64,000 bases of DNA from Mytilus edulis (Eukaryota), in contig NC_092347.1 in assembly GCF_963676685.1 (NCBI RefSeq), positions 2,914,001 through 2,978,000 of the forward strand, in the 5' to 3' direction. Each line of letters begins with the position of its first letter. Within the stretch, counting starts at the first letter, position 1. Both the position numbers and the translations under genes were made by a program. The notes under the pieces are model-generated. The model ran no database searches and was not told where the DNA came from. It saw only the letters and a program-made list of their open reading frames with translations. Below are positions 1 to 64,000 of this stretch, one piece after another.

Positions 1-270
1 TATTGTAATTGCATTGAAAACAACATTTTGAGACTAAATTAATTTCTTCATGTCCGAGCTTTTTCGAGAGCAGTCCGGGCTTTTTCGAGTGCGTCCATGT
101 TTTATCGAGTGATTATACACATTTCGTATTGCTAAAAATATTATGTGTTAGTGTGTTTAACTATAAAATAAAAGTTCAAATTAAGTACTTTAAAGGCACA
201 AGGTGTATTAACATTTGCATTTTATAAACAAGTATCGTTCATTTGTTTATCTTCTTTTTCTCACATCTTA

Positions 271-1378
271 TAAAAAATGGAAAACAACACGTTTTATAAT
301 TAATTGCGTCCGAAGCGCTTTTCTGGATTAACCTTCATCAGGAACGCTCAAAGCCAAACATTTGAAATCCGAAGATGTATAAGTACCGAAAATCGTTGAA
401 GAGCTTTATGTCAAAAATACCTAAAATAAATAGCCAAATTCATCTAAAGCCAACTTTGCCTGAGGGAGTTGAAACCTTAGTTTCATAATAATTTCAAAAT
501 TTATAAACAGACAATTTTAGTAAAGTTTGTTAAATCATGTTAGTACCGAAGCACTGACTACTGAGCTGATGATACCCTCGGGGACTGATAGTCCACCAGC
601 AGAGGTATCGACCCAGTGATGTAAAAAATGGAAAACAACACGTTTTATAATTTATTGCGTCCGAAGCGCTTTTCTGGATTAACCTTCATCAGGAACGCTC
701 AAAGCCAAACATTTGAAATCCGAAGATGTATAAGTACCGAAAATCGTTGAAGAGGTTTATGTCAAAAATACCTAAAATAAATAGCCAAATTCATCTAAAG
801 CCAACTTTGCCTGAGGGAGTTGAAACCTTAGTTTCATAATAATTTCAAAATTTATAAACAGACAATTTTAGTAAAGTTTGTTAAATCATGTTAGTACCGA
901 AGCACTGACTACTGAGCTGATGATACCCTCGGGGACTGATAGTCCACCAGCAGAGGTATCGACCCAGTGATGTAAAAAATGGAAAACAACACGTTTTATA
1001 ATTTATTGCGTCCGAAGCGCTTTTCTGGATTAACCTTCATCAGGAACGCTCAAAGCCAAACATTTGAAATCCGAAGATGTATAAGTACCGAAAATCGTTG
1101 AAGAGCTTTATGTCAAAAATACCTAAAATAAATAGCCAAATTCATCTAAAGCCAACTTTGCCTGAGGGAGTTGAAACCTTAGTTTCATAATAATTTCAAA
1201 ATTTATAAACAGACAATTTTAGTAAAGTTTGTTAAATCATGTTAGTACCGAAGCACTGACTACTGAGCTGATGATACCCTCGGGGACTGATAGTCCACCA
1301 GCAGAGGTATCGACCCAGTGATGTAAAAAATGGAAAACAACACGTTTTATAATTTATTGCGTCCGAAGCGCTTTTCTG
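271..1378 (-). mobile_element. Non-LTR retrozyme tandem array RZ-351 (351-bp unit x ~3.15) with one type I hammerhead per unit
   Basis: Units start at 271, 622, 973 and 1324 (period 351) and are near identical. The minus strand of each unit reads GCGUUC-CUGAUGA-AGGUUAAUCCA-GAAA-AGCGCU-UC^GGACGC. Confidence 0.88.
306..347 (-). ncRNA. Minimal type I hammerhead ribozyme (further copies 657-698, 1008-1049; half copy 1359-1378)
   Basis: Stem I GCGUUC/GGACGC, core CUGAUGA...GAAA, short stem II GG/CC flanked by A.A, palindromic stem III AAGCGCUU, UUC cleavage triplet. Confidence 0.8.
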
Positions 1379-3055
1379 TTATATCAAATGTAGATATAAA
1401 CAATTCGGATTGAGACGGACATACATATATTGTGTAAGTTAAGATATATGTTTGTTTTCAAAAGAGTACACATCCGAAATATGTATTATTTATTTTATTG
1501 TTTAAGAAATGGAAACCGAAAATGTTTAAATGCTATTACTGTGAGGAGTCGTCTAATTATGTAATAATTGGTCATACAGCAACTAAACACCATGAGAACC
1601 TCATTCCAATAAAAGAAAAGTGACTAAAAATAGTAAATATGGATATCTATCAAAACATTAAAATGTTGTTCCTGATGTCGTTCGAAGCACTGGACAATCT
1701 AGCTGGTGATAGCATATAATATACACATTTTGTATTTTTTCTATCATTTCTAAAGGATCATATTTAGCCTATTGAATTATTTATTTCATTGTTGAGGATA
1801 TATGAAATTTTATTGAAACTTTATTATCAATGACAATAAAAATGGGGTGGATTAAGTGTGTGTGTTTTTGAAATATTTTTATTAATGGATTTGTTATATG
1901 GGGCGGGGGGATGTCTCTTTTAGTAGAATTTCTTTTATAACATAGCATTTTTTCTGATTCTTCACTGCTTTCCATGTGTTTCTTACTCCTTTTTATTTAA
2001 TCTCCGGGGTTCACTACAAGAAATATCATTAATTGTAAAATCAGAAGAAGCATGAAATAAAGTTAAAATAAATATGAGTACCCTGAAATATGTTCTAAAC
2101 ATCGTTCCTTTTTGAATTTTCATTAAAGGATAAAGCAATTTCTAAATGAACACTGGGAAGTAGTTGTAGAACGCTCTTCGAACAAAAGATTTGCATTAAA
2201 TTGAAAAAAGCTTCATCTTAATTAACGTAGTAATAGGTTTTTGATGATTTCTTTGGAATATATGATTTTGTCCTTTACTTAATTACAATTATAAACTTGC
2301 AAAAGTATTTTTTGTAATTCTAAAATTGAGAATGGAAATGGGGAATGTGTCAAAGAGACAGCAACCCGACCAAATAAAAAAACAACAACAGAATACATTT
2401 TGTCTTCTTCAAATTTTCGGTAAAAAACCCGGACTATTTGTTTAAAAACCCTGACGATTTCACAGTTGCTCTCGAATAAATCCGGACAATAACAAACACT
2501 AAAATCTTTTGTTCAATTCATGTCAATTGAGCTTCTTTGTTGATCCAAACATTTTTAATATTCAATATAAGATGGGTAGTAATGTAAAAAAACTATTATA
2601 ATTACGAAATAGCAGTTAATTGAACTTATCGTTTTTTCTATCAATCGAAAAAGTCCGAACTAAACTCGAAAAAAAATGGACCGAATCACTCGGAAAACCA
2701 CAATACTAGCCGGACACTATAACTACGGTGTTTTTGACTGTCTGCATTCAATGTTTATTCTGCAAATGCGACAAGCCTCACTCCATTTAGATTTGATTCC
2801 CTATATTCTATCTTTTTGTTTTTATATTTAAAATAAACTCATCATAGATACCAATATGGAAATTTTGTATATTCGCGAGACGCGCGTTTCGTCTACAACG
2901 GACTCGAATTAAAAACTCAAAAGGCCAAACGCAGTACGAAGTTGAAGAGCATTAATGGTTCTGCGAATTTTAACATCAGTAAACTATTATACGATTTTTA
3001 ACACGAGTCCGGAGATAATCTAGAGCATATACACAACCGAAGACAATTTCCTAAT

Positions 3056-6000
3056 GTTTTTTTTTCTTTTTTTTTGTAATGTGTTTATAGGCAAAGAACT
3101 ACATGTATATTAACAATAGTAAATAAGTTCATAGTACATCAGCAAAATCGAGACAAGTGCATAAAGTTGACATTTGGAATCCTTCTATAAACATATAATA
3201 ATTATTAATAATAATTTTAAAAAAAAATAGAAAATCTTAATCTGAGGTAGCATGGATTGGGTAGATATTTTTATTACGTGAAAGTTAACTTATAAAATCA
3301 TTCTATTAGTTGGAGCCAGGGGTTCCAGCAGGTGTACGCTCTTTGCAGTGGTTTATTTTTATAAAATATTATTTTTGCAATAAACAAATTTTCTTTAAGA
3401 TAATTTTTTAAGGCTACACTATTTACTTGTCCACATTGCATTTTTGTTTTGTATATATAGTATTTAGTGAATAGTATTATGATATTTCTTATGAAGTTTT
3501 TTTCTGTTTTTTCTAATATCCCAAATAAGACTATATCTAAATTACGTGGTAGTTTAATTTGGACTTTTGAATATATCCATTTATTAAGTTCTTCCCAAAC
3601 ATCAAAAACGTTTGGACATGTCCAGAATATGTGTTCAATAGTTTCTATTGAGTCCAAACAGAAAGTGCATTTATTGTTTTGTGAGACTTTAATTTTGTAG
3701 AGTAATTTATTAGTTTCCAAAATTCTGTGATTATTTCTGTATTGCAGCCACTGTAATTTTGAGTTTTTAGTAATGTAAAACGGAAGTCTGTATATTTTAT
3801 TCCAAATAATATTATGTCTATTTAAGATTAAGGACCACTTTTTCTGTGATGTGATATTTGTTATTTGTTTCATTTAAAACATTGTACATGTCTTTTGATC
3901 CTTTTGTAGATTTCATAAATATAGAAATAGAAGTTGGTATAATTGGCCCATAAGGCTTTATAAGCTGATTACTTTTGATATCAAGACTTTTCATATAGGA
4001 ATAAACAGCTGACATTACTCCTTGAAATATAAGAAAGTTGGTTTCAATATCATATGTTTTTTTAAATTCCTGCCAATTCAATAAATGTCCCTCATTATCA
4101 ATTAAATCATTTATTAGCCAGACGCCCTTTTCAGTCCACGTTTTATATAGAGGGATTTGATTACCAATTTTAATTTCTTTATTATTCCAAAGATTAGATG
4201 TGATAAAATCGTATTCGTTCTTAATAGCTATTTTGGTTTGTAGTTCAGTCCAAGCATTAAAAACCTCCTGCCAAAAAGGATTTCTTACTTGTGTTCTTGG
4301 ACCTACCAAGAATAATTCATTTAATTCAATTTTTTCAGTACAAGTTAGTAACTTACAATAATTATTAGTTTGTTTGATTATTCTTCTTATCCAATTAGTT
4401 TTAATACTTTGATGTATTGTTATAGATTTAACATGTTAAGTCCACCCAGTTCATATATTTGAGCAATTGTTTCTCTTTTAATTTTGTCTGGTTTACCATC
4501 CCAAATAAAATTAAATATTTTTTTTATGAATTGATTTAGTAATCCATTATTAAGATATGGTAAAGTTAGAAATAGGTGATTGAGCTTTGAAATTATAAGG
4601 CTTTTAATTATAGTATTTTTCCAATTGGAGATAAGTATTTGTTAGACCAGCTTTTCATTGTTCTTTCTATCTCTTTAAATTTGAGTTCAAAGTTTAGCGT
4701 TTCCGTTTCTTGTAAGTCTACTGAATATGTAATACCCAAGAGCGTAAATCTGTTGGAACCCCATTCCAATCCCCACTTTACACACATTGTATCTTGGCTA
4801 TATTTCTTTTTCCCAATCCAGACTACCTTTGTTTTCTCTAAATTCATCTTGAGACCAGACCATTAAGCATATAGGTCTAAAACACAAAGAGATGCATCTA
4901 AGGATTCTGGTGAACCATCTAAAATAAGTGTGGTGTCATCAGCATATTGTGATATCAAAAATTCTGAGTCTTCAATAATAATACCTTTTATATTTTCGTT
5001 TTTTCTAAGTAATATTCCTAAAATTTCTGCACATAACAAGAAAATGTAAGGGGATAAAGGATCCCCTTGTCTGCAACCTCTTTCAATTGTAAACAAATCT
5101 GATAGAAAATTATTCTGCGTTATTGCTGATTTGGTATTTGTAAAAAAAGTTTTAACCCAATGTTTTATGGAATTTCCAAAGTTGAAAAAATCAAGAACTT
5201 GTTCTATTAAAATCCAGGATATTGTACCAAAAGCTTTATCAAAGTCAATGAGGAGGAGAATGCCTGGGATATCATTTTCTTCAGTGTAGTGTAGTAAATC
5301 GTATATTAGTCTGGTGTTTTCACCAATAAATCTACCAGGTATAAATCCTGTCTGGTCATTATTAATTAAGATTGTTAAAACTGACTTTATCCTTTCTGCA
5401 ATGCAACTTGATGCTAATTTATAAATATTATTTAGAAGACTGATTGGCCGCCAATTCTTCATGTATTGTTTTTGGTTTGTCACCTTTTGATATGCAAGTT
5501 ATAATACCTTGTTTTTGGGTAATAGACATTTCCCCTTGATTATAGGCATATTTAATTGATCTATGTATGAATTTGCCTATATCAATCCAAAAAATCTTTA
5601 TGAATTCATTTGTATATCCATCCGATCCAGGGCTTTTCTCATTTTTCATTCTTTTAATTGCATCAGTCAATTCTATAAAAGATATTTCCCCTTCTAACGA
5701 CTCTTTCATATTTTTAGATAATTTTGGTATATCTTTATGTGGTAAAGCATTGTTCAGATTAATAGATTTTATTTTATCTTACCTCCTATACATTTCCAGG
5801 AATATGATTGGTTAAAAGCGTCCGCGTGCAAACCGTGTATATTTGATATTAGGTTAGTAGGGAGGCGGGGCTTAGCTCATACACGGTTAGTAGTGGAGTT
5901 ACGTCCCTTTATATTCCTTATTAGGTAAGAAGGGGGCGGGGCTTATTACATACACGGTTAGTAATGGTGTTATGTCCATTTGTAAAAAACAAAACGGTAC

Positions 6001-7650
6001 TGAGAAAAAATCTTAAAAGTTCCAACAGACGAAGAAATTGATGATTAAGATTGAAACAAATTCATAAAACACATTTAAACCTTACAAGTCGTTATTGTTG
6101 GCATCTGTTTTTGTAGGATTAATGGAAGTATTTTCTTAGCGCTAACAGTATTGAAGACCTGCTCGTTTTGAGAATCACTAGTCTTAATTTCACACGTTAA
6201 GATAGTCGGTAAGATAAATTCGTTACATAGTGTGCTAGTGACGTAATACAGTATATATGGGGTCAGTAAATTCCATATGGGGATTCGAGCTTCGCTCTCA
6301 CCCCATATGGAATTTACTGACCCCATATATACCGTATTAGGTCACTAGCACACTATGTAACTAATAGTCTCATTTTTGGAATATAGATTTTTGTAATAAT
6401 TTTTCGCTTCGTTTAGAATACGTTTTTGGTTTTAAATTATATTTCCTGATTTATCAATTAATTTAGGAATTGTTTTATTTACATAATTTTTTGTCTCTAA
6501 ATTTATGAAGTATTTTGTTTTTGTCCTTATGTATTGACCCCTCATTTTATTTTGTCTGAGAATTCTAAGATCTGCTTTCTATTTTTCTATCTGTTCCAAA
6601 ATTTCATCTGTTTGGGTTATTTCTTCCAACTTGTTTATATCTTCAGATAGCAAATGTTCTGATTTATTTGTTTCTTTCTTTTTAAATGAAGCATATGATA
6701 TTGTTTCCCCCCTTATTTCAGTTAACAATGTTTCTAAAAATAATTGATCACTAATTGTGAACTCAATTTCATTAGAGTCTATTAAGTTTAGGTTTTCTCG
6801 ATTATATACAAGAGAAGCATATTGCTCTTTAGTTTTATTTATTACCTCTTTAACAATATGGACATAATTTGGATCATATAGAAGAGAGTTGTTAAATTTC
6901 CATAAACCCCTCCCAATTCTGAAGTTATTAAGTTTTATTTGTAAAATAATTGGCGAGTGATCTGATCTATAACTATTTTGTATCTTTAAGTCATGTACAT
7001 TTGGATAAAAGCTCTGTGAAACAAAACAAAAAAATCTAGTCTGGCCTGTTTTATAGGGTTTGGTTTCCTCCAAGTATATCTTTTACTTTCTGGATATAGT
7101 TCTCTAAAGGGATCAGTTAAGTTGTAAATTTCCTTTATATCGAAAACTTTTTCCTTGGCTTTTGGATTATTTATATTTAAGTAATTAAAAGTATCAAGGT
7201 CTTGATTTTGCACTGAGTTATAATCTCCTGACACAATGACGGTATGATTATCAAATTCTTCAATTATTTCACTAACTTTATCATAAAAATCAGGGCTGTC
7301 ACTGTTTGAACCATATAATGTAATTAAAGTAATATTACTATCTTCAATTTTAATATTCAATCCTAATAGATTACCATTTTGATCTGTTTTACTTTGTAAA
7401 ATCTTATATTCAAAATTATTATTAAATAAAATGGCCACTCCTCTTTGATTTGAAGAAAAGGAACTAAAGACACATTTTCCACCCCATTGACTCTTAACAA
7501 ATTGTTCATCTTTTTCAGAAAAGTGTGTATCTTGAAGACAATACATGCTGCAATCTTTTGCTCTTAGATAGTCTAAAACATCTCTTCGCTTTTCAATTGA
7601 ATTAAGTCCTTGGCAGTTGTATGAGACAATCTGAAAAAGATTATTTTACG
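3056..7650 (-). mobile_element. Tx1/L1-clade LINE, ORF2 (APE endonuclease-RT-CCHC) pseudogenised by frameshifts and one insertion
   Basis: APE motifs SYNCQGL, CLQDTH, RGVAILF, GDYN, ARLDFF, SDHSPI, WKFNNSLL. RT motifs KSPGSDG, WRPISLLN, QTGFIPGR, LIDFDKAF, GCRQGDPLSP, QYADD. Zn knuckle CTFC...ETIEHIFWTC. A-rich tail at 3056-3075. Confidence 0.95.
5771..6365. mobile_element. Non-autonomous long-palindrome element inserted in the LINE ORF2
   Basis: Removing it restores the frame (..KNE-T-I-KSINL..). AT is repeated at 5771-72 and 6364-65. 140-bp palindrome at 6222-6361. Short IR ATTTTATCTTAC (5771) / GTAAGATAAATT (6209). Confidence 0.85.
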
Positions 7651-8132
7651 TTTAGAGTATAAATGACACAAATAGTTTAAAACATAATTTATATAAAATG
7701 ACAGAAAAAGTCCCAAACAACTGTCAATAAGTGAAGAAAAGTTAACACAATGTGTGTTATGTAGTAATGGTCTGGTCTCTGATTTAAACATGATGTTAAT
7801 TGTAATACTTCTGCTATGAATTTCTATATCTTCATGTATATTTGCCAATAGAATAATAAACAAAATAAAAAAACATTGTAAAGAAAAGAAATGAAAAAAA
7901 TTGAGTAAAAAATAAAGGAAAAAGACCCTCTCCTAATGGTTTAGTATTTGAAAAATTCAATTCAATAGCATTTACCCTAGTTTACACTACTGTAGTACTC
8001 ATTCTAAAGTTAGGTTAAGGAATAATAAAGGTAACAGTAATATACCGCCAATTTTGCTCCATTTATAATAAAGATAAGCACACCTCAGTAGTTTCTTACT
8101 TACTTACCTGCCTCGACAGATAATTGCTTTAA

Positions 8133-8585
8133 GAAGGCTCGCGGGTACAAAACATTCAGCGAAAAATTAAACATTTTTTTTTTCTTTACAAATTTTATTT
8201 ATTACACTATTAGTTATTACTTTATGATATGGTACAAAAATCAACCAAAACATCGATTATGTTTGGCCCCAGATGACGTTTAAAATGTTTTAGGATTGAA
8301 AAAGCTCCAAACTATCTCCCTTTGGTGCAAAAATGCCTTGTTTTGGTATTAAGATTGAAATATCTTTTTTAACACATCGGTGTCCTATATTTTTTATTAT
8401 TGTTTTCAAATAATCTGTACATTAACTAAATAAATGTAAAATTTCAGCGATTTCTGTAATTTAGTTCTTATTTTATTTCGATATTACCTCTATTTCTTCT
8501 ATTAGTTCAACAGAAAAAAAGGACATTAAAACAATATAGCAAAATCCTATATTAATTAAAAATTGATTTATACCCGCGAGTCCCT
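8133..8585. mobile_element. Kolobok-like MITE
   Basis: TTAA on both sides (8129-32, 8586-89). Imperfect 15-bp TIRs GAAGGCTCGCGGGTA / TACCCGCGAGTCCCT beginning with purines. Confidence 0.75.
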
Positions 8586-9980
8586 TTAAGTGTCAAATTT
8601 TGTCATTAGGTATATAGATCATCGAACTCTTAAGTTTATTGTGATAAAATAAAAACAAATGAAAAAAGAGTACTAAAGAAGCGCGTTTCTTTTACAAAGG
8701 TTTCACAAGTGGCGCACAAATAAATCCATTATAATATTTTGATTTTACTCTACCAGTTAACTATTGGAAAAAATATGTTCAAATCAACAGTTATTGGTTA
8801 TATGTTCACGATTTATTCTTAGATCTCATTAAAGCGAAGTGCAACATTGTAAAGGCTTTACAATCATAGTTTGCAGAATACTAATAAGGATAAAATGTGA
8901 GAGGAAATTTAGGGAATATGTACTTTACACATATTTTGATTTGAACAAAATGCGTATGGAAATGTCGTTTAACATTTAGATTTCTGATATCTTCATACCG
9001 CAATAGTCATTAATCAAATGCAAATAAGAAAATTAAAATTCTGATTTATAGTGTATTTGGAAAGATAAAGATAAAGGAATTGAAGTATGAGACACAAATA
9101 TCATTACGTACAATGTATTATTCAATAACTAATTTACTATTTAAGGCACATACTTTTTAATGCTTTACTCCTTTCCGTTACAGTTGCTTTAATGGTGGTC
9201 CTGAATGATGAATAGAAATAACTAACGTGTGACAGCAAGAAATTAGCACTCTTTAGGGATACCCGTTGACATCTATTAATATGTGTGTTCGGGAGGTTAT
9301 TCATTATAAGTGCGTGCCTTGATTAATTTCACTGTTAACTCTGCCATTATACTTAACATTGTTAACATATATCTTTAAAAGAAAGAGAGGCAATAAAAAC
9401 CAAAGGGATATTAAAAATCGGGAATAACAAAGTCGACAATGCCATGTTAAAAAACGAAGAACGATCAACAGGCAAACTAAGTATACAAAAAACAACATAT
9501 ACATAACATCCAATAAACAGTGCGATAAGAACCCGACCAACAAATGCTTCCAAAGGATAAGCCGTATTTCATTTTGTTTGGCCACGTTTTTGTCAAATAT
9601 CCCTTTGTCATCTTCAGCGTATTATTTTGTAGTTGCAAAATAATGCACACTGTCGGCAATCTCAATTTTTTTAAATCGTAAAGGTTAATGGTTAACCATG
9701 ATAACTATGTTAGCGGCAGTCTGGTCTTTACAGCCATATAAAGGAAGATGTGAGGTGATAAAAAGATACATCTTCATTTAGTTTTCTGTAATATTAGACG
9801 ACATCATCTGTTTTATTACTTTGCTATAACTGATATTTAATTAAATTATAACTAACAGGCTTTCAGAATATTATATGACAAAACTCACCTCAAATCAACA
9901 CTGACATTTCTTACCATTTAATGACTCCGTAGAGATCATATCATTTGGAGTTGTTTATTGGTTTTACTAATATCAAAAAT

Positions 9981-10606
9981 AGAAGATGTGGTATGATTTC
10001 CAATGAGATAACTTACCATAAGAAACCAAAGGACACAGAAATGAACAACTATAGACCAGCGTACAGCCTAAACAATTAGCAAAGCCCGTACAACATAGTC
10101 AGCTATAATAGGTCCCGAGAAGATGACAAAAGCCCGTACAACATAGTCAGCTATAACAGGTCCCGAGAAGATGACAAAAGCCCGTACAACATAGTCAGCT
10201 ATAACAGGTCCCGAGAAGATGACAAAAGCCCGTACAACATAGTCAGCTATAACAGGTCCCGAGAAGATGACAAAAGCCCGTACAACATAGTCAGCTATAA
10301 CAAGTCCCGAGAAGATGACAAAAGCCCGTACAACATAGTCAGCTTTAATAGGTCCCGAGAAGATGACGAAAGCCCATACAACATAGTCAGCTATAATAGG
10401 TCCCGAGAAGAGGACAAAAGCCCGTACAACATAGTCAGCTATAATAGGTCCCGAGAAGATGACAAAAGTAAAACAATTTAAACAAAAAATATCGTCTTGT
10501 GTATGTATAAAATAATGAACGAAAAACGAAACGTTACTCTTTGACAACCACTGAATTACAGGCTCTTTCCCTTGGACAGACACATACAGAATGTGGTGGG
10601 GTTAAA
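9981..10606 (-). mobile_element. TW-b interspersed repeat copy with degenerate twister 3' half and internal minisatellite
   Basis: Collinear with the copy at 48580-49015. The minus strand starts TTTAA-CCCC-AC-CACAT..ATGTG and ends ..CATACCACATCTTCT. Confidence 0.8.
10081..10468. repeat. 48-bp minisatellite x8
   Basis: Unit AAAGCCCGTACAACATAGTCAGCTATAAYAGGTCCCGAGAAGATGACA at 10081, 10129 ... 10417. Confidence 0.95.
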
Positions 10607-12614
10607 GTAGATAAATCGCAGCAAATCAATAAGCAATAATCAACTATGATAAAGAGCAAGAAACAACAATAATTCAATGTTGTCCAACTTAGTATCATTA
10701 AATGTATTACCATTTTCAAGAAAGACTACTAAATGTATATCAAAACGATGACGAAAAAACTAAACCAAAACGCATCAAATGACTTAAAATTGAAATAATT
10801 AATAAACTTGAAGAATATCTATATCATTATCCATATGAGTTTTGAAACGATACACACTGCACTATGAATAAAAGTGATTTCATAGAAATGACAGAAAATC
10901 AACAGAGGTAAAATAAAGGATTTATAGGACAACAGATTTTACTTTTGTTCCATTTCCCCCAAAAACAGTTCAGTATTGCGATCTTGAAATTTGTAGAACA
11001 TATTATTATAATTCTAAGTTGGACAATAAATCATTTTCCTTTACCCCAGTTGAACCATTAAATACCTTTAAATATACCAATCTCTATCAAATACATAACA
11101 ATAAAAGCGGTTTTCTTCAATAAGTCCTTAAATGTTATCTGTCATAGAACTCCGGTACTTTCTCTTCGTACAGACGATTCTAAGTTGTCAGGCATCAGTA
11201 GAAGAAATGACTCACAATTCTAAAGTTTGTGGTTGCCCCTAAAAAAGTGAAATCTATGGCTAATGTAGTTAAATTCCTGAATGAGTTTCACTTTTTTATA
11301 AATTTTAACCTTTCAAAAATATTTTCAATACGGCCCAATAAATTCCAGAGATTTCCCCTCCCCTTTCACTAGTGCTGGTTTGCATTTATAATGAAAGCTC
11401 TGATGAGATCGGTGTTTTAGAAGTAAAATGTTTCACCCCAATATACAAATATTTACTGCTTAGTAATCTAGTTTGATAGGACATATACAAATAATTTTGT
11501 AGTGTTGTAGATCATAAATATTTTGATTTAACATTTGTTCAAAAGTTGTATGTATATGTAGACAGATTGCTAATTGTTTGTCATGCAATGAGAAGATTGT
11601 TACAATGATAATAAACGATTTATGTCCATTTCAGAGTAAGCAAAACTTCAATTTGCAATTATAATTTTGAATAAAGTTTTAAACTAAATTCTCGGAAGTA
11701 TTGTATCACATTTTAATGGTTGTTTGTTTTGTTATTTAGAAACAGTGATAGGTGTTTGATTTATTTTTTGATGGTGTCACTTGCAGGAACAAGTGGCAGG
11801 CTTTAATATATAGACGGATTTATACAACTAATAAAATCCCAACAATTTTATATTGTTTATGTTTACAACTATAGAGTTTACCCAAATTAGCCGTCAATAA
11901 ACACCAACTAACATGGTAACCATTCTCTTCGCTGGACAGTGTAAAGGAAATAGAAATCTACAAAGAAAACCACATGACATCAATTACTTTTGTACCATGA
12001 TTAAATATAAACATATATTTAATTAGCTATAAAAAAAGCATGTCACACTTTGTACTGAAATGACTTCGATTGCCAAAAACTAATTCTAATTCACTTATAT
12101 TAACAAAACCTAACCCAAAAACTTGACAAACTGTTGACAACTACATCCTCAATTTTTATTATCATAAACAACCACAATGTCACCAGCTGATGATAAAAAC
12201 TTTCATGTATCGAACTCTCTGTATAACTTTGATAAATACATAAATGTTTAATTATTTAAAGCGTGCAATATTTTATAGACACATGTCTCCTGTTGAATAC
12301 TGTAAGCTGTACTCTCGGTGTCTTGTTACCAGTTTTGTCATTGAATGTTGTTGATAAACAATCAACTGCGTTTATGATATCTCAAAGAGATTTTGTTTAA
12401 CATTCCTTGATTTTTCAGTAAATGCCTATATATTTAAATATACTTTACATTAAGTTAGTAACACTGTAAATATATATTTGCTCGTGTGTGCTCCTAAGTA
12501 GCATGCATGTTCCACTATATTGCATTATTTTAAATACAGTTGTTAAAATTGAATTATACCTTGTATATGTAATATGTATAGAGCTTTTATATGCTGTGCC
12601 TGTTGCTCAATCCT

Positions 12615-13162
12615 TTTTCTTACCCCAGGAGTAGATTACCTTAGCCGTATTTGGCACAACTTTTTGGAATTTTGGGTCCTCAATGCTCTTCAACTTTGTT
12701 TTTATTTGGCTTTTTATCTATTTTGATCTGAGCGTCACTGATGAGTCTTATGTAGACGAAACGCGCGTCTGGCGTATAAAATTATAATCCTGGTACTTTT
12801 GATAACTATTTACACCACTGGGTCGATGCCACTGCTGGTGGACGTTTCGTCCCCGAGGGTATCACCAGCCCAGTAGTCAGCACTTCGGTGTTGACATGAA
12901 TATCAATTATATGGTCATTTTTATAAATTTTCTGTTTACAAAACTTTGAATTTTTCGAATAACTAAGGATTTTCTTACCCCAGGAGTAGATTACCTTAGC
13001 CGTATTTGGCACAACTTTTTGGAATTTTGGGTCCTCAATGCTCTTCAACTTTGTTTTTATTTGGCTTTTTATCTATTTTGATCTGAGCGTCACTGATGAG
13101 TCTTATGTAGACGAAACGCGCGTCTGGCGTATAAAATTATAATCCTGGTACTTTTGATAACT
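12615..13162 (+). mobile_element. Non-LTR retrozyme RZ-355 (355-bp unit x ~1.5) with two intact type I hammerheads
   Basis: 12615-12807 is repeated at 12970-13162 (period 355). Hammerheads lie at 12732-12775 and 13087-13130. Confidence 0.9.
12732..12775 (+). ncRNA. Type I hammerhead ribozyme (identical copies 13087-13130 and 49816-49859)
   Basis: GCGUCA-CUGAUGA-GUCU(UAUGU)AGAC-GAAA-CGCGCG-UC^UGGCGU: canonical core, G-C closed stem II, palindromic stem III ACGCGCGU, GUC triplet. Confidence 0.92.
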
Positions 13163-13815
13163 TTTAATATCTTAAAAAATAAAATATATTTAAAATAAGA
13201 TCGTTCATCTTACGCTTATAGACTGTGATGATGACACAGAATTTCGAATTAAAGATATTAAATGTTGTTTTACACTAGGGGAAATTTGTTCATCTATATT
13301 TCATATCGTGTCTTTTCATTTTGATTAGAGTGCAGCCGCACAAATGCCAGACCAGACGCTTTCTGAATATCCATTAAGACCCCGAGGACTACCAACGGTC
13401 GTGTTGCCTGAGCTAAGCATACAAATAAATACAAATAATCATAGAAATCCGATTTTTCTAGATATGATGGATTTCCTGATATAAGTTACGGTATAATTTA
13501 AGTAACTCATCGTCAGTCAACTTATTGGTTATACCTTGTTGCTAACTTGGTTCACCTTTCAATATTGACTTTGTATACTTTTAACGAAAGAGCCACACGA
13601 TGAACACAACAATATCCGCTAAAGGTCAAGGTTGTAGGAAAACGAACGTAAATGCGATAATTATCGACTTGCTAGTCAATAATACAATAGTATTTGTTTT
13701 TTGGTAAGCTTAGTTTGTAGACATTTGACCAAAATGACTGTGTATAGCTAATTCTGTTTTTATTCCTGCTTTTATAATTGTTTGAAACAGAAAAAAGTCG
13801 TATCTAATTGTTTTG

Positions 13816-16800
13816 ATTTTAAACATATTTTATTCATTAAGATAGATTGAGCGACAGGCACAGCCTATAAAAGCTCTCTCCATATTACATGTTTAAGGTA
13901 TAATTCAATTTGAACAGCTGTATTGAAAATAAGGCAATATAGTGGAACATGCATGCTACTTATGAGCACACGCGAGCAAATATATGTTTACAGTGTTACT
14001 TTCTAAATGCGAAGTATATTTAAGTATATAGGCAATTACTCATCATGCATTCAAGAACCTTGAAACATGCAAATATATATATATGGCTGGAAAGAGACAC
14101 TAAGCTTGCTTAGTGGATAAAATGAATTAATGTTTAAGTGGAGGAGAAAACAATAAAAAATAAAACTAAATGAAACAAAAAAATAAGTAAGTTTCAAAAC
14201 GTTGAGTGTCACTGATATATTAATGAACAGATTTAAAAATAGCAATATTCATATCATATGAGAATAATCTGTTTCCGAAAAGTAATAATTCAATATTTAT
14301 ATCAACATTATCAGCAATGGAGTTAATGGAATCAAGAAGGATCTGTCTAACATCACTGTACTTAGGGCAAATGAAAAAGAAATGTTTGTTATCCTCAACA
14401 GGGTGATTACAGTTTGCACTAATAGTGTTCTCGGATAAGAACTGATTAAACAGATGATATTTTAGGTTGCTAGCATTATTTCTGAGTTGACAATGACTTA
14501 TATTAAGTTTCCTTATCCCATTGTTAAAATGTTTAAATATATCATCAGTCCTATAAAACTTTTCCAGTCCACTTCTAAATATACCCAAACTTGGGGATTT
14601 TTGTAAACTCAAAGGAAGACTATTCCAAAGTCTTATAGTGGAAGGAATGAAACTATTAAAATAAGAGCTAGTTCTAGCAAGAGGCGGATGAAAAGTGTTA
14701 TTTTCGTTCCTCAAAGTATAAGGGGTTTGTCTGGGAAGATATGGCTGGACTAACTCATATAAGTATGCAGGTGTCAACCCATTTAATATTTTATAGACTA
14801 GTATAAGCTTATGTGTATTACGTCTATTCTCCAGAGTTTCTAAACCTAATTCAATATAAAGTTTTTGTCTGGAGGAATTACGTCGTAAACCTGTAATAAT
14901 TCTAGCGGCTTCTATCTGAATATTTTCAAGAAGCTCAGACTCGTGCTTGGAGCAATTGCCCCATACAACATCACCATACTATAATATAGGTATAATAAAA
15001 GCATAATAAATACGTATAAGTGAACTCCTATCTAATAAATGTTTAACTTGACGAAGCACAGATAGACGAGAGCATGCTTTTTTATAAATAATATCAATAT
15101 GTGAGTTCCATGAAGCTGATGACTGGAATATTATCCCAAGATGACAGTTAATATTTATTTTCTCAACCTCTTCCCCATTTATCCCAAAAAATACAGGTGG
15201 GTGTTCCCTTTTCCTTCTAGTAAAAACAATATTTTTAGTTCTATTAGAGTTCAATTGAACACCCCATGATTTTGCCCAATTTGCGATAACATCCAAGTCA
15301 TCAGTCAAAGAAGCAGCTGCTACAGCAGGATCATCATCTACTATAACAAATAAAGAGGTGTCATCTGCAAAAAGTCTAATATCATTAGAAATGTCATTTA
15401 CTATATCATTTATATAAATAAGAAACAGAAAGGGTCCTAAAACTAATTCCTGGGGGATTCCTGCATGTATACTTCTTAGAGTTGACGAAAAACCTTCTGA
15501 AATGACATTTTGTTGACGATCTGAAAGATAACTTTCTATCCAAGATAAGAGCTGATCATGTATGTCAGATTGTTTAAGTTTAAATAAATGTCCTTTATGC
15601 CAAACTATATCGAAAGCTCTAGACACATCACAAAATACAAACCTTACATCCCTCCCACTATCCATATTACTAATAATTTTATGATATATTTCAATTAACT
15701 GATTACAAAATGTAACAGTAGAGTCACCTGGCTGGAATCCAGATTGAAACTTTGACAAAAGGTTATTACTTCTCATATAATTATACAAATGTTTAAACAG
15801 AACTTTTTCAATAATCTTACAAACAATACTAGTAACAGATATTGGACGATAGTTTAGAGCTGAATGTAGACTACCTTTTCCTTTAAAAATAGGATTAATA
15901 TGTGCAGTTTTCCATAACAGTGGAACCTGTTTAACTGATAGAGACATATTAAATAACTTAGTTAATGGTTTAGAAATAAAGCTAGCAACCTCTTTTAAAA
16001 TTCTAGGACTGATACCGTTAGGTCCAGCTGGTTTGTTAACATTCAAGATTTTTAACTGATCTAAAATTTCTTTCTCAGTAATGACAAATTTATATAAATG
16101 ACATGGAGGAGGCTCATTATTATCCGGAATTTCTGGTTCTGTATGATTGCTCAGGATCTCTGATTTGTCCAATGGATGAAGAAAAATTTGACCATCATGT
16201 TCCAAAAAAGGGGGAAAACTCTATTTTTAGTAAAATTTGATACAGACTTGGCAATGCGCTACCATTTATTAGGAGGAATATTTTTGTCAATAAGTTGAGA
16301 TGTCAGTTTGCACTTACAGATTGCACTTTGTAAATACAGCTGTTTCTCAAACCACGCCTTTTTTGGGGAGATTTAGAATATTCATAGAAAATTAATTTTG
16401 TTTACATACTGGTTCCCAGTTATGCTCTCTGTGTCCCATCTCATAGAGACACAACTTGGGAATGTTACCAGTAGATAAACATGTGCATATTGTTTACATT
16501 GAAATATGTGGTAACCCTTTATTCGAGGTAGGGGTAGTTAAGAAAATTAGTGTTAGTTTAAACTCTGAAAAGCTCAGGGCATATAAACGTTGAAAATATG
16601 TCGCACAGCCCTATATTTTGACCTTTGAAAAAAATTGTAGTGCATATGAACTTTCAATTCTAGGATAAGATTTTTTTCAAAAATTCATAGTAAATGTGGT
16701 ACAGTTTTAGCGGTAAAGGGAGTTCCTATGGGAAAATGCATTGTCACTATTTACATAAATGCAACCTATAATCTTCTTTTGCCTTTTTAACTAAGCTGAT

Positions 16801-17695
16801 AATTTCATTACGAATTTCTCAAAATTTTTTCCAGTGATCTGGATTATTTGAAGTTTTCGCTTTTTGGTGAATTCTTATCTTGTTTCTTATTAAGTTGTTC
16901 ATAAAAGGTTTATCATTTGGTCTTACTGTAATAGTTTTAGTAGGTATATATCTATTTACTGTACTTTCGAATGTTCTGACAAAGTTCATATAAACATCAT
17001 TTATATTATTTGAATTAAAAAAACAACACCATCCCAGTCAATATCGTTCAACTGGGTTTTAAGACCTTCATAATATGCACGCTTAAAATCACAAATTTGT
17101 CTTTTATACAAGTGTTGTTTAAAAGTTTTAAATGAAATTTCGACTGAAACAGGAGAATGAGAACTGCATATCGGTGTAAGAACAGTTACTGATCTAATTA
17201 AGTTCTTGCGATTAGTCACACATAAATCAATACAAGTTCCAGTTTGGGTTGTAAAGTTGGTAGGCTCCCAAACAATATTTTCTAAGTTTAAATGGTTAAG
17301 TTATCTTTTAAAAGAGTTACTTGTGTTTGACATCATATCGCAATTGAAATCACCACAAAGGAAAATTGGCAAGTTACAATCAAGTGCTTTATCTACTGAC
17401 TCATTAAGTAAGTCTCATATATTAGAATTTGAGTTTTGAGGCTGGTATAAAACACCAACTAAAAATTTGTCATTACTATAATTCCTCACTTCAACCCAAA
17501 GCAACTCAAGATTGCTTACAGATATGTCATTCTGTATAATGAAATGTAGACTATTTTTCACATAAATGGTCACACCTCCACCATGTATATTTCTATCTAA
17601 CCTAATAGGCTTATGAAACCCAATTAATTGAATTTGGTCATCGGTAATTGACTTGTCAAGATGATATTCTGATATACAAATAATATCTAATTGTG
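13816..17695 (-). mobile_element. CR1-clade LINE, 5'-truncated, ORF2 (APE-RT) disrupted
   Basis: APE motifs DIICISE, RLDR..GGGV, LLWVE, GDFN. RT motifs KPAGPNGI, NYRPIS, QSGFQPGDST, DVSRAFD, LGPFLFLIYIND, LFADD. C-terminal RTSSYFNSFIPSTIRLWNSLP. AATAAA tail. Confidence 0.93.
16317..16768. mobile_element. TA-site MITE inserted in CR1 ORF2
   Basis: Imperfect TIRs CAGATTGCACTTTGTAAATA / TATTTACATAAATGCAACCTA with TA on both sides. Removal restores ..KKAKEDYKCKLTS.. Confidence 0.75.
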
Positions 17696-18710
17696 TTGAA
17701 TTCGTAGCTAAAGGTGTATTATCTCTATAAGGATAGTCCTTAAATTAAAAAAAAAACGACAGCGAACCTCTAAGTCTCTACAGGTCGTCTGATATTAAAA
17801 TAGTTTTATTGACATTTATCATGTATTTAAGTATATTTAAAACTCATATTGTTACACATGTTACATGTATCAAGTTTTATTTCAAAATAAGATATCTATC
17901 TTTCTTTAAGGAAAGAACTCGATTTTCTTATTTCATGGTTGAAATCTTTTCCCATTCTCATTCTTTTTTAACTGTAAAATTTGTGTTACATAAGTACTAA
18001 ATGAAATAAAAACGTCCCTCATGTTTCAGTTAAACCATATTTTTATATGGAACTTATAAATATACATGTACGCCAGTTCTCGTGTTTTCCTTATGTGGTA
18101 AATGAAGATTTTTAAAATACAACTGAGACATGTCTCTGCTGTGTATAGTTTCCTAGATACATATGTATTATGAGAAGTTCGACTTCGTTACATCTCCGAC
18201 AAGCTGGTTAGAATAAAATTACTTGTTACCATAGCTGTCAAGTTGTAAACTAGTTTTAAATTTGTATTTCAGTTTAGACATCTATACGAGTACAGTCCTA
18301 TGAAAATCTATTTTCAACATAGGATAAATAGACTTTTATGCTTGTAGTGTTTTTATCACAAACGTCAGTGTTACGAACCAACCTCATAGACAAGACCAGA
18401 GACACGAAAGAAATCTTATCGTCATTGTAATTGATCATTTCGTAAGATAGACGTAATCAATGTTATAAATACTCTAAAGACTTATTAATATTTGTACAAG
18501 TTTGGCAAACAGGCATGATTGCAATATCTGTCAATTTTATGAATTTGGTTTTTGACCTGAATTTGTTTCGGTTAAATCGATTTATGACTATTGAACGGGG
18601 TATACTACTGTTGCTTTTATTCATGAGTAAAGATGCATGTGCAAGATACCAAAGTGACATATACAATATAAATATCCAGTCTTGTAATCCTTTGTTTTCA
18701 AACATTCAGC

Positions 18711-18760
18711 TGTGAGTGTTCCTGATAAAGGTAAATCAGGAAATGCGTGTCGGACGAATG
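18711..18760 (+). mobile_element. Decayed RZ-351-type hammerhead remnant (an RZ-355-type remnant follows at 18917-18962)
   Basis: GTGTTC-CTGATAA-AGGTAAATCAG-GAAA-TGCGTG-TC-GGACG aligns to the RZ-351 motif with core mutations. Confidence 0.6.
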
Positions 18761-19156
18761 AAATTTAAAAACAGTGTTATTTTCTTCTTCTTTTTTTTTA
18801 CTTACTAAATGTTTCAATATTTTCACAAATTTATCCCTTTTTAATAAATATCATTTAGTATTGCTCATCAATGATTTTCAACATCGTACTTTCTTTTGCA
18901 TGGTATCCTTGTTCATCTGAGTGTACTGATAAGTCTGTTTAAGACAAAGTGCGTCTAATGCACAAATTTATCAGCACGGTCTCTTTCCTACGTCATTTAG
19001 TGAGCAAGGGTATCCGTTTCTTTGTGTGAAAGGATTACATGTATATTTGAAAACCAAAAACAATTTGACTTATTGGAGGACAATTTTGTGTTGTAAGTTC
19101 TTTCTAAATGTTCAAATCTCATCAAAGAAATATCTCGGTATAGTGCTATTTATTTA

Positions 19157-19240
19157 GTAAGTAAGTAAGTAAGTAATGACTTTATTTAAAGAGGGTGACT
19201 CAATTAGCTTTCTTTAATCTACCTTGAGGTCCTTACAAAG
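19157..19240 (-). mobile_element. 3' terminus of an L2/CR1-group LINE with (TTAC)n tail
   Basis: Minus strand reads AGGACCTCAAGG..TTGAGTCACCCT..AATAAA followed by TTAC repeats. Confidence 0.5.
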
Positions 19241-19595
19241 AACAAACAGTACAAATATTACAAAGCTTACAGTTTCTAACATATTATGTAAATGCACTAT
19301 TCATACTAACTATAAACTGTCTGTAGAACAAGAGAAAAATAAATTCATATATACATATATACATAACATACAAATCATTAGAATTTAAAATAATTTGTCT
19401 ACCACTTTAATATTTAATGCCGGATTGAGAGCATGTCATTAGTATAAATATTTTACGCTATTTATCCAAAAAATATTTGAACTTGATATGTTACTCACAA
19501 CTGTCAGTTCCACCCTAGAAATCAAAAATATGATGTCATTCATTGTTTACCATATAATGAATAGGAAAGTCAGTTCTCCATATGGTCTTTACATA

Positions 19596-19775
19596 AGGTA
19601 GTTGCAGCCTCTCTGCTACGCACGTAGCATTTAAAGAGTAAAGTCCATTCTCATTGGCTCTGATTCAGACGTATTTGTCCGGGTAAGGTGAAATGTCCTC
19701 ATATAACTGTTTTCTAGTGATAAAATCCGGCTCTTTATGTCGGTCAAGTACTAAAACAGGCATTATATTCATATT
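19596..19775 (+). mobile_element. Degenerate bivalve-type SINE central domain (Meta/V-like)
   Basis: Resembles the remembered consensus ..CTCCGCTAAGCACGCAGCATTAAGGAGTAA..TTGGCTCGGAATCAGGATAATGTGTCCGAGT..; no tRNA head seen. Confidence 0.45.
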
Positions 19776-20202
19776 ATATTATCATGTTTCTGTCTTAGAA
19801 ATGCATTGTATTTTTCTTCATTCCAATAATCAGGAATTTCTAATTTTGCGGCATATTGTTTTGTTGTGTGGGACGTTTAAGTTTGCAGCGACAACTGGTA
19901 GAATTTAAGCGTTTAATTCGCGATGAGTAGTGTATGTTAGTGACCTAACTCACGTTAAAGAAACATTGAAAAATCATTTGTTGTCCCTAGCTATATAGAT
20001 GTTACATTTTTTTCTAGTGTTGGTACATTGTAAACATTCACGTCCTTTTTGACGGTCTTCACACTTTGCAGAAAACTGCTATCGTACTTATCAGTAATTT
20101 TTGCTTGTAGTAAACATGGTGAAGTAAGCGAAAATCAGTGAATGTCTCAATGTAGTCAAGCATTGTACATTTAAATTTGTTGATATTAACTTGCAATTAA
20201 CA

Positions 20203-20874
20203 TCTATACTATTAAACGAGAAGACCTCATTTTGGGTGTTGCTTCTCTTCTTTCCACAATAAATTAATCAACACGCCCCTGTGTCCTATAGGTACAGTGC
20301 ATAGTCGCATTTGTCATCCATTCATATGATTATTCAGATTGAGTTATTTTGGGAGAAAAACGAGAAAAAAGGCATCCGGATATTGTCCCGTCATTGGACG
20401 AAATTTTAAGTCAGATTAGACTCCCGTTTTACGTTTTTCTGTATACTTTGAACATACATATACAAAGAATAAAGTGTATTTTCAGAATTCTATCTGCTAT
20501 CATTTTCAAGTTTACTATCTACGGCGGTCACAGAGTTTATTAAATAGAGAGAGTCTGTATACCCTATCAATGACCACCATGGATCAGCGGCCTTATTTAT
20601 GCACAAAAAATTAACGAAAAACGAATATGTAACACATAAACAAACGACAACCACTGAATTACAGGATCCTTACTTAAATGTTCATAACATACTAAATGTA
20701 TGTTCATATTGAAATTGATAGAAAACCAAACATTGGGAATTTTGGAAATAATGACCTATGACTTATGATACTTTTGCTGAAATTCTCCAGTCATTCAATA
20801 TTTTACAAAATTCTTCCAACAACACTTTACATACTTTAAACTACGCTCCTAATGATTTCGCGGGTGTGTTCTAG
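20203..20874 (+). mobile_element. Non-autonomous Helitron
   Basis: 5' TCTATACTATTAAA and 3' ..CGCGGGTGTGTTCTAG, inserted between A (20202) and T (20875) with no TSD. Carries a TW-b fragment at ~20588-20676. Confidence 0.75.
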
Positions 20875-22607
20875 TTGCTATATAAAACAGCAAGTTGGAA
20901 ATTTTGGAAAAAAAACGTGCTAGTACGTTCAAGATACCAATAAGTAAATGTTGAGAATTGAAGAATGCAATACAATATAAAGATACGTATACTATAAACA
21001 ATTTGCTTCATCTTATCCATTATTGGAATTTAATTGAAAGCCTCGGGATTTGTAAATACGGAATGCATTTGTTTCATTTCAAGTCTCACTTTTTGTCTGA
21101 ACTTTCAGTCATTGATCTGTGTGTCACGAAATGCCAGCCATCATAAATATTCTTTAAAAAGTGGATTGCAGCTTGTTTTACTTTTATTGTTTGGGTTACA
21201 GTTTTCTTCTTCTAATGTAACGAAATAAAAGTGCATGACACTCAAATAAAAGCCGACAACTTGAACAGTATTAATTCAATTATCCGTGTTATTGTACGGA
21301 ACTTTCAGTTCATTAATTCTCAACGGAAGAGATCATTTAGACAAATTAGTCTACATTTCGTACAAATTGGCTTTTAACTTTTTTAAAGTCATTTCTAATC
21401 AGTTTTATTTTATATTTCTTGGTATTGTTGTTGAAGATATATATTCGTTGGTATCTGTAAGAGATCTGTAATTTAATTGAAATCGGTCTTTGTGTTTCTC
21501 TCGGCGACATCCTTTTAAAGCACGTTGTTAATTAGAATGAAGATCATAAACAAGTTGAGAGGAATTTAAATCACTCTTGACTTTTAAACAATGTTGCCAC
21601 AATTATTGTATTTCGTCGTTTTAAAACTATTTACTGGTGTTATTTTTCGATCCAAACAAAGTTTGCGTTTTCAATTTTGGAAATAATGACCTATGACTTA
21701 TGATACTTTTGCTGAAATTCTCCAGTCATTCAATATTTTACAAAATTCTTCCAACAACACTTTACATACTTTAAACTACGCTCCTAATGATTTCGCGGGT
21801 GTGTTCTAGTTGCTATATAAAACAGCAAGTTGGAAATTTTGGAAAAAAAACGTGCTAGTACGTTCAAGATACCAATAAGTAAATGTTGAGAATTGAAGAA
21901 TGCAATACAATATAAAGATACGTATACTATAAACAATTTGCTTCATCTTATCCATTATTGGAATTTAATTGAAAGCCTCGGGATTTGTAAATACGGAATG
22001 CATTTGTTTCATTTCAAGTCTCACTTTTTGTCTGAACTTTCAGTCATTGATCTGTGTGTCACGAAATGCCAGCCATCATAAATATTCTTTAAAAAGTGGA
22101 TTGCAGCTTGTTTTACTTTTATTGTTTGGGTTACAGTTTTCTTCTTCTAATGTAACGAAATAAAAGTGCATGACACTCAAATAAAAGCCGACAACTTGAA
22201 CAGTATTAATTCAATTATCCGTGTTATTGTACGGAACTTTCAGTTCATTAATTCTCAACGGAAGAGATCATTTAGACAAATTAGTCTACATTTCGTACAA
22301 ATTGGCTTTTAACTTTTTTAAAGTCATTTCTAATCAGTTTTATTTTATATTTCTTGGTATTGTTGTTGAAGATATATATTCGTTGGTATCTGTAAGAGAT
22401 CTGTAATTTAATTGAAATCGGTCTTTGTGTTTCTCTCGGCGACATCCTTTTAAAGCACGTTGTTAATTAGAATGAAGATCATAAACAAGTTGAGAGGAAT
22501 TTAAATCACTCTTGACTTTTAAACAATGTTGCCACAATTATTGTATTTCGTCGTTTTAAAACTATTTACTGGTGTTATTTTTCGATCCAAACAAAGTTTG
22601 CGTTTTC
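20738..22607. repeat. 935-bp tandem duplication (20738-21672 / 21673-22607)
   Basis: The copies appear identical by eye. The ORF track repeats with a 935 offset. Confidence 0.95.
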
Positions 22608-24267
22608 ACAAGATTAAATGGGACAATGGAACTTGTCACTTTTACAAAGCCGTACGATACAAACACAAAAATCGAATCAGAATATACAGTTATTACTAAT
22701 TATGTACAGGACAAAACTAAAGTATAAGTACACATATAGCAGATCATAGATAATGGCAAGTGTCCCGAAACTTAAAACGAAAAACGATTTAAAATATTCT
22801 ATTTTTTAAAGTAATACCTTGTATGCTTGCCAATTGCAACTTATATGCTTTTTATATTTGAGGAATTTTTAAAAGCGCTCAGTTGGTGCCACTGACGACT
22901 GACATTTGGACACCAATTATATTACCTGACAGCGATGATTTCTTCTGTGTTGACCGATATTTTTCTGTAAGTTTAGTGTTTGTAAAATGTTGCATTATTC
23001 CAACATGTACTACTTTTGTTTGTTTTTCTATTCAGGCATAAATGGATATGGATGGAGAGTTGTCTCATTGGCACTCATGCCATATCTTCTTATTTCTAAA
23101 GATTGTTTGAACAATATATAAAACAACTTTTCAGAGTGTTGTTGAATGTCCGACAATAGCCTCGAGCTCACAGTATGGATCTAGTGCTTCGGTACCGACA
23201 TGATTGTAGTAGCCACAATTGATTGGTAAATGTCCAGTTCGTAAATAAGTATGTAATTTTAGTACTAAAACTAAGATTACTACAACCTCAGGCAAACTGG
23301 ACCGTTTACAATGTAGATATAGTAATGATTGCCAATGAGACTATTCATTCAAGACAACAACAAAAAAAGACATTTATTTAACGTTATTGGTTATGATTTG
23401 TCTTTTAACGCTCTGGCAATCAACGGCTGATAATTCAAAAACCCAAAAATAATTTGCCTTTGCATAGCAACAGCCCTTTTCATGCCTTTCGTGTTGACAT
23501 AAGTATAACGTCTACGAAGCTCGACGAAGCAAACAAAAGACTGTTCAAACAAAACCAATGATTTGCTACATCTTTGTATGAAACAATTAAGGTCAGAACA
23601 ACATTTGAGTTTTATACAGATTATCGTAAGGTAAATTATTTTTCGCACACCTCGATGAATCATTTCAACTTTTTGTTCTGCATTTTTTTAATATTGGCAA
23701 ATACTTACAAATTTATTAAACAATTCACGAAAAAGACGGATAATTTCAAGCAATTTACTTATGGCTCTGACATCTTTTAAATGAACAAGGAGAAAACAAT
23801 ATAATAATATTCAATGAAACTGTCCTTTAATAATTACTCTTTGTAGATTAAACTCATACTAGAGGACTCATTTATCTGATTTGATATAAGGGAAATTCAA
23901 AACGTATCATTGTTTCTTTAACTAAATGTCAAATGTAATCTTTTTTCTCTCCCATGACTTAGATCGGATTATAAAACCTGTTCTTAGTGATGAGGCTGTC
24001 ACTATTATCTAGACACAGAAGAAAATAAGTGATTGTTAAAAATATACAAATCTTTCAAGTCATTATTTTCTGTTTATTAAGAGTCATCTTTAGTCTACTT
24101 TTGTTCAAAATCTTTAGATATATTTAGTTTTGGGGGATGTATACCTCCGTTATTTACCGACATATCTTCAACTTAAATTTCCTTATCTGATTAAAATGTT
24201 AGGAATGAGACAAACGCGCATTAGACTAATGGCGTTATTTTGCCTATTTAACCTTTTTGTTATCTGA

Positions 24268-24311
24268 GCGTCACTGATGAATCTTTAGGAGACGAAGTGC
24301 GCGTCTGGCGT
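24268..24311 (+). mobile_element. RZ-355-type hammerhead fragment with core mutations
   Basis: CTGATGA-ATCT(TTAGG)AGAC-GAAG-TGCGCG-TC-TGGCG; G10.1 changed to A and A15.1 changed to G. Confidence 0.75.
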
Positions 24312-24760
24312 ATATATAAAATTTCAATCCTGTTATCAGTATGATGACCTAATTTCTATCAACTTGAACCACAGATATAGTTGTAAACAATTCTGACCTG
24401 CGGGTTTGTCGCCTCCTACTGCACAATCATAGAATTTCAACACGTTATGCTGCATTTTATTGTCTTATCATTCACTTACAACCCAACAGGTATCGCCCTG
24501 CATTCTTTAAACTTATATGTTTATCGTTGTATGATTCGATCACAAAAAATCGTCCCTGATCTGTATTCCAATAGTTCCAGTGTGATAATTTCAACACAAG
24601 ATATGACAAAATGGAGATCTTAAAATCTGTGCTTCTGAGTCTGGATCAATGTTTTAGTTTGACATGCATGCTGAATATTAAAATTCTACTGATATAACAA
24701 ATTATATTAGTCCATGAATTGTCATTATCCTATATGCTCAAAATTCAACAACGATGGAAC

Positions 24761-25092
24761 TACATTGGTTAGAGGTATAGGGGGAGGGTTGAGATCTCAC
24801 AAACATGTTTAACCCCGCCGCATTTTTGCGCCTGTCCCAAGTCAGGAGCCTCTGGCCTTTGTTGGTCTTGTGTTATTTTAATTTTGGTTTCTTGTGTACA
24901 ATTTGGAAATTAGTATGGCGTTCATTATCACTGGACTAGTATATATTTGTTTAGGGGCCAGCTGAAGGACGCCTCCGGGTGCGGGAATTTCTCGCTACAT
25001 TGAAGACCTGTTGGTGACCCTCTGCTGTTGTTTTTTTATTTGGTCGGGTTGTTGTCTCTTTGACACATTCCCCATTTCCATTCTCAATTTTA
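24761..25092 (+). mobile_element. TW-a interspersed repeat (others: 62075-62490 +, 51185-51320 -, 3' fragments 2322-2392 -, 31675-31830 -, 44880-44938 +)
   Basis: Shared body and common 3' end ..TTGACACATTCCCCATTTCCATTCTCAATTTTA, with variable 5' truncation. Confidence 0.85.
24767..24857 (+). ncRNA. Type P5 (circularly permuted) twister ribozyme, best copy; predicted cleavage U24810^A24811
   Basis: P5 24767-76/24848-57; P2 GGGG 24780-83/CCCC 24813-16; GAGGG 24784-88; UAA 24810-12; GC 24817-18; P3 CGCA/UGCG; P4 CCUG/CAGG with loop UCCCAAGU; A24847. Confidence 0.85.
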
Positions 25093-25344
25093 TTTCCACC
25101 CAATAGATGTTGTAAGAATTTACTTGTCTGACGAATGACGTTTTAAGAAATTAACCGAACTGTTTATAAGTAATTTATTTATTCATAACAAAAAAAAATT
25201 TGTAAACCGTTAAGAAAAGCAATCCACTAACTAAAGTATAGATAAACCCGACAATGCTATCATAAGGTTTGATTGCAGTCTCTGAACAGAATCGCACTGT
25301 TTTTTAAATTTTGTTTTATAAATGATGCCATCCTTTACTCTACC

Positions 25345-25531
25345 TTCTGACGACAATAATGCAGGAGGGTTCAATACGTGAAACAGCAACAACAAGATTA
25401 CTGTTTCGTACCTTGGTGTTCTGACGACAATAATGCAGGAGGGTTCAATACGTGTAACAGCAACAACAAAATTACTGTTTCGTACCTTGGTGTTCTGACG
25501 ACAATGATGCAGAAGGGTTCAATACGTGAAA
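25345..25531. repeat. 74-bp tandem repeat x2.5 with internal hairpin GAAACAG..CTGTTTC
   Basis: Units start at 25345, 25419 and 25493. Confidence 0.9.
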
Positions 25532-25550
25532 AAGCTCTAATAACAACCTT

Positions 25551-26670
25551 TTATTGAAAGAGTTGGTATTACTTTGCTTCATAAAAAAGAATGGCCAACG
25601 TAGATACAAGTATCTTGTCTTAGGGAGGGATAAATCATACTTTATAAAGAATCACTCTGATTCAAACAAAAAATTCTCTGAAACCGATATTATCATGCTT
25701 GATTTCTTGATTGACAACATATTTGTAACGGTTGGAGGACGTGTTTTTCAACAGACTGTCGGCATCCCAATGGGAACAAACTGTGCCCCTCTACTTGTCG
25801 ACTTGTTTCTTTATTATTATGAGGCTGACTTCATGCAGGAACTTCTTCGGAAGAAAGATAAGAAGTTAGCAATATTCTTTAACTCTACTTTCCGCTATAT
25901 AGATGACGTTCTTTCACTAAACAATTCAAAATTTGGTGACTATGTGGAACGCATCTATCCCATCGAGTTGGAGATAAAGGATACTACAGATACAGTTAAG
26001 TCGGCTTCATATCTTGACTTACATCTAGAAATTGACAACGAGGGTCAGTTGAAAACAAAACTTTACGACAAAAGAGATGATTTCAGCTTTCCAATTGTGA
26101 ACTTTCCATTTCTAAGTAGCAACATTCCAGCAGCACCTGCATACGGGGTATATATCTCCCAATTGATACGATATTCCCGTGCCTGCATTTCCTATCATGA
26201 TTTTCATGATAGAGGGTTACTGCTCACAAGGAAGCTATTAAACCAAGAGTTCCAAATGGTGAAGTTGAAATCATCCCTTCGTAAATTTTACGGACGCCAT
26301 CACGAGTTGGTTGACCGTTATGGAATAACCGTTTCACAAATGATATCGGATATGTTCCTTACGTCGTAACTACAATCCCCTTCCCTTTCATGAATGTGAC
26401 CTACCGAATTAGACTATTTACCGGATTTTATATCACATAATCAACACGACGGGTGCCACATGTGGAGCAGGGTCTGCTTACCCTTCCGGAGCACCTGAGA
26501 TCACCCCTAGTTTTTGGAGGGGTTCGTGTTGTTTATTCTTTAGTTTTCTATGTTGTGTCATGTGTACTATTGTTTTTCTGTTTGTCTTTTTCATTTTTGG
26601 CCATGGCGTTGTCAGTTTGTTTTGGATTTATGAGTTTGACTGTCCCTTTGGTATCTTTCGTCCCTCTTTT
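25551..26670 (+). mobile_element. 5'-truncated Penelope-like retroelement (RT palm + thumb ORF 25554-26369, no C-terminal GIY-YIG, plus 3' UTR)
   Basis: Motifs GIPMGTNCAPLL.DLFL, FRYIDD, SYLDL, TKLYDKRDDF, SNIP..AYGVYISQLIRY; stop shortly after the thumb. 3'-end-only relatives at 9380-9540 (-), 30475-30616 (-) and 47001-47042 (+). Confidence 0.88.
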
Positions 26671-28544
26671 AATAGGTCTGTGGATAGACAAACTACACAA
26701 GAATCATTTCGGAAATGGCTAGAATTATCAAATCGATACCTGGACAAGGATGACAAAAAGGACATTCTATAGATTTAAGAGAAAACCTACATATTTACCT
26801 CACGCTTATTTAATATTTAATTACTCAACTGCTTAATAACCCATATTCTCTATGGTAAAAAAATCAAATAGTACCCCCCCCCCCGCCACCCCCACCCCCA
26901 AACCAGATTTGAGGTATTAATGTCAGGCAAATTCTGATTAGTTTAAAAAAAAAAGATTTTAATTAGGAAATGACAATTCAATAGTTATAAACATTTGGTG
27001 GATCAAAATATGTCAAAGGAATTCAAAGTTCTTCTCAAGATCCTCCCTTTAATCAGAATAAAATAATAATCATAGAGGAAATAATGTAATCATTAACATA
27101 TAAATATCTTTGATAAATTGTGTATATCCAATGTTTAAGTGGGATATTCAACAAAATGATCCATTCGTTTTTGAAGCCATCAAAGAAATACACAAGGTAA
27201 ATATATCAGAAAATTTATTTAAAAAAAAATGGCTGTGAATGAAATTAGCATATTTACAAAAATATAAAGTCATAGTTTGACGACGTATAATATCTAAAAA
27301 CACAAATAAAAAAATTCCAAACACAATTTCAACTAAAATTATTTAGATGGTTGTATTGAAACAAAGAGAAAACTAGGAAGAAAATAGTCATTAAACTTAT
27401 AATCAATCGACAAAAGAAAAAGAAACTTATCAGGAAGTCGAAGTAAGGTGTCTTTGAGGCATCTATTACATTACCAATCATGTTGGTTGTAAATCATCCC
27501 GATATTCATAAAGGCTCATGACCTTCTGATACTACAATGTCAATGGTTTTAATCTAGTGTAGCAGCCTTGATCGTATCATTTTTCTTTGAAGCTTCACTT
27601 TACAAGAAATACAAAGATCTTTTCATATTTATTTTATCTTTTTATCTGATATTTCGTGTATGATTTCAAACGATTGGTTTACATGATAGTCTCAGGTGTT
27701 CAGTGATCGCCTGACTCATATCTTGTAATATTGATCCCAAAACACATATGTCTTATATAGATCTTTTATAATTCATATTAGTATTCGGACAGTAGAGGCC
27801 AAGATCGTGCCATGAATATAATGACTATCATTTGTATTACGAACACGCATTAAATTCAAAGAAAACTTGATACTAATTACAATAACAGCGTAAATACATG
27901 TAATAGAGGATAAACAATATGTAAAACAAAGTTCAACATACATACCTGACTTCATGGCAAATGTTAAAAGAGGAAGTACTTATGAACTTATTAAAACTAA
28001 ATGCTATCAACAAACGTAACAAATAAAAACAACAACTTCCGTATGTTTTCTTAATACAAACATTTTCCGAAAGAAAAATATATAAATCTCTAGGTCTCGG
28101 AAACAACGAAGAAAATTCAACAAATGATATCACGCAAGGGATCTAACCATATGACTGTCCTTGTCATTTATTGCGAATCGGCGTGATATCATTGAGGAAC
28201 TAACGTTTCTGACACAATTTTAGTTTATGATTTATTTACCTATCCGTTTGAAGCTCACATTTATTTTTGCTTTCCTAACTTTTCGGCAATTTGTAACAAC
28301 GCAAGAAAGGTAAGTTGTTAGCTGACGAAAACTATCTAAATTAGTCTTAAACAAAGAAAAAAAAACAATGCTATAATGTTGAAATCATATATAAAAAGAT
28401 TACTAGTATATCCTAACTTTTCCGTACTGGTTTAAGTGCCATTCCTCACACAAAATATTTCTTCTGCTGTCGTTTCGATATAATATTGAAATTTCGAAAT
28501 GTTGATAAGAAAAAACTTACATATATGTTCAGTACATAAATATA

Positions 28545-29030
28545 AAAATATGCTATGACTGCCAATGAGACAACTCTCAATACAAGTCATCATGTGTAAA
28601 AAAATAAATATTGGTCAAAGTACGGTCTTCAACACGGATCCTTGGTTAACACCGAACAGTAAGCTATAAAGGGCCTCAAAATGACTAGTTGTAAACCATT
28701 CAAACGGGAATACCAACGATCTAATCTATATGAAAAACGAGAAACCACTTATGAACCACAGCAACAAACTACTTCTGAACATCAGTTTCATGACTTAGGA
28801 AAAGTGCAAACAAATGCAGCGGGTTTCAGTGTTTTAACAGGAACTCACCTTTACCCTTACCCGAAACTATAAAATATCAGTTGAAATGGCTTAACTCAAT
28901 CAAAAGACATATTAACTTAAGTGAACATACACTAATCGAATGAATTTAATCTATGACACAACGCAGCTAAACAATCCATAAAAAAGGATCCGGAGCGATG
29001 AATAAAGGCAACAATATCGTACCGCTGTGA
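28545..29030 (-). mobile_element. TW-e interspersed repeat with degenerate twister (~28780-28862); 3' parts also at 42225-42452, 44450-44625, 53862-54590 (split), 56565-56790, 61155-61410, 63148-63358
   Basis: Minus strand GGG-UAAAGG..AA-ACCC-GC-UGCA(UUUGUU)UGCA-CUUU-UCCUAAGU-CAUG-A. The 3' end ..GAGAGTTGTCTCATTGGCA.. is shared with TW-b. Confidence 0.7.
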
Positions 29031-30971
29031 GATGTGAAATAAGTTTGTAATGTATACAGTATAAATGGAGAATGGAAACATTTTTCACAAAATAAATAAG
29101 TTTGTTGTTCATAGTGCTATCAACAGAAGTGGACATCTGTAGTCATACTAAACCCTTACCAAAGCTGGTATATATTAGACAATAGAGAGTAGAGATATAA
29201 CCCTAAATGAGTAAACATTAAGTAACAAAACACTTAACAATTGTATCATCAGGTCAAATTAACACGAAAGTAAGATTTGAGAGTACTTGCAGTTACTGAA
29301 AGTTAATTTTAAAAAAGCAAAAATCGATTAATAATAAAACATTCATGCATCATATATAGTAATATTTTATCTTCAGAATAGAAAATGCTTATTTATGTCA
29401 TCTTCAGGCATCATTACAATGAAACATATAATCCAAAAAAAAAGGTACTAGTTATGTATTTTGAAATTTTAACTATTTGTTAGACCTTAATAAAGTATGC
29501 CAAGCAAAGAGTAAAAACATTGTTGCATGTGTTATTTTGTCCAAAAAAAATTGCTGCCATTATGACACTTCATATTCCAAAGCAGTATAAATATCATACC
29601 TCGAACACATTTCACACTGCCAGGTGTCGTCACATTGTGCTTGGAGATTAATAAAATAATCATAGGGCTTTTATGTACATTTTGTAATATTTTAATAGGC
29701 TGAATGAGATCCGACTTTCGGGTAAACACATGATTCGACAATCACAAAGCTAATAGGTTTATTTTTTTTCTGCACTTATTTATTTCCTATCCCATAAATA
29801 TATTGTCAAATTATTCTTTACAGAATATGTTGACGAAAGTAAATTGTTGTATAACCATCTTAATCTGTTGAATTATACTGAAGCAAAAATAATCTATAAT
29901 GGTAATTTTCTCATTGCTACCGTTGAATAACTTTGCATATTCTTCTATTGTATCATAATCAATCTCCACAAGACATTCAGAAAACAACCAATTTTAATTG
30001 TAGTATAGTACAAAAAGTTCAAAAGAAAGATATTTTTATTAGGTCATGTCTATGATACAAATCACTTTAAAACCTGCAATTTATTTGCAAATGTCAGAAT
30101 CATTGATGATCGAGATTACATCCATGCAGTTGTTTCCCGTTTAAATATTCAGGACCATTTTAAATTAATAAGATGTTTTATTGGACTCAATGAGACAACT
30201 AACCATCGGTGACCAATTGACGAAAATATCAGAATTTTTAGGTACAGTTTTAAGCAATGAGCAAACTATAACAAGAACCACATACTCTGTCGAAACAACC
30301 GGGTAACCTCTGTTGGACTTCAATCGATCCAATTGGTTTTAGCTTGTTACTTTGATTGTTTACTTATCGCATGAAGTTAAGTTACGTTTGTCACAAACGT
30401 TCTGTTGTATAAGTATTACAAAATCTGATCAAATATGATGGAGAGCTATATAAAAAGGTTTCAATGATAGTTTAAAAGAGGGCCAAAAGATACCAGAAGG
30501 ACTTTTAAAATCATAGATCGAAAATAAACTGACAACGCCATGGTTAAAAAAAAAGAAAAACAGACAGACAGATAATAGTACACAAAACAACATAGAAAAC
30601 TAAAGACTAAGCAACAAGTGTAAAAGAGCATTAGAGAATAAATTTGCAGAGAATTTATGAAGATGTTGGTAATTAATTATTCCAAAAGTACAGTTCTATT
30701 TTCTTCTGCGATAATAAATCATAAAGACAAATTTCTTGCTTCCATGTTATAATCAATAATGTGCTGTAAATGCATAAGCCAGGCTACTCAATCATCCTAA
30801 TGGTACTATTAATTCTCATATCTGCCTCAATTTTGACTACACATGTTGTCAATTCCAATAATTTTTGATTTTATGAGATTCTATTGGATTTTTGAATGGT
30901 AGAAATATTTATCACTTTCAAATGCATTTTTGGATATCTATGATTTACCCCTCCACCTTTTTGCAATTTAC

Positions 30972-31210
30972 GTATTTAAGTGCAAGTGTCGTAATTTGTA
31001 AGTGTAATGTCCCCGTATTGATTTACGTCTTGGACTTACAGTTTTCAATGTCCTGCAATTGAGTTTGGTAAATATGTCTCAGTTTAAAGTGTATTTAAGT
31101 GCACGTGTCGTAATTTGTAAGTGTAAAGTCCCCGTATTGATTTGCGTCTAGGACTTACAGTTTTCAATTGTCCTGCAATTGAGTTTGGTAAATATGTCTC
31201 AGTTTAAAGT
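30972..31210. repeat. ~119-bp tandem duplication
   Basis: GTATTTAAGTGCA..CAGTTTAAAGT occurs at 30972 and 31091 with a few substitutions. Confidence 0.9.
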
Positions 31211-31894
31211 CATAAGAAACCTCAAATCAAAAAAAATAATGCATATGTTTTTATTATAACTCAATGGATAGTTTTCATTATAAAACTTATGTACATATAC
31301 TTTTTTTCTGAAGAAAATTCTTTAATTTGTTCATATCTAGAAGAAGTTTACTTGCTTGCTTCCAGGAAGCAATTCCTGACATATTTTTCGTTTGCAAAGT
31401 GACCTCAGTGTGACCCATATCGTAAAAATCCTGTGATCGCAGTACGCATGGATGTCCTTAAAATAAATTATTATCTGATTGTACATGTTAAACACGTGCT
31501 CAATATCCATGTTTTTTGTTGATTGTTGACAAACAGGTGACAATCGTAAAACTTCGGCTTCAAAACACGAACTTTAATTACCTGCCATATTTTTACAACA
31601 ACACTGACCGATTGAAAAAAAAATGACGATTATACGAAATTTATGCGAAAAAAATATTCGTGTTTATGATGTTTAAAATTGAGAAAGGAAATGGGGAATG
31701 TGTCAAAGCGACAACAAACCGACGAGAGAGCAGACAACAGCCGAAGGCCACCAATGGGTCTTCAATGAAGCGAGAAACTCCCGCAACCTGAGGCGTCCTT
31801 CAGCTGGCTCCTTAAAAAATATGTATACATTGTATGCATTGGTTCAAGAATTGGAATAACATTATTTTTCACCGGTCACTCGTTTTATATGACT
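31208..31894. mobile_element. Kolobok-like MITE with nested TW-a 3' fragment
   Basis: TTAA flanks at 31204-07 and 31895-98; TIRs AGTCATAAGAAAC / GTTTTATATGACT. Confidence 0.7.
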
Positions 31895-32669
31895 TTAAAA
31901 CATATTCATAATAAAACCATGGTTCATATATCGTTTAAAAATAAATCAATAAAATATACAGGATTCTGTCATGACAAATAAAAGTCTTTTTGTTCATTCA
32001 GTAGTAAAGAGTTGAGCTTATCAATTTCAACTTTGCATATAATAAGAATTTTTATTATTTTTATAACATACACATGATAAATCGGATTTCGAATGAAACG
32101 TGTGAAAATGGTGTAATCATCGCGTGAAAATATTTCAGTTGCTTCGCAATGACTGAATCTTCTCCTTACCATTGTCCTGTCAAAATAACCGACAACAAAA
32201 AATACAGAAAAAACAGATTCCGAAGATCTAAAAGGGAAAATAAAAAATCACTGGTGGTATTTTACGAGTCTGCAAATTCTATACGGAAATTTAGAGGAAA
32301 AAAAAAAAAAAAAAAAATCTAAGGATACATATTCAATAAATATTCTTAGAATGACAACAGGATTTTACATAAAATAAATAAACATTTAGGGTTAAAGCTA
32401 AGGATTTAATTGTGGTATCGCATTGGAGAACTTGATTTTATGTAGAAGCAATTTTTCGAATAAGACAATGTTGTAGTGTAATTATTTTTTCTTCATACCT
32501 CAAGAAATCTATTTAGGAAGCGCATCACAAAATCTGTCTAAAAATTGAACATATTTTTCCAAAATAGTCACGTGGTTTTACCTCGTAGTAGTTATGGGAT
32601 AACCACATTAAAGAATGGCATGAACACATCAAATACTGATACAAACACATCATGTAGTGTAAAATCGTC

Positions 32670-32880
32670 AATTTTGAAACCTCATTACGTAATGTTAAAG
32701 CCATATAAAGAATTGTCAAATCATCATTACGAAATAACAAAACCACATCATGTAATGAAACAACTACATTACGTTATGTCACCTACACATCAAGTAATGT
32801 TAAAACCACATTGTCTAATGACACAACCACATTTAGTAATGGTGAAACCATATTATGTAAAGACAAATTACTATTAAGTA
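32670..32880. repeat. Degenerate ~21-bp tandem repeat (AAACCACATTATGTAATG..)
   Basis: 7-residue periodicity (KPHYVM) in spurious ORF 32545-32877. Confidence 0.7.
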
Positions 32881-34139
32881 ATAACAGAACAACAAAAAGT
32901 AATATCAGGGTTCCACATAAGACAGCTGTGGCGTTCTATAGCTTCAGCCTAAAAACTTCGTTTTTAATAAATCTCATAATATTGCATACGTTTTGCATAT
33001 TTACAATGGATTGTAAAGGTATGACAGCACAAGATTCTTAAAATTAATGTTAATCTTTGAATTTTCCAGATTTTTTTTGTTTTACAAACCAAGATTGAAA
33101 TATCATAAAAAATGTATATATTGATCATGACATTGTTTGGCAATAGGTTAATTCCATAACAATTGTATTAATTTGCAGACGATAATTTTAATCGACTTCG
33201 AGATCTTGTCGTCTGAAGTAATTGGTATAAGTAGAAACTTAAGAACCAGATTACAGTTGGAATAAATGAAAGTAAGATTGATGATTACCAATCGGAAACA
33301 TTTGACAAATAGGAAAACGTGACAAAAAGGACACACTTAAATACATTGCAGATGCTTTTATTAGAATAATGACAGCTTCAAACTTATTTAACTAGTCTAC
33401 AAATTGTTCTTGTACAGATGAACGTTGTCACTAAAATGTCAGTTTTTACTTTTGTTCTAACAACAGCAAAGGAGGATTTGTGATTTAAAACGTAAGTTTA
33501 CAACACGGAGTTTGCCAACACAATAGGGAAGTGTTCGAAATATTAATGCATTGTGTAGCGCTTAGGGCATATTCAATTATATAATAATAATAATAACTTC
33601 TCTGTTGACAAGAAACGCTCTTTATCGTCATTAGTTTTAGAAGTCTACACAAATTACTACTACAGTAAATATATTTGGTAGGAATCGACAATGTGGTTTT
33701 ATCCCAAGGGAACATTGCCGCAAGAACCCCAAATACATGGAAATTATTTTTAAAGTTGATTAGAAATAATCTTCAAATCAATATCAACGAGAAGGCATAC
33801 CCCAAGTAGTCATTGACCACTACCTAAAATATGCAATGTTAAATAAAAACAAATTATTATATATGCATTTTTCTTGAAACAAAAATACTTCCAATTCCTT
33901 TAATATTAAACACAAACGGAAAAGGCAGTAGCTACTAATACCCCCGGTTGAATACTAATATTTAAGCCTCATTTTAGACTCATAAAGCGGGCCAAGCAAT
34001 TATTCTGATTCAGTATGATTTGTGGACTGTATTTGCCCAGTAATACTCTTGAAAACTTATTTTTGTGTATAATTAAATAAGTTTGTGATGTATAAATTGT
34101 CCGACGTCAGACACGCGAAATTGTTTCTTTTAACAATTG

Positions 34140-34445
34140 TAACACGGTGATGACTACTGTACCCATATTTTGACTATTTTATTTATTATGTTTGTTAAGT
34201 TCACTCATCATTGTAAATATAACGGAATTTGATGAGACTGTCGTTCAAAGTGAGAGATTTAGCGCTATACAACCAGGTTTAATTCACCATTTTCTACATC
34301 TGAAAATGGCTGTACCAAGTCAGGAATATGACAGTTGTTGTCTATTCGTTTTTGTTGTGTTTTGTCATTTGATTTTGCCATGTGATATTTGATTTTCCTC
34401 TGATAATGTCTGAGTTCAGTATTTTTGTAATTTTACCTTTTTCTT
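34140..34445 (+). mobile_element. TW-c interspersed repeat with twister variant at 34237-34335 (others 38467-38630, 45465-45632, 3' fragments 40797-40871, 44372-44395)
   Basis: P5 ACUGUCGU/AUGACAGU; P3 CAUUUUC/GAAAAUG; P4 loop UACCAAGU; GAGGU is intact in the 45546 copy. Common 3' end ..TTCAGTATTTTTGTGATTTTACTTTT. Confidence 0.78.
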
Positions 34446-37400
34446 TCCTTTTGAGAATATTTATAGATATAGAGCATTTTGTTACCCTTTCAAATATATT
34501 GTACAAAAATGTACCTTTCCGATCTAAGCCATCCTGGTCATCAAGTACTTATACAACTGCCAAACATTACTGCTTACTACAAGACAAGAATTATATTACT
34601 GTTAAACTTCTGCGACCTAAATTTCAGTGATATAATGAAAATGTAATTTAGAGATAATAATGTTGTCTTCGATGATCAACATTGGATGTCACAATACAGA
34701 AAGCCTCAAATATTTCAAGAGTAAATAATATAAATCACAAAGTATAAACCCAGCAAAAAAGCAAAGAACACAAATAAAAAAGGTAGAACGAAAATAGTTA
34801 GGAATGTTGAAAAGTGAGCTATTGAAAACTATTTCTTGTATATATTTTTTTATTCGTAAGCATTACTCTCAAAAGATACGGTGATCTTCTCGTTCGCTTT
34901 CCTTTGATTTAGTAACAATAAATCAGTGCCACTTTTGAGAATAGTGCAAATATCGTATTAACATTTTTGTCCAGGTTAAATTCAGGAAAATGATATGATC
35001 AAACCAATGTTTAAGTTATGGTCTTTCGTAAAATATTTTTTTTATTATCTCTATCAAAGAGATATATTATTTATGTACATTTTTTAAGTTAACATAATAC
35101 AAGTCAAATGTCTTTTCCTTTTATTGTATCTCGACTTGAAAATGTCAATGAAAGTCTTTTAGATTTTAATGACAGTTAATTGAGGGATTATGGTTTTATC
35201 ATTATCACTTTATTTACCTTTTTTGTATCAATATTAAACTAATGTACAGTTTTAAATATGTCTACGCATTGAAGAATAGCTAACCGCCAGTAATTGAAAT
35301 TGGTGTCTTTCGTATCGAGCCAACCTTAGGTCAGTAAATGATAAATCCAATTTCTTGTTTTTTAGAATATTGATTGATTGTTGTCTGTTTAACGTTCTGT
35401 GACATTTTATTTAGTAGAAGTTAACGACGAACAATGATTGATCTGGTGAAAACAAAAACAAAAAAAAGTAGTTATGTAATTCACGATAACAAATACTTAT
35501 AAATACATGTAGTATCAGGCATCAAATGAGCCATATACAAGTACAGGTATTTTAAACGAATTTCAAGAATTTCTCGTTCAATCTTAATTACGTATTGTTT
35601 TTATTCTAAAAGATGTATATGGTTTGATTTGTTGTGTGCATTTAAATAAATAGTCACATTAACTGTTTTCAGCAGGACCTAATTATATAGACATCTCTTA
35701 AAATTGTCAAAAGTGGACAAAGATCACCCGAGAAAGCGTAAGTTGTCTATTTTATTTCTTGTTGTTGAATTTTCTGATGATAATATCGTTATGGGAACCA
35801 TTCAGAAAGCTTATGATGACATCTTCTAAATATCATATTACCTAGTACCCACAATATAAACCCCAAATCAACGGACCTTTATATAGATATGCCAATAACA
35901 CTTTTAGCTTTAAAAGCAGTCGGGAACGTCAAATCAACTAAGGAATTAAACACTTCGCATGTGGCTGATTTTTTTTTAACATCGAATACAGGTGTTTACG
36001 AAAAAATGTACAGATATTTATTCATGTTCGATTTCAGACTCCAAGACATACAAAGTGAACTACTCTTATTGAATGCTCTTAAAAGAACTTTTTACTGTAA
36101 AGCAGCAGAGGGTTGGAAACCTATTTTAAAACACTTCAGTAAGACAACAAAATAATAAGAAGAATGCAAATAATAAGCGAAAGTCTTCATTTTAGGGACA
36201 ACTGCCGTCTGTCAATTAGTAACTTTACATTTGACCAGTTCTGCCTTTACTGTTTTTTAATTGATCATCAACCATATAACAGATTTTCTCAATGTGTCCC
36301 TAATGATCTTTTTCTAGCGACTAGATATCCGTTCGATATCTGGCACGTTTTTACACAACATAAGTCAAGGATGGTTTTGATTAAAATGGTTTTCGTTTGA
36401 CCTTTAAGTTTCAATGGAGACAATTTTGTCAATGAAAACAAGAAGACGAATGACGAACGCTTAATGATAGCAGAGGCTGATGCAGGTCCTATTAATACTT
36501 TTCTTGATAAATCAATCTAAACTGAAACTTTGTTTTATCTAGACTCATTTTAATTTCGATTCGATTTATAAGACAGACATATGTCTATTTTTTACGAATT
36601 TATGCTGACTTGTAAATCTCTGATGTATTCATGTGTTATGTAGATCTGTTTTCCTATAGGTTATATGATATACAGTTTTACACATATGTGATATAAGGGC
36701 AATTTATCTTAAAACACTCCAATTAGAAGATTTGAATTTCAACCCAATGTTGATGATTTTTTAACAGTTCTTCATCATTGTATATACGACCATGAAATTT
36801 TGGTAAATCAAACATACCACGTACAGAATAGACTGTGCTGATATTTATACCACATATGTCTAAATTGTATCATTATCAAATATCAAGGTTAGGTATAAGC
36901 CCATAAGGGACCTACGTAACATTGAAAACGACAACTTCGGGGTGGTAAACAGTCTAAAAATAGTCCGGTGTCCCCATCTTTTAAAATGTTTGAAAAATCA
37001 TTAAAATAAATCATTTGCAATCAATACGAATCTATTAAAAGAACTCATGAACTCAACATTATCTTTAAAAATTAAAAATATGACATCTAACATTTGGCGA
37101 AGTTTTCAATTTGCAACAGACACAAGACGTATGTACTTGGGTTAAACAAGTTTTTTTGTAGATCACTCTTTAGTTCCGAATAAAAACATAAAAGTTTTTT
37201 ATATTTACTGCAGGATATATTACTCGTGCTGTGTGAATGCAGTAAAATGTGTCCCAGAGCCGTATGTTGTATAGTTATGTGTTTTGCTTGTGAGAGAACT
37301 ACATATTCCATTATATAAACGGTCCTTTGTTAGAAGATGTCTCTTTAGTCAATTGTATCATATACTTTTAGAAAATAATGGTATAATTTCACCCCATGAT

Positions 37401-37464
37401 GAATTTTATTTGTACATAGAATTATTCATTAAATTTGAAGAATTGCCGTAGCCGTGTGATATGA

Positions 37465-37920
37465 CTTTTGTTATCAACTGCTTCCGGTTTATATCAACTG
37501 CTTCCGTTTCATATCAACAGCTTCCGGTTATAACCGCATGATTTGCTGTTACGTTATTGCATGACATTTCGACGTCATTCAGCAAATTCAGGAAAATATA
37601 ACATAATGGAATTTATTTTTTGTGTGTAAACCACAACAAAGTTGGATAAAAAGAAAATATTAGGAATCAGGAAAATAGATTATAAAAAATGAAAAACAAA
37701 TATTTAAACAAAAGCATTTTTTCAAAGTTATACAAATAGTTTTTGTCTGTATGTCTTCTGTTGGAGTATATGATAAAAAGAACATAACATGTCATTTTTC
37801 ATATCAGACTCCTTATCAGCCCACGATGAAAATCATCCCGCGAGCCTGTCGGCTCTCCGGCTGATATCATGACCTAGGGCTGATAAGGGGTTTGATATGA
37901 AAAATGTAATTTTATAATCT
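37465..37920. mobile_element. Long-palindrome element (palindrome 37793-37906)
   Basis: Arms CATTTTTCATATCAGACTCCTTATCAGCCC / GGGCTGATAAGGGGTTTGATATGAAAAATG around a central GAGCC..GGCTC; three ATCAACWGCTTCCG repeats at 37473-37529. Confidence 0.65.
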
Positions 37921-39669
37921 ATAATATCACATCTTATGTGTTATAAATAGTACGAAAAGTATAACTTAAAGAGACGATAAACATTTGCATATCCCACGTC
38001 TCAATTATTCATTAGTATGACGTACAGAACCACAGTTACAAATTAAGGTTATGATTGCCTACTTTTAACCTTGATATAAGGTGGATTACGTTGTCCAATA
38101 AACTCAATGCAATCTTTCCGAAATTGTAATGATGGTAATGAAATGTTGTAGGTAGACATATTATATTATCAACAGTCAGCTATTAGAACATAGTGGGTGT
38201 CTGCATTTTTACTGCATGTTATCCGATCGGACTAAATCAAATACGATCATATTAATTTATATCGTTTTTGTTTGACCTAAATGGCAAAATGCAAGTATCA
38301 AGATATATGTATAGAAGTTGTCAGAATAGTCATCATAATCCAAGTATTTTATTTTCGTGTGGAAATGTTTGGTGCATTCCTTATTGATTACCGAACAGTG
38401 GTTTATGAATGTCCTAGTGTACACAATCAAAAAACGGACGCAATCATCTGAGTCGCTTTTTTTAAAGTTTAATCCACCATTATCTATGAAAATGCTTGTA
38501 CCAAGTCAGGAATATGACAGTTGTTGTCCATTCGCTTGATGTGTTTTATCATTGATTTTGCCATTTGATTAGAGACGTTCCGTTGGAATTTTCCTCGGAG
38601 TTAAGCATTTTTTGTGATTTTACTTTTTTCATAAGAATACAACTTTGTTTGATTTTAAATAACATAGTGCAGTCGACTGCAACATTATTTGATTTTTTTA
38701 TAAACAAATTGTTATATATATTTTTTATTGCAATTTCGATTTAAAAACGCAGTTATTCATTTTCCAAAGAAAGGTGATAGGCAATGCGAGGTAACTCTAT
38801 ATGACTACTTTAAGTAGTCAACGTATTTTTGTTATTGCAATACCTATATAAATACGATAATATATCTTAAAATAATAATTTAAACAAGTTTATCAAATTG
38901 TATCACAATATTTCAATGAACATTCAGTAGAAACCCTTTAAGTCATATTTCCATATGTTATAAAATTATTTATGATCAGAGTTTACAGTGTATTAAAGGC
39001 TTAAATCACTTTTTATTATACATCAAACGTTTCCATAAGTATATATCCCGGAAATTGATAGCTTAAATTTCATATAATAATTTTCTTATATATAAAGATC
39101 TGCTGCTTACTATGAACTCATTTAAACAAGCTGTCAACATCAAACATTCCCAAATTATTTTTTTTCTAATTTCCTTGGCATTCTACAGCTGTTATAAGCA
39201 CATCAAAAGTTAATACCAAAAAATTGTCCATGCAACATTGAAATTTGTGTTTTACAACGTTTTACCGTAATGTTTTTTCTATAACATATTAAACAAGAAT
39301 TTTCACAAAGATGAGAAACAATTCTGTCACTTTTCAAAGCTGTTAATCATTTTAAAAAATTGAAACAGAATTAAAAAACGCAATGCATTTCAACACGAAT
39401 TTGTTTTTTAAATAATACTACTATCCTGTCATATCCATGGATACATATTTCATATTTTTCAGATAATAGAGAAAAACAAATTAGAATACATATCTGAAAT
39501 AAAATTGGATAATTCGATTTAACATATTTACAACAACAAACAGATAGGTTACACAAACATAAAAATTTGATGGTGCAATTTAACGACAAAATAAGAAAAC
39601 GTAGCTATAAAGACATATATACATATCACTGTTAATATAACAAAAATAAATCACATTCGAGGTCGTCAT

Positions 39670-40475
39670 AAAGAAAGGCAACAGTAGTATACCGCTGTTC
39701 AAAACTCATAAATCCATGGACAAAAAACAAAATCGGGGTAACAAACTAAAACTGAGGGAAACGCATTAAATATAAGAGAACAACGACACGACATTAAAAT
39801 GTAACAAACACAGAAACGGACTAAGCATAAGACAAAATCCTATGAGAAAAACAAATATAACATCAAAACCAAATACATGAATTTGGGATAGATAAGTACC
39901 GTGACACGTCTTATAGTAATGTGAATTCACACACAAAAATAAGAGAAAAAAAACGACACAACAGAAACACAACGTTAAAATATAACACACACATAAACGA
40001 ACTATAATATAACAATGGCCATATTCCTGAATTGGTACAGGAAATTTTTAAAAGAAAAAATGGTGGGCTGAACCTGGTTTTGTGGAATGCCAAACCTCGC
40101 ACTTTAATTGCAATGTTTTATATAATATTAAAATGACAACATAATATTACAGGACTACAATACGAATATATAAGAGAACGTATTATGCAAAGAAACACAT
40201 GAATAATAGATAACAAAAGGCATCAGGTTTAAAATTCAATACGCCAAAAACGCGCCTCGTCCACACAAGACTTACCAGTGACGCCTAGATATAAAAGTTC
40301 GAAAGGAAAAAAAAGTTCAATGTTGTACAGCACTGAGGATCAAAATTTGAAAAAGGTTGTGCCAAATAAGGCTAGGATTTTCTGCTTGTGATAAGAACAT
40401 CCTTATTATTTAGAACAATTTATGCTATTGAAAACAGTAAATTTTACAAATGAATATCAAAGATATACATGATAA
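39670..40475 (-). mobile_element. Composite TW-d element: RZ-355-like 5' part with decayed hammerhead, then twister variant (~40016-40110), then 3' tail
   Basis: 40220-40475 aligns to RZ-355. Minus strand GUGC-GAGGU-UUGGCAUUCCA-CAA-AACCAGGUU-CAG-CCC-AC-CAUUUUU..CCUG-UACCAAUU-CAGG-A. The 3' end ..GGTATACTACTGTTGCCTTT also occurs at 18560-18621 (+) and 40890-40985 (-). Confidence 0.72.
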
Positions 40476-43400
40476 AACTGAAGTCATAACTAATTACAGA
40501 AAGTCGTTTCCTCCCATTTTGAAAATAAAACTCAAGCAATTGTTTGTTACTCTTATGAATTGTATGACATTCTATCATACGGGGCCTTATAAAGCTTAAT
40601 GTACGGTATATATTTTTATATGTTAAATGTCTTACTGTAAGGCATAAAACACAATAGTGTATTTCCTGTTGCATGTTATTCAATATGTTCAAATAAAGTG
40701 AGGGAAATATGCATTTTGTAGAATACAAATTGTTATTATATGAAACTAAGTATGTCAATACTATACATTATATCATGTACAAACAATCAATCGTAATTTT
40801 TCTATTTGACTAGGGACTTTCCTTTTTGAATTTTCCTCGGAGTTCAGTATTTTTGTGATTTTACTTTTTTTCATCCAGGCATTGTAGGCATAAAAAGGCA
40901 ACTTTTCAAAAATCATAAATCGATTGAGAGAAAACGTATCCCGGTTACAAACTAAGACTGATGTAAACACATCAAATATAAGAGGCATCATATTAAAGAC
41001 ATCTTTAGTGTTTTTCTAGTTCCAGTTCAGAGAAGAGTTTTCGGAGATATCTCTTGATGTTGTCAATTTTTGATTCTGACACTATATCCAAAGAAGAGAA
41101 TAATTTATCCTTTGAGTGAAGTCGCGACAATGTGCTCTTCAAAGCCTCGGACTACTTTTCTCAGCGTTTTCTGTTTCAGTTTTTTCTTTCAGTTTCTTTC
41201 AAGTCAGCAATACTAGTTTGGTTTCGATTTCAGCTTTAACAGATGTTCTTAGGAGACACATTTGTAAAACAAAATGTCAGATGCTCATAATTCTCTCATC
41301 TATGCTATTATCTTTATTAGTGTAGCAATGACTAGGAGTCTAACTTCTAAGGATGAATATATCTAGATTTAGCGTTCTGAATAAACATATTGTTGCAATC
41401 AACACTCTCGATAGTATTGCGTTGGTCAGCTCCTGTGTATGTGTTTGTCATTAGTTTGGAGGTATTGACCCCCGAACACAAATCATTTTTCAAGTGCAGC
41501 ACCATGCCTAAAAGGGAAAGATGTCTAAAAAGTAGCATTATTTACAATCCTGGTATCTTGGTCGCTAACAACATGAACCAAAGATGTTTCAGAAATGTCA
41601 CACAGCAGTTATACTGGTACCGTGGTGTTAGAAAGTAAAGAGTGAGTTGTGATCTAAAGTAGAACTGACTGTTATCCTCTTACTCTTATAGTATGGTCTG
41701 GATCTACGAAAGTCATATCAGTCTTGTCATCGTAAAAGAGTAGTAGATTTTCCCTTTTATAGCATTGCTCTCTATTTGATATACTTAAACCTAAGCAGTA
41801 CAAAAGGGTTCGTCTTCGTGGCAGATCCTTAAGTTATATTCTCTTAATTTTCTATCTGTCTTTTATATTGGAGGTAAAATCAAAACCCTCTTTATGTTTA
41901 GGTGTGTCAGGGCTAATTATCTGTTTGTTCTTGAAAGGCGTGAGTTCTTTGCTTTCAGTATCATTTATAGATATGAAATCGTAAAATGTAGCAATTCGAG
42001 TCGCCTGTCGTTAGCTATTGCGATATGGTTCTACTTTTTCTGCTAGAGTAACAGAAAGAGTGTCATATGTTGGAATTCGTCTTCCTCTTATACGACCAGT
42101 ATTTCCTAAAAGAAATAAGTATCTCTCTTTCCACTGCAACATCATTGCAGCTATTGATGCAACTAATGTCAATTCCTTTAACACCGTATTCGCCACCGAC
42201 GGTAACACTTAGATGACGTTAATGTGTTTCTCGTTTCTCGTCTTTTTATGTAGATTAGACCGTTGGTTTTCCCGTTTGAATGGTTTTACACTACTGTGGT
42301 TATTTTGGGGCTCTTTATAGCTTGTTGTTCGGTGTGAGCCAAGTCTCCGTGTTGAAGGCCGTACCTTGACCTATAATGGTTTACTTTAATAAATTGTTAT
42401 TTGGATGGACAGTTGTCTCATTGGCACTCACACCACATCTTCTTATATCTATATATACAAAAGAAAAGAAAAGAAATGTAGTGTAACGTTGCCATTTGAA
42501 TTTCAATAAACAATAAACTTTATCTACGAATATATTCTGGAAAAAAATACAACTTTTCTGTCACCACAGATAGTTCTACCAGATTAGATCCAAAGATTAA
42601 ATAAGACGGGTCTTCAAATAATTTCTTTATTGGACGTAATGCAGGTAAAAAGACTATAGTTATCCACAGGAACCAAAATGTAAAAGTTTGTTTTGCGTTA
42701 CATGCCGTGTGTTCACAATAATAAAGGGAGATAATTAGCAAATAGTACCTATGGAGCGCAGTCCACATTTACGGCAGAAGAGTTGCCAGAACAACAACTT
42801 TTATCTTCAGTCAAATTAAGCTTAGATAGAAATCCTCTTATTCAATCTCAAAACTACATGAGCTGATATTTCTTATTTAAATAAAGAAGAACTATTCAAC
42901 ATATTTCAATAAATAAAAATGAAGTTAATGTCAATGTGACAGTATCCTAACAAGAAAAAGACACCTTATGGTCACTATATGGTCCTTAAACAAACATGTC
43001 CCAAAATTGACAAAAGCTTTTAACAATTCTTACATGTAATTTTTCCTAAAATGATAAAAAAGAATAAATAATTTCTACACTCTAAATTACGTACTCATCA
43101 TCAAGTTTCATAGGAAATAAGTTACTACTAAAATGGTTGACTAATATCTGACATAAACAGTACGACAGAGAGTAAGCCATCTCATCAAACTCTTTCTGAA
43201 ATTAGAAGAAAAAAAACATGTTGTTAAAAATACATTCACTTTAAATCCATGTTCCAAAGATACAATAATGTTGATTTTAATTTTACCAGCTATGTTAAGA
43301 CTTGAAGTGGTTTCAGTGTTTCAGTTAAAATCTAAGAATAAACCAGCAATTTTTATAAAAGGGGCACTTTCTTGTCTTATTTTGAAATAAGCTTCACTAT

Positions 43401-46400
43401 TTAAATGTTAAAGATGTGATTTATCATTTCGGCTCCTGTGTTTACTTACATTCTATTGTTGTTTGCTTTTCAATAACTATTCAACACCGTTTATCTTATA
43501 CACAAACTCTTCATCAATAATCAAACTACTGTAAATTCATACTTTTTGCATGCATATATTTTTGTGATTACTAAACAGTCGAATCATATATAAGTATAAC
43601 CATTGAGAAATTGTAAGGGATATTCGGTAAGGTTACAATGGGGATGTTTAAACATAGGTGAATCATTTACAGGGACACTTTAAACAGCTTATATCATAAA
43701 TGAACACGCAATTCTGAGCAGTGATTTCTACTTTTCATGGTAATTGATCACTTCAGTGTTTATAGAAGGTTTTATATTGAAATACAGGTACATCCTCTTC
43801 CAAAAAATAGGGGGAAAAACTTCATGTAGCTCTATATCTTTTACAAGGGAATCGTTTAATCTAAATATCGCCCAACAAATAAGATAAATCTAAAACATCC
43901 ATATATATTTTACAATTGTATTTCTAATATAATGGCAGGTGTATGTGCTTTTATAACTTAAACTATTTTTATATAGTTATGAACATGTATTCGAATGTTT
44001 TAAGTTACACAAGTGTTGAAACTTAAATGAAATATTGAAGTTGAATCTAAATATACATATAAATGTTCCTTCTATATAACATACACCTGTTCCTTATTAA
44101 TATATAATTTATTAATAATATATATTGACTGAAAAGAAATCAAGGGCAGTCAATTTCTGACCTTATGTAATAAATAAAATTAATTAAAGATTCCTTGAAG
44201 TGTATCATATCAACTGTTTATTTATCATTATAATTTATGAGTACAAAGTGACAAGTTATTACAAATATGTGTCAAACTTACGTCTGAACAAATTATTAGT
44301 ATAAATTATAAATCAATTCGCGATATGGTTTATGTTTATCGAAGTATAAATAACGAAAACGTAGCACGTTCTTATTTTTGTGATTTTACTTTTTTCTACA
44401 TAAGGACCGTAATAATATAAGTATGTATACATACGTTTTTTTATATATATTATAGATAAGACCGTTTGTTTTCCTGTTTGAATTGTTTAACACTAGTTAT
44501 TTTGGGGTCCTTCGGTGATTACCAAGGTCCGTGTTGAAGGCCGTATTTAGACCTATAATTATTTAAAATTCGAGACTTGGATGGAGACTTGTCTCATTGA
44601 CACTCATACCACATCTTCTTGTGTCTAGTATACTGATTTTTACTGCATTTTCTTTTAAAACCATAATATATGTGTGCATATGTACATATTACGTCATTTT
44701 AGGTGAGGATAAACAAAGCAAATCCATTACTAGAATCGAACCATGTATAGAGTATACAAAAATTTCATACAACATTTCCAATTGCCCTAAAATTGTAATT
44801 CTGAATAGGTTGTTTTAAGCTGTTAAGCAGTAACTGCAATTTGAACTGCCGTTTTCGTCAAACCGATAAGCTGTGTTCCGCTTTTTGATCGGGTTGTTAT
44901 CTTTTTTGACGCATTTCCCATTTCCATTTTCAATTTTAAAGTAAATATTGCTGTTTTCATCCTTTGGTACATTTCAGCATTTCGACATATATGGAAATAT
45001 AAAAAAAAAATATGTAATTTTGTATTTGTCGCATGAAATATAGGTGACCGTTTTAAAGTGAAAATACAACTAGAGTATTCAAATAAATATACAATTACTA
45101 TAAACAAAGACGTCAACAAAAAAAGTCCATATAGTGGAAACAAGTTATGAGGTTGACAAGCAAAAACACATAGCACACCATTGCAAAACGAATGACAAAA
45201 ATATCTGCAATTCAAACACTTAAGGCAAAATCTAGAATAAGAAAAACAAGCTCTTTCGGAAGCAGGTGTGATCCATTATTTTAATTTCCCACAATTTGGA
45301 AAGTATATAGATGTAGGATTTCAGCTAGCTAGGATAAAACTGTAGTGATAATCATTTGCACCCATCAACCTTGTATTTGGACGTGTGTAAAATGCATCTT
45401 TGGTTGAATCTTTTTTGTTTAAAATATTTGTGACTTATCTTTGTGGTACCCCTTTTTTTGACATTTTGACCTTCTGTGTCTCTTTGTTTTATTCACACGT
45501 TGTTGTAATTATTCATGGAATCTTATGCAACTGTCATATACGTGAGAGGTTTAGCTACATGTAGCTATAGAACCAGGTTTAACCATCATTTTGTACATAC
45601 GAAAATGCCTTTATCATGTCAGGAATATGGCAATGTAAAAGACCAGATATTTCACTAAATAAGACAGAGCAGAACAGCCACTTTTAAAATTTGAGAACAC
45701 CGGAAAACTCATAACATTGGCATATTTCAAAATAAAGAAAACTAAAAAATGCAAACCGGTTAATAACATAAAACCAATAAAAATATCAATCGCTTTGCAG
45801 ATATTTCACATATCCTACCATGGAAAAATCCAGTTTTGAGTCATAAGACATTTGAACACCGCAGTAATGCTTAGGTGTTTTAAAATTATCTTAGCTGTAA
45901 AGATTTGATGTAATTGCGGTTAGGTCATACAGTTATCATATGTCTCCTTTGGTAGTTGTGGGGGAATATCGGTCATTAAATAATATATAAGTACAGCTGA
46001 TTGACACTTAAATTTTCATTCAATTGATATCGTCGTGTTCTTCCTTCTGTAGTAAATCATAAATGTATCTATATACAGAATACCATGATCAAGGTAGGGA
46101 ATTCATCTTATCAAGTCTACATCATCTGGTAAGGGGGAGACCATTTAGATCTTTTGATGGGGATTCGGGGGGTAGGCAGCCGGATTTTTCTATATTGAGG
46201 ACGGTTTTTAATTTACACCTGTTACAATGCCGGGTCATTTTATCGTATGGCTTTTCCGCTTGAGAATTTGTTTTCAATTTTGCGCATATTTTTTTACAGG
46301 CTGATACAATATTTTTTACAGGCTTATACAAGTTATAGGACAGATTATACATTTTTGATATTTACGTTGATAGATGTCAAAATTTGTGTATAGATTATCT

Positions 46401-48034
46401 TATTTGTGTCTATAATTTTAGTCATTTTTGGTTTTATTAGGTCTTTTAGTTATTTATAATTTGAAAACTTTTATTTAGTTTGTCATCGAACGTCACTTAT
46501 TAGACATTTATAGTTGAAATGCACATCTGATGCAATAAAACTTGCACCTTTTTTGTTTACTTGTTATCCTTATTTTTATAATCTCTGGCACCTTTTGGTT
46601 TAACTAGACCATGCAATATCTTTAATTATGTCGTGATTGTAAGAACCGATGCTATAGCCTACAAAACACTAAATATATTCAAAGGACATAGTAAGATAAA
46701 TATTTTTTTAACTTAAAAATCGACTATCATCACTAAAATCTAACATAGTTAATCTGATATTGTTATTTGTAGTTCTTCATGTTAGGGTAAAGTTAATGTG
46801 AGTATAGCTAGTATTTTGGCTTCCGTAAAATTTACGAAGGGAAGATTTCAACTTCTTCATTTGGAACTCTTGGTTTAATAGCTTCATTGTGAGCAGCAAC
46901 CCTCTATCGAGAAAAATCATGACAAAAATCATGGTCAGCTTGACCAGACTAGACCCCAGGCGTTAAAACAAACAAAAAAACCTCTTTGTTAGAGAATGTA
47001 TTATGAGTTTGACTGTCCCTCTGGTATCTTTCACCCCTCTTCTACATAGTTTGAAAAGAGTGCTTAGTTGTCGATTACAATACACATGACATATTTGCCA
47101 CTGAACATTAAGTAAACAATAATCAGTCAATCAATCAAAACATATTAATATATATTTTTCGAATGAAAATGAACAATTTCTTTTACTTTATAAGTGTTGT
47201 AGGTTAAAAAATCATTAAGTTAGTTGATCAAAATGCGCTGATCGAAAGAATATTTTATATTTTTAACTTAGAGGTAAATGGATTTTTATTAATTGTCTGT
47301 ACCTTAGAAACAACAAAGAAGACTTAAGAAAAAGACACTTAGGAAGAAAATTGTGCTAAATTTGGCTGTTCTATTTAATATTGATTTAGTATTTTATGTA
47401 TACTTAATATTAGTTTATACACAGTTATAGCGTATATAAAAGTATTTTACAGTTCACATGTATACTTCAAAGCTTTGGGCGGGTTTAATTACAGGTCGAC
47501 CCTATTATTTTCCTATTTACGGTATTTTCAATTTATGAGGAGCGATCGCATTCATCTGCAGGTAGGCATTTGTAGAAAAAAATTGACAAAATGAGATAAA
47601 TATTGGCCATTTTCTTTCAGGTTTTGAACATATAAACTGATGTATATTTTTTTACCCTAAAATATTCCTAAAATGTTTTGTTTAAATTAGATACGTGGTT
47701 CTAAAGAAGTTGCGGATATAAAATGACAACAGCCTTTGTAGAAATTTCTAAGTCCGTATGTTATGCCATGGAATGTCCAAATTCCGGATGAAACCAGAGT
47801 AAGGTAATTGTGATTGCTTCGGGAAACTAACGAACTATAGGTCGGACAATAAAACTAATTTTAAAAGACCAACTGTTACAGGGATCACAGTATTACCCGT
47901 TTTACGTAGAGTATAAAATATAATTAAAATATTTAAAGATAACTTAAAGATAACTTTTATTTAAAAGCCCTAGTTTCGAACAGCGGCAATGAATAAAAAA
48001 AGTAGAACCACAGTGAGATATACAATTTTTTAAT

Positions 48035-48181
48035 CCTTATTTAGAAGTTGACCATTTATTGTAAGATTTAAACCTTATTTAGAAGTTGACCATTTATTGT
48101 AAGATTTAAACCTTATTTAGAAGTTGACCATTTATTGTAAGATTTTTAAACCTTATTTAGAAGTTGACCATTTATTGTAAG
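48035..48181. repeat. 38-bp tandem repeat x~4
   Basis: CCTTATTTAGAAGTTGACCATTTATTGTAAGATTTAAA at 48035, 48073, 48111 and 48151. Confidence 0.95.
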
Positions 48182-48579
48182 GTTTTTCAGGTTGCTTAAT
48201 ATAATATTTTTATACAAGTTAGAATTTCGTTAAACTTGTGTGCTGTAATGACGGTCACAAGAAACGAATTTTAATTGAAATTTACTATTAGTATGGTATG
48301 TTTGTATCATAGTGAACGTTTAAAGCAAAGGTTTTCAAAAACTCTTTAATCATTTTATTTTTTATTTTGTCGTTTAAGGGTTCGTTGTTTCGTTTTCTTG
48401 TTAAGTGTTTCACATTTTATAATACCGGGGTCTTTTATTGTTGAGTTTTGCTCATTTTTGAAGGCCGTTTGTTCGGTGGCCTCTAGTTGCTTAAATTCAT
48501 ATCATTTGAACTCTGGTAGATATTTTCTCATTGGCAACTATATAAACATCTCTTTATTCTATACGGACTTGGTCACTTA

Positions 48580-49015
48580 GACCCGGCCACATCCACTTGT
48601 ATTTTTGTCCATCGGATGAGTTAAGCCTTTTTCAACTAATTTGTATAGTTCGTTCTTATGTTGTACTGTTATAACACTGTCAGGTTAGGGGAGGGTTGGG
48701 ATCCTGTTACCATGTTTAACCCCGCCATATTATGTATTTATGTGCCTGTCTCAAGTCAAGAGCATGTAATTCAGTGGTTGTCGTTTATTTATGTGTTACA
48801 TATTTGTTTTTCGTTCATTGTTTTATATAAATAAGGCCGTTTGTTTTCTCGTTTGAATTGTTTTACACTGTCATTTCGGGGCCTTTTATAGCTGACTATG
48901 CATTATGGGCTTTGCTCATTGTTGAAGGCCGTACGGTGACAATATTCTGTGTCATTTTGGTCTCTTGGGGTAAGTTGTCTCATTGTCAATCATACCACAT
49001 CTTCTTTTTTTATAT
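48580..49015 (+). mobile_element. TW-b long copy with mutated twister (48675-48776); others 51925-52192 -, 55245-55428 +, 59528-59645 -, 59915-60018 +, 50950-51110 +
   Basis: AGGG-GAGGG-UUGGGAUCCU..ACCAUGUU-UAA-CCCC-GC-CAUAU..AUGUG-CCUG-UCUCAAGU-CAAG-A. Confidence 0.8.
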
Positions 49016-49426
49016 TGAATGTGTATAGGCCTATTATGACTATAACAAATATATCGGAGTTACATTTCTTTGCGTGGTTGTTATTGGCAATTATTTTTGT
49101 TTTATTCTCATACATTCATTTGCTGTCATCCTTGATTTGTCCCTTTGCTCGACTATTGATATTTGCCATTTAACATTAATTATTAAGAAGGATATGTTTT
49201 TTGTCTGAATCAGATTTTTTAGTTTTTCGACACTACGTTTCTAATTAAATTATTTTCAAAATCTAACGCTGTAAGGTTTGGCAAAATCTTGAATCAGAAT
49301 ATTTTATGTCATCTGCTTGACTACAATATTTTTTTAATCAAGTTGAGGATCATAATATTTTTTTAGTCAAAAGCTTTAACCCCTCCTCTCTTGGAGTTAA
49401 ATGGATCCGAAGTTCTTTAACATAAA

Positions 49427-50466
49427 CAGGGCCGTAAATTCGCCGGGCGGAGCGAGGCGAAAACATTTTTGGACCCTTTTTAGACCAAATGTTGTTTTTT
49501 TTAAATCGGGTTTTTTCCCTGTATGCAATGAACCTCCCCTTTTTTGTCTGTTCCAATCGAGCTATTTTAACTTCGCTTCACAGACACAATTTAAAAACCT
49601 TAAACTGAAAATTCATATGTAATTTATTACTCTTAATTTTGATTAAATTCAAATTAATATAAAGTAACACTGTGTGTTTATACTGAAAGTTTTATTTGGT
49701 TAAGCTTTATCAAATGCCAAGGCGATTTTTCTGTGACCGGAGGAATCCTATCTCTTGAGCACTTATATATGCACAAACTTTGTATTTGTTTGGCTTTTTA
49801 ACTGTTTTGATCTGAGCGTCACTGATGAGTCTTATGTAGACGAAACGCGCGTCTGGCGTATTAAATTATAATCCTGGTACTTTTGATATCTATATACCTT
49901 CAATATTGCCAACATTGTCACTTCTATGTATGTGTAGCACCACACAATCTGTTTTCCGTCATTGTCGACCTATTCCAAGTTTGAGAGGCCATAGTTATAC
50001 TTACATTATTAACAAGTTGGTTAGTCTATGCACAAATTATGACGATTCTTCTAGTTGTTAACCATTAAATGTGGCGCAACACTAGGACCAGTGGTCCAGT
50101 TTCACTTAACCTCGCAATTTGCTCCTCAGACTGGTATGGCGAGACTGCAGGATTTTTATTATGCCCGCGAATGAGACACAGGAGAATCCCTTGCTACAAA
50201 ATTGGGGGGAAATTTTTACGTGTACAAAGGAGTTGGGTACCGTTCAGCGATATTCACCAGATTTAAATATCGAACACATCCTGCAATTATGATTAATATG
50301 ATTAATCACCTTGTTGGTCAAATTATTAACCGGTGATATTAAAATAATGCATGATTTTAACCATTTTTTTTTTTATTTTCTGAGGGTTTTTTTTTCGTAT
50401 TTTTTTGTTGGTTAGCCCGCAATAGGAGGCAACTGCCTACATGCCTCCATGTAATTTACGGTCCTA
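49427..50466. mobile_element. MITE with 14-bp TIRs, containing a solo RZ-355 hammerhead fragment (49776-49890)
   Basis: TIRs CAGGGCCGTAAATT / AATTTACGGTCCTA; TSD unclear. Confidence 0.6.
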
Positions 50467-53400
50467 ATATATATATCAAAAGCAGGCTTAAATTTTGTTC
50501 TTTATTGAAAATAAGGTTATTAAAATAACTTAAGTTCGTGTTTATAGGAATTTCTTTGTTACAACGATAATAGCGCTATCTTTGCATTGTGTTAACTAAT
50601 TGGATTTGCCATTTAAATTTTGTTTTTTTTAATTTTAGGTGGGTTTTTTTTAAACAGTGTCCGATTTTGACAGCAGTTTGGTTGGGACCTTTCCGTTTTG
50701 ACTGGGCGGAGTTTAACCGGTTCGCTCATAATAAACCAGTCAATCTATAGATAGGTGTTTTAGAATATTAAACTCATCATTGAAGTGTCCAGTCATTCTT
50801 TGATGACATTGATAGGTGATTAGAAATCAGTTATAATTATAACGGTAATTATCCTTATCACACACATCTTCAAATAGACTGTCCTTATGCAAATTAAAAC
50901 GTAAGCTCCGCCCGATCAGTTGAAATAACATTGGTAATACGTTTGAATTATTTTACATGTTGTCATGCTGGGGCCTTTAATTGTTGTATATACGATACGG
51001 AGGTTGTCTATTGATGAAGGTTATACGGTTTCCTATAATTAATTTAATACCCGTCATTTAGAACGAGTTTGACAGTTGTCTCATTGGTAATTCTACCACA
51101 TCTCCTTTTATTCTGTAACGTCAATAGTTTGTTTTTAAACATAATGATATCATTCATAAGAAAGTGATATCAATGACTTAAGACAGACAAAACAAAATGC
51201 GGCCGGTTTAAACAAGATCTCACCCCCCCCTTTTTACCTCTAGCGAATGCAGAATAAACAAACCCATAGAAATACGCACAAAAACTCAGTTTGAAAGAAG
51301 TCCGAGTCCAGCGTATTCGGGAAAATATTAACAATCTTTATAGCAAAATATTTTTAAAAACATGGACACACGACCTAGTATTGATCAATCAGAAACAGCA
51401 ATACTACAGAAAACATTATAAAGTCGCCTCTCAAAACCTAGATGTTAAATGTGCTGTACTTAAAGATAAAACTTCTTACTTTTTCTTTAGTCATATACAT
51501 TTGTACTACAACCCTATCGGTTTAGATAATTTTTTTCTAGAGCTCGTCCAAATCCAAAGTTTACTGCCTTAAACTCATTGTATGTAATCAGCATGCATGT
51601 CATGCCATGTTTTACAAGCAGAATACAAAAACCCATTTTGTAGTAATCCGTTTTCGATTCATTGGTTATTCACAAGAAAAATATAGTAATCCTCGCTAAA
51701 TACAGTTGTTGTTTTACGCATGAAGTTGAAGTCATTAACGTAACAGAAGGCATTTAACATATAAGAAAATGGCATGGTAGTTTTTTCTGGCAGACAAGCT
51801 AGGAAATTTACGATTTAAAAAGAACTTGTTTTTCTTGATTTTCTTTATATATTCATATTGAAATGAATATATAAGAATAAGAACTAATCTTTATTCTCAT
51901 AAACCATAAGGTACAACGGTACAGAGATATGGAAGATGTGGTATGATTCCCAATAAAACAAATCTCCATTGGAAACAAAATGACGTAAAATGACCAACGA
52001 TGGATCACGGTTAGGCACACTACAAATGGCCTCGAAATGACAAACGTATAACAATACAAAGAGAAAGCAAACGGACATATTCATGTACAAAACAATATCA
52101 TATAAATATGATATACAACAACAAACTGCAACAACTGAATAACAGGCTCCTGATTCAGTACAGGCAAAAATACAGCATGTGGTGGGTTTAAATAGCAAGC
52201 TCTAATCATTTTATGGATTTTTACAAGGACATCTTTACTTTATAGGTCTCAAGAAAGTATGTTAGATAATATACTAAGTTAAAATTATCAATCAAATGAG
52301 TAATTTAATTCATTTGCTTTTCTTTACTGATAAAATTAATTTGAAGTAAAGTATTTTAAAGATATAAAATAATAGATTTACATGTCATCTACTTACAATG
52401 TTGATAATGTGCATAAAAATAAAACCTAATATTATCCACCAACATTCTTATGTGAGTGGTATATATCAATGTGAAGCATCTCCGTGATAGACAACATGTC
52501 AATGGCTGGTTTCATCTAGAGATATTTACATTTTTAATTCTATTTTATTACTTGATTCATATTCAATTGAAAATTTCAATGTAAAAAACGCTCCATGTAG
52601 ACACATTGATGTAGACATATTGATATATCAATCTTGATTCATCTTAAGTATTTGCATTTTGAAATTCTTTTTCTTTTAACTCATTTTCAATAACCATTGT
52701 AAAATTAATGTAAAAAAAGCTTCAAACAGACTTTAACCTTTCGCATGCATATAATATTCGTTGTTTCTGAAACCTTCTTGTATAGTATTGGAGGTTCTTT
52801 CATTTTCCTTGTTTTTTTAGTCCACTTAAAAAGGAAGGTTGTCTTGTGTATTATCTGAACCTTTTCTAATTTTATGAGTTTGGTGTTGACGTTAGATGCT
52901 CAGTGGACACTTTTAAATTTATTCACAATAACTTTTATGGCATATTTTTTTCGCAGTGTTTCATTATTGAATACCATATGAGGAGTCCTATTGGTTTTAT
53001 ATGTCGTTGGGTTGGTGTATTTTTGTCTTAATATAATAATGTTATCTAAGGTATGAATATCTACATATCAAAATGCATATGATAAAATTTCTTCAAAACA
53101 CCAATTAATCAAAGAACGTACTATGAAGTGTCTGTTAATTGAAACAAGTACCCAAAAATTGGAATAAAACACGAAAAGATTGCCAAATGTTAAGAAACGG
53201 ATCTCAAAAATAGACACTTTGACAGAAATAAAAAATTGTATTTTTAGATAGTCTTCGTGCATGCACCTACATGTTTGTTGGTAAACAAATAATTAAAAAC
53301 AACACGTATCGATCTTCGTTCGTTTGACTGGTCATTTACACGAAAAAATATAAACTAATCCTGTAAATACACTTGTTGGATTTATGCTTGAAACTTTGGT

Positions 53401-53980
53401 CACTAATGTAACAGAAGGTATAATTCTATGTAAAACGTGGAAATAGTTTCTGTGATTTATATACACTCAGATATTTAACCTTACTAAAACAATTGAGCCG
53501 GCAACGGCCTTATTACTTTGAAATTATGTCGTATACATTTATCACGAAATAAATGTAAGACCATGTTATGTTACGTTTCATTGGGTAATCCTTAGATCGG
53601 AAGTTTTGTCAGAATAGGATTTACTATATCTTGTATTATGACAAAACTTAAGCATCAAACATACTGACTTAGTTATACTTTAATATGATCTTTGGTGTAT
53701 TTTATATGTGAGTTTCATTTATTTTTTCATCATTATTCATTGTTGAAGATTTTTCAGTGTGAAAGCTTTCTTGATGTTGTGGGAGTAGGTGAGTTTTTAG
53801 TTATTGTTATCGTTTTGTTTTATTTTTCATTGTTGCAGACTTTTTGTTTGCACTTGTGAATTTGTTTGTACCTGTACTCGTCAGGAACATGATGTTCAGT
53901 TGTTGAAGTTTGTTGGTGTGGCTCATAAGTGTTTTTCGTTTCTCTCTTTTTTATGGATTAGACCGTTGGGTTTTCTGTTT

Positions 53981-54430
53981 ACATATAGATTCTACCACTG
54001 CATCGAGTGTAATACGATATTTATCCACTCGAGACAGTTAAATTTTCAAATTTAAAACGCGAGGCTCGCCGAGCGTTTTTTTTAAATATTTATATAAAAT
54101 TAAACTGTCGAGAGTGGATAAATATCGTATTACACGAGATTTGGTGGTAGAATCTGTTTCTCTAATGATTTTCAAACAATATATAGGCAAACGTATTCCT
54201 TCTTTGTGAATGATCTACAAAAAATATGTCTTCTTTCTATGTGACGTCATCAGGCATGGTCGCCTTTTTTTAATGCCGTCACAATAGAAAATTCAGAGGA
54301 AAGCAAGAAAATTTGACGTCATAATCGGATTTTAACCAATGAAGAACTGAGATCAAACGAACCACGCGTTGATTAAATTTTTTTATACAATGGGTGCAGA
54401 AAGAGATAAATTGACGAAGAATTAGAGAAA
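53981..54430. mobile_element. Long-palindrome element inserted in a TW-e copy
   Basis: Palindrome 53987-54155 with centre GCGAGGCTCGCCGAGCG. IR TTTCTCTAAT (54157) / ATTAGAGAAA (54421). The host repeat resumes at 54431. Confidence 0.8.
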
Positions 54431-54676
54431 GGATTTTACACTAGTGATTTGTAGGCCATTATTAGCTTCTTGTTCGGTGTTAGCAAAAGCTCCTTGTTGA
54501 AGGCCGTACTTTTACTGGTTTACTTTTACAATTTTGACTTGGATCGAGAGTTGTCTCATTGGCACTCATACCATATCTGTACATCTATTCTGTTCATGTA
54601 TCAGGTAGGGAACTGTTTGTGTTTCGTTTTTTAATCAGTAACAGCAGGAAATTAGGAGATTTATATAGTATTGACT

Positions 54677-54932
54677 TTACCCGTTGTTTACCCGTTGTTT
54701 ACCCGTTGTTTGCCCGTTGTTTACCCGTTGTTTACCCGTTGTTTGCCCGTTGTTTGACCGTTGTTTGTCCGTTGTTTACCCGTTGTTTGCCCGTTGTTTA
54801 CCCGTTGTTTGCCCGTTGTTTACCCGTTGTTTATCCGTTGTTTTCCCGTTGTTTGCCCGTTGTTTACTCGTTGTTTACCCGTTGTTTGCCCGTTGTTTAC
54901 CCGTTGTTTACCCGTTGTTTGCCCGTTGTTTA
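54677..54932. repeat. 11-bp minisatellite (TTRCCCGTTGT) x~23
   Basis: Direct inspection; it explains three overlapping low-complexity ORFs. Confidence 0.95.
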
Positions 54933-56529
54933 TGTCTTACGTGTACTTGTATTATGATAGCATCTGATGGTATATGAAAAACAATAACGGGTAGATGTTC
55001 AAATAAATACAAAATTTTCATTTCAGGATATTTTTAAAATCATGAGCAAATGTCCAGGAAATAATATTAATATAATTAAAAGTTACTAGCTAGACATGCA
55101 TAATGCGTTAAAAGACACAATCCTTTCAGTTTGATGAGGTTTGCTGTAAAATCAAGACGGACACGTTCATGAACTTATCGTTGTAGCTTTATATAAACCA
55201 AAGTTATTTAAGGAATATATGCATACACATTATGTAAGTACATGAATGTGTCGGTCCCAAGTCAGAAGCCTGTAATTCAGTAGTTGTATGTGTCGTTTGT
55301 TACTGTGTTACATATTTGTTTTTTCGTTTATTTTTTTAAATTGTACATTAATAAGGCCGTTGGTTTTCTCGTATGAATTGTTTTACATTTGGGGTTTCGG
55401 GGTCTTTTAAATAGCTGACTATACGGTAAGAAACATATTTTCTTTTTCTGGTGACAGTCTGAATTTCTTTGGATTGCTGCAAGCAATTCTATTAATGTAT
55501 CCTATCAGTTCTAGTGATTTTCTAGAATGAAATATTTTCATTCTTAGACAGGTTAAGTAAGTCTGACATGAGCTAAATAAGGATGTTGGAATATGTGGAT
55601 GTTGGGTTCCATTTTTATTTTCATTCTCCAGTCGACACAGTGTGCTAAGCCAATCTGTTTAATTTATTGTTTGTTTGTATTGTCCTGAATATGCACGAAA
55701 AACTTGTCTCTTTACGTTAGGCAAACAATAACGTTCAATCTAGAAATCCTTTAAATTACGTAAAGTTTTTTTAATTCAAAATTGATGCACTTCCTTGAAA
55801 CACATCTCTAACAGTTATGGCTTCTCAATAAGGTGATTCGTTTGACATAGACAGATAAATACATAAGGTAGCTACAAAAATAAGCAAACTTCAAAAATTA
55901 TATTGTTTGAATGAATATCAAAAAAGATCTATGAGGTAAACGTCTGAAAAGTTTCAAAAAACTCAAATTTACAAAAAAATAGATAAAGAATGTTCAGAGG
56001 TTACATATACCAAAATACTTCCGGTGCATGCCAAGACATCATTTCGTTAGCTCTAAATCGACCCGTGTCTAAACAAAGTTTTGTATATAATCAAACTATT
56101 AGACATCAACACCTTATTCTCAATAGATCAAGCATATCTTGAAGAGACAATCTCTAGAGGGATTCCCGACTTATTATTATTTTACACTTTTTGTAGTTAA
56201 ACTATCATGTATATATAATTCAATTATATTGATATTTCAAAATAACACTTGAAAATAAAATTTCAAAAAATATATATTATATAACACCTTATCAAATTAA
56301 AAACATAATCAGTTACGTTAAGCAACCTCAAGTGTTTTATTTATGAAATAACCTCTTGTTTACTCTAATACATTTCAATAACTTTCAAGTAGCAACGTTT
56401 TACACAGTGTAAAGAAAGCATTGTCAATTTATATAGAAGTTAGACACTCTTGATAATACATTGTCAATAGTAAAGACGTCTGACTTTCAAATAGAAAATA
56501 GAAAGAAAAGAGAAAATATGATTTCTGTA

Positions 56530-57407
56530 TGTAATTATCCATTTGCTCTGAAAGTTCAACCATGCTTCTCGTTTTTTATTAGGTTATACCGTTGGTTTTT
56601 CTCGTTTACTGAATGGTTTTTCACAAGTAATTATTGGGCCCTTTATATATACAGTAGCTTGCTGTTCGGTGTGAGCCAAGGCTCCGTTTTGAAGGCCGTA
56701 TCTTGACCTATAATGGTTTACTTTTATAAATTGTTACTTGGATTGGGAGTTGTCTCATTGGCACTCAAACATCATCATCCTATATTTATTGACACAGCTG
56801 TGTCATCTCTGATTTCGTTTACTAAACTATCGTGATTTGAGCTTTATGGACCAGCAATAGGTTGTAATTTAGGTTGGATTGGTCGGTCCGACATCTCTGC
56901 TTGATCATGATTCGTTACTATCAGAGCTCCCTCTGCCTCTACATCAACTTCTACCACCACGCTAACGTGTTCTAGTTGAATTTGGTGGCATGACTGTAGT
57001 GTTTCCGAGAAATCGACGTATTAATCAGAAAAGAAGGAATGGAACTGTATTGATATGGAACACGATGTTGACGTTTTTGCTGAGAACGTAGTAAGATCGC
57101 AGCATGAACGTGTTATTATCGCAGTAGAAGCGTGGTAAGATCGTGTTGCAATCGGATAACTCGTAGTATGGTCGTAGTGAGAACGTGATGAGCGTAGAAA
57201 GATCTTGATAAGCGTAGTGAGGTCGCAGAATAAGCGCGGTGAGAACGTGGTATAATCGTAGCGGGATCGTTGTAGAAGCGCAATGATGACGTAGTAGCAT
57301 CGTGAAAGCAACGAAAATTTACATTTTCATGCCGCTCTCACCACGATCTGAAATTATTTTAGATTGCGGTGAGCGTGGTGCGATCGTGGTCTAGTGGGAC
57401 TGGGGCT
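56530..57407. mobile_element. PIF/Harbinger-like non-autonomous element, right half
   Basis: Ends ..ATCGTGGTCTAGTGGGACTGGGGCT followed by TTA; ATCGT/CGTAG subterminal repeats; collinear with 63115-64000. Confidence 0.7.
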
Positions 57408-57470
57408 TTAAATAGAGAATTTGAAAAATATTGAATTCTCCCATAGCATCTGTAGAACATCAGGTAGAGA

Positions 57471-57499
<29 letters not shown>

Positions 57500-57506
<7 letters not shown>

Positions 57507-57743
57507 AAAATTATTAAAAGATAAAAACGGTTTCAATGCATCACTTTTTTACTAGTACTTTCACTGCTTCCGCAGATCTTCAGGTAATGTGACTTGTATA
57601 TAAATAAAACAATTGATTGACGTCAATCTATTGTTTTATTTATATACAAGTCACATTACCTGAAGATCTGCGGAAGCAGTGAAAGTACTAGTAAAAAAGT
57701 GATGCATTGAAACCGTTTTTATCTTTTAATAATTTTCTTATAT
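57500..57743. repeat. 244-bp near-perfect loopless palindrome between two (TA)n tracts (57475-57503, 57778-57802)
   Basis: Axis at 57621/57622 (TGAC|GTCA); one T.T mismatch seen at 57614/57629. Confidence 0.95.
57651..57702 (+). ncRNA. Minimal type I hammerhead (mirror copy 57541-57592, - strand)
   Basis: UCAC-A-UUAC-CUGAAGA-U-CUGC(GGAA)GCAG-U-GAAA-GUAC-UA^GUAA-AAAA-GUGA. Confidence 0.78.
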
Positions 57744-60400
57744 GTTACCAGCATACGGACTTTACTTAACTTTTTCTTATATATATATATATATATATAT
57801 ATAAAGGTATAATTAAGGATGTTATCCAAGTTATTGTCCTTGTTGCGTAACAGTAGTAGGAATCGTATCATGTCTAGCCATTTTACTGGATAAGAGTAGT
57901 GAAATACTATTGCAATAAGGAATTAATCGTATTTATCTAAATTAAAACGGATGAATTTACCATAAAAGTACAGATAAACTTGTGTGATTGAAGGATTCAA
58001 TTAATGAGAGGATTCATAATTATGAACTTTTTCTTTTTATGTCGCAAGAAAACGACAAAGTCTTCTTATTTCTTTGACTATTGTAAAAAATAAAATATGT
58101 CATTTTATTTCTTTATCTATTAAAAAGACAATTTCAGAAAGAAAAAAAAATAAAGGGTTTTCGTGCAATTTATGCTCCAAACTATTTTATCTTTGTTGTT
58201 AGGGAAAAGTGTATAAAAAAACTATGTTTTCATCGAGATATTTGTTTATTTTAATTTAATATTTTTTTGGGTGAGGGAAGGGAAGGGGGCTCGAACGATT
58301 TAGCTACTGTCTTTCGATTTGATCGAGTCTTAATGTACTTTTCATTATGTTGTTAATTACTACAAGAAGTTCTTTTTTTTTCTCACATCCAGATATATTT
58401 GATGGTGTTATTTCACTAAATGTTCACTCAGTAATGGGATCGCTGACAACTTGAAATTAAGGGACCAGCTTTATATCTAGACCTTTAAGGGTGGACATTG
58501 ACCTACAATGTATATCTATGACAAACGCAATACTTAAACTGTCAACTTCCAAATAACTGTATTGCATAGTCACATGCATTCTGAAATAAACTATACCGTT
58601 TAGTTAACCCATGTGAAACGATCGTAGTTTGTTCTAATATTGGTTATTTCAAACAAAATCGCAACCCCAAAGTGGAAAGGGATTAATATAGGTTGCAATA
58701 ACTTATTTCCTAATCCACTATAAACAAATATGTTTCACCTAAACAAAATAGTGTATTCATATATTTAAAAATTAGATATGAATTTCTAATTGAATAATAG
58801 TTTACGAAATGATAGCACGAAATGCCTCCCCTTTCGAAACACCTAGCTGTATTCGCTTGATTAAATGCCTTTTTGATTGTTTAAATTCCATGTTTGTCTG
58901 CGTGTATACTTGGACTCAAATCAGGATACAGACATTTCTATTCAGAAACGACAGAATAATACTTTTTAAAGTACTTCTAAAAAACATAAATGAGTTGAAC
59001 AGCATCTTAATGAAATCAACCGTACGTATGTGATGTTATTTTCATCTTAAATCTATAATTGTGTTTAAACAGCGAAAAAAATATGAAAATGTCCATAATT
59101 TATATATAATAACTTTACGGACATAATTTTCACATTACATTAGGCCGACAAAAGATTAATGCAAAGAGAGGTATTACCGTTCACAAGGGATGACCGTATT
59201 TTTATGTGACTGCTCTTTAACTGTATTACCTTTTTGCACCAGGCCATATCACTCTTTCCATATTTAAATCGGTTAAAAGACAACATCAAAAATGTATTCT
59301 AACTTTCTTCTTTAATTTCCAACCAATAAAAACTTAGAAATGAATGAAAAGGGAAAAGAAAGAAAATAAGGAAAACACAATTTAGTTACATGTATAATAA
59401 CTACGTTAAATTTGTATACATACATTTACATGCTGTACAGTAGAAACTCAGACAGCGTAAAACTTCTATTTATAAACTTTTTTACACTAACGCCGCCGTA
59501 ACCAAATAGAAAAATGTAAATCTAACAAAAGAAGATGTGGTATTATTGCCAATGAGACAACTCTCTACAACTGACCAAAATGACACAGAAATTAACAACT
59601 ATAGGTCATCGTACGGCCTTCGACAATGAGCGAAGCCCATACCGCAAACTCTATATATTTCAACAGCGAATCATGTTTTAATTTAGTATATCTGGCCCCG
59701 GCACCATAAAACTTTTTTTTCTGAGTAAAAAAATATTCTCAAAATTAATTATTTTACTCAGCTAAGAATGAGAACTTTTTTATCCGCCATAAAAAATATT
59801 CTCAACGTTGAGAATATTCTCAGCTGAGAATTTTTTTTCTTTGCCGAGAAAATTTTTCTCAGTGATTTAAGCGGTAAAATAGATGTTTGAAAACTAAAAA
59901 GTACACCAAACTTAGTTGAAGGCCGTACGGTGACCTATAGTTGTTAATGTCTGTGTCATTTTGGTCTTTTGTGGATAGTTGTCTCATTGGCAATCATACC
60001 ACATCTTCCTTTTTATATTCGCTAAAACTCAGTTTTATCTCTTTAGCAATAATGTAAAACATAAAAATAATCTATGATAGATAAAATGACAAGTAGCATT
60101 TTGTAAGCATCGGTAAATGGAAAGTTTGTAAGCATCTGTTAATGAACAAAAAGTCACAGGATACTGTAAAAATTCAGATATAATTTACTTTTTATATTAA
60201 TCTATGGCGTATGGCATGCCAAATAAACATTTATTATAAGGATCAATAACATTCATTATGTATTCAGACGTCACAAGAAGACACCATGTGACAATTTTTA
60301 GTCAATTATTTATTAAAGTGAAACAGATCTTCCAACAAACTGATATTGGTGTCTCGGGATGATACGACATATGATACGGATTTTGCCATGTATTATTCTC

Positions 60401-60470
60401 TATATATTGACCTCGGAAAGAAGTATATTGACGAAGTTCGAGGTCAATATACTTTTTCAGGTCGATATAT
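60401..60470. repeat. Eroded palindrome of the same long-palindrome element class
   Basis: TATATTGACCT..AAGTATATTGAC-GAAGTTCGAG-GTCAATATACTT..AGGTCGATATA. Confidence 0.55.
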
Positions 60471-62177
60471 CCTATATTGCATTGACCCCATACAAAGGCT
60501 ATATTTTTTATATTAATAATTTCAGACCATATCTATATCAATATCGTCAATGTTGGAATTTTATAGATATCATATTGTCTCCTTGTGCTTTTTGATGTGC
60601 AATATGCTTTTTGCTATCCACCGTTTTCTCCCTACCTTCGAAAATATAGTTTAAAATGCGACTATCCATAAACTAATCAAATATGTTAAAATACAAAATG
60701 TATACGAATTAATGAAATATGTTTCTATACCCTGTTAATGTATACACACTAAATAAATAAATATTGACAGTATGCTAAGACGGGAAAGGGGGGGGGGGGG
60801 GTGTCAGTGACAAAAAACTACTGAGATCCTTAATTGTTTGGAACAAAGATATAGAGTTGTCGAAGTATAGTGAATCGATCAAAGTTCGAAATAGCTAAAA
60901 TCCACATTAATTTATAGAGTAATATTTGTATGGTGATCGGTATTCATCGTTAAATGATGACTATCAGCATTGAATAAGCTTCCGACAAACAGAAGCTGTG
61001 GACTTTACAATGCTTTTTTGGTGTCTGAAATTTAGTCATGATTTCAGTCGTATTTCATTTTTGTCTTGCCTACACAAAGAGGAAAATAGTGAGACAAAAG
61101 TATAGTGTTTCCAGGGGCATCAGCTTAAAAAAGTTTATGCTTATATAAATGTTAAAAGATGTGATATAAGTGTAAATGAGACCACTCTCCATCCAACACC
61201 CACATGGGGAAAAGTAAAGCATTATAGGTCAACGCATGGGCTTCAACAATGAGTTTTGGCTCACATCGAACAACAAGCTACAAAGGGCCCCAAAAATGAT
61301 TAGTTTTAGACCATTCAAAAATGAAAATCAACGGTCTAATCTTTATAAAAACGGGAAACAATTATGAACCACATTAACAAACAATTGTCATTGAACATTA
61401 GCTTCCTGACTATATACAAAGATGAAGAGAACAAATGACATAGAAATTAACAACTACAATAGGTCAATGTACTTCAATAAGCAGAGTCCATACCGCATAG
61501 TCGGCTATGAAAGGCATTTCATTGTGAAAGTTATGATGTAGTCCTAGCAGTTAAATAGGAGCCACATACGGTATGTTAGTAATATGTTATAATACAAGTG
61601 TACATCTCATTTCTAGGGAGATTTTTGTAACTCAAACCCCTCAATTATTGGATAGATTTTTGACATGGCTTATTAAAGTTTAAGATTATGTTAGTGAAAT
61701 AATTTTTCAAACAAAGCTAAGACAATTATGTACTATTTTAAAAGTCATTTTTGTGATTATATGAGTCGATTTCTGTCTCTATATGAATGGAGTGTTTATG
61801 CTGTTTAGTATCTCATTCATTGAAATGTTTAACTATATGATCAAGCCGACTACAAATGATTGCTATTGTTTTATTAGATTTTCATTTTTTTATTTAATTA
61901 TATACAGGAAATTTTCTCGAACGTTGCTTATTTGAAGATCAAATTAATGCATGTATCTTGAGATGAATTGCATTGGAACGTGAAAATTCAAGATTTTCAA
62001 TTAAATTTCGTGTAATAGTTGACAACGAATAATCTATAAAAGAAAAGAAAAGAATTGCATAAAACAGTGCATTGTTATAAAATTCTATTTCCACAATCGT
62101 CTGACATCGGACTCTGACTTCTCTTGAACTGAATTTTAATGTGCGTATTGTTATATATGCGTTTACTTTTCTACATT

Positions 62178-62268
62178 GGCTTGAGGTATAGGGGGAGGGT
62201 TGAGGTATCATAAACATGTTTAACCCCGCCGCAATTTTGCACCTGTCCTAAGTCAGGAGCCTCTGGCC
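62178..62268 (+). ncRNA. Second near-intact TW-a twister; predicted cleavage U62221^A62222
   Basis: Same layout as the 24767 copy, with loop UCCUAAGU (G.U in T1), a C.A mismatch at the base of P3 and one U.U in P5. Confidence 0.75.
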
Positions 62269-62564
62269 TTTGTTAGTCTTGTATGATTTTTAATTTTAGT
62301 TTCTTGTGTATAATTCGGAGTTTAGTATGACGTCCATTATCACTGTACTAGTATACATATTTTTTAAGGGGCCAGCTGAAGGACACCTACGGGTGCGGGA
62401 ATTTCTCGCTACATTGAAGACCCATTGGTGGCCTTCGGCTGTTGTTTGCTCTATGGTGGGGTTGTTGTCGCTTTGACACATTCCCCATTACACAGTTTCT
62501 GTCGAATTTTTTTCCCGTGATTTTTTTTAAATTTTTGAATTAGACGGTTAGTTTTTCTCGTTTA

Positions 62565-64000
62565 TACCCTAGTCCCACTAGGCCACGATCGCACTACGAT
62601 CTGTGAAAAAAATGCAAATTTTGATGATCGTAGTGCGATCGTGTAGATCGCAGTAAGATCGTATCACGGTCGTGGTGAGGTCTTCAAGATCGTGAAGAGC
62701 GTGGCCAACTTTGAACATGTTCAAAACAATCGTGGTGCGGTCGTGGCGAAATCAGGTCGTAGTAGAAGCGTAGTGAGAGCGCACTTAGATCGTAGTAAGA
62801 TCGCAAAAGTCGCTGTACAATCGTAGCGAGAGCGTAGCGAAAGCGTGATTCTATTCGGAGAGACTGCGCTACGATCGCACAACGACGTTATCACGACCTC
62901 ACTACGACCATCACGTTCTCACTGCGACCCAACTACGCTTCCACTACGACTATACCACGCTGTTCACGACCATTGTACGATTCTAGCACGCCCTTATCGT
63001 CCCCATCACGCTCTTCTTACGACCTGACTACGTTCAGACTACGACCATCATTCTCATTGTTATTTTCACATAAAATATATAAAAAGCTCCCTAGATTTTG
63101 TTTGTTTTAATGAAACTATCCATTTGCTCTAACGGCTCAACCATGCTTCTCGTTTTTATATAGATTAGACCGTTGGTTTTCCCGTTTAAATGGTTTAACA
63201 CTAGTAATATTTTGGGTCTTTTTTAACATGCTGATTGATGTGAGCCAAGGCTCCGTGTTGAAGTCCGTACCTTGGCCTATAATGGTTTACTTTTATAAAT
63301 TGTTACTTGGATGGAGAGTTGTCTCATTGGCACTCATACCATATCTTCCTACATATATTGATACATCTATGTCATCTCTGCTATCGTTCACTAAAATATC
63401 GTCATTGAGCTTTATAGACTGCAATCTAATTAAAAACCGATCTCTCATCGCTCCCGTTTTCTGATATGTCGCGTGGGAGATCTAACGAAACCCGCTTTGA
63501 GGTCACATGTGAGTGAACTGGAAGTTATGAATTTATAATGATATGCAAATGAGTTGACGACCTATTAATAAGCCAATCAAAAAAGTTTATGAATTATTTT
63601 GACTGACGATTTCGTCGTAAATAAAATGAGTTACATCCCTTTGCCTTACGATAAACTTTCAAGATCGTGGAAGACTCAATTTCATTGGTCGAAAAAGACA
63701 CACCTACAAGGTCACTCACATGTGACCTCAAAGCGGGTTTCGTTAGATCTCCCACGCGACATATCAGAAACAGGAGCGATGAGAGATCGGTTTTTAATTA
63801 GATTGTATAGACTGGAGCAATAGGTTGTAATTTAGGTTGGATTGGTCGGTCCAATATCTCTGCTTGATCAGGATTCGTTACTTTGCTCCCTCTGCCTCTA
63901 CACCAACTCCTACCTCCATGCCCACGTGTTCTGGTAGATTTTGTTGGCATGACTGTATTGTTTCCGATAAATAGAAGGAATTGAACTGTATTGATATGGA
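62565..64000. mobile_element. PIF/Harbinger-like non-autonomous element, left end, runs off the window
   Basis: TTA followed by TACCCTAGTCCCACTAGGCCACGATCGCA, the inverse of the 57407 terminus. Minus-strand remnant MPTKSTRTRGHGGRSWCRGRGS.. from 63950. Confidence 0.7.
63422..63805. mobile_element. MITE with ~95-bp TIRs and 9-bp TSD (Mutator-like by TSD length)
   Basis: Termini CAATCTAATT / AATTAGATTG; TATAGACTG at 63413-21 and 63806-14; empty paralogous site at ~56846-56855. Confidence 0.88.

Follow-up and report, generated by a model that had tools for sequence, protein, structure and literature searches.

We propose, as the likely reading of the data described here, that Penelope-like retrotransposons (PLEs) of the Naiad clade carry in their 3′ untranslated region (UTR) or pseudo-LTR an RNA of twister fold, with a role resembling that of the hammerhead ribozyme and with self-cleavage that would depend on the pairing of two copies. 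Self-cleavage, its dimer dependence and a role in retrotransposition are what we infer; the fold, the palindromes at the place of its P1 helix and the assignment of the host element are set out below. The window is the whole 64-kb stretch of Mytilus edulis DNA that was analyzed, and its numbering is used throughout.

The twister ribozyme class, including type P5, was reportedly described by Roth et al. in 2014, and many eukaryotes carry twisters. RTE elements are mentioned in connection with them (PMC7761336), and the only work that a de la Pena laboratory paper of November 2026 cites for twister in retrotransposons is that on Schistosoma. Naiads are reported to be without canonical hammerheads, and as the PLE clade singled out for having no ribozyme they prompted the question whether the hammerhead has any importance for the mobility of PLEs (PMC8557442). 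No publication joining ‘twister’ and ‘Naiad’ was found in the searched literature, and no report of a link between twisters and PLEs is apparent in the literature on both, as judged mainly from titles and abstracts. Within that scope, no earlier description of these repeats as twisters was found, in line with the sequence-only reading, which knew of none. What is probably new, to go by the sequences, is a P1-less and probably dimeric twister variant in a new host, the Naiad PLEs.

Architecture of the window copy

Read directly, the letters of 24767-24857 make up a complete type-P5 (circularly permuted) twister with P5, P2, P3, P4 and both pseudoknots (Table 1). The order inside P5 is AUA, GGGG, G-A, GGG, a 22-nt linker, U^AA, CCCC, GC, a 12-nt hairpin, CCUG, UCCCAAGU, CAGG and A. 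The layout that the sequence-only reading had given letter by letter matches the sequence, with P5, P2, T1, T2 and P4 at the positions that it assigned. Its element order holds for all core parts, except that the stretch left unspecified at the place of P1 forms no hairpin.

Table 1. Twister features and twister copies in the window, with the evidence for each (R1, covariance model built in this work).
Feature	Position	Strand	Evidence
TW-a copy, 5′-truncated, 333 bp, 3′-UTR tail only of a Naiad-clade element	24760-25092	+	98-99% identical genomic copies
Type-P5 twister domain, P5 5′ strand to P5 3′ strand	24767-24857	+	Rfam Twister-P5 alignment, 23.1 bits; R1, 88.6 bits (same copy among the sequences used to build R1); pair counts
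P5 5′ strand, partner 24848-24857	24767-24776	+	10 bp, 3 G·U; MFE fold; duplex −21.7 kcal/mol, z −6.4 versus shuffles
P2 5′ strand GGGG, partner CCCC 24813-24816	24780-24783	+	Covarying across copies
Conserved G24784-A24785, then T1 5′ strand GGG (24786-24788), partner CCC 24836-24838	24784-24788	+	G21, A22 invariant (n = 16)
pal1, 10-nt perfect palindrome UGAGAUCUCA at the site expected for the P1 3′ strand	24790-24799	+	Homodimer −15.4 kcal/mol, monomer 0.0
pal2, 10-nt perfect palindrome AAACAUGUUU, last nucleotide directly 5′ of the scissile bond	24801-24810	+	
Predicted cleavage site U24810^A24811 (A24812 next)	24810-24811	+	UAA position in Rfam alignment; A48, A49 invariant
T2 5′ strand GC, partner GU 24841-24842	24817-24818	+	
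P3 hairpin (optional twister stem)	24819-24830	+	Hairpin in 19/19 families
P4 CCUG/CAGG, loop UCCCAAGU, conserved A24847	24831-24847	+	Rfam alignment, invariant columns, P4 covariation
Second, older TW-a-type twister copy, loop CCC to CCU	62175-62274	+	R1, 77.7 bits; 88% identical to 24760-25076
TW-b-type twister copy, slightly decayed	48672-48777	+	R1, 62.3 bits
TW-c-type copy, T1 GGU/ACC	40009-40118	−	R1, 52.2 bits
TW-c-type copy	34234-34341	+	R1, 38.8 bits
Further decayed twister copy, labelled T1 AGG/CCU type	28772-28872	−	R1, 36.0 bits
Decayed TW-c-type copy	45542-45624	+	nhmmer, E 0.005
Partial copy, 3′ half only	38457-38527	+	R1, 29.2 bits
Partial copy, from P4 onward	55201-55283	+	R1, 24.1 bits
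Decayed TW-a-like copy	51155-51248	−	R1, 22.3 bits
Partial copy, 3′ half	52132-52218	−	R1, 19.9 bits
Partial copy, 3′ half	10571-10606	−	nhmmer, E 0.003

The Rfam Twister-P5 model aligns to the domain from end to end, in keeping with the assignment made by the sequence-only reading, but its score of 23.1 bits (E of 0.0056 on 221 nt) falls below the gathering threshold of 37.6. All upper-case consensus positions of the model are matched except that AAGC is changed to AAGU; the model skips the P1 region and penalizes the P3 hairpin. The Twister-P1 model gave 24.1 and 23.0 bits (gathering threshold 67.2), a gathering-level Rfam scan of the 64-kb window returned no match, an E-value scan of the whole window lost the twister to the search filters, and the Rfam family search of the 1.37 Gb genome found nothing among the 79 of 31,236 candidates that were scored. 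By database score alone, 24767-24857 is a lead and not a member of the twister family.

Further copies were sought with nhmmer and with a covariance model, R1, built here from twister copies. T1 and T2 were left out of this search model, and the T1 and T2 pair counts given below are therefore not fitted to them. A regular-expression descriptor gave 57 matches on the wrong strand and 22 in shuffled sequence and was for this reason used only to dissect sequences found by nhmmer or by the covariance model.

Conservation and covariation of the fold

The pairing test comprised the 13 pairs of P2, P4, T1 and T2 in a MAFFT alignment of 16 diverse copies. In these copies 95.1% of the cells are paired, compared with 78.1% in shuffles, and the covariation score is 0.456 against 0.131 in shuffles, with none of 500 shuffles as high; these values bear out the proposal that T1 and T2 covary across the repeat families. 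A shift of the 3′ partners by 1-3 columns (n = 16) lowers pairing to 32-51% and the covariation score to at most 0.075. With TW-c copies included (n = 21) 89.4% of the cells are paired, and 40 distinct model-aligned copies from the genome and from marine-metagenome contigs give 90.6%, compared with 74.4% when shuffled.

Nineteen columns are invariant among the 16 copies, every one of them at an Rfam twister consensus position or within the pal2 stretch, and they include G21, A22, G24, A48, A49, C53, C55, U72, C74, A76, A77 and G78. The copies have the conserved twister core, namely the G-A before T1, N^AA, the loop U-CCC-AAG-Y and the A after P4. Two divergent Naiad twisters (L080:3939-4048 and L100:1856-1965; UUCCCAGG and UCCCCAGU, respectively) have CAG for AAG in the P4 loop, at a position that is otherwise invariant.

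P2 is paired in 85-89% of the cells and P4 in 94-97%, with double-sided changes at three and two pairs, respectively. P2 occurs as GGGG/CCCC, GGGU/ACCC, GGGA/UCCC, GUGU/ACAC, GGGC/GCCC and GAGU/ACUC, and P4, besides CCUG/CAGG, as GCUG/CAGC, ACUG/CAGU, ACCG/CGGU and GCAG/CUGC. T1 is paired in 89-98% of the cells by GC, AU, GU, UA and UG pairs, with a U·U at the third pair in one clade. Its forms are GGG/CCC, GGU/ACC, AGG/CCU and GGA/UCC; the first three had been named by the sequence-only reading, and AGG/CCU was read here in two other loci (L058 and L059) rather than in the window. T2 is paired in 91-100% of the cells, and its first pair (CG, GU, AU, GC or UG) is never unpaired in the 21 copies; both forms described before, GC/GU and AC/GU, are present. 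P5 (10-19 bp) and P3 occur in 19 of 19 families with unrelated sequences, as anticipated from the window alone, and their mean z values are −4.9 and −6.0, respectively.

The TW-c-type copies (34312, 45546, 38495 and 40115) have poor P2 pairing, with either a P2 of only 2-3 bp or a loss of T2, depending on the register, and their sequences suggest that TW-c twisters may be weak or inactive. Of the original assignment to twister type P5, the fold, the permutation and its sharing across repeat families thus stand, with the reservations that P1 is absent and that P2 is weakened in TW-c. The covariation, the shuffled and slid controls and the invariance of unpaired consensus positions argue for selection on the twister fold, and from the aligned sequences we conclude that the motif is a predicted twister fold of the P5 permutation that has been maintained by selection.

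Absence of P1 and the two palindromes

The linker between T1 and the cut is 20-24 nt long with a monomer fold of 0 to −4 kcal/mol, and no P1 helix in cis was found in it. The linker contains two palindromes instead. The first, pal1, is 8-10 nt long and perfectly palindromic in all of the 20 families; it begins 1-2 nt downstream of T1, at the expected start of the P1 3′ strand, and its sequences are diverse between families (for example UGAGAUCUCA, UGGGAUCCCA, GGGCGCCC, GCAGCUGC and GUAGCGCUAC). The second, pal2, has a length of 6-10 nt and is without mismatch in 16 of 20 families; its last nucleotide is at position −1 or −2 relative to the scissile bond, which is the usual end of the 5′ strand of P1 in twisters. 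The L088 family keeps pal2 through a G·U pair, which points to plus-strand RNA as the form in which it is needed. Homodimers of the linker have energies of −13 to −23 kcal/mol across families. The centers of the palindromes are self-complementary as well, and a hairpin therefore cannot account for them; pairing between two molecules would explain them, on these computed energies. With two self-complementary stretches in the place of P1, the RNA is probably active when two twister units form a dimer. The two palindromes cannot share one continuous duplex, so that the geometry of such a dimer is conjecture.

The palindromes could also serve a twister that is active as a P1-less monomer, by allowing RNA pairing (in template switching or tandem formation) or cDNA hairpins. 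P2, T1, T2 and P4 are complete on their own, and twister variants of Schistosoma Perere-3 whose P1 is lacking or mismatched do cleave, both in vitro and in reporter constructs, although P1-less twisters are reported to cleave inefficiently (PMC8501958). Such a monomer would, however, leave without a reason that pal2 ends and pal1 starts just where the two strands of P1 should, that the centers are self-complementary where a hairpin would not need it and that the G·U pair in L088 favors RNA, and we regard it as unlikely.

Host element

The TW-a copy in the window ends in CTCAATTTTA at 25083-25092, and genomic copies matching 24760-25092 differ in their 5′ ends, with every intermediate length seen. 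The longest TW-a unit (L050:3043-6904) is ∼3.9 kb in length, and ∼3.97 kb if measured from the tail before it. TW-a units stand head to tail in this locus, with twister cores near 2626 and 6591, and in another locus (L063) a twister module is present on each side of the reverse transcriptase (RT). The twister is located ∼310 nt after the stop codon and ∼235 nt before the 3′ end of the element.

The TW-a unit is one long frame (read in L050 and L054) with a GIY-YIG-like block IIYLLT..QYVGETG, a K/R-rich block KKRSHGRRTNRNQRK, CNC, KGPKY, PADKA and an RT with YLDD. A Pfam search of this frame recognized no RVT_1 or other domain and a PDB sequence search gave nothing useful; the 13 best PDB matches to an AlphaFold model (pLDDT 76.6) are all telomerase RT chains, with E down to 1e-6, which is what a PLE should give. 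Naiads are characterized by an N-terminal nuclease, CxC, GxKF/Y, DKA replacing DKG, a length of 3.4-4.4 kb, 5′ truncation and partial tandems with pseudo-LTRs (PMC8557442). The TW-a element has a telomerase-like RT, the motifs, a unit of 3.86-3.97 kb, scattered 5′ ends and tandems. By these sequence features we assign TW-a as the 3′-terminal ∼333 bp of an autonomous Naiad-clade PLE of ∼3.9 kb, and the other twister repeat families likewise as the tails of related Naiads. The window copy is an insertion from a mussel family that is young and very abundant.

The frame in L050 contains in-frame TGA codons at 3419, 3512, 3545 and 4820, of which three fall within the Zn-finger/GIY-YIG region. About 50 nt after the stop, at L050:6317-6381, SECIS_1 is matched with 31.7 bits. 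The four in-frame UGA codons and the SECIS_1 match place the TW-a element among the selenoprotein-encoding Naiads. Sub-threshold SECIS matches (26.6-33.1 bits) are also present in ten metagenome Naiad contigs.

An RT profile search led to 80 marine-metagenome contigs with RTs that are 38-99% identical. The twister module lies downstream of the RT and on its strand in 29 metagenome loci (RT identity 43-99%) and upstream of the RT as a pseudo-LTR in three, with one opposite-strand match. In 13 RT contigs with room downstream there is no twister module, and no Rfam hammerhead or twister match was found at E up to 5. One metagenome contig of 4094 bp (L054, JACSEI010000432.1) encodes an RT protein that is 99% identical to the TW-a Naiad RT (tblastn); it begins in the tail of the element and continues into the 5′ end, which fits a tandem or a circular assembly of one ∼3.97 kb unit. 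In the window, the TW-a copy is directly followed by a fragment of a different Naiad RT (25578-26357, + strand; 69% identical to the RT of L113), downstream of which no twister module was found.

Copy number

Twelve whole or partial twister cores were found in the window, ten with R1 and two with nhmmer, a number equal to the sequence-only estimate of about 12; five shuffled windows gave no match. Genome-wide, one 31-mer of the TW-a core has 5,402 exact copies in 1.37 Gb (0 for the reversed control), and the TW-c family, which is the commonest, has at least 4,254 first-look candidates. The description of the carriers as very high-copy non-autonomous retroelements is right in its first half, but the carriers are for the most part not non-autonomous: colinearity links the short copies to the 3′ end of a coding element of ∼3.9 kb, with all intermediate lengths present.

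Other classifications of the repeats were considered and rejected. Filing them as retrozymes or SINEs does not agree with the colinearity with the coding element, and the genome-wide counts give no large class of short copies. A SINE-like subfamily starting at 24760 was suggested by 6 of 35 sampled copies that start there, but the genomic 31-mer counts are without a clear excess. A tRNA or pol III head for the 5′ part was dropped once the element proved to be the tail of a PLE. Several independent TW-a copies (in L014, L015, L022 and L026) share with the window copy the start CTACATTGG, which precedes the first P5 nucleotide (24767) by 7 nt. A short tandem array on the − strand of L052 (2167-2451) consists of ∼56-nt units from the 3′ half of a TW-c twister, each beginning shortly ahead of the predicted cut and ending shortly past P4.

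Proposed function

The Naiad twister would most likely do the job that the hammerhead does in other PLE clades. In partial tandems the 3′ UTR that carries the twister becomes a pseudo-LTR, and a read-through transcript of a pseudo-LTR and a full copy would contain two twisters at a distance of one unit (∼3.97 kb). If both were cleaved at N^AA, the product would be a unit-length RNA with 5′-OH and 2′,3′-cyclic phosphate ends, which could be re-joined. Dependence on a dimer would limit cutting to multimeric or paired RNAs and would spare single-copy RNAs.

The 31-mer spanning the cut has 5,558 exact genomic copies, compared with 5,402 for the 31-mer just 3′ of it, and no genomic copies starting at the cut were seen in these counts. 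Genomic copies thus retain both sides of the cut, which indicates that RNA that has been cut and not ligated does not usually serve as the template; the same is true of hammerhead-bearing PLEs. In older families the ends of partial copies are 3-4 nt to the 5′ side of the cut and not at it, so that they give no basis for deducing cleavage in vivo.

That copies never end at the cut and that P1 is missing would also suit a structured twister fold in the 3′ UTR that no longer cuts and perhaps serves the Naiad RT in recognition or priming. Some copies begin just 5′ of P5, so that the twister and the tail may be the minimal mobilized unit, and PLE hammerheads cleave poorly in vitro too (PMC4209133). 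However, the unpaired consensus positions (G-A, AA, AAG and the A after P4) are invariant or almost so across elements whose RTs are 43-99% identical, which is more than a fold that only binds protein would require, and we consider the loss of cleavage to be quite improbable. That a single transposon came to resemble twister by chance and that copying then multiplied it can be dismissed as very improbable: at 23 bits a handful of chance matches would be expected in 1.37 Gb (from the scaled E-value) and none of the Rfam matches reaches the gathering level, but compensatory changes affect both pseudoknots and all helices in many families and contigs, the slid-partner controls collapse, and the strand and the position relative to the RT are fixed.

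With a cleaving, dimer-dependent twister as the preferred reading, PLEs may have recruited two unrelated ribozymes for one job, the hammerhead in most clades and the twister in Naiads, both with a cut-adjacent helix that is formed only between copies; we offer this generalization tentatively. If it is true, natural obligate-dimer twisters would have their first example in the Naiad motif, and no larger reservoir of the twister class would be known than bivalve genomes, in which the copies would number from thousands to tens of thousands. Naiads dominate the genomes of bivalves and other invertebrates, and a conserved twister at the same place in them would answer the question about the hammerhead: a self-cleaving RNA, of one class or another, would appear to belong to PLE biology throughout. 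The twister class would be extended to a P1-less, palindrome-bearing architecture that is missed by the Rfam thresholds, and to a second retroelement lineage beside its one known carrier, Perere-3. The Naiad twister would also offer a directly testable case of dimer-gated RNA self-cleavage.

Comparison with known ribozyme-bearing elements

The Naiad motif shares with twister type P5 (Rfam RF02684, clan CL00120) the element order, the conserved nucleotides, P2, P4, T1, T2, the optional P3 and P5 and the predicted N^AA cut. It differs in having two palindromes in place of the P1 hairpin, a P3 insert and a T2 partner that is often GU or GG instead of GC, in scoring below the Rfam thresholds, and in being eukaryotic and located in a retroelement at thousands of copies. 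The T-variants of Perere-3 from Schistosoma mansoni, an RTE non-LTR element, are likewise borne by a retrotransposon at high copy number and have a relaxed or absent P1. They are, however, of type P1 and located at the 5′ end of a LINE, where the cut is the 5′ end of the element and the target-site duplication supplies P1 (PMC8501958), whereas the Naiad motif is P5-permuted and located in the 3′ UTR or pseudo-LTR, with the cut internal to every copy.

The minimal hammerheads of PLEs belong to a ribozyme class unrelated to twister. They resemble the Naiad twister in their PLE host, in the pseudo-LTRs that flank the ORF and in a cut-adjacent helix (helix III) that is reduced to a palindrome, which implies dimers, the form in which they have been proposed to act (PMC4209133; Lunse et al., 2017, as cited in PMC6765202).

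Animal retrozymes, which are tandem hammerhead repeats that give circular RNAs, are like the Naiad twister in forming ribozyme-bounded units that could be excised and circularized, but they are short and non-coding and carry a hammerhead, whereas the Naiad carrier is a coding element of 3.9 kb with a twister (PMC7229834). Three type-I hammerhead matches of 33.0 bits (Rfam gathering threshold 34) are located on the + strand of the window at 12732-12775, 13087-13130 and 49816-49859, of which the first two are hammerhead repeats of the retrozyme kind, 355 nt apart as in a tandem retrozyme. Since these matches occur beside twister copies in the same window, both kinds of carrier coexist in this genome. 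A further structured element of the window is a long hairpin at 57570-57673, which on both strands gives matches to several microRNA families that stay far under their thresholds (46.8 versus 90 bits for mir-2831) and is probably an inverted repeat of a mobile element.

What the first reader, a model, noticed from the sequence alone, without database searches (positions are those of the whole stretch)
57475..57802. Loopless 244-bp palindrome in (TA)n encoding a hammerhead on each strand
Seen: both arms contain a third hammerhead type (CUGAAGA core, GGAA-capped stem II with U.U at 10.1-11.1, palindromic AGUACU stem III, bulged stem I). The arms point outward from a TGACGTCA axis, and both end in TTTTCTTATAT running into TA repeats. 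Known: Penelope-like elements carry minimal hammerheads in their pLTRs, often leave inverted pLTR copies, and some target microsatellites. Inference: a young head-to-head pLTR insertion primed at both ends of a cut (TA)n. A read-through transcript would fold into ~120 bp of dsRNA that masks the ribozyme. The axis equals the CRE consensus, possibly by chance.
Basis: partly seen in the sequence, partly recalled or inferred. Interest (0 to 1): 0.7.

Follow-up and report, generated by a model that had tools for sequence, protein, structure and literature searches.

The report
Twin-primed Penelope stub palindrome in mussel
This mirror-image repeat is a real, recently inserted stub of a known kind of jumping gene (a Penelope-like element) in mussel DNA, and its many sister copies indicate it was likely made by copying the element's RNA twice, once from each cut DNA strand; the shape is already described, so it is mostly ordinary.

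Summary
Confirmed, and largely a known structure. The 244-bp loopless palindrome (one mismatch) is two 5'-truncated, head-to-head copies of the 3' end (pLTR) of a young Neptune/Nematis-type Penelope-like element in (TA)n. A full-length parent with RT and C-terminal GIY-YIG is in the same genome. Two independent runs bridge the site without the insertion, so it is not a fold-back artefact. In 24 of 24 head-to-head pairs one arm stops short and the other carries the tail. In 9 of 24 the short arm reaches further 5', which fold-back cannot produce; twin priming at two RT start sites fits. The hammerhead is the element's minimal type I motif: its stems covary across six families and U10.1-U11.1 is a published variant; cleavage is untested. 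The CRE octamer is made by mirroring, but its ACGT core belongs to an ACGT cluster found in all six pLTRs. 5' ends at the predicted cut are only suggestive (p about 0.07). This scan reported twin-primed Penelope palindromes before in at least eight notes on other genomes.

The parts
57475..57499 (.). left (TA)n target microsatellite (ATAT at 57500-57503 is shared between target and element)
   Evidence: empty allele leaves 24-26 letters here
57500..57621 (-). left arm: 5'-truncated pLTR copy, element positions -158 to -35, ending at the short priming site, no tail
57541..57592 (-). minimal type I hammerhead motif on the left arm; predicted cut after A57553
   Evidence: mirror of the + copy; cleavage untested
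57618..57625 (.). axis TGACGTCA; the self-complementary ACGT (57620-57623) is shared by both arms and is native to the parent; the full octamer is created by mirroring and this junction is unique in the genome
57622..57743 (+). right arm, palindromic part (element positions to -35); differs from the left arm and the parent at 57629
57651..57702 (+). minimal type I hammerhead motif: CUGAAGA core, U10.1-U11.1, 4-bp GNRA-capped stem II, palindromic 6-nt stem III, bulged stem I; predicted cut after A57690
   Evidence: covariation across six families; cleavage untested
57744..57778 (+). 35-nt PLE 'tail', on the right arm only; in the full-length element it runs on into the ORF1 leader
57779..57803 (.). 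right (TA)n target microsatellite

Best explanation
The palindrome is a head-to-head pair of 5'-truncated 3'-end (pLTR) copies of a young Neptune/Nematis-type Penelope-like retroelement sitting in a (TA)n repeat, likely made in one insertion event by twin priming. Shown: parentage, target, one-sided tail, polymorphism, de novo junction. Inferred steps: (1) the element's GIY-YIG nuclease cuts both strands of (TA)n; (2) each TA-rich 3' end pairs with one of two TTTTCTT-AT sites 35-39 nt apart on the element RNA and primes cDNA, one at the short site and one at the tail site; (3) both cDNAs run 5' across the hammerhead, the tail-primed one displacing the other or using a sister RNA from the same source; (4) their 3' ends anneal through the self-complementary ACGT at -158, and fill-in leaves a loopless palindrome with a new TGACGTCA. 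The hammerhead is a passenger from the pLTR, predicted to cut only as a dimer (palindromic stem III) and probably with protein help. This copy has no ORF and is a dead-end product.
For: Parent: L031 holds pLTR + ORF1 (390 aa) + ORF2 (812 aa; RVT_1 E 1e-5, C-terminal GIY-YIG E 2e-4, both just under Pfam's cut-offs; DKG motif, CX4CX2C linker, CCHH residues); the window arm is 99% identical to its 3' end. 102 exact copies of a 23-nt hammerhead pattern against 0 for the reversed control. 3' ends: 103 at -35 and 47 at 0 of 171 distinct. Head-to-head pairs: 24 of 24 have one short arm and one tail-bearing arm (2 of these tail arms run on into a tandem unit); P about 1e-11 from solo-copy frequencies (25 of 111 with tail), at most 6e-8. 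Second family (about 40% aa identity): 6 of 6 pairs follow the same rule with a 38-nt tail. Arms agree at the near 50:50 polymorphism at -60 in 20 of 20 informative pairs (4 uninformative), P about 1.5e-6. In 9 of 24 pairs the tail-less arm reaches at least 10 nt further 5', so neither arm can be a fold-back copy of the other; in 3 of these the tail arm stops at -36, -39 or -48, where the other primer sits. 9 of 24 pairs are near-symmetric (6 nt or less) against 1.3 expected, 0 of 100,000 permutations. This junction occurs once in the genome. In vitro, a PLE RT cuts and extends both strands and starts at two sites that bound the tail (PMC11167929).
Against: This copy is symmetric, so fold-back is not excluded for it individually. 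Agreement at -60 shows a common source subfamily, not one RNA molecule. The arms differ at -149, and the right-arm T also occurs in one other copy (2 of 76), which could mean two templates or a recurrent change. No target-site duplication can be read inside (TA)n. The truncation points were entered by hand. The in vitro work is on a Poseidon-clade element and reports no homology between target and start site, whereas here 2-4 nt of AT homology exist. No cleavage data. RNA reads are sparse (38 reads in run X24, possibly another species) and show no pile-up of ends.
Confidence: 0.75

Rival explanations
1. Self-priming (fold-back): one strand, a cDNA or an antisense RNA as proposed by Arkhipova et al. 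2013, folds back at ACGT and copies itself up to the -35 site, giving the inverted tail-less arm.
For: Perfect symmetry here; self-complementary motifs at the axis in 3 of the 9 near-symmetric pairs (window, L010, L005); arms share alleles; proposed in PMC3846280 (passages).
Against: Impossible for 9 of 24 sister pairs, where the tail-less arm is longer at its 5' end. A zero-nucleotide loop cannot form within one strand (hairpins need about 3 unpaired nt; own knowledge). One mechanism explaining all 24 pairs is simpler.
Confidence: 0.17
2. Two independent insertions, or two unrelated RNAs, landed back to back in the same microsatellite.
For: (TA)n is a repeated target; tail-to-tail neighbours in one repeat exist (L056, L083); the arms differ at one site that varies in the family.
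Against: No (TA)n between the arms; 24 of 24 short+tail pairing; 20 of 20 allele agreement; 9 of 24 near-symmetric truncations.
Confidence: 0.04
3. The palindrome is itself a mobile fold-back element or small-RNA hairpin gene that spreads as a unit.
For: Very stable predicted hairpin; sub-threshold Rfam miRNA-precursor matches.
Against: The junction is single-copy; the sister palindromes have their own junctions; the Rfam scores are far below gathering thresholds (46.8 against 90 bits) and reflect any long hairpin; the site is empty in other animals.
Confidence: 0.02
4. Fold-back sequencing or assembly artefact.
For: No raw long read across the filled allele could be examined; short-read contigs do not span it.
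Against: Unique, non-mirrored flanks that match the empty allele in two studies; one-sided tail; 23 similar pairs that obey a fixed rule.
Confidence: 0.02

Closest known systems
Endonuclease-positive Penelope-like elements with an inverted pLTR and a one-sided tail (Adineta vaga Pen2/Pen2a, PMC3846280, passages; general scheme in PMC8557442, passages and Introduction)
   Same: Head-to-head 5'-truncated pLTRs, palindrome at the junction, 30-40-nt tail on one arm only, AT-rich target, hammerhead in the pLTR.
   Different: Here the whole insertion is only two pLTR stubs. The published explanation is self-priming on an antisense template or nuclease resolution, whereas the sister copies here favour two primings.
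Neptune/Nematis clades of PLEs (PMC8557442)
   Same: RT followed by C-terminal GIY-YIG, CX2-5CxxC linker, CCHH motif, DKG motif, (TA)n bias.
   Different: Described as single-ORF; this parent and four distant families have ORF1 overlapping ORF2 in the -1 frame with an in-frame U UUU UUA. Neptune versus Nematis was not resolved by a tree.
Minimal type I hammerheads of metazoan PLEs (Cervera and de la Pena 2014, PMC4209133, parts 1-2 of 4)
   Same: Conserved core, short stem I, palindromic stem III implying a dimer, location in the pLTR.
   Different: U10.1-U11.1 in place of the usual G10.1-C11.1 (a natural variant already reported in PMC3088659, passages); stem II is 4 bp rather than 7-8.
Poseidon of Anolis carolinensis in vitro (Frangieh et al. 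2024, PMC11167929, parts 1-2 of 4)
   Same: Two RT start sites that bound the tail; both target strands cut and extended; hammerhead not needed for insertion.
   Different: Different clade; inverted products and twin priming are not reported in the parts read; start sites are said to have no homology to the target, while here both end in TTTTCTT-AT.
LINE-1 twin priming (recalled, no call)
   Same: Second target strand primes on the same RNA and yields a 5' inversion joined by microhomology.
   Different: In LINE-1 the two pieces do not overlap and the second primer site is variable; here the two sites are fixed and the arms usually duplicate the same sequence.

Membership tests
EN+ Penelope-like element (parent) | PLE-type RT with DKG motif and C-terminal GIY-YIG endonuclease | tested here: met
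   (Pfam RVT_1 and GIY-YIG at E 1e-5 and 2e-4, just under the curated cut-offs; motifs read from the translation)
EN+ Penelope-like element (parent) | Partial tandem forming pLTRs, with inverted 5'-truncated copy | tested here: met
   L031: full unit 3724 nt, preceded by a 1882-nt partial copy and an inverted stub
EN+ Penelope-like element (parent) | [quoted passage not shown] | tested here: met
   35-nt tail, 24 of 24 pairs
EN+ Penelope-like element (parent) | Single ORF | tested here: not met
   Two overlapping ORFs in -1 frame in L031 and L040 and in related families; Fig. 1 legend of PMC8557442 allows a frameshifted ORF1 but the figure could not be seen
Neptune/Nematis clade | CX2-5CxxC linker and CCHH motif | tested here: met
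   CX4CX2C before the nuclease; C-x2-C between the GIY- and YIG-like motifs and two downstream His
Neptune/Nematis clade | RT phylogeny with reference elements | not tested
   No labelled reference set was fetched
Naiad clade | N-terminal GIY-YIG, DKA motif, no canonical hammerhead | tested here: not met
   Nuclease is C-terminal, motif is DKG, hammerhead present
Minimal type I hammerhead | Core CUGANGA / GAAA / UH with stems I and II | tested here: met
   stem II fully different yet paired in families A, B, C; stem I 2-6 bp in six families
Minimal type I hammerhead | Palindromic stem III allowing a dimer | tested here: met
   6 of 6 families palindromic, three different hexamers. The unconstrained two-strand fold did pair this region but gave up stem I, so the active dimer was not the predicted minimum
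Minimal type I hammerhead | G10.1-C11.1 pair | tested here: not met
   U-U in 3 families, G-U in 2, A-U in 1; U-U is a reported natural variant (PMC3088659)
Minimal type I hammerhead | Self-cleavage after H17 | not testable with these tools
   Indirect only: 3 loci with 5' ends at -86/-87, P about 0.07; no read-end pile-up
Non-LTR retrozyme | Head-to-tail tandem of 170-400-nt hammerhead-bearing units | tested here: not met
   Window copy is head-to-head and derives from an autonomous PLE; one sister locus (L025) is such a tandem

The most novel reading that the evidence does not exclude
Head-to-head Penelope insertions are made by fixed-site twin priming on one RNA, not by self-priming: the two RT start sites that bound the tail are each used once, one per target strand. 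The points where the arms meet record real RNA 5' ends, including the hammerhead cut (L114: both arms begin exactly at the first base after A17; L115, L111 and L016 begin at or one base from it; L056 ends at it). That would show a U10.1-U11.1 minimal hammerhead cutting in the germ line and explain the tail and the inversion together.
Probability: 0.3. Interest if true: 0.6.

Novelty: new member of a known kind. Interest (0 to 1): 0.3.

Why it matters
The locus itself is a dead-end stub and matters little. Its family matters modestly: how Penelope-like elements make inverted ends and the one-sided tail is called unresolved in the papers read (PMC8557442, PMC3846280). A strict short+tail rule (24 of 24, and 6 of 6 in a second family) with 9 pairs that fold-back cannot make gives a concrete prediction for the existing in vitro system (PMC11167929). 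An intact young parent (L031) with a covarying hammerhead offers material for testing whether minimal PLE hammerheads cut in vivo. Library searches for Penelope with twin priming listed 3 and 2 papers, none about this by title or abstract start; subscription papers, figures and supplements were not seen, so absence from print is not established.

Tried and rejected
Naiad parent (would have made the hammerhead surprising): rejected, nuclease is C-terminal. miRNA precursor: Rfam matches far below gathering score. Palindrome as a mobile unit: junction single-copy. Enrichment of 5' ends at the hammerhead cut: among 129 distinct copies recovered from 130 exact pattern matches, 3 loci at -86/-87 against 0.47 per nt, P 0.07 (2-nt window) or 0.17 (3-nt); L115 was counted there although its blunt alignment reads -89 with 2 nt of microhomology; L111 lay outside that set; not significant. 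RNA evidence: 38 reads in X24 and a few contigs in X15, X16, X19; no end pile-up, no splice joint; 12 reads leave the element at the tail end into other DNA, i.e. read-through of a truncated copy. Stimulatory structure after the slippery heptamer: fold z from -1.9 to +1.4, no simple H-type pseudoknot found in 5 of 5 families. Internal deletions -302 to -131 and -307 to -140 as introns: ends are not GT-AG. No solved-structure match for ORF2; no Pfam family for ORF1 at E<=0.1. The bacterial promoter scan is not applicable to an animal and found nothing. No host exon was identified among 27 of the 38 long ORFs scanned, so whether the locus is intronic is unknown. The Terminon paper was not held. 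Rows dropped before counts: loci covering the same genomic place were merged; pieces under 80% identity or ending before -60 were left out; L208 belongs to another family and was not counted among the 6 family-B pairs.

Full report
Observation. The palindrome is as described: arms 57500-57621 and 57622-57743, no spacer, one mismatch, between two (TA)n runs. Each arm carries CUGAAGA, U, a GGAA-capped 4-bp stem II, U, GAAA, palindromic AGUACU, A17 at 57690 and a bulged stem I. The right arm alone continues for 35 nt before its TA run. A read-through RNA would fold into one hairpin of -188 kcal/mol. Contigs from two independent studies bridge the site with only 24-26 letters where the window has 329, so the insertion is polymorphic and not a fold-back artefact. 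No raw long read over the filled allele could be seen.

Parent. The genome is 1.37 Gb; ORF1 of the parent matches Mytilus proteins at up to 99%. The right arm matches copies at 92-100%, and a 23-nt hammerhead pattern occurs 102 times against 0 for the control. [quoted passage not shown] By the definitions in PMC8557442 this is a Neptune/Nematis-type element and not a Naiad; no tree was built.

Anatomy of the family. Positions are counted from the tail end (window position minus 57778). Of 171 distinct pLTR 3' ends, 103 lie at -35 and 47 at 0; 130 of 167 terminal ends run into (AT)n. Both sites end in TTTTCTT-AT, giving 2-4 nt of homology to the target. Among 24 head-to-head pairs every one has a short arm and a tail-bearing arm; two of the tail arms run on into a tandem unit. 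Independent choice would give P about 1e-11, and at most 6e-8 if my first search inflated tail-bearing copies. A second family, about 40% identical in protein, shows the same in 6 of 6 pairs picked only for being on opposite strands. The two arms agree at a near 50:50 polymorphism in 20 of 20 informative pairs. Nine pairs are near-symmetric against 1.3 expected; in nine the tail-less arm reaches further 5'; in six the tail arm does. The window's junction is single-copy.

Mechanism. A fold-back copy can be neither longer at the 5' end nor longer at the 3' end than its template. In nine pairs one arm is longer at the 5' end and the other at the 3' end, so two RNA-templated primings are needed. 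In three of them the tail arm stops at -36, -39 or -48, where the other primer would sit, which points to one RNA. This fits the in vitro finding that a PLE protein cuts and extends both strands and starts at two sites that bound the tail (PMC11167929, parts 1-2 of 4). It differs from the self-priming proposed for Adineta (PMC3846280, passages). For the window copy the inferred last step is annealing of two cDNA ends through ACGT at -158. Against this: the copy is symmetric, so fold-back is not excluded for it; allele agreement shows a common source, not one molecule; the arms differ at -149, a change seen in 2 of 76 copies.

The hammerhead. Six PLE families in this genome carry the motif in the same place. 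Stem II is replaced yet paired, stem III is palindromic in 6 of 6 with three different hexamers, position 11.1 is U in 6 of 6, and 10.1 is U, G or A (the families were read by hand). Within the family the commonest stem II changes keep a wobble pair or a GNRA loop. This argues for selection on the ribozyme fold. Minimal dimer-type hammerheads in pLTRs are described (PMC4209133, parts 1-2 of 4) and U10.1-U11.1 is a reported natural variant (PMC3088659, passages). The monomer fold is weak (-1.5 kcal/mol for the hammerhead fold against -8.0 for the minimum). A hint of cleavage in vivo: L114 is a palindrome with both arms starting exactly at -87, the first base after A17; L115 has two starts there; L111 and L016 start at -86; L056 ends at -88. 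The census gives only P about 0.07 and RNA reads show no end pile-up.

The CRE. The parent reads AACGTCA, so the full TGACGTCA is made by mirroring. The ACGT is one of a cluster: 21 ACGT in the 73-130 nt before the hammerhead in six families against 1.1 expected from their own ORFs (local duplications in two families inflate the count). That suggests a bZIP-type promoter in the pLTR (inference; the CRE consensus is recalled). 5' ends are denser just downstream, 41 in -113..-140 against 23 in 47 nt and 23 in 74 nt on either side, but these include paired, duplicated and deletion ends and AT-rich microhomology, so a start site there is only a lead. The new octamer lies about 20 nt from a TATA-like run on each side, so outward transcription is conceivable; such transcripts would hold one arm and not be masked. 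Nothing here tests that.

Novelty. The architecture is published (PMC3846280, PMC8557442). Searches for twin priming in Penelope elements listed 3 and 2 papers, none on this by listing; supplements and figures were not seen and may bear on it. Earlier notes of this scan reached the same twin-priming reading in other genomes, and others noted the -1 frameshift, one in this genome; my reading was written before those look-ups. Also read: PMC7229834 (passages), PMC12602865 (passages), bioRxiv 10.64898/2026.07.22.740005 (part 1 of 5).

Verdict. Real, well explained, a new member of a known kind. Interest 0.3; the value lies in the family statistics, not in this locus.

Noticed in passing
L031 minus strand 4683-4527; L040; L190 5307-5406; L191/L196; L193/L200/L201; L194: Five PLE families (about 40% protein identity) have ORF1 overlapping the RT-nuclease ORF in the -1 frame with an in-frame U UUU UUA, always followed by G; ORF2 of the parent has no Met until after the DKG motif. 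Likely programmed -1 frameshift; a conserved splice acceptor (TTTTTTAG) is a rival; no stimulatory structure found; ORF1 of the L194 copy is broken.
   Followed up: partly
73-130 nt before the hammerhead in L031, L190, L196, L193, L194, L209: Cluster of ACGT / TGACG-like half-sites in all six pLTRs, 21 against 1.1 expected; candidate promoter.
   Followed up: partly
L025 1501-2007: Three head-to-tail 183-nt units (-129 to +54) each with the hammerhead: looks like a nascent retrozyme-type array derived from this PLE.
   Followed up: no
L114 1947-2092; L115 1998-2088; L111 1775-1908; L159; L056 3345-3810: Insertions whose ends lie at or next to the predicted hammerhead cut, and mini-tandems that restart at the same 5' point (-87, -86, -78).
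   Followed up: partly
L193 after 8251; L209 4386: Related families have G10.1-U11.1, and the L193 family has a U3-A8 core; position 11.1 is U in all six families.
   Followed up: partly
L049, L050, L131, L090: Copies with an internal jump from about -302 to -131 (or -307 to -140) that removes the ACGT cluster but keeps the hammerhead; not GT-AG.
   Followed up: no
window 271-1378; 12732-12775; 13087-13130; 49816-49859: Two other hammerhead-bearing repeats: a 351-nt tandem on the - strand and a family hit by Rfam Hammerhead_1 (two copies 355 nt apart); both look like mussel retrozymes.
   Followed up: no
window 3298-7932 (-), 14220-16220 (-), 25530-26369 (+): Retroelement remains: AP endonuclease, RT and zf-RVT pieces of a LINE; a second RT; a weak third RT.
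   Followed up: no
window 57020-57410 and about 62890-62950: Very high-copy repeat with a 22-nt sub-repeat just left of the finding, and a similar 20-22-nt sub-repeat array about 5.6 kb to the right that appears to be in the opposite orientation; possibly long inverted termini of a DNA element.
   Followed up: no
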